Assembly (NCBI GenBank): GCA_964106645.2
Contig: OZ067039.1
DNA length: 64,000 nucleotides
Reading direction: 5' to 3' (one strand)
Origin: Podarcis pityusensis
Taxonomy: Eukaryota
Positions within the stretch are counted from its first letter, which is position 1. Every line of letters begins with the position of its first letter. Position numbers and translations under genes: made by a program. Below the pieces are notes generated by a model. It saw only the letters and a list, made by a program, of their open reading frames with translations, searched no databases and had not been told where the DNA came from. Shown piece after piece: positions 1 through 64,000 of this stretch.

Positions 1-137
1 AGAGTGGCATTTTGTTTTGCAACTTATAAGTAGCATTGTTATGTATTGTTCTGTATAGCTGCCATAAATCAGTCAACATGAAAAGAAGGAGGCCACTAAT
101 TTTTGGCAGGTAAAATGACTGGTATCATACGCTAAAC

Positions 138-272
138 CAGGCTTCCTCAACCTCGGCCCTCCGATGTTTTGGGACTACAACCCCCATCATCCCTAGCTAG
201 CAGGACCAGTCGTCAGGGATGGTGGGAATTGTAGTCTCAAAACATCTGGAGGGCTGAGGTTGAGGAAGCGTG
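138..272. mobile_element. Palindromic hAT MITE (about 135 bp), family D
   Basis: CAGGCTTCCTCAACCTC...GAGGTTGAGGAAGCGTG. The whole element folds back on itself. Confidence 0.8.
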
Positions 273-581
273 TTGTAGAAGGTTTTCCTTCCAGCCTTTT
301 GGGGTCTTGTGGAGGAATTATATGACTTCTCACATATATTCTTTTCTTAAGTCATATTTTATAGTAGGATTATGTTTCAAATAGTATGCATGTGCATGTT
401 AGGAGAGAGGTGTTTCTTTGCCTTCCTGAAAGTGAAATGATACTTCCTTCCTTGGGCTCCATCTCTGGCTAGGCCTGTCACGCCAAGCGGTGAACTGTCC
501 ACCTGCTATTTTGCTGTGGTCAGATGTTGTCAGATGTTTCATGAAGTTACTGTGTCAGTAGAAACTTTTTGTTTCATTATA

Positions 582-815
582 CAGTGGTACCTCGGGTTAC
601 AGACGCTTCAGGTTACATACGCTTCAGGTTACAGACTCCACCAACCCAGAAACAGTACCTTGGGTTAAGAACTTTGCTTCAGGATGAGAACAGAAATTGT
701 GCGGCGGCGGCAGCTGGAGGCCCCATTAGCTAAATTGGTGCTTCAGGTTAAGAACAGTTTCAGGTTAAGAACGGACCTCCAAAACGAATTAAGTTCTTAA
801 CCAGAGGTACCACTG
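582..815 (+). mobile_element. Tc1/mariner (Tigger-like) MITE, family A
   Basis: TIR CAGTGGTACCTC(G)GGTTA, TA on both sides. Seven copies in the window. Confidence 0.88.
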
Positions 816-877
816 TAGTGTCATTAATGAAAACAAGAGTGAGGGCTGCTTGGCCTTAGCCCGTTAGTAGTGGGCAA

Positions 878-1350
878 AGATGGATGAATCTGTCCATTTT
901 AATTTCTCCCTCTTTCTCATTTTTTCTAGTCTTAAATTCAGTTCTCCATATTTCTGCAGCAATGTGCACTTATGAGAAAAAATAATCCTCATGAAAATTC
1001 ATAACCATTTTAGTGTGAATTTTTCCTAATAAACACATTTTTGAATGCACTTTCGTCTAATATGCACATTTGGTATGGAGTTTTGACTGATATACAGATC
1101 TTTACAAGCAATTTCCCCTAATGTAATGCATTTGTGTATGTTACTTCCACTAATTATATGCATCTGTATGCACACTTTCCCATAATTATATGCATTTTTG
1201 TCCAGATTGTTTTGTTGGAGAACTGTGTTGCAAAAATTTGGAGCTGTGTGAATTTTTGAAGGATGCTGTTTTAGTTCATATATTAGTTCAAGGTGTGCAA
1301 ATTAGGTAGTTTTGCATTAAAATGCAAATAAAACAAAATTGCTTCTCCAA
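878..1350. repeat. Old interspersed repeat with degenerate internal 30-35 bp units
   Basis: Recurring aatatgcacattt / atgcactttc-like units. Family unassigned. Confidence 0.45.
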
Positions 1351-2446
1351 GTTTGCCTAGCTGAGGTAAATTTAGCAACATACCAGAGCTTCTCTTATTG
1401 GCCACCTGCTTTATACCTGCAGGCACCTCACCTCTGAACAGTAGCTAATGGTAAAGGATACTGATTGTGAACACCCATGATCCCTCCTTGCTTGCAAAGA
1501 GTACCCCTTCTGTGCTGAATCTAATACTGACGATGCTTGGAGAATGGGTCACTCCGCTAGTTACTTGGCACAAATGCTGTTAAAAACTGAACTCTTTTTA
1601 AAAATAATAATTGCTCTTACTATATTTTATTTCCATTAACTGTCCCTCATGTGAAAAGCTAAAAAGGCAACAGTAAATTTTTTGCATTTATAGAAATCCT
1701 TTCCTAGCATTATTAAAAAGTTAAAATGATCAGTTGCACTTCTTTGAAAAGTTAAATTAATTGTTGCACAAAAACAGTTAATTTGTTTCTGTAATTATCA
1801 AAAGTATTAAACCTGTTGTCGATTAAAGTATTTTTGCTGTTACTGTTCTAATAACAACTAAGCAGCAACAACAATAAAATGAAGATGACTGGGCAATCCT
1901 AAAAATGCTTGACTGTTATATCACAATATTTGATCACTCAGTTGGCCAAGTTTCTTTTGCCCGGCTTAGGCCATCTCTGTTTTCTTTTCATTCTCATTCA
2001 ATCTGTGCTTTGTTAATAAAAAATAAATAAATCTCAGAGCATTCCCTGTTGGTTGATTTATGCCTGGAGCACTCCGTGTGTATTCCTGAGCCAAATGCCT
2101 TTTGCATTTCCATTGGAATTTGGCTATCTCCAGAAATGGCGATGACATTAGCATGGCTTAATTTGCGAGTGAGACTTGGTAATTCACATCTCAGACTCAG
2201 GAATGTGTGACAGTTTAGTAGCAGGCAGATCATTTTCATTGTCAGCAAACTGACTATAGTCTTGAAAGTGGATGGTGCGGAAGAATGAGTCCCAGGCGCT
2301 GGCTCTGAGCTGAGTATCTCCTGGTTCTGACTACTTGACTGGCAGGAGGTTTATGAAGTGCATAAAAATGGGACTCCTGTTCATACCTTTGAACTATGTG
2401 AGGGGTGGCTGAAAATTTCTCAGTCAAAACCCAACTTTATTCTGCT

Positions 2447-2770
2447 TAAAAGGTAAAGGGACCCCTGACCATTAGGTCCAGTCGTGGCCGACTCTGGGGT
2501 TGCGGCACTCTTCTCACTTTACTGGCCGAGGGAGCTGGCGTACAGTCATGTGGCCAGCATGACTAAGCCACTTATGGCAAACCAGAGCAGCGCATAGAAA
2601 CGCCGTTTACCTTCCCACTGGAGTGGTACCTATTTATCTACTTGCACTTTGACATGCTTTTGAACTGCTAGGTTGGCAGGAGTAGGGGACCGAGCAACGG
2701 GAGCTCACCCTGTCACAGGGATTTGAACCGCCGACCTTCTGATCGGCAAGTCCTAGGCTCTGTCGTTTAA
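2447..2770 (-). mobile_element. Sauria SINE (Squam1), 5' end missing
   Basis: Matches the other copies in the window and the recalled Sauria SINE consensus, including the (ACCTTT) tail. Confidence 0.88.
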
Positions 2771-3195
2771 TTTTCAGCCATCTCTTGCACATAGCTTGTT
2801 CCCAGGGGCCTTGCTGGGATTAGCTGATAAGGGATTCCATGATGCATGATATGAAATAAAACACCTCTCCCAAAAGACGCTAAGCTGGGCCAAAGAGAGA
2901 AGAGTTGGGTTGTAGGAATGGTTTCGTACAGGCACTGAGTTGGCTTTGCTTATTGGAGTTCCCTTTGGTGTTTGTCTCCATCTATGGTTTCTGGGGGGGG
3001 GGGTTTTGCAGTAGCTCTTTAGACCTGAGTACTCAGCTTAAATTTGTTTGGAACTTGTACTTGTTGAACCTTTGTGGAGCTGGGTGGCTGTTTTCCTGAA
3101 AGTTGAGATGTTTTCTGTCTAGCATCTCCACCATCCTAGGCGGTGTAGTTTGTGTATGGTTACACCCCTTTGTGGAGAAGTTTATAGGCCACCTG

Positions 3196-4277
3196 AGGAA
3201 AAATCGAAACTAGAGTCAGAATTGTTGGAACCAAAGACCAAGGTACTTTCGAGAATGTATAACTTGCTGCTTAAATGGAACACTCAGGATGAGACAGTCA
3301 AATCAGCCATGATAAAATGGGCTCAGGACATTGGGTACAACATTATGTTTGAGGACTGGGAAAGGTTATGGACCACTGGTATGAAATTCACGGCATGTAA
3401 TGCCTTGAAAGAGAATATTATGAAAATGATATACAGGTGGTACATGACCCCAGTCAAGCTTGCTAAGATATATCACTTGTCTGATAATAAATGTTGGAAA
3501 TGTAAGGAGGCTGAAGGGACATTCTTTCACCTCTGGTGGACTTGTCCAAAAGTGAAGGTCTTCTGGGAAATGATATATAATGAGTTAAAGAAGGTGTTTA
3601 AGTACACCTTTCCCAAGAAACCAGAGGCCTTTCTATTGGGCATTGTCGGCCAGAAGGTGTTAAAGAAGGATAGAACCTTTTTTATGTATGCAACTACAGC
3701 AGCAAGGATTCTCATCGCAAAATACTGGAAGACCCAAGATTTACCCACACTGGAAGAGTGGCAGACGCAATTGATGGACTACATGGAATTGGCCGAGATG
3801 ACTGCCAGGATCCGAGATTTGGGAGAAGAAGCAATAGAGGAGGATTGGAAAAAATTTAAAGATTATTTACAAAAATTTTATAAGTTATATGAATGTTAAG
3901 AATTCGCATGATTAGGGAAATTCAGCTCCAGCAATAAGATTAAGGTATGGGAAACTAAGTTATATAAAGGAAGGACTAATGTTTAAAAGAATATTATATA
4001 TGTTATTAGTGTAAATTGAAAATAAGTATTTTAAATGTAAACCACAAGTATTTGAAAGAACAAAAGAATGTACGAAATAAGGTTATAATTTGCTGAAAAA
4101 CTTTATTGTAAAGAACGCACGGTGAGGGAGACGTGGGGAAGTCCGGTTGGTTATGAAAAAATGCTTTGAAAGAATGACCTTTTTCTTTTTCTTTTTCTTT
4201 TCTGTTATTTCTTTGTATAACTGACTTTGTATTTCTATTTGGAAAAAAAGCAATAAAAAATATTTAAAAAAAAAAAA
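3196..4277 (+). mobile_element. 5'-truncated L1-clade LINE (ORF2 C-terminus, 3' UTR, polyA)
   Basis: Frame open to the stop at 3899, with the CWKCKEAEGTFFHLWWTC knuckle. AATAAA near 4252 and an A-tail. 21-bp TSD GAGAAGTTTATAGGCCACCTG at 3175-3195 and 4278-4298. Confidence 0.9.
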
Positions 4278-4963
4278 GAGAAGTTTATAGGCCACCTGCA
4301 AGGCAGAGTTATAAGATAACTAGGTGGGAGCAGGTAGATGGAATGAGTTCCAAAAGGCCAGAAAGAAAGCAAACATGGTACTCCCCCCCCCCCCCCGGAA
4401 AAGTACTAAGAACAATACAGCAGTTATAAATACTGTATGTACCTTGGTTTGAATGGCTGGTAGGTTTCTGGAAAAATGAATAAAACAATCAAATTGTGAA
4501 GACTTAGCTTGAAAACATAGGAAGGGGAGGGTAAAAGCTAATGCGGTTCTACTAAGAACAAGTCTACAAACCCACATTTTGAAGGACAGGACTAGAATTC
4601 AAAACTCTCTTCCCCCCGGTACAGATACTTCCCCCCAGGATTGTCACATTTTCTGACATTAGAGGTTGGTTTGAAATTTTTTTATAGAGAACTGCAGTCA
4701 AAAGAAATGGATCTTGCCCATATGTATCTTTCATTTGTTTATGGTTGTCTTGAGGACAGAGCCCAGATGTCAGGAAAGATACGGAGCTACCACTGTTACT
4801 TGGGGGAGGGAACATTGCTCAACACAGAAGAGTTCTCAGGTTCAGTTCCTGGCATTTCCAGTTCAAAAGGATCACAGGTAGGCAGAACCCCCAACTTAGG
4901 ACCCTGGCCAGAGTATGCAGAACTAGGGTAGAAGGATAAATTGTGTGACTCTGATATAAGGGT

Positions 4964-5015
4964 CTTCCCCTTCCCCTTCCCCTTCCCCTTCCCCTTCCCC
5001 TTCCCCCTCCCCCTT
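4964..5015. repeat. (TTCCCC)n simple repeat
   Basis: Read directly. Confidence 0.9.
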
Positions 5016-7511
5016 AATGTTTTCTATTACCTGTCTATGTAGGCTAATGGTTCCTTACGACTCAGGAGGAAGGAGAAATTTGATTCAGTTTGGCTGGGAA
5101 CTGCAGCACAAGGGGCATTGCTAGAATACTAGCCCTGTACTTGGTGCTTTGAGTTGTGAAAAACGTTAGGGCTACCAAAGCACTTATTTCTCACCTCCCC
5201 ATCAGCTGACACATTCAATGCAGAATTGAACCCCACCCTCCTGCCCATCCGCTGATGTCATGAGTAGTGTCAGCTGACTGAGGGGTGGGTGCTGTTTTGG
5301 AAAAATGGCCTTATGGGTCAAATTGGACCCCTCTGGCAGGCCAGGATTAGGCTGCAAGCTTCCCACCCCTGGGGTAAATCATGAAGGGCTTTTGCCATAG
5401 TGGAACCATAAGCAACTGCCTGGCACTGACACCAGTTTATTTATTTTGTTTATATTCCATGGTGTAATTGACAGTGACATCCATAGGTTTTGCACATAGT
5501 CTGTATCCAGGCACTAGCCAAGCCTTAGACCTGCCAAGCTTCAGCAAGGTTGCTGCATTATGTGCCCCATGACTAGACTGAGAATTCCAGAATGTTGCTG
5601 ATCCCTTTTGAAAGTAAGGCTCAAAGACAGCTGTTTGTCAGTGGCTTAAAGACCTCTTGGGATCAGCCACACTCCAGAGTTTCTGATCAAGATCTTGGCT
5701 CTGGAGTGTATCTGATTCCAGATGAAAGCAGGGCTTGAAAGCAGCACCAACCAAGTTGGTTGGCTGGAATCTTGCTTTGCAGTAAGTCTTGAACTCAAGC
5801 CATGCTGCAGAGTGAAAACGGTCCACCTGACAGCGTGGGGATATAGGTGACTGATAGGTGGCCAGCCCCACCCACCTGTCAAAGTGACCCACTAGGGATG
5901 GAGGATCTTGGGATCTGGCCCACCAGCTAGATCCTGTCCCTCACCCTGCCTCCATCCATGCATACACTCAACAAGAGCTGGTATTTCTGTCCCCGTCTAC
6001 ATCAGGGAAACTGTCCCAAGCAAGGAGAAGAGCAGAATTGAATGTGTTGATGGTGGCTGTTCTTGTTTGCTCATGGATCCAGCATCTTAAAGCTGAGAAT
6101 CTGATTTGGCTTAGGGCTCTATAAATAACTTTCTTTGGTCATTGCTTCCTCGTTCCTCCTAGGCCCTAGGGGGAGGTAGGAGTTGGAACATTAGGGCATC
6201 AATAAGGCATGGATTAAGTCAGGAAAGGTTTGGAGCAACGTGGCTGATAAGTGACAGGTAGCTGCTATTGCTACATCAACCGTTTACCTTAAATAGGTTA
6301 TTTATAGGCTTGGATATGGGCCAAAAATAGTTGGCAACCTTTGTGTGTGCTGTAGGACAGTATGTGCTCTTAATGCAGCAGTGTTTTTCTGTCTATAAAA
6401 TTGTTGCAGGTTGGTTGGTTGGATGGATGGTTGTGGAGGGAAGCGGCAGAGAACATTTCATGTCACTGTTATTGGCTTCTCTGCATATGGCACGGGGAAG
6501 AAACATATAGCAAGTCCCAGAACTATTACTTCATCAGAAATGCAACCTTGTTTTAAAAGCACAGTGTGGGTGAGTTGCTTGTTGTGAGCATTTTTTAGTG
6601 CCACGGGTAATAAACAAAGGCTGAAATATTGATTTTGTTGGAAGAATGTGAACCATGTGTTCTGAGTGTTTGGATGCAAAAATATATTTTCTTATTGGAA
6701 TACCGGTGGGAGGGAGTTTGAGGACTTCTGGTTTGAATCTGCCCAGCACAAGTGTGATAGAGAGGTGTTTGAATGCCCTTTTGTACTCCTTCATGTAAGG
6801 GAAAGAATGATGAGAGCATAGATTCCCCGCCCTGACATTTTCAATGTGTGGTTAGGGGCTGGAGTAGGAAATCTAAGCTGCATTAGTGATTGTGAATTGA
6901 GGGTGGTGCTTTGTTCTGTACAGCTTCAGAGACTGCATAGCAATGCCATGTTCACATGAATAATTGCTGCAGCTTAACAAACTCTTAATGTGTTTTGCCT
7001 TGAACCTATATGCATTTTCTTGAAATTAAGTCCCATTGATTTCAGTAGAGCTAACTTCCAAATCAATGTGTTTTGGCACATATGCACTTAGGCGCATAAA
7101 TCGCCCACTTTCTTTGTTATCACTGAGACTGCATTCGTATGAAAAGATTTGCAGGCTGCGTTAGGTATTCCAAAAGGGTTATTCAGAAAGATTACTTTGC
7201 AGAGTTCATGTGTTCATTATTCACAGGAACACATTTTCCACAAGGAGGACCATATTTGCAGAAGTCATGTTTGTCAGCTGACTCCAGAGTGTATCTCTCT
7301 TCTACTTTTCAGAGGGGGAGATGCTTCTTTTCTTTTTAGTGAAACACGGGACGCCTTAGAAGGAGTGGAGCAGGTTTGGTTCTGGTAACATCATTTATGT
7401 AAACCACACTGTTTGGGAAATAAGGTACTGTCATGAGTCTACTACTGTCATGATTTGCGCAAAACAGCCCAGATCAGTTATAGAATTGTTGCTTGACAGA
7501 AGGCTCTTATT

Positions 7512-7819
7512 CACGGGTGTCAAACACAAGGCCTGTGGGCTGAATCTGGCCCGCCAGACCTCGTCATATGGCCCGTGTAGCCGCCACTGGCTGCCAGCCT
7601 TCACCTTTTATTCTCACTTTTTTTTTTTGACACAAGAAAGCCGCCTCTTCAGCGCATGCGCGGCAGCCTACAAGCCAGAGAACGTCTGCCCTCTAGCAGC
7701 GCCGGCCGTTCTACACAGGAAACCTCCACTTTACACATAGTCCTACAGATACAACCGGCCCTTTGAGGGTGACCAAACTGCTGATGCGGCCCCCGATGAA
7801 TTTGAGTTTGACACCCCTG
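7512..7819. mobile_element. Non-autonomous hAT (Charlie-like)
   Basis: TIR CA(C/G)GGGTGTCAAAC, 8-bp TSD ctcttatt/ctcttgtt. Confidence 0.82.
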
Positions 7820-9684
7820 CTCTTGTTTGTACCTTGATGACTTGACGGATATCATAAACATGCAGTAGGCAGAGTTGGCCAATCCCAGGTCCTATTATGT
7901 CTCAGAGCCATTTAGGAGCTACTTGGTGAGCACGAGATCCTTTCTTACCAAGGGTCTTGGGCAGACGGAGTCTCTTGAATTCCAAGGCAAAGCACAATGA
8001 AATTTAGAGCAAAAACATTTAATTCAAAAGAAACAAGCAGAATAGAAAACCAAATAAAATAAGAATGCAGAAAAGCAATTTCTACTATTCTTGAGCTAAT
8101 CGCTATTCCACAGAGGAGGCAAAACAATTTGGAGCATGTTTACTTTAATTTACAGTGTCAGAAAAATCAGTTTTCTGTGTAGAAACACAAAACCCCTGAC
8201 ACATATCCAGTGAGAACAGTCCCAAGGATGTTCATCTTTTATATTACCACTGAGAGCCCATTGTAATCCACAGAAGTAATTGCCAAGCCTTTTGATGTGG
8301 AAATAATATTTCCCATTTCCCTTATTCCATCTGCATTCTTTCCTAACAACACTTGAGTTAGATGCAAGGGCATATTCCATCCAAAGTTAAGGACTGTTAA
8401 CTCCTATTGATTTCAATAACAGTGTTCAGCACAGACATGAGTTTCTCCCACTGAAACAAACAGGATCTAAAATTGCTTGACCATGGCTTGATTATGTGGC
8501 AAGTGTTAACCAAACCCATTTTTGCTGGATCTCCATATCAGTATTGACTGTTGAGAGTTATGTGATGTCTGTCTGGATCTTATTTGTTTTCTTGGTGAAA
8601 TATTTTTGAGTTACACTTCTGTTGTTATTGTGCTTCACTTTCAACTGAAAAAAGGAAAAAAGACTCATAAATTGTAAATCACAGAGTGGTGTGACCACAT
8701 TTGTCTGGTACCGCAAAGATAAAAAAAGAATCTTGTGCTCTCATTTTTAGATCTTTGGCGCCAGTTTCCCCTGTGCTGGGTTTCGGCTGTTTTTATTCTG
8801 ATTTTATTATGGTTCTCATGGTTTTATGTCGGTTATATTGCTATTTTTAAATATATGTATCATATTATTTGATTGTGTTTTTGCATTTTATTGATTCATA
8901 ACTTCCGAAGCCACCCAGGGAACTTTGTTGATACATAAATAATATTTATTGTAGAGTAAGCTTTCGTGGATTCATTAAGTGAGAGTGTTATAAACGCTCA
9001 TAATATTGTAACATTCAAGATCCTTTTCAGCAGCAGACATAGATTAACAAAAGGAGAATTTTAGCAGAAATACATAAATGTCTTTAGAGAATATCAAACA
9101 GTATTTTTTCAGCAAATGGAAACACAGGTTTAGCATTTCAATGGCACAGTAGCAGCTTGAGTTCCAAGGGGGATTAAGATATGTATACAGTTAAACACTT
9201 GTCACTGATACCTTTTCTTTAAAGAGAAATTGCTTCCTTCTCAATGAAAGAAGTATAGGGGTTAACATGTGCTAAGGGTTTGATAAAATGAAATAACTAT
9301 AAGAAGGGGAATGAAAGTAGGAGGAAGCAGCAGTGATATGTACTAATTTTAAAGAGCCCCTCTTTAAAAATAAATACTTGTGTTAACTGCTTATTCATGA
9401 GAATTCTGTTAGAATATCTTCCTTAGAGAGCATTACTGATCCTTTGCTAGGAAACAGAGCAGAAGAGAGTTCTGGGTCATCCTCCTTCACTGAACATGCA
9501 TTTCCTTAAGAGGAAAAAAAAATGGGACAAGAACTTCTGCTTGTAAAGAATATTTGAACAGTACTGTACTGAAGGAAGATGACTGTAGCAGAGTACAATA
9601 CAGCCGTTGTTTGATCCTGGCCTATCAGTTTTAGACAGCCAAATATCCTACCTCTGATAATAGCATCGCCCTAATGTTTCAGAT

Positions 9685-9901
9685 AGAACGCAGGTGGCGC
9701 TGTGGTCTAAACCACAGAGCCTAGGGCTTGCCGATCAGAAGGTCAGCAGTTCGAATCCCCGCGACGGGGTGAGCTCCCGTTGCTTGGTCCCTGCTCCTGC
9801 CAACCTAGCAGTTTGAAAGCACGTCAAAGTGCAAGTAGATAAATAGGTACCGCTCCGGCGGGAAGGTAAACGGTGTTTAACCCACAGCGCCACCCGCGTC
9901 C
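9685..9901 (+). mobile_element. Rearranged Sauria SINE: 5' half followed by an inverted 5' head
   Basis: Forward head to about 9878, then gtttaacccacagcgccacccgcgtcc, the reverse complement of the head. Confidence 0.85.
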
Positions 9902-11309
9902 AGAGATATTCTATACACCCCTCCAAACACAATGCGTATTTAAGTGCTAAGGGTAGGTTGTACTAAGCATTGTTGTTTGTGAATACAAAGAGATAGAGAC
10001 AGACATTAAACAGCAGCTCAGTTCCCAAAATACAGGGCAGATTTCCAAAGCAATGCTGAGCACATGTTGCTAGGTCCTTTGGATTTCCAGGTGTTCAAGA
10101 TTTTCAAATACTTTGCTTTTGGAGCACTGAGTAAACCGAGGACAGAACTGCATTGGAAATAAATCATTGTAGAAAACTTAGTGGAACTGTGACGATTTTT
10201 GATGGGATTTGCGCTTTTGCTGTAAAGGTTTTTTTGCTACGGAGGGGAATGGGGGAGTTGGGGGTGCAGGTAGAAAATGACTTGTGGCATCAAAGCTGCA
10301 TCAAAGAAGTTCACCATGGAGTGGTTGGCAGGACAAGGGTACATTTCTTTGTTTCTGGGCAGTTTCTTGCTGCAGTGCTGAGAACAGTTTGCTTTGCAAG
10401 CACTGCACTGCAGCAGCAGCAGTAGGAGCAGCAGCAAAAGGTTGATTCCTCTTGGATGTTCATGGCCTTAGAGATTAAAGTAGAGATCTGTTAAAAGGAA
10501 GAAGGGGAAAGATCTATATTGTGTGGCTGTTTGGGTGGTGCATTTTTTTTTAGCTGACATGTCTCTGGCCCTTGATGCTCTTTCTTGCTCTTTCCCCCCC
10601 CCACCCCGCCCCTTCTTCAGCCTGGCACGGGTGATTACCTTTTGGATGATGACAATACAAATCCCTGTCAAAGCAAATTAAGAGAAATTAATACAAGAGT
10701 TTTGAAATGGCTCAGATCTCTGGAATTGTTCAGAGCACAAATTATGAGTCATGCAATCCTGCCTTTCCCTGGCTGTACGGAATGCAGTGAGCTGAAAAGC
10801 CCTGGGTGCTGGAGTGTGGAAATGATTGTTTGCTCTGGCCATTGCACTGAACTTGCTGTGTTTTGTGCAAAAAAGGCTTTGGATGTATGAAGTTTGCAGG
10901 CCTTGTTCATAGGGTGGCCACTTATGCATCAAAACCATCCCCAAAGAAAATACATCACCAACAGAAGAGAGAGTGCATATTTGCATAAAATCTGCATGTG
11001 CCAGTTTTTATGCGCGTATGCAAATATTAAGATGGTTACTCTGATTTGTAGGGAAGACTGTGACCAGTTGACCTGTGTGCCTGCTCAGTTTGCATTCAGG
11101 TGCTAACTGTTCTTGGACAAGTTCAAGGCCCATGCTACTCTCACTGAATAGAAGACTTTCCTCTGTAAAGTAAGAGACATGGCCACCCTTGTTTGCACTA
11201 GTAGGCCCTGGTGCAACTTGATGTTCACATAGCATCTCAATGAGCCTCATCTGAATGTAGCTACATCCTCCCACCCTCTCTCTTAAGTATGGACAGGGGA
11301 GGAAGCCAC

Positions 11310-12073
11310 TGTTATAAGAAAAAAAACCTGCTCCCTGTCCCTATGGGGTAACCAAGAGCTCGTATAGAGTCCTTATGTTTATTGGCAGGAGAAAATAACA
11401 GAGGCTAACCAGAGTATATTGAGAAGCAAGGCAGATGGTAGGCCTGATCTTTATTAACTATTGCAACAGGGTGCTCACAACCACATGCAGGAGGAACTCA
11501 GAACAATGGTGCGCAAGCCCTTATACAGACATTTGAAATTGCCCACCCTGGAGCCCAAGACCACTCCTCAATACATCATACATACATCACAGAAGGGGCG
11601 GTCTACAACAGAATCCTGTCTGGCAGGAAACTTGTTGATGGGTTTACCTGGCTGTTAATGGGTTTACCTGGGCAGCCTGGCTATTCTTTTGTGATGATAA
11701 AGACTTAAAACAAAAATAAAAAATAAAAAATCCTTCCAGTAGCACCTTAGAGACCAACTGTTATTGGTCTGAGCTTTCGTGTAAATGCACACTTCTTCAA
11801 ATAAATACTTAATTCCTGAGTCCAGGTCACAGGCTCACCCTATTCATATCTGAAATGTGCCCTTAGGGCAGGATTTGTGACCAAAGAGAGAATGGGGAGG
11901 TTTTTCCCATTTCCTACCTCCTTGCAGAGAAACATTTGAGGTCAATTTGGGAGAGACAAAATGGTTTCAGGACTCTTTTTCCTGTACTGTTTCAGACATG
12001 TGGTTTATATATTTATGTATGTGTTTGCTTGGTATATTTATTTTATCTCTTAGACCTTATAATTCTCATAACA
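11310..12073 (-). mobile_element. Solo LTR (ERV- or Gypsy-type)
   Basis: Termini TGTTATAAGAA...TTCTCATAACA form an inverted repeat with TG..CA ends. Flanks CCAC/CCGC. Minus-strand AATAAA near 11450 and TATAAG near 11520. Confidence 0.68.
11709..11800. mobile_element. Penelope-like element fragment nested in the solo LTR
   Basis: tccagtagcaccttagagaccaac...gagctttcgtg...gcacacttcttca resembles recalled reptile Penelope terminal repeats. Flanked by ataaagacttaa / ataaatacttaa. Confidence 0.62.
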
Positions 12074-12863
12074 CCGCCGTACTCAGAGTCCAAAGCAGAC
12101 TCATCTGATTCAATCCAGGTGGATTATGAACCAAATTAGATCAATGGCCCATTTCAGAATCCACATTCCAGCAGATTCCTTTCTATGGTAGAGCCATGTT
12201 TTTTCAGTACAATTTCCTGGGAGAGCAATTGAATGTCATCAAATCCTGTTGGCTCCCAAGGGGACTTGCTGTATATGTATTCAAAGTGTGCGGCAGACAT
12301 TCTAGGCTGTAGGTGGCTGCATGCCATGATTTTGAAGCTTAAAGGGGGGGGGGGGCTTCCCAGACCTTGCAAATCCACCCAAATCCAAAGCTGCGTGTTA
12401 TGTATATGGGCATCAGTTGCTTGCCTTCTTGTTTTTCAGTTTAAAAATTTACTTTGAGAAATAGCAATGAACACTTAATTTAAATCTAAACTTTTCTCTT
12501 TTATTTTCTTATTAGTATTCTAACAACAGCCTTTGAGATAAACTGAAGGTGCTTTGGCATGGAAGTGAGCAGCACACATTTCCTGTGCACCTTTCCCCTG
12601 GAAAATTATCTCTCTTCCCTCTTGCCAAGCAGCACTGATAATCTGGTATCAAATTGCCCGAACGGTAGCTGTGCCAAATGTGCTGTGTAGATCTCTTGAT
12701 TAAGTTATCTGTTGGATATGAAGCTGATAGGAAATAGATCCAGTTTTTATTTGTTACAGCTACAGTATGTAGGAGGTAGAAAAATGAATGAGAAGACACG
12801 ATGTCTTTGGATTCACTAGACCCTAACAAGGCTAACACTGTGCTGCGTAGCCAGACAGAACAG

Positions 12864-12998
12864 TAGAATCATAGAATTGTAGAACTGAAAGGGACTCTGA
12901 GGATTATCTAGTTCAACCCTGCAATGTGGGAATATGCAGCTGTCCCATACAGGGATCGAACCTGCAACCTTGGCATTATCAGTAACCCAACTGAGATA
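12864..12998 (-). mobile_element. SINE with tRNA-Ile-like head and CR1-type tail
   Basis: Minus strand: ctcagttggg...ctgataatgccaaggttgcaggttcgatccctgtatgggaca, then ttgaactagataatcc...ttctacaattctatgattct. Confidence 0.7.
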
Positions 12999-13936
12999 CA
13001 CGTATTGCCAAAGTGCAACATGCCTTTGTTTTTGATATTTTTGTGTCTGGAGGCAGGAAATCTGGATTGTTAGCCAACCCGACTCCATTGTGTCTGTAGC
13101 AGTTTCATCAAGCCCACTGGTCTGGGACAATCTTGTGGGAGATTTTGCAGTCAAACCTAACCATGGAAATCTATGCCACTTAGTAAATGAAGGGGTTAAG
13201 GACCACATCTTTGGTTGTCTTTATAAAGTAGTGTTGAGATGCATACATTACTTCTATTCTTTACATGTTTTCTGTAAAAAAAAAACCATAGTCTGTGACA
13301 CTAGTGTTTCCTACAGCCATCATAATATGTGGTGCTATCCTTCTTTGTATTCTTAGTTTAACCTCTCGTCCATCTGCTTGCATATGATCCTTTTTTGTGT
13401 GTGAATGTCTTCATGGTACCAGATTTTGTTACAAGCATTTTCCTGGCTGCTTCTTCCATCTTCTTGACATTTCTTTAAAAACTCTAGAGGAAAACATTAG
13501 GAGAAGCACCTTCTCCATTTTTTCTCCCCCAAATTGATGCGCAGCTTAAAGCCACAAAATATAATAATAATACAGTAATAATAATAATAATGATGATAAT
13601 AATTTCTACCCCTCCCATCTGACTGGGTTTCCCCAGCCATTCTGGGTGGCTTCCAACAAAAGATTAAAATATTTATATTTATAATATTTATAAAGAATAG
13701 CAGTTAACATAATATGTTTTAATACATATTTATTGGGAGGAAAGTGCAAATACATACATAAATAACAAATTTGTGGTCAGATATTAAAGTGAAGCAGGAA
13801 AAAAATACAACCAACTGTCTACCTCTTGTGGTAGATAATCTAAAATTGTGCGAGAGATGGAAATGTGAATTCAGCCTGGGATTTTCTCTTCTTTCTCCTA
13901 TAGAATATCTCCCCAGTTTCAGAGTTGGTACCTCTA

Positions 13937-14162
13937 CAGTGGTACCTCAGGTTACACATGCTTCAGGTTACAGACTCCGCTAACCCAGAAATAGTACCTC
14001 AGGTTAAGAACTTTGCTTCAGGATGAGAACAGAAATCACGAGGCGGTGGCACGGCGGCAGTGGGAGGCCCCATTAGCTAAAGTGGTACCTCAAGTTAAGA
14101 ACAGTTTCAGGTTAAGAACGGACCTCCAGAACGAATTAAGTTCTTAACCCGAGGTACCACTG
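13937..14162 (+). mobile_element. Tc1/mariner MITE, family A
   Basis: Same TIRs and body, TA TSD. Confidence 0.88.
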
Positions 14163-14474
14163 TATATCCATTTATAAAATGGAAAACATCTAGCTTGTTT
14201 TCAGCAAGTGCTCTGATAAAAAAAACCAAGAAAAGGTTCTTTTCTCACAAGGGAAGGAAGATTCAGTGTTACATATTTTCAGTATTTGCAATTTAAGCAT
14301 TTCTTTATGCAACTTTGGGATAAAAGTAGCAAATACAAAGGGCCAGGACCTAACACGAATGGAACGCTTGCTGCTCCTAGCCCTAGAGAGTCTATTTCCT
14401 CAGTGAAATCCCCACATTGCAGAGGGAAGCTGAGGGTAATAGAATAGCAGTTTGCTCAAGCCCACACAGGTTTA

Positions 14475-15480
14475 CGTTTATTAAATGTCTATATTTCTCC
14501 CCACTATAAAAAGCCTCAAAGCGATTTACAACCAAAATAAAAATGCATAAATATATTTTAAACATAATCAAAATATAAACATCCAGTTGCTGGTGCTGAA
14601 TAACAGAAACATCTTTGCCTAGAAGTGAAATGATGAAATGGTTGTCTGCAGGTGGGCCCTGCTGAGGAGAGTATTCTGTAGCTGGAGCTACTACAGAAAG
14701 GACCTTTCCTCTCATTGTGACCCCCTGGACCACCTTCAGAGGTGGCACACAGAGAAGGGCCTCAGATTATGAACTCGGGATCTTGGCAGGTTCATAAGGG
14801 GGAAAGTGGTTTTTTATAATGTTTAGGGGTCCCAAGCTGCATAAAGCTTTAAATGTCAAAACGAGCACTTTGAATTGAGCCTGGAAGCAAATTGGCTGCC
14901 AAGGCAGGCAGACCAAAACTGATGTCCACACCTTCTTGCCTCAGCTAACAATCAATCTTACACGTTCTTCACCAGCTGTAGCTTTCAAACCATCTTCAAA
15001 AGTTTCACGGTCTACAACACACTGCAGTAGTCTGATTTGGAGGTTACCAGAGCTAGGCTATCCCTATCCAGATAGGGTCGTAACTGGGCTGAAGGCACTC
15101 AGTACCACTGAGGCCACTTGTGCTTCCTATTATAGTGTTCCTATTATAGTGTTGGATCCAAGGGTATCCCCAGACTGTACATGGGCTCCTTTAAGGAGAG
15201 TAACCCCACCCAGAACACAATGCATTCCATCCATCCTGAGAGGGAAACCACCTGCTGACAGTGTCTGTCTTACCTGGATTGAGCTTCAGTTTGTTGTTTT
15301 TCATCCAATCCATTATCGAGGCCAGACACTGATTCAGCACATCCACTGCCACACCTGCTTGAGTTGCAAAGGAGAAATAGAGTTGTGTGTCATCAGCATA
15401 CTAATGAAAGCGCACTCCAAAATTCTGGATGGTCCCATTCAGTGGATTTCATGATAGGTGTTAAACAGCATGGCGTATAA
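14475..15480 (-). mobile_element. Degraded L2-like LINE fragment
   Basis: Minus strand shows YADDTQLY (reverse complement of tagagttgtgtgtcatcagcata), an SDYCSV-like motif and LSVVAP. Boundaries approximate. Confidence 0.72.
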
Positions 15481-15526
15481 AATTGCAGAACCCCACACTA
15501 GAGGCTTCATGGGGACAAACAACATA

Positions 15527-15896
15527 CCGTATTTTTCGCTCCATAGGGTGCACCAGACCATAGGGCGCACCTAGTTTTTAGGGGGGAAATAAAGAAAAAA
15601 AAATTCTTTAATTTTTATAGCACCAACTCCCGCTGCACTCCCCAGGCTTCAGGCAGCTATCCGCAAGCCTTCGGAGCACGGGGGGAGCTCCTGCTGCGCT
15701 CCGAATGCTTGCGGATAGCTGCCTGAAAGTAACGCGAAGCCTCCGGAACGCGGAGGGAACGCTCCTTCTGCGCTTTGGAGGCTTCCCGTTGCTATCGCTG
15801 AAGCCAAGGAGCCTGCATTCACTCCATAGGACACACACACATTTCCCCTTCATTTTTGGAGGGGAAAAAGTGCATCCTATAGAGCGAAAAATACGG
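15527..15896. mobile_element. Tc2/pogo-like MITE, family C
   Basis: TA-CCGTATTTTTCGCTC...GAGCGAAAAATACGG-TA, with internal GC-rich palindromes. Confidence 0.85.
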
Positions 15897-16857
15897 TATC
15901 CCAAGCCAATCTTCCAAGTAGTGGTGGAAACCACTGCAAAACAATGCTCCCTACTCCCAATTCAGTCTCCCAAAAAGATACCATGCTTGATGCTACTGAA
16001 AGTTGCCAAGATTGGGTAAAATCAATAGGAACATGCTCCCAACCTTCTCTCTCCTGATAGGCCAACCAAGGTGGTAAAAGTGGGCCTGAACCCCAGTTGA
16101 AATACATACAGAAAATCAGTCTCTTCCAGCCTAACCCACAATCAGTTATGCTGCTGTGGGACTTTCAGTAGAAGTTTCCATAGCTTCCATACTTGCCACT
16201 GCTACACCATAGACGGGGATAAGAAAAGCCCTTATGTCTCTTAGGCAGTCAACTGAGCACCAGGGTTAAATCCTATCCAGAATTTCAGAATCCTATTAAT
16301 TTTAGCATAAGGCAAATAAATGGAAAGCAAATGGAACTGCGTATAGATCGGGAATTTTGTTTCCTTATGTTCTTTTCAGCTTCCTTTTCGGTAGCTCCCT
16401 GCTTGACAAACTTGGCAAAGTAGAACATAATGCTGTGCCGTCTTGCTTACTGGTTTTATTTTTGGCTTCATCCTGCTTTTGTACACTAAACTAGAAAAAA
16501 TTGTGTGTGCCTCCTATTCCTCCATTTTAAATAGATGGTTTCTGCACGGAAGCAATCTCCAGTGTATGTGTATATGCATCCTACTGCTAAAATGGCCCCA
16601 ACAGGGCCATTGGATGGTATAAAACAACTGCTGTTGCATCTTAGCCGAATGAGGTGCACATAAAATCAACCTGAACCATTATTTTTGGTGTGTATTTTAA
16701 AAATATTTACATAGCTGAGAGTGAGTGTAGTAAAAAGAAGTGCTAAGTCGTTTTCTTTGTGCAGAGAACACTTTCTTGTGGATATGCTAACATTCACACC
16801 GTAGATTTAATACCCTGCCCATCTGGCTGGGTCTCCCCAGCCACTCTGGAGTTTTTT

Positions 16858-17100
16858 TTAAGGGTGCTGAGAGTTGTTCAGAGACCCCTATTCTCCTCAC
16901 ACAGCTACAGTTCCAAGACTTCTCCGTGAAGAGGGATTGATTGTTAAACCACTCTGGGAACTACAACTCAGCAAGGGGAATAGGGATCTCCTAACAGCAG
17001 CTCAGCACCTCTTAACAAACTGCAGTTCCCAGAATTCTTTGGGGGAAGCCATGATTGTTAAAGTGGCATAATAGTTCTTTAAATGTGTGGTGTTGAATGT
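16858..17100. mobile_element. Partial fold-back MITE relic
   Basis: Arms ggtgctgagagttgtt..agacccctatt and aatagggatctcctaacagcagctcagcacc are inverted relative to each other. Confidence 0.55.
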
Positions 17101-20100
17101 GTTGTCATACCTGGTGGCTGGAAGGAATCTTTGCCATATTGGATTGGCTGCAGGCTTGGTAATGTATGTGAGGAGGGAGGGTTGCCATCTCCCAGAATGC
17201 ACCATGGCTTGTTCATTTGAGCCGGCTGTATGTGCCTTTCTATGCTTATTTCTTGTCTTATACTCCTTTTGTGGCAGAGTTCTTTCCTAACTAGAGCACC
17301 TATCTGCTCCCTCTCTGAGATGAAGGGCAGGCCACTGCCCTGACAAATAAACAAACAAAAACTTTCACCATACTTGTATTCCTGAATTCTACTTCCTGGG
17401 CAGTGTAGTTTGACCCTTCTTTGTGAATTTGCTGTCAGGCTGGTAAGTTCAGCATAGTCCAGGCTCTTATCTATTCTGTTGCCTCACATTTTTAGTTCAG
17501 TGTTGAGTAAAACCAGACAATAAATTTATTGTTGCCTTTAATGATGTGTGCCTGTGCCAGCATGGGCATGTAGAAGGTTTCTCAGATGACCATGAGGAAG
17601 AACCTAACTTAATTTAACAGCTGGAAGCTGTGTTAAATTCCTTCGCATCTAGGGTTATGGCATGGCAAAGACACGTTTGATAAACCTGTTGAAGTGGCAA
17701 CCTATGAACTTCAGTCAGCTCTTTATTCCAGAACGTTTCAGTCACTTTCTGTATTGAGGTCTGTGATGGGATTCTCAACCCTTCCTGCACCCTTGTTTAG
17801 GCTGTATATTAATTAGTGCACTGTTAAGACTGAACGTCAAATGCATGCTAAAGATAAGCTTCACGTGGTAATCTGATGTCACTCTTCATGAAATGATGTC
17901 TTCACTTGATAAGCAAGTTCACTTTTCCAATGAAGCAATGTCAGATCTTTGCCCTGATGCGCCTGTTTTCCATCAGTGCATACAGTTGACAGCCTATGCT
18001 AGCTGAAATACTTGCTTCTTAAATAATATAAGTAGATTTTTATTTCATTTGTTTATCTTAACCTTGTTGTAAGTGCTGTAACAGCTAAGTGAAGTTGCAG
18101 GAGCACTTAGGCTTAAGCTAAATATGACAATGGCAGATACACCACACAGGAGGGGGATTGCCAGCCTTCATGCCTCATATGCCCCACCAGGTCTTCCAGT
18201 TGGCTTGCAAGGCCATTTTGCCCAGGCCATTCCCACTTCTCCCTTACCTGAGACTGTCAGGTGTGGGACAGGTAAACCTTCAGCTGCAAAGGAACAATTG
18301 GGAACTTGACACTCCTGATTGTTTCCTTGCAAGTGTAGCTTGTGTTTAACGCTTGTGGTTTAGCCTTGTAGCTTTAATGGTGCTAGGATTAGATTACTAT
18401 TTAACCTTTTTGCTGTAGGTGGTTATAGCTACTCAGCTGCTTCCCGGTTATGAGAGAAAAAGAGGCAGGATTCCTCTGTGTGTGTGTGTCCCCCCCCCCC
18501 CCATCATCGGTATAGCAGTGGTGGTGAATTTTGCATTACAAAAATGGCCCATGGGGAAAGCTTTCAGAATCCCTTCCCTGCTGCAGCAGTCAAATTCACA
18601 GCCCTCTGAGACTAGTTTCCTCCTCCGCAAAACCAACCCCAAACTCTCCTACCACATATAGTTGAAATGATGATGATGAAGATGAACAAGAAGTGGTTTG
18701 ATAAAAGTGTTGACCTGTTAAAAGTAGAGACTGTTCATAAGTAAGGTGTAAGTATTAAGCCCCATGAAATTATAGGAAGTTTACCCACTGTTGCCTAGTA
18801 GTTGCAGCCTCAGGATGCTGCGTTTTTATATTTTATTATAATATGCCTTTTTTTTACGATTTGTTTCCCAGAATGAATCTGCTTCTATGCATATTCACTG
18901 CAAATGTTACCCCACTGAATCCAATGGAGCTTGCTCTCAAGCAAGTGTCCATACGATTTCTACCTTATTTGTGACCATACCTGCTTCAAACAGTTTATAA
19001 TTATCGCCATGTCCACAAAGCCTTTCTAGCCCTCAAACCATTGATCAATACAGAAAAGAAATAATTTGTTGAAAAGCCACCTGAGGTAAAATTGAAAGGT
19101 ATGCATGGATTTGGTGGATCCTTAAAAACACCTGTTCACTTCAGCTCTGCGATGTTGGCAGGTACCCTGAGTTAGAGTGTGTAATCTGGTTAGCTCACTC
19201 TTGCTCACAAATAAGGAGTAAAAGTTGACTCTGAGAGATGTACAAAGAGCTTCTCTCCTCTGGAGAGTTAGTGTTAGAGATGCTCTAACACTTCTCTAGA
19301 GAAACTGCTTAGGCAGATTGGAGAGTTCCTGCACTGAAGAGTCAATGTTTCTAAAACCTAAGGGCAAGACTACATGTGCTGTTAAGTTTCTTTGTATAAA
19401 TACATTCACGTTTTTAAAATACAATCCACAGGCATGTGCTGGAGATGCAGGTAGCAGCAGGCAGATTTAGCATACCTCATTGAGAGGTGCCAAGTCACAG
19501 GGCCTTTTTGAAGGGAAGTACAAACCAGGATTGACCTGGTTCTAGACAAATGCCTGGAAATGGGTGATATTATTGGAATAATGGGCTTATCAAATGGAGG
19601 CTGTCTCAGAAGCTGAAAAAGTGGTTCCATACAGCCACACTAGAGCAGCAAAGTGAGTCATTAAAAATTATATACCACTTGATTCTACAAAAAAACCCTC
19701 AAAGCACTTGACATGAAGAATAAAGCAATGATATTATCAGTAAAAAAAGAGTTAAAAACAACAATTTAAAATCTTCCAAAAAATAAATAAATCAGAATCA
19801 ACAATAAGATAAAATAACAGATTAAAACACATGTCAATATTCTACATGTCTGGATATTTTTATTTTGTTTTATTTATTAAATTTCTGTACCGCCCTTCAT
19901 CTGAATATCGCAGGGCAGTTTACAATATAAAACCACAAAAATATATATCATAATAACAAACAAAAATAGTTTAAAAGGCTATAGCTTGTTTAATTAGCCC
20001 AAGGCCTGGGAGAAGTGGTAAATCTCCCTGAGGCCCTTCCCTTGGGAGAGCATTCAACAAGGGGGGAGCACCACGGAAAATGCTCACTCTCATGCTGCCA

Positions 20101-20249
20101 CACTAAAATATTTATTTCTTACAAATGTGGAATGAGCATTGTGTAGCATCTCTCAAAGTGACAATTCTGCAGATCAGAGTGGTCAAGTAGGCATGCATGA
20201 GGTGAGGCAGTATTGCAAGTCAACTAGTTCCAAGATGTCAAGGGCATTA

Positions 20250-20592
20250 TAAAGGTAAAGGGACCCCTGACCATTAGGTCCAGTCGTGACAGACTCTGGG
20301 GTTGCGGCACTCATCTCGCTTTATTGGCCGAGGGAGCCAGCATACAGCTTCCGGGTCATGTGGCCAGCATGACTGAGCCGCTTCTGGCGAACCAGAGCAG
20401 TGCAAGGAAACGCCGTTTACCTTCCCGCCAGAGCGGTACCTATTTATCTACTTGCACTTTGACGTGCTTTCAAACTGCTAGGTTGGCAGGAGCAGGGACT
20501 GAGCAACGGGAGCTCACCCCGTCACGGGGATTCAAACCACCGACCTTCTGGTCGGCAAGTCCTAGGCTTCGTGGTTTAACCCACAGCGCCAC
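20250..20592 (-). mobile_element. Sauria SINE, near full length
   Basis: High similarity to the copies at 2447 and 35092. Confidence 0.9.
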
Positions 20593-22434
20593 ACTAATAC
20601 TGTAGAATAATCCCCCCCAATACCAGAAATCTTAAATCACGCCAGGAGCTGAGGATTGAATGCAGGATCTTCTCTAGCTGCCAGATCACAAGAAAGTCCC
20701 ATTGAGCAACTTGCATAAAGAAGTGAGTTTGGATTTCTAGAGCTCTTTGCTGAGAGTGATACATAGAGCCACAGAGGTCTGAAGACCCACTACAATACAG
20801 TACAGTTGAGTCTTTCTGATCTACTCTTTGTTCTCCTGATTTGACATTCATTATTGACCCATACTTTTCCTTGACTAACAGGCTATGCACTTGTGGGGAG
20901 TGGGTGAGTGATTGAGAAAAGTTGTTATATTTTGTAAAACAAAAATTGTTAATCTATCCATCCACCCATCTATCTATATTGCAGAAAGTACCAGCCAGGT
21001 AACTTAATCATTATTGTGAATGGCACCAGTGGGGGACATTGTCCCAATGCAAATAGCAGTTTCAAATGAGAGATTTCCTTCAGGATGCAGAAGAGGAAGA
21101 AGAGATTCTGTTTCCCCTCTTAAGCTTGCTATTGCCATAATCATTATTAGCCTTCCGGCTGATCCTAGCTGCACATTTCAAAATCTGCATGTTAAATGCA
21201 AAGTTTGGCCCTACACCTCTGGACCCTACTTTCTGCATCTTGTTTGTTTTTGTTTTTTAGTTGAGGAACACTCACATGAGAGCCAGTCCTGATGAACCCT
21301 GGCAGTTAACTGGAGCAGATCAGTTCCTGTTTAGCACACTGAAGAAAAGCGAATCTGCGTTTAAAATGTTGTTGTCACTGCTCTCACGTTCTTGTCTGTG
21401 GCTCATTAAAACAAATTCATTTGACCTCCTCAGATTATGGCTACGTTTTTGCTTTGCATCTTGTGTTCTGCAGCCAGCTTAGGCTTCGAGATGAAAGCAC
21501 AAATTAATCAGAGTCTAATCCTTCTCCTAGTTATGCACTTTCCAGAGTTGGGTTTTTTTTAAAAAAAAATTATCAAAGCGTCAGTTATATAAATGGTGCT
21601 ATATCAAAAGAATAACAAAAAAGGTGCACGTAAAACTATTTCATTCTAGCCTGGAGCAAATGTCACGATTGTAAAATCTGATGTAGTTTGCAGAAATTAG
21701 CTTTAGTGCAATATTGCCCCAAAAGCTCCATAACCCCTCCTAGGGCTGGATCAAGATTCAGCATGCCAATACACAGGTCACACTTAGGGCCAAAGTAGAT
21801 GTGATGTCCTGTGATTGGAACACCTGCTGTTATTATTTCTCTTGTCCAGAAATCAGCCATGGGGGTGGGGAATTTGGATGAGAGCCGCAATGCTTGTGAA
21901 AGAACAGGATATGGTTGCTTGTGTATGTTTTCCCCTTCTCAGCTAATAGCTGCTTTTTAAATGAGGGCAGCCACGTCATTTTTTTTTCCATACAGTTCCC
22001 TCTGAGGGTGAGGAAATGTCATCAAGTCCCATTGCTCCCAGGGATATTTGCTCTACCGTGTTCAAAGTGTGCAGTGGCAAAAGAGCACCGTGTATTAGCT
22101 GTTCCACATGGTGGGTGCTTGTTTTGGAGCTTTTTAAAAGGAAAGAGGGGGAAAAACTCGTTATCAGACAGAAGCAGCACTGCACCCCTTGGATTCCTTG
22201 TAAAGGGCTCCTCAGAATCCCAGCTGGGTCAGGATCCATCCAGATCATACTGGGTGAATCCGCTTTGGAATCTGGCTTCTGCATATTCTTCCCCCATCCC
22301 TAGTTGTTTATAGGGGATTTTATGAACATCAGTAATGGGCTGCTTTGTATGCTCTCATTTGACATTAGATGTCCTTTTCCTTTCCCCCGTCCCCGAACAG
22401 GCCTTATAGCACTTTACAAAGCTCTCCACAATAT

Positions 22435-22704
22435 GTTGTTGTTGTTGTTTAGTCGTTTAGTCGTGTCCGACTATTCGTGACCCCCTGGACCAGAGCACAC
22501 CAGGTACTCCTGTATTCCACTGCCTCCCGCAGTTTGGTCAAACTCATGCTGGTAGCTTCGAGAACACTGTCCAACCATCTCGTCCTCTGTTGTCCCCTTC
22601 TCCTTGCGCCCTCCATCTTTCCCAACATCAGGGTCTTTTCCAGGGAGTCTTCTCTTCTCATGAGGTGGCCAAAGTATTGGAGCCTTAGCTTCTGGATCTG
22701 TCCT
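22435..22704 (-). mobile_element. Bov-B (RTE) LINE 3' fragment
   Basis: Encodes KLRLQYFGHLMRREDSLEKTLMLGKMEG...RTRWLD, typical of the Bov-B C-terminus. (CAA)n tail. TSD TCCACAATAT at 22425-22434 and 22705-22714. Confidence 0.92.
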
Positions 22705-23352
22705 TCCACAATATAGACTTTTCAAAATGCTGTACACAGGGCTTTGCAAAACCCAGTGTTCAGCTGGACCCCTTTTGGCTGAGCCAGGTCTTTAAAAGCT
22801 GCTCCATACCTCATGTCAGGTAGAAGGCCAGGTGAGTGTGGCTTGACTGAGATGGCCTTGTGAGTCAAATGGGGAGGGACCTGAGGTCCCCCACACCTGT
22901 GCTGCCCCCATCCCCTTATTTTCTCTTCTGTGATGCTTTCCTTTTGCTGCGGAGGTCTTGGACTTGAAACTATAAGAAGCCCCTCCTAGCATCAAAACAA
23001 AAGTGAGGTGCAGTTGGCAGTTTTAAGGAAAGAATGCAATGAAACATTATGGTAATTGTTCCATCAATGCAAGCATTTCGGCTTGCCAGGGGCAATGATC
23101 ACCCCTCTCCCCCTTCTCCTTCCCCCATGTGCTGTTCCGATTCCACACAGCCCCCAAGCCAATATTAATTTATGGGGGGAAGAGAGGAAGGGAAAGCCCT
23201 GTTGCGCTAGTGGAAGTCTTTGCTAACAGAACTTGTTTGTTGAATCTGGCCCTAATTATTTTTGGCCCACAACCTTATTCCAGTGCTGGTGCGCATTGGT
23301 TGCGTTTGATGGAAAGGAGATGTCCCCGTCCCCCAAAAAAGCATTCATAGTA

Positions 23353-23577
23353 CAGTGGTACCTCAGGTTACATATGCTTCAGGTTACAGATGCTTCAGGT
23401 TACAGACTCCGCTAACCGAGAAATAGTACCTCGGGTTAAGAACTTTGCTTCAGGATGAGAACAGAAATCATGCTCCGGCGGCGTGGCAGCAGCAGGAGGC
23501 CCCATTAGCTAAAGTGGTGCTTCAGGTTAAGAACGGACCTCCGGAACGAATTAAGTACTTAACCCGAGGCACCACTG
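23353..23577 (+). mobile_element. Tc1/mariner MITE, family A
   Basis: Same TIRs and body, TA TSD. Confidence 0.88.
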
Positions 23578-24216
23578 TAAACATATTGCAGTGCTTGCTT
23601 GTTTCAGTTATGTGGAAAGCAGTAATAACTTCCCTTCAATTAATTGTTGATATAAAACTGCCATGGAAATAAGTATGTCGTGAACTGCCCTGAGATCTAT
23701 GGATGAAGGGCAGTATACAAATTTTAATAATAATAATAATTATTCTCCCCTTCCAAAAACACATCACAATGACCAGAAGTTTCTTTTCATAACTAGTGTC
23801 CTTGAGCCAACTCATTAGACCATTTGAGTTCCTAATCCAGCTCTGAAGAAAAGTTATCTGCCAGGACAATGGCAGTTCCCCGTTATGTCCCAACAAGAAG
23901 AACGACACGGCTTAACAATAAATGGACCAAATGAGGTAGTGATTACAGAGGGAGAAAATAGCTTCATTTTCTGGAGATGTCGGTTATTTCTGTCAGGGAA
24001 CCATTCCTGTTGCTGAACTTGCTTCTGAGTTGCCATTCTTACTCACCAGGAGCAGACTCACTGCTTATCCTGGCTGGGCCATGATCCTTCATTTCTGTAC
24101 TGTAAAATAGGGTTAATAATATGCTACCTTATGTAGTAGTAGTTGATATAAAACTGGACGAGGACCATAAAGCACTTTGAACACTTATTCTGTCATGCAA
24201 CAATAGAAAATACTAT

Positions 24217-24944
24217 TTATTTATTTATTTATTTATTTATTATACAGTTTTCCATTTATACTTTACACTTCATACAATTTTTTCATCTTACATTATTCCC
24301 ATACAGACTTCCCAACTTATCCTTTACTGGCATTCTAGGCCTTCAAGATTTAGCTGAAACTCAGTTAAATTCCACCCTACCTATCTTCCTATCATTTCCA
24401 TCTTTCTTTGTTTACTGTTTTTCAGAAATTCATCCCCACTTGCAAAGTAGTTTTAATGCCATATATTTTAAAATATTCACTAAGATATTCCCACTCGCCC
24501 TTTGTTTTCCTCTCGTCGAAGTTTCTTATTTTTGCTGTCATAGCCTCAAGCTCTGCGAATTCTATCAACTTGCACAGCCATTGATCTTTTGTTGGGATGA
24601 CCTCTTCTTTCCATTTTTTTTTGCGTAAACTATTCTCATGGCTGCTGTTGCGTATGGAAACAGATTATGAGCTTCCTTTGGCAACTCCCCTCCTGTAGTA
24701 GCCAATTAAAAATGCTTGTGGTTTCCTGGGAAATGTGAGTTTAAAAATTTCTTAAGTTCCTCGTATATCATCTCCCAGTATCTTTTTGCCCTTTTGCAAA
24801 GCCACCACATGTGTATCAAAGATCCTTCCAGTTTTGAACATTTCCAGCATAGTTTTGACCTTTTTTGAATACATCTTGGCAAACTTCATAGGTGTTAGAT
24901 ACCATCTATATACCATCTTTAACATATTTTATTTTATCATATAA
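24217..24944 (-). mobile_element. Degraded 5'-truncated L1-clade LINE
   Basis: Minus strand reads CWKCSKLEGSLIHMWWLCKRAKRYWEMIYEEL, homologous to the ORF at 3196. (TAAA)n tail. AAAATACTAT repeated at 24207-24216 and 24945-24954. Confidence 0.8.
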
Positions 24945-25102
24945 AAAATACTATAGTGACAAATGAAAAGGAGTAAGGGAGAATAATTCAGCCAAGGGCC
25001 ATCAGTCTTCATGGCATTTCAACTGTGACTTCAGAGGCCCAATGGAATTCATGGTTAGTTGAAAAGAATGTTAAACATCCCTCCAGAGCAACAACTGTTG
25101 TG

Positions 25103-25106
<4 letters not shown>

Positions 25107-25166
<60 letters not shown>

Positions 25167-25169
25167 TGT
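25107..25169. repeat. (TC)n(TG)n compound microsatellite
   Basis: Read directly. Confidence 0.95.
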
Positions 25170-25758
25170 TAGGGAATGAGGGTTTCAGTCATGATACACA
25201 TGAGAGCATAATAACACGCACATGGTCCTTCATGGTGGATGGATGAGATCAAGTGGCGTGTGAGGCAGCAATACAATAGGAAAATTGGAAAATTCATCCC
25301 GGTGTGATTTCTGCCACGGCAGCTCGTTAGTACTGCACTCTTCAGCTTGATGACAGCTAAGAGACAGCCTCCTTTCCTTTCTTAAATGCAACAATTTAGT
25401 GACAGACCCGATGGCAGCAGCTCTGGCGCATGTGGGCAAGCAGGAGACAAGTGCTCTGTTGTGCAGTGAGCTGTGTGAGTCACTTACGAGGTGTGTAATT
25501 AACTTCTAATAACCCCTTCTCCCACAAGCAGGCCTGCCTTCCTCAAACAGGACCTACTACGGAAGCTGCTTGGAATATATAATGTGCATAGGCGATGCTC
25601 ACTAAGCATCAGACAGGCTCGAATCTCCTGCAGCTTTAATACAAGAGTATAGTCCTGGGTGACAGAGGAGGATAGGGGAATGTTTGTTTATCTGAATAAA
25701 TAAATAAACTTGTATACGGCTTAAATACTTACTTTCAGGGGGGGAAAGCTTTTAAGTA

Positions 25759-26519
25759 CAGTGGTGCCTCGCAAGACGAAATTAATTCGTTCTGCGAGTT
25801 TTTTCGTCTTGCGAATTTTTCGTCTTGCGAAGCACGGTTTCCCATAGGAATGCATTGAAAATCAATTAATGCATTCCTATGGTCAAAAAAAGTCCAAACC
25901 AAGCCAAATTTGGTACAAAATTGCCTTGGAGGTACTTAAGAAGCAGGAAGTGGCTCAGGATACGGCGCTCAAAAACAAGAGCGCAGGACAACAGATGCGT
26001 TGCTATTAGTCATAGGGAACCTCCAGTGTCAGGTGCAGTATATGCCGCCAGGTATTGACTAGGAAGTAAATAGCTCTCGCCTTCCTGCTGTGCGTCTGGG
26101 AAGCATCTGCTTAGCCACACTGGAATGCAGGATGGCAGAGTGCGTTGGACTTTGGGCCGATGCAGCAGGGCTCTTAATAATGGTAACGTTAATAGCAACA
26201 GCACCAACTTCTTACTCTTATCAGTGCAGAACACCTAGCCAAGGAGGACCAAAATTGAGAAGATCCATAATTGGTGTAGGACTGTAAATTATTTGATGTG
26301 TTAATGATTATTTGAATTATTTGATGTGTTAATGCGAATTGAAGTCGTTAAAATTGCAGCTGCGGTACTGTAAAAGGAAACAAACTTGCAAGACGTTTTC
26401 GTCTTGCGAAGCAAGCCCATAGGGAAATTCGTCTTGCGAAGCAACTCAAAAAAACGAAAAACTCTTTCGTCTTGCGAGTTTTTCGTCTTGCGAGGCATTC
26501 GTCTTGCGAGGTACCACTG
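25759..26519. mobile_element. Non-autonomous Tc1/mariner element, family B (761 bp)
   Basis: TIR CAGTGGT(G/A)CCTCGCAAGACGAA, TA TSD, and repeated subterminal TTCGTCTTGCGA at both ends. Confidence 0.85.
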
Positions 26520-27908
26520 TAGCTTGCAAGTAAAGAGGTTATAAATAAAAATCAGCAAATAGTTTATAAAAATCCTTTTGCTGTTTTCTGATTTTTTAAA
26601 AATATATTATACTAGCAAATTGCTTAGATTTTCTTTAAAAAAGTATTTGCTAAGCAGCTTACAAATATCATAGGAAATACCAGAAAATAACAAATACTTC
26701 ATAGAAAAATCTGTTGGTTGAAGACAACATAGTCAGCTACTGAACAGGATAGTCTTCCTAAGTATCAGAAAGAGCCTCTGTAAACACATGGTTCCCTCCC
26801 CCAAAATATATAAAACTTAAGCAACATCAAACTTATGGGATGGTATTCCAGAATGTTGAGTAGAAGTGTGACATGACAAATCCTGCTACCCCTCATATTC
26901 CAGTCACAAGTGTTAGATTCTAGTTCTCCTTTTTTTGCATCTCAATACCTTACAAATTCTGGGTGGTTCCCCCCACCTCTAAATTTAGTGCTTGAAGCCT
27001 TTCATGTGGCAGGTATGACCAGGCTGAATCTGCCAGTGGTGGTCCATTATCCCTGCTGGCATTATCCAGTGCTGGATGGGAGTTTATTTCAGTCCATAAC
27101 AGCAGCATCTTACTTTGACTTACTTTGGGATTCAGTGATGGTTATTCTGTAGATGTGGTGAATCCCAGTGCATTTAGAGTGCAGTCTCACTTTCTGACCA
27201 ATTTGATTCTTACATCTGATCTTCTCAAGGGTTATTGATTCTCTTTTTGTGGGGTGTGTAAACAAGCAGAAATGACTTCAGAGGTTGGGTATCATGTGAT
27301 AATTAATTCTATGGACAGACCCTTTCAGAACTGAAGTTAAAACCGGGACCTCATTTTTCAGAAATTCTCAGTAACTGGTATGACACCAACCCAGTAACGT
27401 TGGGGGATAGGCAACTTGAGTCTCTGATGGTACCAAACCCAGTTTTCTGCTTTGCCCAAGTCCCACTTCATTGGCTAGCAGATCTTCATTCTGAAGTGCA
27501 GAAGGACAGTTGTCAAAGCACTCTTGGTTGTGATGTGATCGTGTGATATACATAATTGTGAATTGTCGTTGGTTTATAACTGCTAGGGTTCCATCCCTAC
27601 ATGGGGCTGTGCTACACCCACCCCCAGGCTCTGTCTGTAGAAAGCTCACTATGGGATACCAAAGCCCTATCCATAGAAAGATTTGAAATAGCTGCTCAAA
27701 TGTAGGATATAAATACGTAAGATATAAATGCCTGCCTACTGCTCAAAAATAGTTTTGGAGAGGACTTATACTCAATGTGATAGAATCTGAATGAGCTTTT
27801 TCCTGTGCACCCCCTCCCCCCCTTCTAACCACCTGGTGTGGCAACCTTATACTTAAATCCTTTTTTCCAGTTGTGTATTATTATTTTTTATATAAAATAC
27901 TAATAAAA

Positions 27909-27910
<2 letters not shown>

Positions 27911-27942
<32 letters not shown>
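27911..27942. repeat. (GT)16 microsatellite
   Basis: Read directly. Confidence 0.95.
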
Positions 27943-27945
<3 letters not shown>

Positions 27946-28621
27946 GTCCCCAAAATTATATCTCCTATATACATATATGAGATATAATTTTGGGAACTTT
28001 ACTGAAGGAAGTGGATGGGAGCATCTCTAGTTAGCTGTAAAATGCCTGTTGGGTATAAGATAACATTCATTTGGTGGAGCATCCTTAGCAGAGATGGCGC
28101 CTACTCTCTCAATTTTTAGTCTCTGGATCAAAACTATTTTATTTGCACAGGCTTTTAATGAACAGCGATGTTGACTTTAGAGTTGCCTTGAAATTTTATT
28201 GTCTTCATTTTTTATGCTGTGTTTCTACTGTCTTATTAATTTTATGGATTTTTGTAGTTTGTATTTTATTGGAGTTCTTATTGTTATTGATTGTGGCTTT
28301 TTGTTTGTTTGAGTCATTGGAAACTCCCTTGTAAATTACTTCACTGTTAAAAGAGGAGAGATAAATATTTTAAATAATTTTTTTGTGGAGGGTGAGGAAA
28401 TTAACAGGGATATAATACATTCTTAGGGTCACATAATTTTCCTGTCCAGTTAGTTTTCACCATATAAACAGAAAACAACCATAAAACTCTATCAGATTGT
28501 GTTAGGAAATCACTGAGCTAAAGAATGGGTCTTTTTTAAAACAAACAAACCACACACAGTATAAAAGTTAATCTCTTATAGGTATCTTCTGTAGACTCAT
28601 TGGTTATGGAAAGTGGAAGAA

Positions 28622-28668
<47 letters not shown>
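28622..28668. repeat. (TG)n(AG)n compound microsatellite
   Basis: Read directly. Confidence 0.95.
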
Positions 28669-30557
28669 CTAGGTAGAGTCTCAGCTGCCAATCAGTATGA
28701 ACAAATGAAAGATCCAATCTCTCTCTTTTTCCCCCTGGCAGCCTTTGTTCCCTTCATTTGAACAGAGTGGTTGCCTTCTGAGGTGTAAAATTACTATTCT
28801 GGGAAATGCACACAAATTTTGGCTCCTCGCCTCCATAGGAATTAAGATATTTATGTGGCTGTGTTCGTTTTAGAGAGAGAACATGTACGGGTCTGAACAT
28901 CTGGCTGGAAATGTCACCCTGGTGCTGGATTTCTGAGCTTTGATGCCAGTATGCCAAGCAGTGGTCTTAATTTCTTACATTGGAGTTGTCTTGGAGAGCT
29001 GTAGAAAATAAGGGTTGAGGCATCTGAAACTTGTGATTTTGGATATGAATCCGTTGGGCTGAGGAAGTCGAAAGCAGTCCAATATCATACGATTGAACCA
29101 GGGGTCCCCAAACTGTCGTTAACCAGGCCAATGGTGGTCTGCAAGCTTCATTCTAGTGGTCTGCCATGAGTTTGTGAAGAACAGTAGGCACAATGGCTGA
29201 TCCATCTTCCTTGGAACTTGGTGGTCTGCCCAGAAGATGAACAGGATGGACTGGAAGATTGGAAATCACTGCACTCGATGACTTAGTTGCGTGACTATTG
29301 TAAATGGGGTGTAGATGTGGGGTTCACTGCAAAGACTGACTTGGGGTCAAGGAACTCTTGTTGATGATTCTTGAAAGCATCCACCAGCCAATAGAGGCAC
29401 TTGCTTCCTCTGAATTCCTGTGAAGCTAGAGACACCTTTATGGGGGAAATGCATAAAATAGCCTTCTATTTTATTTTTATTTTTAAAAAATCATCATTTC
29501 CCTTAATCATTATTAAGATAGCTTCCCACAAAGAAAATATTACTTTACACATTATGACACCTCCAACATTTTAAGGGGCATGGAGCAGGCCAGCAAAAAT
29601 TAGGGAGTGGATATTGCTGGTGTATACATCTACTCACTATCCTTGAGGTCCTCTTATATGAGGGTGCTGCACCCCGACCACCCCGCCTTAACCAGATTCC
29701 AGATCATATGGAGGCATCTGAGTGCTTTGGGTCACCCTTCCTTCAGGCCTTTCTGCTCAGTTTGAGGAGGTTGGAGTGGAGGGTCACATGCAGGAATATT
29801 GGGGGCAAGGGCAGGCATGCATGCCCACAACATCCTAATATTTCCTGCTCCAACGTAATAAGTCATCTGAAGTATCGAAAAGGATGGCAGGACTTAAAAG
29901 CCCAAGCAGATTGTGAAGAGCTTTTGCCTTGATGGAGCAACTCACTGGTAAATAGGATTCAGCTGCATTTATGCCAGCATCTGGCTGGCCGGTTTTGGAT
30001 GCAGATGCTGGGCTAGATGAATCTTTGGGCTGATCCAGTAGGGTTATTCTTTCCTGGTTATATTAAAGGCTCACAGCCTCCTTCGTCTCTAAATGTCACA
30101 ATTTTGCTGGCCAACTTGATATTACATAAGCCCTTTTCACGTATCTCTTGGAAAACCATAGCCACCGATTTACTGTGAGTGTAGCAATCTGGTCTGTTTT
30201 GCTCCTCACCATTATTGCACAGGGAAAATTTATTGCAGTCTGTCAAATAGTATTATGTCTAAGCTGCGAGTCATGGTTGGGTTCAGTCCTGACAACCCAC
30301 AATCTGTAGCCAAGGTTTGTTCTTGATTATGTTACTGACCGTGGTTTGTTTTGAGCAGTTGTTTCCCCCATGCATTTCCTTAGCTTCAGGATTTGGGTGC
30401 TGTAGTAGTGAGGTCCTACATTTAACTGATTTTGTATATGTATTTGCACTCCCAAAAACATTTGCTACACAGTATAAACAGGAAATATTAGCATATTGCC
30501 CTGCTATAACTTGAAGTGCTAAAGATGTCCGCATATTAAACATGAAAAGATGTAGAT

Positions 30558-30693
30558 CAGGCTTCCTCAACCTCAGCTCTCCAGATGTTTTTGGCCTAAA
30601 ACTCCCATGATCCCTAGCTAGCAGGACCAATGGTCAGGGATGATGGGAATTGTAGTCTCAAAACAACTGGAGGGTCGAGGTTGAGGAAGGCTG
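30558..30693. mobile_element. Palindromic hAT MITE, family D
   Basis: Perfect 8-bp TSD ATGTAGAT. Confidence 0.88.
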
Positions 30694-31554
30694 ATGTAGA
30701 TTATAACACTGTTTTGTCCTTACTCTGTTTCCCATACTTAGGTATCTGGGAAACTGTTGTTTGGGCTTCATATTTGTAGACAAATTGGAAAGAGTTAAAA
30801 GGAGAAGAGCGAATATGATTTAAAAAACCAGAGCATTTAAGGATTCGGATACGTATCTGTGCATGTTTGTTTAGGAGTCAGACCCAGTATGTTCTAGGGA
30901 GCTTTATCTATCCAGCCTTAGTCTCTGTAGGTTTGGAGTACCATCTTGCCATTACAGCATGAATGTTGTGATCCTGCATATGTAAGGGGGCTAGGGTTGA
31001 CTACTATTAAACAAAGTGTTCCTATATTTCAAAAAATTATTTATTTTGGCTGTCAGATAACATTTGCAATAGATTAAGTCCTGCACCAGTCCAGGGTTGG
31101 TGACATTTGAGTCCTTTTCCATTCTCTGGCTCTATGTCAAAATCTCCTAATGCTCATTTTTTAAAATATTCACCAAACACAAATAAACATGATACTGGTT
31201 TAGGCACGATTAACCCTTTAATTCACTGAGTAGAAGACTTCAAATGTGTTTCTAGGAATGTAATCAAGGAAAATCATCAATATTAATTAGGAGCATGGTT
31301 CCCTCTGGCTCTAGGCAAGCTAGCTTGTATTTTTGCAGGAATGCGTATCCTGGAATGCCTATGGGGCATACAACACTGTGCGGTACTGAGGAATATTGAT
31401 TATGTTTAAACATTTGAGTAACGAGGGATCTTTGGAGTCACAGTAGTACTGTACAAACTAAAATTTGCCTAAGGCTAATGGAATTAAAAAGCCTATTCTA
31501 TGCATGTTGAATTGAGAGAACTGATAAATGAAACGAGAGTTGTTTCATATATGC

Positions 31555-31555
31555 G

Positions 31556-31589
<34 letters not shown>
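31555..31589. repeat. (GTT)n microsatellite
   Basis: Read directly. Confidence 0.93.
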
Positions 31590-32281
31590 AGTAGAAGTAG
31601 TATCATTTTGTTCCCCTATTTTTACTCTGAATTCCAAGGATTGTTAATAGTTTAAGCAAGTTGACTTAAATAAAAACCAAGCTAGATGTGGTGGCTGCTG
31701 CCGTTAATGCCATCGACAATTCCCTTCTGTATTGTGTCATAAAATTTACCTGACATTGTGACATCACAGCATTTTGCATCCCCCCTCCCTGGTGACATGG
31801 AGTAGGCCTGGGGGAATGTCAAAAACCCTTGGTGCAAGATAATGTTTTGCCAGATGTTACTGATGGGGAAGTGGAAGTGATCGCAGTAGCTATATGTACA
31901 CCATCATGCCTAGTGTGCCTCTTGTGGCCTCTTTGCGCAGGCAAAATGGCCCCCTGTGTGATGAGCTCCAGCAGTCCCTAAGGATACATTCCTATGGCGA
32001 ATGTAACACGCAGCCTAGGCCTCCTGTTGCTTCCAGCTTCAGTTTCCCAGCAGCAAATGGCTTCTGACCGTCTACACTTCTGAATAATAATGTGGCTGCT
32101 GTATTATTATTATTTTGTCTCAGAGGTGATTCTAGGTTTCATGACAATAATATGGAGAGGAGCAAAGGAGGAAACTTGAGACCTGTGTTGAATGTCTCTT
32201 GGACAGAACAACCCCAAGCTTCTGCCATTTGGTTACTCTGGCCTTCTGTTGCTATACAGCTTTTTGTTTCCTGAGCATATA

Positions 32282-32506
32282 CAGTGGTACCTCGGGTTAA
32301 GTACTTAATTCGTTCTGGAGGTCCGTTCTTAACCTGAAACTGTTCTTAACCTGAAGACCACTTTAGCTAATGGGGCCTCCTGCTGCCGCTGCGCTGCCGG
32401 AGCACGATTTCTGTTCTCACCCTGAAGCAAAGTTCTTAACCCAAGGTACTATTTCTGGGTTAGCGGATTCTGTAACCTGAAGCGTCTGTAACCCGAGGTA
32501 CCACTG
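32282..32506 (-). mobile_element. Tc1/mariner MITE, family A (reverse)
   Basis: Same TIRs, body reversed, TA TSD. Confidence 0.88.
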
Positions 32507-32612
32507 TATTGGAAAGGCCAATCTGTGCAAGGAACAAGGGAAGCAGAGAGCAACAGTCCCCATTGCCTGCACTTTTAACCAAGTTTTCAGCCTTTGTCTC
32601 TACATATGTATA

Positions 32613-32838
32613 CAGTGGTACCTCAGGTTAAGAAAGTAATTCGTTCTGGAGGTCTGTTCTTAACCTGAAACTGTTCTTAACCTGAGGTGCCACTTTAGCT
32701 AATGGGGCCTCCCGCTGCCGCCGCGCCGCCACCGCACAATTTCTGTTCTCATCCTGAGGCAAAGTTCTTAACCCAAGGTACTATTTCTGGGTTAGAGGGG
32801 GCTGTAACCTGAAGTGTCTGTAACCCGAGGTACCACTG
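32613..32838 (-). mobile_element. Tc1/mariner MITE, family A (reverse)
   Basis: Second copy 106 bp from the previous one, TA TSD. Confidence 0.88.
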
Positions 32839-33783
32839 TATGTCGCATGCCTCTCGTGCCTTCTCTTCCATGCACAGCACAGCAATGTTCTGTAGATGCT
32901 TTGGAACATGCAGGAGGCACAGCTGCGCTCAACACTGGGCCGTGGAATTACAGCTCTGCCGTGCTCCTCTTATTCTTCCTGTAGCCTTCTGAAAGCTGAA
33001 GTGGCTGTTGAGGCACCATGAGAGGAGCAGGCACCCTTTGCATCAAGGCTCACCCGTTCTCAATTCTCTCGTTGATCTTATGGCATCCCTCACCCCTCAC
33101 ATTATACAAATGAGAACTTAGCTTGTTAGCAATAATTGACAGAGTTCTGGCTTATACTGTATCCTCACCTTCCAGTACTAATAATGTTCACTGTTGTTTT
33201 GAAGTTCATCTTTCTTGCTTTGCTCATTGCCAGTTGAAGAGATGGGGTTTTTTGTGTGCGTGTGCATGTGCTTCTAATGTAGAAAAGCAGCATTATTGTT
33301 GGATTTCATGAAATAAAGGATTAATACTTAAGAAAGAGAAAAAACATTTTTTTTCCATTTGGAATATGAGGGGCAGAATGTTTTTAATTGGCTCAGCTGG
33401 GCAGTTTCTCTTCATATTCTTTACAACAAGGTTTCTTTCTTCCTGTGTCCACTGCTGAGGACTTAGCCAGAAGATGAAAGGATATTTCTTATTTTAAATT
33501 AATATTTATTGGTTTAAAACCAACACTTATACACACAACAAAAGCTTGAAAAAAGAAAAGAAAGAGAGACAAAAGAAGCACGATACATCTCTTACAAACA
33601 ATACAATAGAACATATTTCATCCATTCTTAGTGAAGCTTTAGCCAAATCTTTCTGCTGCTTTCACTGCAGGCAGTGCGCACTCTCTCTCTGCTACTTATT
33701 TATTTAAAAGCATTTATAAACCACTTACAATTTTAAAGTCTCTAAGCAGTGATGTGAGTAGAGAGTCTTGAGCTACTTGGCTA

Positions 33784-34033
33784 AGAGTCAGTGTGGTGTA
33801 GTGGTTAAGAGCGATAGACTCGTAATCTGGTGAACCGGGTTCGCATCTCCGCGCCTCCACATGCAGCTGCTGGGAGACCTTGGGCTAGTCACACTTCTTT
33901 GAAGTCTCTCAGCCCCACTCACCTCACAGAGTGTTTGTTGTGGGGGACGAAGGGAAAGGAGAATGTTAGCCGCTTTGAGACTCCTTCGGGTAATGATAAA
34001 ACAGGATATCAAATCCAAACTCTTCTACTCTTC
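33784..34033 (+). mobile_element. tRNA-derived SINE (Squam3/CORE-like)
   Basis: A box TGGTGTAGTGG, B-box-like GGTTCGCATCTCC, a gaccttgggctagtcac core and a CTT-rich tail. Family assignment from recall. Confidence 0.7.
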
Positions 34034-35091
34034 TAAGAACAACAACAACAACAATGTCCATTGCTTACATGGAAGATGGGAATTCTACCTACAGTATCTA
34101 TATTCGTAATAGTTCCCTGTAAAGGGATTCCACAGCGCCCCTTCCTAAGCTATGTAGTCAAGGCTATATATACCTGACTTTGTTTTGTTTTTTAAACCCT
34201 TAGAAATCTGTGGCCATACAATTCAAATTCTCTGCCAAGAAAAGCTGAATTCTGTAACATGTATAAATTATGAAATAAGCAGGATTTCTTTTATTTTACA
34301 TAATTCATTGTTCAGTGTTTACTGTTTTGCATAATCTGTCCTTGTTCTGCTAGCTTTGGGGAGGAGAAGAAGCTAATATAGACAGCATGAATTATGAACT
34401 TTAGACCTTGAGTCCAACTAGACAAGACACAGGAGATCTGTGAATGGTCCTTCTTCTGGTTTTTCTCTATTCTTCAAAGTGGCAGAGAGGTTGCACAGAC
34501 TAGATTAAGAGACCATGATTCTGGAGAAGGGAGTTATCCTTTGCCCCTTGCTGAAAACACATGGGCGCATGTTTGTTTTCCTGAGGAAGGCAAAGAGCCC
34601 TGCTGACCTAATTTTGGGGCACTACTGCTTTGGTGGAGCAGGGTGGGGGTGGGTGGTGGGTGGGGAGAGGCAAGCCAGGCTTTGCTCTTCCACAAATCAT
34701 CTGGTTTGGTCCCCAGTCTGCTTGAAGTCACAATCTAACCTTGTCCATGGTGCTGATTTGATTGTTTTTAACAACCTCATCTTACCACACCATTGGGACC
34801 ATGGAATTGTGCCCTGTCTCATAGTGTAGCTTGATATTTAGCCTTCCATAAACCATTTTCTCACACAGCAAATAAACCATGAACTCATAAGCTCCTTGAA
34901 GCATATCTTTAAACTTCTATTTGTTTAATTTATGGTATTGTTGGGTCTCGTGGACAGATGCCTTATACATTCGCCCCTCCCACTCCTTCCTTAACTTCTT
35001 TTCCTTCCTTCCTTCAATTTTTATAGTCAGTGAACTAGAAATATACTTTAAAAAACATAGTAAACTTCTTTTCCTTGTGCATTGGTTGGTA

Positions 35092-35429
35092 AAAAGGTAA
35101 AGGGCAAAGGGACCCCTGACCGACTCTGGGGTTGCGGCGCTCATCTCGCTTTATTGGCCGAGGGAGCCAGCATACAGCTTCCAGGTCATGTGACCAGCAT
35201 GACTAAGCTGCTTCTGGCGAACCAGAGCAGCGCACGGAAACGCCATTTACCTTCCTGCAGGAGCAGTACCTATTTATCTACTTGCACTTGACGTGCTTTC
35301 GAACTGCTAGGTTGGCAGGAGCAGGGACCGAGCAACGGGAGCTCACCCCATCGCGGGGATTCGAACCCCGACCTTCTGATCGGCAAGTCCTAGGCTCTGT
35401 GGTTTAACCCACAGCACCACCCGCGTCCC
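35092..35429 (-). mobile_element. Sauria SINE with both ends and TSD
   Basis: GGGACGCGG head and tail both present. 13-bp TSD GCATTGGTTGGTA at 35079-35091 and 35430-35442. Confidence 0.92.
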
Positions 35430-36888
35430 GCATTGGTTGGTAGAATGCCACAAACAACACTGTGTTGTGGAGTGTTCTTAACAAACATGGTGCATGAGTT
35501 TTAAAGGAAATGTTGAGCAGACTGGTTGGTGGGCCCTTCACTCAAAATGTTGTCACTGTGACTCACTGTCATTTATATAACCTACATGTAATAATCCTGA
35601 GTTCTGCTGGATTGGCACAGAAGAACCATGAGGCAAATGGATGCTTTTTGGCTGGCTGAAGAAAATTCATAGCTTTTACTAATGGAACCACATTTGATAG
35701 GAAGGGCAACTGTGCACTGGGCTGTGAACTGTTTCTGCTGTAGAGAAGCAGCTGATATTAGTTTCTTTCACTGATAGTACAGATGGCGATAATTTGAAGA
35801 GCTTCTCTTGAGAGCAGTTCTGCAGTAATTTAAACTCCCAGTTTGCAAATCTTTATTCAGCTCTCTCTGTTTCTTGCATTTATTTTTGTTTGTACTGGAA
35901 GCAAAGCTGCTGAGCTAGAGTAAGGGTGGACACCCTTACTTGTTATATGCCAGTGGATGTGTTTGACACTTCAGAGAAATGTAATAATACCCAGATTCCG
36001 AACCAAAAGAGTCCAAATTTTTACTTAGAGCAAACTTTGCCCATTTTGCTTATATTATGCAGATGCATGCAAATAGTGTACTTTGTTCTTACTGCTGTGC
36101 TGGAATTTGTAAATTGGCAAAGATTGGTTGGGTCTTTGGCAAAGAAAATGGTTAGTGGAAGAGGAGTTGGGCTGGAATACAGGTCTATTGGTTCCATTTC
36201 CTGATTACTGGAACCCTGACCAAGAGGGCCTTTTGGATCCCTTATTTGAGAGATCAGCCAGGTGTTTCATCCTTTTCCTCTGCGGCTGTGAAGATCAGAA
36301 GCCTGCCTCTCTGTTTTTAACACCCGAGAGCTGGAATTTTCAAGAAGCCAGAATCCTTGCTGTAGTTCATAATTGACACTACATGGCAAAAATAATGAGC
36401 CTAGTACAGTAAATAACTTGTAGCTCTGCACTGAACATTATTTGCTTTTAAAGTGTGTTGTAATGCTGGCAGCTGCTCTTAGATGGCCAAATAAAAAAAA
36501 CATGTCTCCTTTGCAGAGATTTGAGTCAACTGAACTTAAATGCTTCCGTCAGTATTTCTAAGGGAAAGCAAATATCATGGTTTCTTGTGTGGGTGGCAGT
36601 TTTCTGGTGGCAGTCAGTCATATAGTCTGTCATGCAGCAGCTCTGCTTGAGGTAGTGGCAGCACAGAAATCCGGCTGGAATTAACTGACAGAAATTATTA
36701 ATATGTGAAATGGCATTGACTGTTAGGAAAACTTGGTGGGTGGGTTTGTAGATTTCAAACTTTTAAATACTAGCAAAGCTTGTTTTCCTCCCCCCTCCCT
36801 TTTTTTGGGGGGGGGATGAATTAGCCTTGGTTTATGTGAAAGCTCAGATTCAAACCTAGAGCTAAGCTTGCGCAATTGCAAACCCATT

Positions 36889-37098
36889 TTATTTATATTT
36901 ATTTACTTAATAAATGTATATCCCACTTTTTCCTCTGAGAAGCTCAAGGCAGCACAGATGGTTCTTTCCTTCCCATTTTATCCTCACAACAATATCTGTG
37001 ATGTAGGTTAGGTTGATAGAGAAAGAGTGACTTGCCCAAAGTCATCCAGTGAGATGACTTAAGTTGTGTCTAAGTCTAGCTATGACACCACACTGGGT
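36889..37098 (-). mobile_element. Older tRNA-derived SINE, same superfamily
   Basis: (TTTA)n tail, then tcctcacaacaa...gagtgacttgcccaaagtcatccagtgag. Confidence 0.55.
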
Positions 37099-38014
37099 AT
37101 TAGACAAAAGGATTGCTGCAGTGTACTCTATGTGGGACTACCCTTGAGCAGGGTGGATAAAAATCAATGCTTTTTTAAAAAATAAAATAAAATAAAATCG
37201 GATTTATTTGATTTAAATCAGATTTTTAAAAATAAAATGCTTTTGAAGGAAAACTCTTTCTAAAGATAGTTTTCTAATTAAATTACATTATAATCCAAAG
37301 GCTATTCATCAGGAAATAAGGATTTGTTTTAAGTTTTTCATGTGTGCTAAAACTCAGTCTAAGGTGTTTTTTTAAAAATTGTTTAACCACATCAGTTAAC
37401 AAACATCAATACATGTGCTATAATGTTATTGTTTTAGTTAAATAAACTGTTTAAATTGTTATTATTTTTCTCCTTCCAATGAAGTACAGCAGAAAAGTTA
37501 TCTAAATATAAACAACAATTTCATAATTACCTATCTATGTATTTCTAATAGTATAACCAAATCAGTAATTTTTGATATAACTGTAAAAACTACTCCGAAC
37601 ATTTATTATTCCAAAAATGAAACGTTCATCTGGTTGTAAATATTAAGATTATACCAGCAAGAATGAGTCTTTCTGTAAAAAAATGATTTAAATCAAGTTT
37701 TACAGATGAGTGATTTAAAACGATTTGATTTAAATCGATTTGATTGAAATCAAATCCACCTTGCCCTTGAGGTTTGTTTGGAAGTTGCAGGTAGTGCAAC
37801 ATGGGACATGTTAAGCGGCTACTGAAAGAATTGCACTGATTGCCAGTTAGCTATTGGGCTAAGTTCAAGGTGCTCTTTTTGGTGGATAAAGCCCTGTAGA
37901 TACCTGAAAGATCATCTCACCCCTTAAATGCCCAATCAACACTGCCATCTTATCAGGAGGTCTGTTCCTCACAAAAAGGATAGGAATCAGGGCCTTTTGT
38001 GTTGTGGCACCTAC
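37099..38014 (+). mobile_element. L2-like LINE ORF2 3' remnant, interrupted by DNA transposons
   Basis: Decayed DCCSVLYVGLPL|RFVWKLQVVQ...LKELH*LPV...RAFCVVAP motifs read across the insertions. Confidence 0.65.
37149..37763. mobile_element. AT-rich non-autonomous hAT (615 bp)
   Basis: CAGGGTGGAT...ATCCACCTTG ends, repeated GATTTAAATC subterminal palindromes, perfect 8-bp TSD CCCTTGAG. Confidence 0.85.
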
Positions 38015-38177
38015 CAGAGGTGGTTTTAGGGTAGCGTGACCAGTACAGTCACACTGGGCACTATCCTGCAGGGGGCGCCAAAACAATGCTGTGGAACGGA
38101 GCCCGAGAGGCAGGGGAACTGAATTTTAGCATCACACAGGGAACTGCTGAAATTTGAGAGTCCAAAGTCTACTGCTG
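38015..38177. mobile_element. Small degenerate DNA transposon, probably hAT
   Basis: CAG...CTG ends with CACCTAC duplicated on both sides. Interrupts an L2-like remnant. Confidence 0.6.
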
Positions 38178-38350
38178 CACCTACCCTTTGTCTTTGCTCT
38201 CCTTTTGGCACCTACTGAGACATTCCCTTTTCAAAACAAAACTTTTTTCCAAAAAAACAAAACCCCAAAAGATCTTTCCTAGTCTGCACCTGTACTGGAA
38301 CTGTTTATAGAAGTTTTGATGGTTTTGACCTTTCATTGTTTGCCACCCTA

Positions 38351-38525
38351 GGGAAGAGCCGTAGTGTAGTGATAGGGCATCTACTTCAACCCCTGGCATC
38401 TTCAGGTAGGACTCAGAGAGGCTTCCTGATACCGTGGAGAGCTGCTGCCAATCAGAGAATTCTGAGCTAAATAGACCATTGGTGTGACTCAATATAATGA
38501 AACTTTCTGTGCTCTTCTGTTCCTA
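38351..38525 (+). mobile_element. Old SINE of another squamate family (related copies near 4800-4965 on + and 54055-54210 on -)
   Basis: Shared motifs cctggcatcttcagg and ggagagctgctgccaatcag...gagctaaatagaccattgg...tgactc. Degenerate, boundaries approximate. Confidence 0.5.
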
Positions 38526-38586
38526 TGCCCTGGGCTCCTTTGAGAAGAGGGGTGAGATATAAATTTAAATAATAATGATGAGGATA

Positions 38587-38838
38587 CAGTGGACGCTCAG
38601 GTTGCGAACGTGATCCGAGCAGGATGCACGTTCGCAACCCGCAGCGTTCGCAACCCGCATCTGCGCACACGCGGATTGCGATCTGGAGCTTCTGTGCATG
38701 TGCAAAGTGCGATTTAGCACTTCTGCGCATGCACGATTGCCGTAACCCGGAAGTAACCCGTTCCGGTACTTCCAGGTTTTGGCGATCTGCAACCCGAAAA
38801 GATGCAACCTGAAGCGGCTGTAACCCGAGGTATGACTG
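38587..38838. mobile_element. Tc1/mariner MITE with imperfect TIRs, related to family A
   Basis: TA-CAGTGGACGCTCAGGTTG...TAACCCGAGGTATGACTG-TA, CpG-rich interior. Confidence 0.75.
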
Positions 38839-39862
38839 TACTTGTAAATATTGTTAGGTAAATGCGTCAAGATTTGAGGGTTGCAACAAATGCAGCCATG
38901 TCCAGACCAAAGCCATATATTTTCCTTTGTGCCGTTGGAGCTCCGCAGAATGATTTGTCGTTCCTGCTTTAAATGCACTACCAGGTAGGGGAATAGGAGC
39001 AGTTAAAGAGTTTAAGGGAGGCATTAAGCTGGAATAAATCATTGTGTGTCTGTGCCCTTCTCAAATGTAAGTGGACTAAAGCCTACTTTTTAAAAAAAAA
39101 ATCTTATTTGAAAAACATAGTTTATAGCCCTTGGCTATATAGCTCAAGAAACAAAACAAATGCCTGCAAATCTGAGAAAGGGTCAAAGGCTCTGAAATTT
39201 TGGACAGGAAACAATTGCTGCTTTAGTCCCCTTCTGCTAGGACTGCCTGCTGGTGGGCGATAAAGCAGCCTCTGTGTGCTGAGACGATTTCCCCAGCACT
39301 GACTGCTGAGTAGCATTTCACTCTCATGGCCTTTTTTGCTCCCAGAGTTTGGCCCAGAACTCGCAGAAAGGATTACTGAGTATGTGCCTAGCTCCCTGCT
39401 GAACCAAATATCCCATTAATTGTCTGAAGTGGCTGAGCCAGGCCCCGCAACGAAACAAAAAGCCTTGGCTCTGGGGATGCCAGTATTAGCAGCTTGAAAT
39501 CTGTTGGTCTGAGGGCAAGCATGTCAGAGTTTGCACCACAGACTACTGAACTAGTCTGAAAACAAATGCAGGGATATATGGCAGCAAAAGGTCTGTGTAA
39601 GGGTCTGTAATTGTAAGTTCTCGAGCTTGCTTTTTCTCTGCCTGGGGAACAGGAGTGATGCGGTCTCTAAAACCGAGGTATGCTGCCAACAGCCTTCTTT
39701 CCCCTCACTTAACCTTGAGGCAAAAGCAATTCAGGTACAGCAAACAAGGGCTACCAAAGTGTTAATTACTGCCAATGTAGTAATCTGCAACCAGTGTGTT
39801 CAGACCTGGCACAGCTGAGACTTGGCTGCTTGTGCATGATGGAGAATGAGCAAAACTGAGTA

Positions 39863-40119
39863 CCGTATTTTTCACTCTATAAGATGCACCAGACCACAAG
39901 ACGCACCTAGTTTTTGGACGAGGAAAACAAGAAAAAAAATTCTGAATCTCAGAAGCCAGAACAGCAAGAGGGATCGCTGCGCAGTGAAAGCAGCAATCCC
40001 TCTTGCTGTTCTGGCTTCTGGGATAGCTGTGCAGCCTGCATTCGCTCCATAAGACGCACACACATTTCCCCTTACTTTTTAGGAGGGAAAAAGTGAGTCT
40101 TATAGAGCAAAAAATACGT
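39863..40119. mobile_element. Tc2/pogo-like MITE, family C (different interior)
   Basis: TA-CCGTATTTTTCACTCTATAAG...CTTATAGAGCAAAAAATACGT-TA. Confidence 0.82.
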
Positions 40120-40172
40120 TAATACTTAAGGGGCAGGGCAGAACCATGCCACAGAGTCTACATGCTACAGAT

Positions 40173-40302
40173 CGTGTGTGGGGAACCTTTGGGTCTCCAG
40201 ATGTTTCTGAAATACAACTCCCATCAGCCCCAGCAAGCATGGCCAGGGATGATGGGTGCTGGAGTTCAACAACATCTGGAGGGCCAAAGTTCCCCACACC
40301 TG
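40173..40302. mobile_element. Older palindromic hAT MITE (another degraded copy near 52365-52500)
   Basis: gtgtggggaaccttt...ctccagatg...catctggag...aagttccccacacctg, flanks ctacagat/ctataggt. Confidence 0.7.
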
Positions 40303-40338
40303 CTATAGGTAGAGAGCTGGAGGGGAGTTGTACATATA

Positions 40339-40563
40339 CAGTGGTACCTCGGGTTACAGACGCTTCAGGTTACAGACTCCGCTAACCCAGAAATAGTACC
40401 TCGGGTTAAGAACGTTGCTTCAGGATGAGAACAGAAATCGCGTGGTGGCAGTGTGGCAGCAGGCCCCATTAGCTAAAGTGGTACCTCAGGTTCAGAACAG
40501 TTTCAGGTTAAGAACGGACCTCCAGAACGAATTAAGTTCTTAACCCAAGGTACAGTACCACTG
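40339..40563 (+). mobile_element. Tc1/mariner MITE, family A
   Basis: Same body. Right TIR carries a small duplication (gtacagtacca). TA TSD. Confidence 0.86.
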
Positions 40564-40928
40564 TACCTGCTTCTCAGCTTAGCATACCTTTTTTTTATCA
40601 CCACCAGTAGCAGCAGAGAATTGTAGAACATGGAAACTTATGCAGATGAAATCATCCAAACCCAACGTAATCTTGCACATAAGGGGCAGAAGAGGGGATT
40701 CTCAGTGAGCAATTGGAGGCTGATCCTTAGCTGCCTTGTTGTTGAAGATGAGAACCTGCTCCTAAACTCTTTCCTCGAGTCTCTCACACTGCAGTGATTT
40801 CATCAAAGTCACTTTTGAGCTCCATAGAAATTCTGTGCATAGTAACTTCTGTGTCGTAAGTGATGGTGGTGGTTATTACTAATTTCCCCTCAATTCAGTG
40901 AAACTTTTTAATATAAGCTAATGGGGTC

Positions 40929-40964
40929 ATGATGATGATGATGATGATGATGATGTGATGATGA
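40929..40964. repeat. (ATG)n microsatellite
   Basis: Read directly. Confidence 0.9.
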
Positions 40965-40974
40965 TTTATAATAA

Positions 40975-41310
40975 TTTATTTATACCCCGCCCATCTGGCT
41001 GGGTTTCCCCAGCCACTCTGGGCGGCTCCCAACAGAACACTAAAAACAGAAGAAAACTTCAAACATTAAAAATTTCCTTAAACAGGGCTGCCTTCAGATG
41101 TCTTCTAAAAGTCAGATAGTTGATGATTTCCTTGACATCTGGTGGGAGAGCGTTCCACAGGGTGGGCGCCACTACCGAGAAGGCCCTCTGTCTGGTTCCT
41201 TGTAACCTCACGTCTCGAAGTGAGGGAACCGCCAGAAGGCCCTTGGCGCTGGACCTCAGTGTCCCGGCTGAACGATGGGGGTGGAGACACTCCTTCAGAT
41301 ATACTGGGCT
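40975..41310 (-). mobile_element. L2-like LINE 3' end (shorter related pieces near 13600, 16810 and 19860-20240)
   Basis: tttataccccgcccatctggctgggtttccccagccactctgggcggct tail. Minus strand reads RAFSVVAPTLWNALP. Confidence 0.72.
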
Positions 41311-43924
41311 GAGTATACTAGCATATATGTAAAAAGATTGCTTGACTTCATCATCAAAATATGCCAGTTTTCCACATGTCAGTTCCCCTTCCAGTTTTCA
41401 TTGTTACCAGGTGGATGAATTCTATCATATAAAATCCAGAACTGGCTAAGATTTATAGTCTATAACATCTGGAGGGCACCAGGTTTGTGAAAGCTGTCTA
41501 AGATCATGTCAGATTACTTAAAAGAACACAGTTGATGTATTAACTAAAGCTGAAAAGGAAAAAAAACCTTCTGATGAATTTGCACTACAGTATTTTTATA
41601 TATATAGAATATGAACCACTCTTCTGTTTGGGAGCTGGTGTTCTTTGATGCTTACTGGAGAGGTGGAAGCAAAGTAAAATGGTCTCTCCCTGAAAGCATG
41701 AAGCTGATCATCAGTGGGAGTCCATTGGTTTTTCTTGGGATGGGCAGCTGTAGCACCTCCTCTGTTCTATGTTCCCTGCGGCCACAACAGCATTCAGAAA
41801 GTTCCATGACAAAGGGAATTTAATTACCATTTCAGCACCAGTACAGCAATTTCCATTAGTGGAAACAGAGGCAATTTTCCAGCAAGAATACCCTGTGGTG
41901 CTGTTCCTGTGCCACTGGTGGTATTTAATCATGTAGACGGAACGCGAGGAAGCCGCAGTAAGATGCAAGCAGGAAATAATTTGTCTGCTTTCTTTCTAAG
42001 CTGAATACATTCAGACTGTTTCATTCCTTTGGCTGAAGAGAATATTGGATGCTGAAGTCCACAGGCTACTTTAGGGTCACCTTCTTCTGGAATTTCACTT
42101 GGGTGCCTATATTCATTCAGACCTCACTGGTTTCATCTTGTTTGCCAGCATGTAATTGGTGCTGGGAAGGCAAGCAAATTGATGCAGTGTGACATGCTAT
42201 TTTTCAAGGTTTTCATCTTGTATCTCCCTGGTTCCATCCTCTTCTAAACATGATTTGAAATGGATTTGAGGTTATACTGTGTTATTTTCATGGTGCCCCT
42301 GTATACCTTGATGCGGGGCTGTCTTTCCTCTACTTATATAAAGTTTTTAACCATCTTATTGGACCCAGTGGAACTGGTCCATGATGTCTCCTTTGTTATG
42401 GGTGGTTTGATGGCTGCTGCTTGGGCAATCAGCACATTTTGCAAAGAGCATTAAGAATTGCAATGCCTTAGTTCCTTAACGGAATTTTAGTATTATGTTC
42501 AAATGTTCCTACCCTATATTCCTTCCTGATTCTACCATGACCATTTTTGGCCACACTGTGTTATTTTTAGCTGGTCCCTCGTCTGTCCTTTTTACCTGAA
42601 GCTTCAGTGAACTTCATAGTTTAGGCTGCGAGTCTCATTTGTCCTTGCCCAACTTGCAAAACTATTAGGTGTGCTCTGGGAAAGCCCACCTCCCACTACC
42701 CTGCCTATGTTTGATTGAGGAGAATAGGATCCCGTTGGAAGCAGGAAAGCCATTTCTCTGTTCCCTTGATGCTTTTATGGAACTCAAATTGGCAGCATCA
42801 CTCTGAGTGGTTGCCTCCTCCATCCTTGCCCTCCTGCTTCCTCCAGCTCTAAACACTTCATTTGTTGTGAGAGGTTCTGGAAGAACAGAGTAGCGATAGC
42901 CCAGCTGCAGCTTCTAAGGCAGGGGATCTGTGAAGGGAAGCAGCCCAATCAATGGCTCACAAAAGCAGACTCACAGCTGAGCAATAAAAGCCGTGGGCTG
43001 CTCTCGCTGCAGATGCCCCATAAACCTGGTGCATGAAGGCTCTTTTTGTTAGGGATCTGTACTATTCTCATTGCTGGCAGCCCTGGAGGAAGGGACAGGT
43101 CCCTTCTCCTTGCACCAGGGAGAATATTGCCCAGCAATTTAATTGAGGCAGTATTTTACTATCAAAAAGACATGCCAGAGAGAGAGGTAAGATTCAGCCT
43201 TTCCGAGAGGAGGCTGGTTCAAAGTGCAGATAAAATAAATAAAAATGTGCAGGTGTTGTTTTATTTGTTGAATGGGATCCAGAAACTTACTCACATGGAA
43301 CTTGTTTCTGTTTTGGAGAGGACTGTATTTCTCCCGGTACCCAAACATCAATATATAGTTGTTAGGGGAAACTGATTATTTTTCCACCTTATGGGACCAT
43401 TGCCCTTTGGCATGCTGTACCAAATGTGGTAGCATGCTCTATCCTTCCCCTGATCTGATGTTGTTATAAGGGGCTTTAGACAACCACATCGCGTGTGTTC
43501 TTTTAGTGCATGTGGGTGGGGAATCATTTGAACCCTCTTTTGTGACGCTAATTACAATATGCAGATTATACCTATGCAATAGACCACTGAGAAGATACTC
43601 TTCTGTAAACAATGGGATGCAGATATCATTTGTGTATCTCTTCCTTGCTCTTTTCAGTGACGTGTCCCAAGCTGCCCCGCTCTCACTCCTTGCTGTGACT
43701 TTTCAGATTTGTTTTGTAACTTTAGGTGAGCTTGCTACCTGAAGGGGTTTTGCTTTGAATAGCCCGTTGGGTTCACACGGCAAGTCTCCATTTTCCTCAG
43801 GGATTGCTCCCGCTTTGCACATCCAGAGTATCATGCAGCTTTTAAGAAAGGAGTGAGCCTCTCATCCATGTTTTTGTTTTGTTCATAAATATCCCTCCAA
43901 GGGCATACTGGCCATCTAATATAT

Positions 43925-44060
43925 CAGGCATAGGCAAACTCAGCCCTCCAGATGTTTTGGGACTACAGCTCCCATGATCCCTAGCTAATAGAACCAGTGG
44001 TCAGAGATGATGGGAATTGTAATCCCAAAACATCTGGAGGACTGAGTTTGCCTATGCCTG
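43925..44060. mobile_element. Palindromic hAT MITE, family D variant
   Basis: TIR CAGGCATAGGCAAACTCAG, perfect 8-bp TSD TAATATAT. Confidence 0.88.
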
Positions 44061-44584
44061 TAATATATCATGGAGTTACCGTAGATTTGATAGAAGATTA
44101 TGGAAATAATATGAGCAGTACTGAAATGGTATGTTAAATGTTTCTATTGAAAGTTTGGAGTTTTGTATTTTTTATGTTTATTACAATAACCTCTCTAATT
44201 ATACATTTTTTTAAAAAAAGATTTGAGTGAGAGCAGAAATTAAGTCATTTTTTTCTCTCCCTCTCCATGTCTGCGCATTTGCACATATGCACATGTGCAT
44301 TTGCACACACACACACCATGATGCCTTCTAATCCATTCAGAGTGAATTTAATGTTTCATCATTGCCTTTGAACCAAGGCTTGCAGGGATATTCTGTATGT
44401 ATCGTAGGGGGCATGGATCAAATCCATAACTAACTTTCATCAGCCAATGTAAGGAGAAATTGGAGTTTTTTAAACCTATGGTGCTATAATTTTCTAATGA
44501 AGTCTATAGCCAAGTCAGGTCTACTCTGTCATTGTTATCCTACCTTATCCCAGAGTCAGTTTGCCACATTATCTTTGCATCTTC

Positions 44585-44835
44585 TATTTTATTTTTTATC
44601 ATCTATCTATCTATCTATCTATCTCACAATTTCCAAAACCACATTCACATTAAAATAAAATAAAAATCCCATTCATATATTTCTTTAAAATAAAACAATC
44701 ATTTATGACTTCCCTTCTTGCCCTTCCCTGGTTCCTTTAATTTTTTGCCAGGCCTCCTTATTTGGGACCTCACTCGCCTGCCATTACTGGGCTAACAAAA
44801 TCCTAGCTGCTTTAGTAGCATACATAAATTGATTG
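44585..44835 (-). mobile_element. Small L1-clade 3' remnant
   Basis: FMYATKAARILLAQ resembles FMYATTAARILIAK in the L1 at 3196. Boundaries approximate. Confidence 0.6.
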
Positions 44836-45577
44836 CATCTACTTCTTGTTACATTGTGACCTATTATTATTATTGTTATTATTGCTATGCTTATTATTCC
44901 ACTAACTATTCTAAAAAGTAACTCCCATTTGAGATCCTCAAGAGACAGAGTTCCAGAGGGGCAGTAATGGAGAAGTGACTGGTTTATGTTCGTGTGGAAA
45001 GTGAAGGCAGTGAAGGGCATAAAATCTACCCTCTGATCTTTATTGCACCCACCTGTTCACTCTAACACTTTGTTGAGACGAGGATGTAGGGCACCCTCCT
45101 CCTTATTTGAATTGCATTCTCTAAAGTGACATATGGGTAGCTTATGTCTCTTTCCCCCCTCACCAAGAGGGCAAATATCTTTAAAAAAAAAAAAATCAAA
45201 AATCCAAGCAGGGGATCTGTAACCATCTCCAGCTGTCATCTCAGGAAGAAAGAGAAGAATTTACAGTCAACAATAATCCACTGGGAACCTCTTCTGTACT
45301 GGTTTCATTGAATTAAATGAGACACTTCGGCAAGCACTCCTCCTTCCCATGTTTGTCTAGCGTGGTTTTTTTAAACAACAACAAAAACCTGAAATTGCCT
45401 CTGAGGACTTAACCAGACCTCCGTTTGCCCCACTGCTTCCCTGGGGAAACTGGTAATCTTTAGTGCTGAATTGCAACAAACAGCAATCGTTTTTTCCGCA
45501 AATTGCTGTTGGTTCCGATTTCAGCTTTAAAAAATAATGCAGGAGCTTCATTGTTTATCTGTAGTTTGGCTCTAAGC

Positions 45578-45715
45578 CAGGCACAGGCAAACTCAGCCCT
45601 CCAGATGTTTTGGGACTACAACTCCCATCCTCCCTAGCTAACAGGACCAGTGGTCAGGGATGATGGGAGTTGTAGTCCCAAAAAACATCTGGAGGGCCGA
45701 GTTTGCCTTTGCCTG
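45578..45715. mobile_element. Palindromic hAT MITE, family D variant
   Basis: TIR CAGGCA(C/A)AGGCAAACTC, degenerate TSD ctctaagc/ccctaagt. Confidence 0.82.
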
Positions 45716-48296
45716 CCCTAAGTACTGAAGGGAAGAGGTCAGGTCCTCCCCACTACCCAAGCTTAATGGGGACAGAGCTCAAGGAGATGCCTTAACAGTG
45801 CGGCACATGTAGAAAGACCTGCCACAGGTGGAAACAGTCAGGAGGAAAGACATGGATTGAGAACATGGATCGGCTGCTGTAGGTCAGTAGAAAATCCAGG
45901 GGCTGCAGTTGAGGGGATTTCAGAAGCAAAAGCTGCCAGGGTGTTTGGGAGCCACCAGGGATTCCTGTGTTCTAAATCCCACCCTTTCAGGCTCAGAAGA
46001 ACCATTGTGTTGAGTGAGCACATCAAGAAGAAGGCTGGGGTCAGTGTGGGGATGGTGGTCCATCAGGGCAAATGAAGAACTGCACCCATCTTTTCTAAGC
46101 CAACCCCCACCTACCTGACTTCTTAGAACCAGTCCAGGAGGTGCCAATACCTGCCAGCTCCCTCCTCCTCAGTCTCAGGGTGTGTTTGCATTACTGCCTC
46201 AGAGCACAGCGAGGTTGTTGGGTTCTTTTTTGCAGCTCTCCCCCCCCCATCAGCTGTTGACATGGCACAGTCCCAGCACGGCCTCTGAATGAATAGCTCT
46301 AGCTCTGAGGGTAGGAGGCATGATCAAGTGGTTAGAGCAAAGTGGCTAATTATGAACTATATTCCATTTAGCGAATGGGATTCTGTGCTCAGTCCTGCCT
46401 ATCAGAACAGCCACTACAGTGGCTAAATGGCCTTAGTTATCCTTGCCTGCTTATTTGTGTTGTTAAAATTGCTTCTAGGATGCACCCTTCTGAAATCTAG
46501 CCCTGCGAAGCACAATATGCTGTTTCAGGCATTTCTGGCTGCGCTCATTACTCCTCGCCACCCACCACCAGCATGCTTGCCTTTCGCGTTGTTGATTTAG
46601 TACTGACTCTTCCCCCTGAAAGAGCGGCTGCATGGCTTCAGAGCAGGGCTTTGTTCCTGCGAGAGATAAATTAGAGGCATCTCTTAGGGAGACTGAATTA
46701 CCCCAGTGAACCACAGCTTGGAAATAAGGGGATGAAACACCTTGTCAGGTTCCCTCTCTCCGTAGCTGGATGAGGAACGCCGTCCAGCCCCACACGTGAT
46801 TCCAGATCCTAGGTGGGAAGTCCATCTGGAACAAGTGCTGAGAAAATCCCAGGCTCCTGGTTGCCTAGGCACCTAAAAATGTTTTGTTGGTGCCTAGACA
46901 ATTTGCAAAGTAAATTCAGTTCTCTGCAGCATTGCTCCCTCAAAACTCTTGTTCTGGTTCTCGGGAAATCCAAACATTTCCCCCGCAAACTGCCCTAGAA
47001 CTACTACGGTAAATCGCACAGCAGTTCAATCCCACCCCCACGCCTGGGCTCTGTGGTATTGCAAATGCCAGCAGACAGATGGATTACACTCTTGCCAGTT
47101 TTGGGCCTCGTGGAAACACAGGAGTCAACCGGAGGATATGGGCCTCTCTTTTAGCTGGTAGAAGCAGGGCTGCATCCTTACAGAAAGCCAGGAATCCCAC
47201 TGCTGGGGTGAGGAGGCAGGCAAGGGATGCTTATTGCCATGGCGATGGTGTCATGACAAGTTATTTTGCTCCATTTCACGGCATGTGTGGGATTAGAACA
47301 GAGAGCGAGCGTTTGTGACTATGCATGTGTGTGCAGCATCTATTGTTTAATGTGCCTACATACAGTTGTGTGCTCTCACTCACACACAATATCCTGTCCT
47401 ATTCTTTCATCTTCAAGCATTTACATGTTCCCATACACTCTCCTATGTACATGCTTTGTCTCATACGCGTATGTGCTTCTTAACATACCATTGTAGCAAC
47501 CAGTTAAATGCTCCCCCTGGGACTGTATTAGCTAGCTTAAATTGGCAAATTAGCTCTTTTGCATTACAAAGCATCTTGGGCTCCGTGATCTTGATGCCTT
47601 TAATATTTCTTTTGTTTATTGACTTCCCCTTTTTGCTGTGAAATTAATTTTTATTGCTCTGATTGTCTCATTTCCCCTTTAATCATCTGAACACCAGCTG
47701 TCTTCATTATTTTAAAGGCGCTGCCGTACTGGCCTTCAGGATACAACAAGCATTCTCCCTCTTGCTCATTTTCCCCCTTCTGAAATGTGTGCAGTCTCCA
47801 GCATCCCTTTATGTTTCAGGAGGCAAGCCAGTTTTTACTTTAAGAGACTGGATGATCAGAACCACCAGAAGTTGGGCCTTCTTCAAAGTAGCTGGCTGCC
47901 AGCAGACAATGGTCTGCCAACCAGACACTGAGGGCTTATGCACACTTTCTGTTGTTCCATAGGGAAAACCACTCTTTAGTGCTCATTCGGAGCAAACAGC
48001 TATTTGGGTTTTCTGCAGGTTGCTATTTGTTCCGATTTAGAGCTAAAGAGAGGGTTTTTCCTGAGAAAGAAGTGGGGCAAGAGGAAAACTGCTTGGACTC
48101 ATGCTTTCTAGGCAAGTGTCCCTCTGTGAATATCCACACTGTCTGAAACTGGCGATAGGTTCTCCCTGAGCATAATGGAAATGACTGTGCTTTTCACCAA
48201 ACACTGTGTGTGTGCAGCAGGGTGCCATGGGTCCAAACTGAGAAGGACAGGCACCACACTGCTTTCATACAGAGCAGTGAACTGTGAACAACAGCG

Positions 48297-48488
48297 AGCA
48301 GTGTAGTGGCTGGAGTTTCAGACTAGGAACTAGGGTTCAAATCCCTAGTCGCCCCACTAACTGTTTGACTTTGGGCCAATAACTGTCTCTCAGCCTCACC
48401 TACTTCACAGGGTTGCCACAGGGATTGCTTGAGAGGGAGAACCAGGTACACCACCTTGAGTTCCTTTCAGAAAATAAATAAATAAATA
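48297..48488 (+). mobile_element. Older tRNA-derived SINE related to the 33784 copy
   Basis: gtgtagtgg...gggttcaaatccc...ctctcagcctcacctacttcacagggttg, with an (AAAT)n tail. Confidence 0.6.
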
Positions 48489-49203
48489 CATTAACAAATT
48501 AGAAATCTGAGGTATGTGAGGGAGATGGATGGAGGTCAGCAGGGCTGTGGGAAGTACAGGTAGGGGCCTATTTTATGTTAACCCAGCAGCATCCATCGCT
48601 GCCCATACCTGGACAAACTCTACATGTTAAAAGCAGAGGGGAAATGCGCTGTGTACCTTTGTCTCTTGCATGGCACGGTTGCCTCCGACTTGCACTTCTC
48701 CTCGTCTTTTCCAGGCTGTAGGCCATGTAGGACCAGGCCAGGTAGTCTACACGGGTCGAATAGCATCTCTGGTTCCCTCCCTTTCCTGTATCATACCTGA
48801 TCTCTGAGCAGAAGGAGAGTAAAATGGGCTTGGGAGTGTTTTCTGCGTTCTGTTCCAGGAGTTGGGAAGAAGAGTAACTGAGAGACCTTTTGTCTGAGAA
48901 AGTGTTTTTTAAGTATATCGGTTGGAGCAGGGGGCGAACGTGCTTTGGTGCTGTCACAGCAAAAGGGTTCCTTAAACCCAGAACCTCTGAGTTAACTTTG
49001 AGCCTGTAAGAAAGAAGGGGGGGGGGGAATGTGAAATTGTAGTCAAGTGCCATCCTGCAGGGTTCTACTCCTGGACGTCCTTTTTCTGTCTTCAACTAAA
49101 TGCTTCCCTTCAAAAGAAAAAAAAGTGCATCTCCATCCTTGGCTTTCCCTGCACTTCCTTTCTAATCTTTCCCCCCTTCTGTGTCCCATTTGTCTTCCTA
49201 CAG

Positions 49204-49337
49204 ACGGCACTCCCTTGAGTGAGCTCTCCTGGTCTTCCTCTCTGGTGGTTGTGGCTGTTTCCTTCTCTGGGCTGTTCACATTCATCTTCCTCATGTTGGC
49301 CTGTCTGTGCTGCAAGAAGGGGGGCATTGGCTTCAAG
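49204..49337 (+). CDS. AATK: AATK/LMTK1 coding exon (equivalent to exon 2): transmembrane segment and Cys cluster
   Basis: Polypyrimidine tract, ctacag| acceptor, AAG|gtaagc donor. 134 nt, phase 1 to 0. Encodes (D)GTPLSELSWSSSLVVVAVSFSGLFTFIFLMLACLCCKKGGIGFK, nearly identical to recalled human AATK DGAPLSELSWPSSLAVVAVSFSGLF...MLACLCCKKGGIGFK. Confidence 0.96.
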
Positions 49338-49777
49338 GTAAGCACTGTGGGAAGCCCACGTCCTCCCTAGGGCTAGCTGTGTAGCAGCACTGGACTTTGC
49401 GGTAGGGAGGGAGGTCGTTCTCTGTCTCCTCGGGGTCTGTGATTGCCAGGAGAGGTGGCGGGTGCTCAGCATTGGGCTAGAACTAACCTCGCTCTGGGTA
49501 GCCCTTCTTAGAACACCCGTGACAAGGAGGCAAGATTCGTGTGGGAGAGAAGCAGATTTTGGGGGCGCACCCTTGTTCACAAACTCTTGCTGCTCAGAGA
49601 AAGCAGGGGCAGAGAGAGAAGTGTGTTTGTGTGTGAAAGAGAGAGGGCAGCAGGTAAAGGGTCTTAGCTGTGACAGGAATCAGCAAGGAATTCAGTATGG
49701 GCTGAAGATGAAATGGGGTGGGCAAGGTTAGTGAGCAGCAACATCCTCCAACTAAGCCTGGTGTCAGGGGCTTGCTG

Positions 49778-49916
49778 AGAATCGTAGAGTTGGAAGGGAC
49801 CACAAGGGTCATCTAGTCCAACCGCCTGCAATGCAGGAATCTTTCGCCCAATGTGGGGCTCGAACCTGTGACCCTGAGGTTGAGAACCTCACGCTCTACC
49901 AACTGAGCTAGCAAGC
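49778..49916 (-). mobile_element. SINE with tRNA-Lys-like head and CR1-type tail (Squam2-like)
   Basis: Minus strand: gctagctcagttggtagagcgtgag...ggttcgagccccacattgggcg, then ttggactagatgaccct...cccttccaactctacgattct. Confidence 0.75.
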
Positions 49917-50811
49917 CTTAGAACACAGCAAGGGTTGTCTGGCATTCTGTTGGAAGTGGGGGTGTTGGGGTTGAAGGAGACCCTGTTGAGTCCTAGCCAA
50001 CCCAGAAGAAGAGGCAGGTGAGCAGGTGAAAACATAGGAAGTTGCCTTACTCCGTTCAGACTGTTGTCTGCCTAGGCCTGAGTGCCAGCAGCTCACCAGG
50101 GTCTCAGGAGGGCCATTGACACCTGCTTCCTGAGCCTTTTAAATGGAGAGGCCAGAGAGTGATCCTGGGACCTTCCACATGAAATGCAAGTGCTCTTCCA
50201 GTGAAATAACTGGAGGCTGTTGGGCCAAGAGGCAGCGGGCTTCAGTGTGATGGCTGCTGTTTCCCTGAGGCACTGTGTCAGAATTTAGACCAGGTTTGTA
50301 CACCAATGCCTTTTTTCGTACGTGCGACAAAGGAACACTCCTGCAAGTGGGGCGATTTAGTAAATCAGAGCTGTCTTTAAAGCCTCCAGGAAGGGCAGAA
50401 GCAGTGGGGATTTTTGGTGGGGCTGAGCTCAGTAGGAAGGAGGGCATTCTCTCTGGAAGCCTCCTTTGCACAGTCTGGTGCCGTGCTGTGAGGAGCAGGT
50501 AAGAAGAGGCCACGAAATATGAAAAGGCACACAAAGAGAGTAGCAAAAGTCCATAGGTGCCCTTGAAACAACATCAAAGCGTGTTTCAGGTCCGATGGCT
50601 CTTCATCAGCACCAACCAAACAAGTTTTAATGAGGAGAGAAGTGTTTGTGCAAACTATCTGCCTTAACACGCTCTTCCATGCACACCTTTTGCAGGTAAG
50701 GGCGCAGACTCCCAAGGCGCTTTCCTCTCCCTGACAGCATAAGCTCTGTCGACTTCTAACGGGGAGCTCAGTGGTGCAGTAGGCATTTCAGGGTACTGAG
50801 ATGGCCTAAGA

Positions 50812-51173
50812 CAGGGGTCCCCAAACTAAGGTCCACGGGCTGGATAAGGCCCGAGGGACTCGTTTATCCAGCCCGCGGCGAGCCCCACCACTCGCTCTTA
50901 CCGGCGCTGTGCTGTGCAGCTGCCCACTTCCGGGTCGGAGGAGCACCGGAAATAGCTTGTGCGCATGCGCAAGTGTTATTTCCGATGCACATCTGGGTTG
51001 GAGGAGGCCTGTGCACATGCACACAAGCTATTTCCGGTGCTCCTCCAACCTGGAAGTGTGCCAGAAATAGCATGTGCACATGCGTATGGGCACACACTCC
51101 CCCGCCCTCTGGCCCGCCACGTGATCGGCGCTAGAGACACCGGCCCAAGGTGCGGTAAGTTTGCTGACCCCTG
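50812..51173. mobile_element. Non-autonomous hAT with a long internal inverted repeat
   Basis: CAGGGGTC..CAAAC ends, 8-bp TSD gcctaaga/tcctaaga. Confidence 0.82.
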
Positions 51174-53056
51174 TCCTAAGAGGAAGGATCTCTTTTTTTT
51201 TTGCCTCTTGTCTTGAAGGAAATACACGAGTCTTAATTTGTGAGCCACGCATGACATCCCCTTCTTGCTAGAGTAGTGGCAGGGTGTCCCTTCTTAAATT
51301 CCCAGGCTGGCTGGCATCCTTGTCCAGTCTTGGCGGTGGCCGGCCCTGGAATGCCCCACTAGGGAGTGGGTAGTGCCAGCCTGATCTCACAGGCACAGAA
51401 TGTGCTGGAGAAATGTGTTGCTGAGATTCTTGCGGGGGCTCTTGGCAGCCAGGCCGCGGTGCAGCCGTGGGGTGCTGGAATGGAAGCTATGGACAGTCCC
51501 GTGGGCTGGCGGCTGTGCAGCACCGGCCAGGTTTTGCCGTGGGAACAATGAGGCACTTCAGAGGCCCCTACGCTGCCTATATAGGGGGCGCAGGGAGGGT
51601 TTGCAAAGCAGCCTCCATGCTTTCCCTGTGGAAATGCTGCTGCAGCGCAAGGGCGTCATGGCACAAGGGTGATGCTCACCCTTTCCTACCTGGTTGCTGG
51701 GGCAGCCTTCGGTGGGATAAAGTCCATCCAGGTAACTGGAAGTGCCTACTTGGCTTTTGCATGGAGTGAATGGGGAGGTGGGAGATGCTGCGGCCACAAA
51801 TTGCAGGCGGGGTGTGTGTGCATGTGTGGATGGGGAGGTGGGCGCATTGAACTTTGCGTGCTATTGCCGGGGTTGGTGGTGTTGAAGGGCACTTCAGGGA
51901 GGGTGCATTTATTAACACTCTTTCTCTGGGCACTCTTGCCTAGAGCTGGAGAAGCGAATCCCGGGAGAAGAGGCTGAGGATGGTTTTGAGGTGTCTGCCC
52001 TGCACGGGGGCCAGCACAGTGCCAAAAACAGCCTGTAATGTAGAACTGGGAAACCCTGGGCAGCCCTCCCCCTGCCCCCTGACCAAGGTGAGGCTGCTTC
52101 TCCCTCAACTGTATTTATGACTGTGTCTCTCTCACTGGGGGCAGGGTGGAAGGAGCAGAGCAGCCGCCACTGGCCACACAAGCCGAAACAAAAGCAGGGG
52201 TACCAGCATGGGACAACAAGCGTCCATCCAAGGGCGGGGTGGGCGCAATGGGCTGCGTTACTCTGCATTCAGGTCCCCTGGGGCTTCCTAGCTTTCCCAT
52301 GCAGAAATAGGACTGGGGGCAGAGGCCTGGAAGGTGTAGCGCCGGCCATTAACCTGCCCTCTAGCCCAGCCTTGTGCCCTCCAGATGCTGTTGGTTTCCA
52401 ACTCCCATCAGCCCCAGCCAGCATGGCCAAGGGTCAGGGATGCTGGGAGTTGTAGTCCAGCAAAAAGCCAACAAATGGACACCAGGTGGGGAAAGCCAGC
52501 CTTAAACCTTTGTCGCTTTGCCTATGGGACTGAGCTCCATCTCTTGAGTCTGCAGAGAATCCTGGGCAGATGATGCTTTGCCAGTTTTTGCTGCTTCTGT
52601 CCTTGTTCATCAAAGCTTTTCTTGCCAGCTGCACCGCTCATGGAGCGTCTGTGTTTCCAAAGGGAATTGAAAATTGGCTGCCATTAAATGTCCTAGGAGC
52701 TGTTGCCCTGGATCCGTGAAACCAAGCTTGAGCTAGCAAACCGCCAATTCTCAATTTGTGTTTGTGTGTGTGTGCACTGCTATCTCTGTCACCCCACCCC
52801 CTAAGTTTTAGTGTTTGGATCTGGACGGGAGCGTATGAGCAGCTGCGCCCTTCACATGGCTGTGGCATGGTTCATGCGTGTGCTCAACAGTGTATGTGGC
52901 TGCTTGAAGTTGAATTGCACCTGCACAGTCCCAGATGGCAAGGCTGTTTGCATGAAGCGGCTTCCCCATGCAGCTATCCCCTCTACAAGAACAGGGCATG
53001 GCTGAAGCTGTCCCGTCTGAGCGGAGGGAGGTCTGCTTCACACAAGTGGCTGGCTG

Positions 53057-53087
<31 letters not shown>
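53057..53087. repeat. (GCTT)n microsatellite
   Basis: Read directly. Confidence 0.9.
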
Positions 53088-54497
53088 ATTCCATAGAGCT
53101 GCATTCTGCAACTCCCATTTCAAGCTGTTATACCATAGGGATGAGCCAGGCCCGTGTGTGCGAGAGGGCTCTATAGGTCTGTGTTGCTGGCCAGTGTTTA
53201 CTCTCCTCTTGCATATGGACACTACAGAGACTCCTAACAGTAACTCCCTCCCCCAGGGAACTCCATTAATTGTTGTGGGATGGGGGTGGGGGGTAGCGGA
53301 GGAGACGGGAAAAGAATTAGGCAATCTCTAACAGAGAATTCGAAGCAAACTTTTCAAAGGGCATTTCCCCATTGTCTTGGGTTGACAGTTAAAATGGTTA
53401 AAGCCAATATTGGTTTTAGTGCAAATTGGGCATATGTATGAGAAGGCTGTGCTTAGTGCTTTTGTTTTTCCATTGTGTGTAGCTCAAGGATGTTTATACA
53501 TGTATTCCTCCCCTGGCTGTTTATGGGATGGGGGAATGTGTGTGCCTGTTCCTCCCCACCTGTGTGCTTGGTCCCTTTTAAGCGTACAGAAGAATGCAAG
53601 GGAGTTGCCACCCACCACCTGGGTGTATTTTGGAACTAGGAAGCTGCCTTCTACCAGGTTGGGATAAAGAATAATGGCAGTAAAGATCCTTAGAATCCAA
53701 GACATGAACAATGGCAAGATCCAGAATATGAAAATTGTATTTCATTATTCTTATGAGTAAGGTAAACTACATCAGTGAAGGTACAGAAACACAAAACCAA
53801 ATGATACAAATCAGAGGAAAGCATGCCAGTAGAGAAAAATCCATTTTGCCTGCTCAATCTTTTTCAATTCTGCTTTCTCAATAGTCAGAATTGACTTTTT
53901 ATCTACCTGTCTGCTGTCTTCTGAATTATATTATTTAGTTTTGTGTTTCTGTATCTTCCTTGGTGCAGTTTATGTTTTATAGATCACCATTATAATACAG
54001 TGGATTTTTTTATATAGTCTGGGCCTTGTAATTGTGTATGCTTTGCTTCACATAATGTTGGACTATTGGTCCATCTAGCTTATCTCATGCCAGTTGGCTG
54101 CATCTTTCCAAAATTCCAGGCAGGCAGCCTTTCCCCTCCTTACCTAGAAGTGCCAGAGATTGAACCTGGCACCTTTGGCATGCAGAGCAGCTGCTCTGCT
54201 ACAGAGCCTCAACTCGTCCCTTATTTATGGGTTCAGTACATGTATCTGTGCCTCCTCATCTGTGTTTGAGATGGCACCGATGATGTCAGTGATGAAGATG
54301 TTATAGAAGAGTAATGATTGCTTCACATGCATTATTGCAATAATCCTTATGTGACTGGCATTACGAGTATAATGATGGGGAATGCATGCTTCCACCCTTC
54401 CCTTTTCTACATGTGTATAAAAATGTTTCCTTGCCCTGTGCTGGGCTCCTTTTTCTCTCTCCCTATCTGTCTTGCCCACCCCTATCCCCCACCCCAG

Positions 54498-54639
54498 GAA
54501 TTTGATAATGCCGAGGGAGAAGAGTATGCTAGTGAATTCTCAGCCCAGGGCTCACCCGCTACCCAGAATGGCCCAGAGGTTTACATTCTGCCTCTCACCG
54601 AAGTCTCCTTGCCCATGTCCAGGCAACCTGGGCGCTCAG
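54498..54639 (+). CDS. AATK: AATK/LMTK1 coding exon (equivalent to exon 3): juxtamembrane region
   Basis: ccccag| acceptor, CAG|gtaagt donor. 142 nt, phase 0 to 1. Encodes EFDNAEGEEYASEFSAQGSPATQNGPEVYILPLTEVSLPMSRQPGRS, matching AATK. Confidence 0.96.
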
Positions 54640-56092
54640 GTAAGTTGCTGAACCCTCTGCATTTCGGATTTTGTCCACCCTTTCAGTTTTAGCAACGGTG
54701 CACATTTGCAACATGCAAAATAAGAGCATGACCTTCGATTTTCACATGGCTAACCAAACCTGGAATCTCCATTCTTGCAATAATGAGTATGGAACAGAAG
54801 TTCTGTTCTTGCAATAACAAGTATGGATTAGAATCCCCCCCCCCCCCACAAAAGTGGGCAGAAAACTCCTTCCTTTAACCTTCGTGATTTTGCACTGTTC
54901 ACTATGGTTGAAAAGATGTAATGGGTTGCCTATGTGCACCCTCAAAGCAACTATGTACTGACACATTTATTATGGCACTAACACATTTGTTATGACATAC
55001 GCTTTCCTTGATTAGAGTGCCATGATAAATGTGTTAGTCTTTCAAGACTCTCTTTTGTTTTTGTTGCAAGAGGCTACTAATACAGCTACCACCCTCTGGA
55101 AGTTTTTGCCATGCCCATTCAGTGATCTTACATATGAGTTGTTTCCTAGAGGAAGCTGTCACAGGTGTACAGAGAAAAGTGAAGCAGGTGCAGTAGTGGT
55201 CACTACTATTGTTACCTGGTGCTTTTTGTAGAGTGACATAAATGAGAAGCCAAAGCCCAGCCTGCCCCAGGAGCTTACAGCCTCAGGAGAAGAGGCAGAT
55301 GTGATCAGAAGACCGTGGACAGTGGAATTACACATTTTTATTTTATTTTAAAAACCTCTAACCTCAGGCTTAAACATGTGATCTGCTGAAGAGTTGGAAG
55401 AAATGCAAAACAGATTAGATGTTGTCTTTTGTAGGCATAGGAAGATGCAAAATCTAGAGCTGTGCAGAGCATACAATCAGAACGCCAGATGTTCCGTGCA
55501 ACACAGAAGCTCTCGTCCTTTTGCCAAAATATGTCAGTCCAAGAAAAATACACCTTAAGCTGTTGTATATTCTGTCTCATCCCACCGGGACTTAAGGCAG
55601 CAACAATTGCCCCTAATGAGCAGGCGATCTTAAAGTGGCCAAAACAAGGCAGTATGCTTACGATGGTATGGATCCAAAGGTCACCATAGGGGGGGGTCTA
55701 ACATCTGGGTTTCCCCAAGTGTCCGTCCCCCCCAACTCCCAGCAAGATAAAAGCTCCAAGAGATCCCTTCTGTCTGCAGCCCTTTTAGCTCAGCTATCTG
55801 CCATATATTGCAAGGCTCCCCCCCCCCCACTCGCCTTCTCCTCCACACAATGGATGGTCTCATTCCTGCTGCCCACAGCCCACTTGCAGCTGCTTGGTGG
55901 ATACTGTGTCTGGGTGGATCAAGTCCTCGTTCCAGTCATGGAGTTCGGTTCCCTTCGCCCACATCTATCCTCTATGATGTAGATGCTTCTGTTGGCACTC
56001 ACAGCAGCTGCAGCAGAGGGGGGCCGGCAGGGTTGGTTTTACGTGCGCAGTGTGCGGGTTTGTTTGCAACTTCCTGGGAGCTGCTTTCTGCC

Positions 56093-56433
56093 TGTTATGT
56101 ACTGAGTTGAATAGGATCCAAACTGTAGCAGTCTGATTGGTCCTAGAACAATAGGATCCAAAAGGCAGCAGTCTGATTGGTCCTAGAACAATAGGATTCA
56201 GAATGCAGCAGTATGATTGGTTGGCAGGAACCACCCAATCCTGCTCCAGATAGAAGTGAATCCACAACCTGATTGGCTTACAGTAGAATTCCAGAATTAG
56301 CCAATCATGTGCAGCCCATTGTGTAATAATGTATATAAAGCAGATACTGTGAGGGGACATTTATTCATTCCTCCTCACCACTATGAGCTGAATAAAGAGC
56401 ATGAAATCACTTTGCGACTCTGAGTATATTTCA
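56093..56433 (+). repeat. 5' LTR (341 bp)
   Basis: TGTTATGT...TATTTCA. About 2.8 copies of a 40-bp unit at 56110-56221, six CCAAT/ATTGG boxes, TATATAAA at 56332 and AATAAA at 56391. Confidence 0.96.
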
Positions 56434-56434
56434 C

Positions 56435-56452
56435 TGGCGACGAGGATGGGAT
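56435..56452 (+). promoter_or_regulatory. Primer binding site complementary to tRNA-Ser(GCU)
   Basis: TGGCGACGAGGATGGGAT lies 1 nt after the LTR. It is the reverse complement of ATCCCATCCTCGTCG-CCA, the recalled 3' end of vertebrate tRNA-Ser(GCU). Confidence 0.88.
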
Positions 56453-56558
56453 CCCGCTGAGCTGACTGCCACACACAGCACCGCAGCACCGCCAACTGCC
56501 GCACCGCTGCCTCGCACCGTGTATCCAGGCTTCAGCTCCGGGGCACAAGGAACTCAGA

Positions 56559-59500
56559 ATGGCAGCCAACAGCAGCTTCTCGCCATTCAACCCAGCATCT
56601 GGAGACTGGGAAGCGTACGCCTCCCGTTTCACCTTCCTCCTAGAAGCCAAAGGGGTCACCGACGAAGAAGACGCCAAGAAGAGGGCGATATTCTTCAGCG
56701 TCTGCGGAGAGGAGACGTTTGAAATCGCCCGGGCTCTCCTTGCGCCTGAAGACGTCGCTACTGTTCCATACAAAACAATAATGGAACAGCTGAAGGGGCA
56801 CTTTTCGCCGCAGCCCTCAGTGGTGGCTCGTCGAAATGCCTTCTACGCAAAGCGGCAAGCCCCTGGGGAAACCATAACTGGGTTTGTGACCTCTCTCCGC
56901 CAAGCCGCCCGGTTCTGCAACTTCTCAGAGCTGGAGAACATGCTTCGTGACCGCCTCGTCGGTGGCCTGAAGGATGAGAAGCTGCAACGGCGCCTCTACG
57001 CTAAGAAGGACCTAACGTTCCAGGTCGCTCTGGAGGAGGCCCTGGCAACAGAAGCTGCCGAGAGGTCGACCCAAGAGGCACAGCCGAGCCTGCCATCCCA
57101 ACCGAGGGTCCACCATGAAGACCTCACCGACGACTCAGGATCCGACAGGGAGGAGGTGCACCGAGTACAGCAGCGCACTCAAGCAGCGCACAGACCACAG
57201 CTGCCTCGACGAGAAGGAGGGAACTGCGCAAGCTGCGGGGAGAGTCACGAGAGGAGGACCTGCCGTTTCCGCAACGCAGAGTGCAGGCAGTGCAGAAAAT
57301 CGGGACACATCGCCCGGGTGTGTCGGGCTCGGCCCACCCGACACCAGGCATCAGATGACCAATCCAAGAGCCCCAGGTCCCGGGGCCCAACGCACCAAGG
57401 CAACTCGACGGAGCTCACGGACTTCCAGGTATACCAGTTGCCCCACCCCAACGTAGAGAAAATTTATGTAGAGGTACAGATAGAGGGGGCCCCATGCCGC
57501 ATGGAGCTTGACACGGGTTCAACTCTATCCATAATCTCGGCAAGGACCTTAAGGAAACTGTGTCCCACTGGGGGTCCCAAACTCAGGCCGGCCCCATTCA
57601 CCCTCCGGGACTTCCAGAAACGTAAGGTCCCCACAATGGGGGTGGGGACCTTCAGGGTGCAATACCGAGGGCGGACGCGGCAACTGGACTTGCTTGTGGT
57701 CAAGGGCCCCTACATTAGCTTACTGGGATTGGCATGGTTTGGACCACTGGGGCTAGCTGTCACCGGGGTGAACCACACTAGCTTACAAGTGGACGTGGAC
57801 GCCATATGCAAGGAATTTCCAGGGGTTTTCGATGGGAAATTGGGACAGTATACGGGCCCCCCCATTGCGCTACAGCTTGACCCCGCAGTACGACCGGTCA
57901 GGCTCAAGGCCCGCCGGGTCCCGTTCGCCTTGAAACCCCGTATAGACGAGGAATTGGACCGACTCGTAGAGCAAGGAGTGCTGGAGCCGGTGCCTAATGC
58001 TCCCTGGGAAACCCCAATCGTCACACCCGTCAAGCCTAATGGTTCGGTCCGCATCTGCGCAGACTACAAATGTACCATAAACAAGGCCCTCACGGCCCAC
58101 GCATACCCAGTGCCAGTGGTCAGCCATGTCCTTGCCACCCTGGCTGGGTCGAAAATTTTTGGCAAGCTGGACTTGGCCCAAGCATATCAACAGCTGCCAG
58201 TAGATGAGGCCACAGCAGAGGCACAGACGATTGTGACGCACAGAGGAGCGTTCAGGGTAAAGCGGCTGCAATTCGGTGTCAGCGTGGCACCAGGCATATT
58301 CCAGAATATAATGGACTCTCTCCTTAAAGGGATTCCTGGCGTCACCCCCTTCTTCGATGATGTGTTGATTGCCGGCCCCACACCAGAGGAGTTTGAGGAC
58401 CGCCTCCGCACCGTTCTGCACCGTTTCCAGACGGCGGGTCTCAAGGTGAAGCGGGAAAAATGTCTACTAGGAGTGCCTCAGGTGGACTTTCTGGGATTTA
58501 TGGTGGACGCAGAAGGGGTCCACCCGACTGGGGACAAGGTACGGGCCATTTGTGATGCCCCAGCGCCCAAGAGCAAGACTGAACTTCAGGCCTTCTTGGG
58601 ACTATTGAACTTTTACCATTCCTTCCTTCCCCACAAGGCGGCGGTAGCGGAGCCCCTACACAGACTCCTGGACAAGCGGGCCCCTTGGGTGTGGGGCCAG
58701 CGCCAGGAGGCCGCATTCCAGGCAGTCAAGGACTTGCTTGTCTCAAACTCGGTCTTGGCACACTTCGACGAGAGGCTGCCGGTGGTGCTAGCATGCGACG
58801 CCTCACCCTATGGCATTGGAGCTGTCCTGGGGCACCAACTCCCGGATGGAAGAGAGGTACCGGTGGCGTACTTTTCCCAGACACTCAACACAACCGAGCG
58901 GAACTACTCGCAAATCGACAAGGAGGGTCTGGCAATCGTAAAGGGAGTAAAAAAATTCCATGATTTCTTGTACGGGCGGCCCTTCACCGTGGTGACTGAC
59001 CACAAGCCGTTGCTTGGCTTGTTTGCCCCCGAAAAGCAGACCCCCCAAGTGCTGTCTCCTCGCGTCCTCAGGTGGTCAATTTTCCTTGCCAGCTACCAGT
59101 ATGCACTGATTCACCGACCTGGGAAGGCGATGGGCCATGCGGACGCCCTCAGCAGGCTACCACTACCGGAAACAGGCCCTGACCCAGCACCTGCACAAGA
59201 GGTTATGAGCCTGGAGCTGCTTCCCGACCGCCCCATTCAGGCACAAGAAGTTGCACACCATTCCAAGAAAGATAGGGTCATCTCCCGGGTCCTGGACTGG
59301 GTGTGGAGGGGATGGCCCAGCAGCAGCCCCGGGCCAGAATTCGCCGGCTACACAACCCGCAAACATGAACTGTCGGCCCACAAGGGGTGCCTGTTATGGG
59401 GAAGCAGAGTCGTTGTTCCCCAGCCCCTCTGCAAAAGGGTCCTCACAGCCCTACACGAGACACATCCAGGGGTAGTAAGAATGAAGGCCCTTGCCAGGAG

Positions 59501-60635
59501 TTATGTGTGGTGGCCGGGGATCGATGGAGAGATAGAGGCCTGGGTCAAACACTGCCAGGCCTGCCAAGAATCCCGCCCAGATCCCCCAAGGGCCCCAGTC
59601 CAGTCCTGGGAGTCCGCCCGAGCACCATGGTCACGCCTGCATGTGGATTTCGCTGGCCCCTTTCAGGGGAAAACATTCTTCATAGTGGTGGACTCCTACA
59701 CCAAATGGCTGGAAGTCGCACTGGTACCGTCCACTTCCACGTCCGCAGCCATCCGGGTACTACGCAGGCTGTTTGCAACCCACGGGCTCCCTGACACTCT
59801 CGTCTCAGACAACGGGACTGCATTTACGTCAGGAGAATTCCAAACCTTCACAGCGCAGAATGCCATCCGCCACATCCGTTCGGCGCCGTTCCACCCTGCC
59901 ACCAATGGCCAAGCAGAACGCATGGTGCGGACCACCAAGGACACCCTTCGCCGCATGACGCAAGGGGACTGGGAGTACCGCCTTGCCACATTCCTTCTAG
60001 CACAGCACAGCACCCCCAGCTCAACGACTGGCCGGAGCCCCGCTGAACTACTAATGGGTCGGCGCCTTGCAATCAGATTGGACCGCCTTCACCCCGATAG
60101 AGCTCAGGATGAGGTAGTGGTGGGGGAAGGCAGGAACCCCCGGACCTTCGAGGCCCAGGACCCAGTGTACGCAAAGAATTTTGGGGCAGGCCCAGCATGG
60201 GTACCCGCCACAATCACCAGGGTCACTGGCCCCGTGTCGTACGAGGTGCTAACGGATGGGGGGCAATGCTGGCGCCGCCACTGCGACCAGATACGGCGAC
60301 GATTCCCGGGAGAAAACCAGGAGGAGGACAGGTCAGAGGAGTCCCAAGGGAACAGCGGGGCAGTGAGGCCCATAGAGCAGGAGGGGCCAGCAGGAGAGGC
60401 AGAATCAGTAAATACAGAGAGGACCCGTGAGGCCGAAAGGACACCGGAACCAGAACCACGACTGAGCGAGCCGGTTGCACCAGACCAAACAGCCGCATCA
60501 CAGCCAGCATCCTTGGAACACGAGCCAGAACCCGGAGCCCGGACCAGGGAACACCCCAGGCCACAACGCACACGTAGGCCGCCGGCATACCTTGAGGACT
60601 ATGAATGCGACCTCCCGGGCAGGACTGGAACTTAG
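56559..60635 (+). CDS. Gag-Pol polyprotein, 1358 aa
   Basis: Gag with two Cys/His knuckles (CASCGESHERRTC, CRQCRKSGHIARVC). Protease LDTGS. RT motifs DLAQAYQQL, QFGVSVAPGIFQ, FFDD. RNase H CDASPYGIGAVL and TDHKPL. Integrase HETH..CQAC and HVDFAG/SDNG/AERMV (DDE), then a GPY/F-like C-terminal module. Confidence 0.96.
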   Translation: MAANSSFSPFNPASGDWEAYASRFTFLLEAKGVTDEEDAKKRAIFFSVCGEETFEIARALLAPEDVATVPYKTIMEQLKGHFSPQPSVVARRNAFYAKRQAPGETITGFVTSLRQAARFCNFSELENMLRDRLVGGLKDEKLQRRLYAKKDLTFQVALEEALATEAAERSTQEAQPSLPSQPRVHHEDLTDDSGSDREEVHRVQQRTQAAHRPQLPRREGGNCASCGESHERRTCRFRNAECRQCRKSGHIARVCRARPTRHQASDDQSKSPRSRGPTHQGNSTELTDFQVYQLPHPNVEKIYVEVQIEGAPCRMELDTGSTLSIISARTLRKLCPTGGPKLRPAPFTLRDFQKRKVPTMGVGTFRVQYRGRTRQLDLLVVKGPYISLLGLAWFGPLGLAVTGVNHTSLQVDVDAICKEFPGVFDGKLGQYTGPPIALQLDPAVRPVRLKARRVPFALKPRIDEELDRLVEQGVLEPVPNAPWETPIVTPVKPNGSVRICADYKCTINKALTAHAYPVPVVSHVLATLAGSKIFGKLDLAQAYQQLPVDEATAEAQTIVTHRGAFRVKRLQFGVSVAPGIFQNIMDSLLKGIPGVTPFFDDVLIAGPTPEEFEDRLRTVLHRFQTAGLKVKREKCLLGVPQVDFLGFMVDAEGVHPTGDKVRAICDAPAPKSKTELQAFLGLLNFYHSFLPHKAAVAEPLHRLLDKRAPWVWGQRQEAAFQAVKDLLVSNSVLAHFDERLPVVLACDASPYGIGAVLGHQLPDGREVPVAYFSQTLNTTERNYSQIDKEGLAIVKGVKKFHDFLYGRPFTVVTDHKPLLGLFAPEKQTPQVLSPRVLRWSIFLASYQYALIHRPGKAMGHADALSRLPLPETGPDPAPAQEVMSLELLPDRPIQAQEVAHHSKKDRVISRVLDWVWRGWPSSSPGPEFAGYTTRKHELSAHKGCLLWGSRVVVPQPLCKRVLTALHETHPGVVRMKALARSYVWWPGIDGEIEAWVKHCQACQESRPDPPRAPVQSWESARAPWSRLHVDFAGPFQGKTFFIVVDSYTKWLEVALVPSTSTSAAIRVLRRLFATHGLPDTLVSDNGTAFTSGEFQTFTAQNAIRHIRSAPFHPATNGQAERMVRTTKDTLRRMTQGDWEYRLATFLLAQHSTPSSTTGRSPAELLMGRRLAIRLDRLHPDRAQDEVVVGEGRNPRTFEAQDPVYAKNFGAGPAWVPATITRVTGPVSYEVLTDGGQCWRRHCDQIRRRFPGENQEEDRSEESQGNSGAVRPIEQEGPAGEAESVNTERTREAERTPEPEPRLSEPVAPDQTAASQPASLEHEPEPGARTREHPRPQRTRRPPAYLEDYECDLPGRTGT

Positions 60636-60645
60636 AGGGGAGGGG
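60634..60645 (+). promoter_or_regulatory. Polypurine tract
   Basis: AGAGGGGAGGGG directly before the 3' LTR, overlapping the ORF stop codon. Confidence 0.92.
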
Positions 60646-60987
60646 TGTTATGTACTGAGTTGAATAGGATCCAAACTGTAGCAGTCTGATTGGTCCTAGA
60701 ACAATAGGATCCAAAAGGCAGCAGTCTGATTGGTCCTAGAACAATAGGATTCAGAATGCAGCAGTATGATTGGTTGGCAGGAACCACCCAATCCTGCTCC
60801 AGATAGAAGTGAATCCACAACCTGATTGGCTTACAGTAGAATTCCAGAATTAGCCAATCATGTGCAGCCCATTGTGTAAATAATGTATATAAAGCAGATA
60901 CTGTGAGGGGACATTTATTCATTCCTCCTCACCACTATGAGCTGAATAAAGAGCATGAAATCACTTTGCGACTCTGAGTATATTTCA
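60646..60987 (+). repeat. 3' LTR (342 bp)
   Basis: Identical to the 5' LTR by eye except one extra A (gtgtaaataat vs gtgtaataat). TATATAAA at 60886, AATAAA at 60945. Confidence 0.96.
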
Positions 60988-61168
60988 CTGCCCCTCCAAG
61001 GCCCTGCCATACATGAGTTGTTCTTCACCAGAGGCATTTTCACATCTAAAAGAGTCTTTATGCAGTGCGTATTGTATGACGGCACCTGCCAGTTATGCGT
61101 TTGGGGGCTTTTGCTTTCCCCGCACCTACTTCAGAATCCTCTGCCTGCCCCCCCCCCCCGGGAAGATA

Positions 61169-61410
61169 CAGTGGTACCTCGGGTTACATACGCTTCAGGT
61201 TACAGACGCTTCAGGTTACAGACTCTGCTAACCCAGAAACAGTACCTCGGGTTAAGAACTTTGCTTCAGGATGAGAACAGAAATCGTTCTCCGGCGGTGT
61301 GGCGGCAGCAGGAGGCCCCATTAGCTAAAGTGGTGCTTCAGGTTAAGAACAGTTTCAGGTTAAGAACGGACCTCCAGAATGAATTAAGTACTTAAGCTGA
61401 GGTACCACTG
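61169..61410 (+). mobile_element. Tc1/mariner MITE, family A
   Basis: Same TIRs and body, TA TSD. Confidence 0.88.
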
Positions 61411-62653
61411 TACTCCAAATCCAGCATGGAAAAGCTCCGGTGCAAGAGCACCAGGTGAAAGTGCCGGGAGCAGAAGTGGCAGCATCTGACCTTCTTTAGT
61501 TAAGCACCGAGCAGCCCACGTTTCAGGCGCTGGTGCTTTTTGCCTGTCTCCACACCAGATGCAACACTCTGCTGCTGTTGTTTCATTCCCCCTTTAACTA
61601 GTATCTTCCGGATTGTTCCGGCTTCTTAGATGGGCACCCCAGCCAGTGACTCGGCAGTGCCACCTTGTGGGTTCAGGATGGCAGGGCAACCCCCCATTTA
61701 GGCCGTGGCGGGGTGGGGTGGAGGTGGCAGGGGAGGAAATGGGACACAAAATAGGAATGCAGGGCACTTTTTTCCTAAACGGGATGCGGTACCTGAAAAG
61801 CAGGCATTCCGACCCGGGCACCCAGGCTCCCTCCATGATCAGGCAAGGCAGGGAACAGGGAGATAGGCCATCTCCAAGCCTCAGTGTAGGTGTTTGACCC
61901 CCTCAGCAGAAGTCACTCCCTGCTCCTGTGGCCTGAGATCACTTCCTCTCCTCCGCTACCTCTGGAGACAAAGGCCTTTTGGTCCCCAAGTCCCACAGGC
62001 CCCGCATTCCTTCCCATGTGACCTGGCGAAGGAATCCAGGGCTTGCTCTGCTGTGTGGGATTGAGCCAGCTAGCTGGACAGCGACTCCCCTCTGCTTTGC
62101 CCACACAATTCTTGCCTGGTGCGGCCCTGCTGTGCACTAAATGGGCCCTCAGAGAATGGGTCCAGTGTCCAGATACAGCCATCGCCGCTGGGCGCAACAA
62201 TGGGGCCTTTGCTTCTCCGTGTGATGGGGAGCAGTGGCGTCTGGCACTGAGGGGGCGAAGGGGTGGCACCGCCTGCTTTTTTGGGGGGAGGAGGGACATG
62301 GGACTGCCCAGAAGGGTGGACGCGACACAGCCACTTTCTGCTGCCTGGAGGCTTGGAAGTTCGCCTGTCTATAGCAGAAGGCTCCTCCTGCGTATATGCG
62401 TTTGAGAGAGAGTCTCGCTCACCTTCAATCCTGGATCTACCAACGGGGTAGAGATGCAGCAAAGTCACGTAGCCTGGCCTCAGGAGCAGCTGAGGTGTCC
62501 GCTTCTCTCTGCTGATCCCCGTGTGCCTGATCCTTTGGGAAGCTTCCTGCCCCAGACCCCGCTCTTCTGCGGAAAGTTAGGATGAGGCAGCAGGCAGGGA
62601 ACAAGCTGGCAGGGCATGCAGAACTTCAAACCGCTCTGTATGCTCCTTCACAG

Positions 62654-62733
62654 TGCAGCTGCTCAAATCCACTGACCTGGGACGCCATAGCCTGCTATAC
62701 CTCAAGGAAATTGGCCATGGATGGTTTGGCAAG
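62654..62733 (+). CDS. AATK: AATK/LMTK1 coding exon (equivalent to exon 4): start of kinase domain, Gly-rich loop
   Basis: tcacag| acceptor, AAG|gtaagc donor. 80 nt, phase 1 to 0. Encodes (V)QLLKSTDLGRHSLLYLKEIGHGWFGK with the GxGxFG motif. Confidence 0.96.
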
Positions 62734-62751
62734 GTAAGCTCCTCACCTGAG

Positions 62752-62799
62752 ACTGATCCCATCTTGTTGATTTATACTGATCCCATATTGTTGATTTAT
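62752..62799. repeat. 24-bp tandem duplication just after the exon donor
   Basis: ACTGATCCCAT(C/A)TTGTTGATTTAT twice. Confidence 0.85.
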
Positions 62800-63636
62800 T
62801 TAAGGAATAGATTTGGTTTGACACCCCTGTCAGAGACGACAATTAACAGCCCTTTGTATATTTATTTATCTTGCCTGCCTACTTACTTTTTGGCATCTGT
62901 TGTTTTTTTTTTAAATAGTGCCTGCCTCAGTGACCCCAAAGCCAATGGTGAGAGCTGGCCATGGGGTGCCCCTAACTGGACATGGGTTGTGTCCCAGGTC
63001 CTTGCAAATGCTGGTGGAGTGTAGAGCAAGGAGAGGCCTCTTTTTCATGTTACATTTTAAACTTAAGTAAGATGCATTGAAAGAGGGAGAAGGCAAATTG
63101 TTTAATCTGTTGAAATGTAGTGTGCAATAACTTCAGCTCAGGTCTGGGGCTTGGCGGGGGGGGGGGGAGGGAATGTAGGCCTGAGAATGCTGAGCCTGAT
63201 CATAGTTTTCCCCGAGTTGCTTTTGTCACTTGGGGAGTTGTCCCATTTGCTCAAGCAGTTGGACACAACCCACATTGTGATTGCTGAAACAGCATCAGAA
63301 ACCATGGGTCTGCATACCCCTCGGCTTATGCGTTGGCTCTGTCGAGAGGATGGATGACATGGAAAAGTGGGGAGGGGGTGGGGAATTGAGAGCAGGGAGG
63401 GGAAATAAATTTCTTATATTCACTGGAGAATTACAATGGACCAGAAGCTTAGATTTGAGCTGCAGCTGCAGTGGTCACCTGCTAGGCTGCTCACCTGGCA
63501 TTTTGCAACAGCCTTGCTATCTTAACAGATACTGAGAGATAATGGCACTTTCTGGCCCATGCAGTGGCACTGCCCTATAGCAGGAGCCCAAGGTCCCAGT
63601 CCAACAGGCTAATGCCCTCTGTCTCTCCCATCCCAG

Positions 63637-63755
63637 GTGTTCCTCGGTGAGGTGAATGCAGGGCTGAGCAGCACTCAGGTGGTAGTGAAGGAACTCAAAG
63701 CCAGTGCCAGTGTTCAAGATCAGATGCAGTTCCTGGAAGAGGCCCAGCCTTACAG
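63637..63755 (+). CDS. AATK: AATK/LMTK1 coding exon (equivalent to exon 5): kinase subdomains II-III; gene continues beyond the window
   Basis: tcccag| acceptor, CAG|gtaagt donor. 119 nt, phase 0 to 2. My translation: VFLGEVNAGLSSTQVVVKELKASASVQDQMQFLEEAQPY(R), containing the VVVK catalytic Lys and the alphaC Glu. Confidence 0.95.
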
Positions 63756-64000
63756 GTAAGTTCCCCAGGGCCTTTCTGTAATAAGAAACATTGTTGTTGT
63801 TTTTAATTGCTGCATTTGTACTCCCAGGTCTGTGCTTGTGGGATTTTCTGTCTCAGGTGTCAAAGTAACTTGGCCAAACTTGGGCGCTATGCACTTTGTC
63901 CTGGGGAAGTGGCTCCACTTGCTGTTCCACCTGAGGCAGTGGAACGTCTATTGATGACCTTGGCCAGGAGAGAAAGATTATAAGAGGACCAGTGTTATGT

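Follow-up and report, generated by a model that had tools for sequence, protein, structure and literature searches.

An intact Mag-like Ty3/Gypsy element in a wall-lizard AATK intron is one of about 1,000 near-identical copies

The element in the AATK intron

The window, a stretch of 64,000 nucleotides of Podarcis pityusensis (contig OZ067039.1, assembly GCA_964106645.2), contains part of the gene AATK (LMTK1) and, inside one of its introns, an intact LTR retrotransposon. A tblastn search with Podarcis muralis LMTK1 aligned the protein to five stretches of the + strand, and the element lies on that same strand. The features, numbered by their positions in the window, are as follows.

54498 to 54639, + strand: AATK/LMTK1 exon on the 5' side of the insertion (from the tblastn alignment of Podarcis muralis LMTK1)
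56088 to 56092, + strand: left target-site duplication CTGCC, 5 bp, occurring once where the X4 contig shows the site empty
56093 to 56433, + strand: 5' LTR, 341 nt, TG...CA
56435 to 56452, + strand: primer-binding site (PBS), 18 nt, the complement of the 3'-terminal bases of one tRNA-Ser(GCU) isodecoder
56559 to 60635, + strand: single fused gag-pol ORF, 1358 aa, no env
57225 to 57323, + strand: two gag zinc-knuckle-like arrays (aa 223-235 and 242-255; motif scan)
57468 to 57740, + strand: aspartic protease (aa 304-394, LDTGS at aa 317; weak Pfam match, below cut-off)
58062 to 59096, + strand: reverse transcriptase (RT; Pfam aa 502-648, FFDD at aa 598) and RNase H (aa 712-846)
59415 to 59897, + strand: integrase zinc finger and core (aa 953-1113), following RT and RNase H
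60634 to 60645, + strand: polypurine tract (PPT), 12 nt, overlapping the stop codon
60646 to 60987, + strand: 3' LTR, 342 nt, AATAAA at 60945
60988 to 60992, + strand: right target-site duplication CTGCC
62654 to 62733, + strand: AATK/LMTK1 exon on the 3' side of the insertion, where the kinase domain starts (from the tblastn alignment of Podarcis muralis LMTK1)
63637 to 63755, + strand: next AATK/LMTK1 kinase exon, 98% identical to named squamate LMTK1 proteins

An earlier sequence-only reading had described these parts as an intact element inserted in sense in AATK, and the description held in almost every particular. The gag-pol frame is free of stop codons over its whole length, the CTGCC duplication is perfect, the PPT is in place, the 18-nt PBS has 0 mismatches to two tRNA-Ser(GCU) genes in this genome, and the LTRs differ by 0 substitutions and 1 indel in a short A run (AA vs AAA near 56325). 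The host gene was correctly named, and the claim that its intron had more than doubled was borne out: the intron (54640-62653) measures 8,014 nt, 2.6-fold the 3,114 nt it has without the insertion. A CpG contrast with the flanks was found for the interior (observed/expected 0.65, vs 0.22-0.30 in the flanks), but the LTRs reach only 0.07. This anatomy is not a product of chance.

Within the family the AATK copy belongs to the 342-nt LTR form and carries two private interior changes. The common LTR is 370 nt long, the 330- and 342-nt forms lacking a tandem unit, and the 5' LTR here is a length variant one 28-nt unit below the common form. Most other copies have AAA in both LTRs, so that the AA of this 5' LTR is the odd one, either a later mutation or an assembly slip. 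The 5' LTR also contains four ATTGG and two CCAAT motifs, a TATA-like motif at 56332 and AATAAA at 56391, to which a regulatory function may be ascribed from their sequence. A candidate second element at the end of the window was discarded; the last letters resemble an LTR start, but the adjoining stretch is not LTR.

The AATK copy is a Ty3/Gypsy retrotransposon of a Mag-like family. It has direct LTRs beginning TG and ending CA with a short target-site duplication, a PBS and a PPT, and the domain order protease-RT-RNase H-integrase. Compared with solved structures, its RT was closest to that of Ty3 (222 bits, E 1.6e-64) and further from retroviral enzymes (foamy virus 108-117 bits, MLV 73-77 bits). 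A fused gag-pol ORF, a short element, short LTRs and two CCHC arrays in gag are features of the Mag clade; the spacing of the first array, C-X2-C-X3-H-X4-C, departs from the canonical X4. The Mag-like assignment rests on this architecture, the pol tree containing database matches rather than named Mag references. Gmr1 is the other group of vertebrate Gypsy elements with a fused ORF, and its integrase lies upstream of RT; in the lizard element the integrase follows RNase H. An endogenous retrovirus is likewise not what is seen, since the RT is Ty3-like and between integrase and PPT there is neither an env ORF nor room for one. The criterion of two CCHC arrays in the nucleocapsid was taken from the available part of PMC2577118; the available parts of PMC3026039 and PMC3587641 held no usable Mag criteria.

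Among described elements, the fish Mag-type Ty3/Gypsy elements, as far as the accessible text of PMC11117352 describes them, are similar in their fused gag-pol (1,330-1,365 aa vs 1,358 in the lizard), their length (4.7-4.8 kb vs 4.9 kb) and their short LTRs, and two gag zinc-knuckle arrays are shared with Mag-type elements and the Mag clade (PMC11117352, PMC2577118, in part). They differ in having LTRs of about 210 nt, vs 330-370 nt in the lizard, and 4-20 copies per element, vs about 1,000 (PMC11117352). Yeast Ty3, the best solved relative by RT, shares the domain order, tRNA priming and lack of env, but its PBS is split, whereas that of the lizard element is a contiguous 18 nt (PMC5371799, in part). 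The closest relatives in databases are 'K02A2.6-like' NCBI proteins of Zootoca vivipara and Podarcis raffonei, which belong to the same family but are annotated merely as uncharacterised host proteins; their cluster has 133 members, and the lizard pol is 96% identical to its representative and 99% to the P. raffonei members. In a quick pol tree of 58 rows hand-picked from protein matches, the element grouped with P. raffonei and Zootoca at support 100, followed by Lacerta and gecko elements. Elements of the ticks Ixodes and Rhipicephalus were placed on another branch inside the wider squamate clade of this quick tree. The literature covered, with few subscription journals and exclusive of supplements (which may name the family in repeat libraries), yielded no description of the family, and none of a Gypsy burst in Podarcis, a tick-squamate Gypsy transfer or PBS isodecoder switching in Gypsy.

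Copies, empty sites and age

The AATK copy is one of about 1,000 near-identical copies. A DNA similarity search with the LTR returned 128 candidates, which is an undercount, and counts were therefore taken from exact patterns. An exact pol 30-mer had 993 matches in the genome, divided evenly between strands (487 + and 506 -) and with no strand or site preference genome-wide. The two main forms of the LTR-PBS junction had 397 and 593 exact matches (about 40:60), and an LTR 27-mer had 1,838, i.e. fewer than two LTR motifs per pol motif. Searching with 1,301 nt of pol returned 1,117 candidates; the 40 that were scored were all 100% identical. At about 4.95 kb each, the 993 copies amount to about 4.9 Mb, or 0.3% of the genome. 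The AATK copy, intact as first described, is not singular.

Copies were examined in two samples. The first comprised the first 100 pol matches on C1 (94 in the main analysis and 6 added later), 14 of which had been preselected for 100% identity. Two full LTRs were present at 84 of the 94 loci, and among these 84 the LTR pair was identical in 73 and the frame was open for 1,380 codons or more in 71. The second, independent sample was drawn from C2 and comprised 60 copies, 30 with each PBS form; it passed over a tandem pair at C2:34.40 Mb. It gave 57 two-ended copies, 53 of them at 99.5% identity or more, with identical LTRs in 44/53 and an open frame in 45/53. Target-site duplications were perfect in 102 of 110 copies of the first set and 52 of 57 of the C2 set. 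Solo LTRs were rare, with two confirmed, each with its own duplication, among the first 100 LTR matches. The mean pairwise distance over a 4,212-nt interior was 0.19% among 153 copies, in sets from which internally deleted and older copies had been omitted (3, 16/119 and 11/60 in successive sets).

To examine the AATK site itself, read contigs were aligned from five runs (X1, X2, X3, X4 and X9) of the 15 listed runs containing at least half of the words. X1, the likely source run, and X2 carry the same species label (organism A) and come from different samples and studies; X3 and X4 belong to organism B, and X9 to organism D. A 1,934-nt contig of X4 spans both flanks, 55000-56092 (record 220-1311) and 60988-61209 (record 1-224); CTGCC occurs in it once and the element is missing. 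The left-side contig of X2 (depth 23.8) aligns over 55000-56092, ceases to match there and carries on for a further 65 nt, into the right flank, which an X2 contig of equal depth covers up to about 61058. On the left side only, an X3 contig stops fitting at 56092; on the right side only, an X9 contig fits from 60988. An X1 contig continues from the flank into 22 nt of LTR with 0 differences, short of the 31-nt bridging rule; X1 has no contig over 61027-61091 and none with the empty allele, a coverage hole that is uninformative on zygosity. The insertion is therefore absent from four of four other samples and is polymorphic, as had been suggested from the sequence as a possibility; the same-species evidence is one contig in one sample (X2), and the proposed check in related species found the site empty in two, organisms B and D. 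The ratio of interior to flank contig depth, which is not a copy number, was about 1,500 in X1, at least 1,000 in X2 and about 70-250 in X3 and X4, a hint that the burst was mostly confined to organism A.

LTR pairs differed at 7 of 29,902 sites in 82 pairs from C1, two C1 pairs being left out (one from an older copy, the other from a copy with an internal deletion and unequal LTRs), and at 11 of 19,288 sites in 53 pairs from C2, or 18 substitutions in 49,190 sites when pooled. At the median squamate rate of 1.75e-9 per site per year given in the consulted part of PMC12142722, the mean ages are 67,000 years (C1), 163,000 years (C2) and 105,000 years pooled (95% 62,000-165,000), values that rest on this borrowed rate and are inflated by RT and assembly errors and deflated by exact-match picking, which favours young copies. 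The near-zero age first claimed for the AATK copy stands as far as recency is concerned, but its youth is a result at the level of the family; a single 341-nt LTR pair without a substitution has an upper 95% bound of about 2.5 million years. Members at 95-97% identity and solo LTRs at 89-97% in the same genome show that there were earlier waves.

Single coding changes were synonymous in 92 of 202 cases, vs 59.3 expected from the observed spectrum, and coding changes shared between copies in 20 of 25, vs 7.5 expected. Selection for protein function acted on the copies that made further copies, as would be expected with many active sources and neither with a single master copy nor with an artefact. 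Present-day mobility of the family, as first suggested, is a candidate reading.

The primer-binding site and serine tRNA genes

PBS positions 56444 and 56446 vary across the family. In 84 copies there were two main forms (50 and 24 copies), two rare intermediates (4 and 4) and two singletons. When tRNA genes were compared, with the CCA end assumed and 3' ends compared for 8 of 12 loci, the form of the AATK copy matched 2 Ser(GCU) genes with 0 mismatches, the major form matched 4 Ser(GCU) genes and one uncalled remnant, and one intermediate matched 4 Ser(GCU) genes and one gene called Ser(AGA). For the fourth form (4/84 copies), no tRNA gene was found in the assembly by two patterns; a hybrid of the two main forms, produced by repair, may be one explanation, because the reciprocal form is equally rare (5 and 5), and an unassembled tRNA gene may be another.

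The variation at the PBS behaves unlike that elsewhere in the element. Across 104 copies, the minor letter reached at least 10% in only 3 of 4,212 columns, two of them in the PBS (2 of 4 in a later set). The PBS form was independent of a gag marker at 56990 (11:25 vs 12:25). Among 168 pairs of copies sharing a rare variant, 138 agreed at 56990 (84 by chance) and 77 at the PBS (78 by chance). Sister pairs sharing at least two rare variants agreed at 56990 in 69 of 69 cases and at the PBS in 30 of 69, where chance gives 32, and the independent C2 copies alone followed the same trend (12/14 for the gag marker vs 6/14 for the PBS); these pairs are not independent of one another, forming 7 clusters, of which 4 are mixed for the PBS and 0 for 56990. 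PBS agreement between sisters is accordingly at chance, below that of half-and-half inheritance from one parent. At 56446, the G form accounted for 66-70% of contig depth in each of four runs, which represent two species, and both main forms also occur in the older 95-97% copies.

The simplest reading of this pattern, and in our view a probable one, is that the 3' end of the primer is copied into new DNA in the manner of a retrovirus. The retroviral primer-copying route is often drawn for LTR retrotransposons generally. In the available parts of two reviews, retroviruses such as HIV and MLV, in which the primer is copied into the plus strand (PMC7472051), are set against Ty1 and Ty3, in which it is not (PMC7472051, PMC5371799); yeast Ty3 does not perpetuate its PBS from the tRNA, whereas the lizard PBS appears to be reset from it. 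By its RT, the lizard element is Gypsy and not a retrovirus or endogenous retrovirus. A parallel is found in the mouse endogenous retroviruses ETn/MusD, which have two PBS forms, two mismatches apart and scattered over the tree, a scatter that their authors speculate reflects primer copying (PMC7472051, as far as available). The common ETn/MusD form mismatches the primer, whereas three forms of the lizard element each match a different host tRNA gene. The mechanism of primer copying is not new, but evidence for it in a vertebrate Gypsy element may be.

G residues at the left junction were also considered as a marker of a primer-written PBS form. In the first sample, post hoc, G or GG occurred in 6 of 37 copies with the PBS form of the AATK copy (one further changed) and in 0 of 63 with the major form. 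As a stated prediction the marker failed on the 60 new copies from C2 (1/27 with the AATK copy's form vs 4/30 with the major form; pooled p = 0.12) and was abandoned.

Interpretation and competing explanations

Collectively, we assign a probability of roughly 0.85 to the reading that the AATK copy is one of about 1,000 copies, segregating at a polymorphic site, from a burst of about the last 0.1 million years, with a PBS likely rewritten from the serine tRNA that primes synthesis. From its anatomy, the element would be transcribed from the LTR into an RNA encoding one gag-pol polyprotein, and tRNA-Ser(GCU), which matches the PBS, would prime there. A plus strand starting at the PPT would then read into the last 18 nt of the primer and carry this copy into the new DNA, with the consequence, which we consider quite likely from the population pattern, that the PBS may switch to another isodecoder. 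Integrase would insert the product with the 5-bp duplication and the little sequence preference seen across loci. The burst would have been fed by many source copies under selection for protein function, as the synonymous excess suggests, and the AATK copy is most likely a young, segregating passenger, its effect conjecturally near-neutral or mildly harmful. A stronger form of this reading, to which we give a little better than an even chance, is that one wall-lizard species harbours a vertebrate Gypsy element that is amplifying now, with about 800 open-frame copies per haploid genome and a PBS reset in nearly every round from several host tRNA-Ser(GCU) isodecoders, unlike Ty3.

The burst may instead be real with the PBS inherited from element RNA as in Ty1 and Ty3, its forms having arisen by point mutation and been kept by fit to the tRNAs, with template switching at the 5' end separating them from their background. 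A stepwise path exists, in that a single change separates the middle form from either main form and tRNA genes match this form as well. Copies of both gag backgrounds can carry an LTR R-region variant at 56362, and according to the accessible text of the reviews the primer sequence is not transmitted by Ty3 (PMC7472051, PMC5371799). On the other side, markers 0.3-3.7 kb from the PBS stay mutually linked (69/69), and copies sharing the rare variants 56726 or 56810, less than 400 nt away, differ at the PBS, a pattern that needs near-free recombination within less than 300 nt and little over the next 3 kb. With both main forms also present in the 95-97% copies and at similar depth in the second species, we regard inheritance from RNA as unlikely.

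That the near-identity of copies and LTRs is an artefact of assembly or polishing, or the work of gene conversion among older copies, is to our mind extremely improbable. In 11 of 167 two-ended copies G or GG replaces, or is added to, the last bases of the left duplication, as mis-mapped 3' LTR reads could produce, and the one indel of the AATK copy lies in a homopolymer; but every copy has a duplication of its own and carries a mean of 2.6 private changes, with the synonymous excess, and the rare LTR lengths (369, 371, 374, 329 and 330) are common to both LTRs of a copy and not to its neighbours. Read contigs matched with 0 differences at about 22,000-fold depth, vs 13-15 for the flank, and the AATK site is empty in other samples, so that an assembly collapse, the objection raised at the outset against the LTR identity, is disfavoured. 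A recent horizontal entry into the lizard lineage, followed by a burst in a naive host, would agree with the roughly tenfold fewer copies in organism B suggested by contig depth, and with the presence of tick elements within the wider squamate clade. It is nevertheless very unlikely: the nearest relatives are those of Podarcis raffonei (99% aa) and Zootoca (96% in pol, 90% overall), then Lacerta and gecko, an order that follows host kinship and for which vertical descent suffices. The best non-squamate matches reach 67-70%, and the 95-97% copies and 89-97% solo LTRs are in the same genome. The pol tree, proposed earlier as a check on horizontal transfer, thus gives it no support for the lizard lineage.

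The AATK insertion itself is ordinary, and the family is out of the ordinary. About 4.9 Mb were gained from one autonomous LTR element within roughly 100,000 years, in a genus in which all LTR elements make up 2.4% and 1.4% of two assemblies (PMC10214862, available part). Segregation is seen for at least one insertion and is probable for many others; in anoles, low-frequency segregation has been noted for full-length non-LTR insertions (PMC11303007, available part). The family is thus likely to contribute structural variation in wall lizards and to supply markers of population history. It also offers genome-scale evidence, testable by sequencing alone, for a vertebrate Gypsy element on the retroviral primer-copying route. 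If the stronger form of the preferred reading is true, the 1,000 insertions would be a record of the serine tRNAs available in the lizard germline, and a natural test, outside mammals, of whether tRNA fragments shape the choice of PBS.

A functional effect on AATK would be of a different kind: poly(A) signals in the LTRs could truncate the transcript before the kinase exons, or the 3' LTR could drive a shortened kinase RNA. The insertion lies directly ahead of the kinase exons, and the only A(A/T)TAAA hexamers on the sense strand of the 8-kb intron are the two in the LTRs, by which early termination is possible. Against this, a family of about 1,000 copies that shows neither strand nor site preference is expected to hit many introns by chance, and we consider functional importance clearly unlikely; the downstream AATK exons look intact.

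Structural variants within the family

Several of the roughly 1,000 copies of this Mag-like Ty3/Gypsy family depart from the common architecture, including those at two loci elsewhere in the same genome (G000:C1 and G000:C2):

G000:C1:56166000-56169000, mini copy of 931 nt (copy L144, listed with L145)
G000:C2:34403407-34408005, paired LTR-PBS junctions 4,573 nt apart on the same strand

The mini copy retains approximately 190 nt of 3' interior between two 370-nt LTRs and carries its own target-site duplication; a near-duplicate lies 11 kb away, adjoining an assembly gap. The junction pair on G000:C2 is as would be expected of a tandem element with three LTRs. LTR length also varied within single copies: because L071, L078, and L173 each hold one LTR of 330 nt and one of 370 nt, a difference of one 40-nt tandem unit, their sequences suggest that length variants recur repeatedly through slippage.

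Analysis of the 167 two-ended copies revealed a further anomaly at the left junction, where the left duplication ended in G or GG at its final one or two positions in 11 copies (including L062, L083, L157, and L199), resembling the end of the polypurine tract. In one of these 11 junctions, the GG was added rather than substituted. The anomaly was seen at none of the right junctions of the 167 copies. These G bases could be either an overhang kept from integration or a polishing error.

Relatives in ticks and other lacertids

In a quick tree of 58 chosen pol rows, elements from the ticks Rhipicephalus (67%) and Ixodes (69–70%) fell within a squamate clade (rows P0014, P0010/P0179, and P0026), as sister to another lacertid family with a support of 97. 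This nested placement provides a lead towards a putative old transfer between ticks and reptiles. Two further lacertid families of the same kind, represented by the P0019 (67 members) and P0017 (121 members) clusters, include numerous annotated full-length members in Zootoca and Podarcis, and therefore recent bursts in parallel may be common among lacertids.

Sequence surrounding the AATK insertion

Four features of the window were recorded outside the retrotransposon:

3123-3896 (+), open stretch of 258 aa
51944-52087, 48-aa stretch between two conserved exons
61166-61412, MITE-like element of 247 nt with 25-nt inverted ends
62752-62799, 24-nt tandem duplication directly past an AATK splice donor

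The MITE-like element showed very high copy depth, and contigs from organisms B and D likewise extend into it, indicating that it predates the retrotransposon. At the tandem duplication, the window differs from contigs of X1 and X2 (runs labelled organism A) and X9 (organism D). The 48-aa stretch matches a segment of Podarcis muralis LMTK1 (predicted isoform X2) at 100% identity and is possibly an alternative exon or a mispredicted one. The 258-aa open stretch appears to resemble the C-terminal portion of a LINE ORF2.
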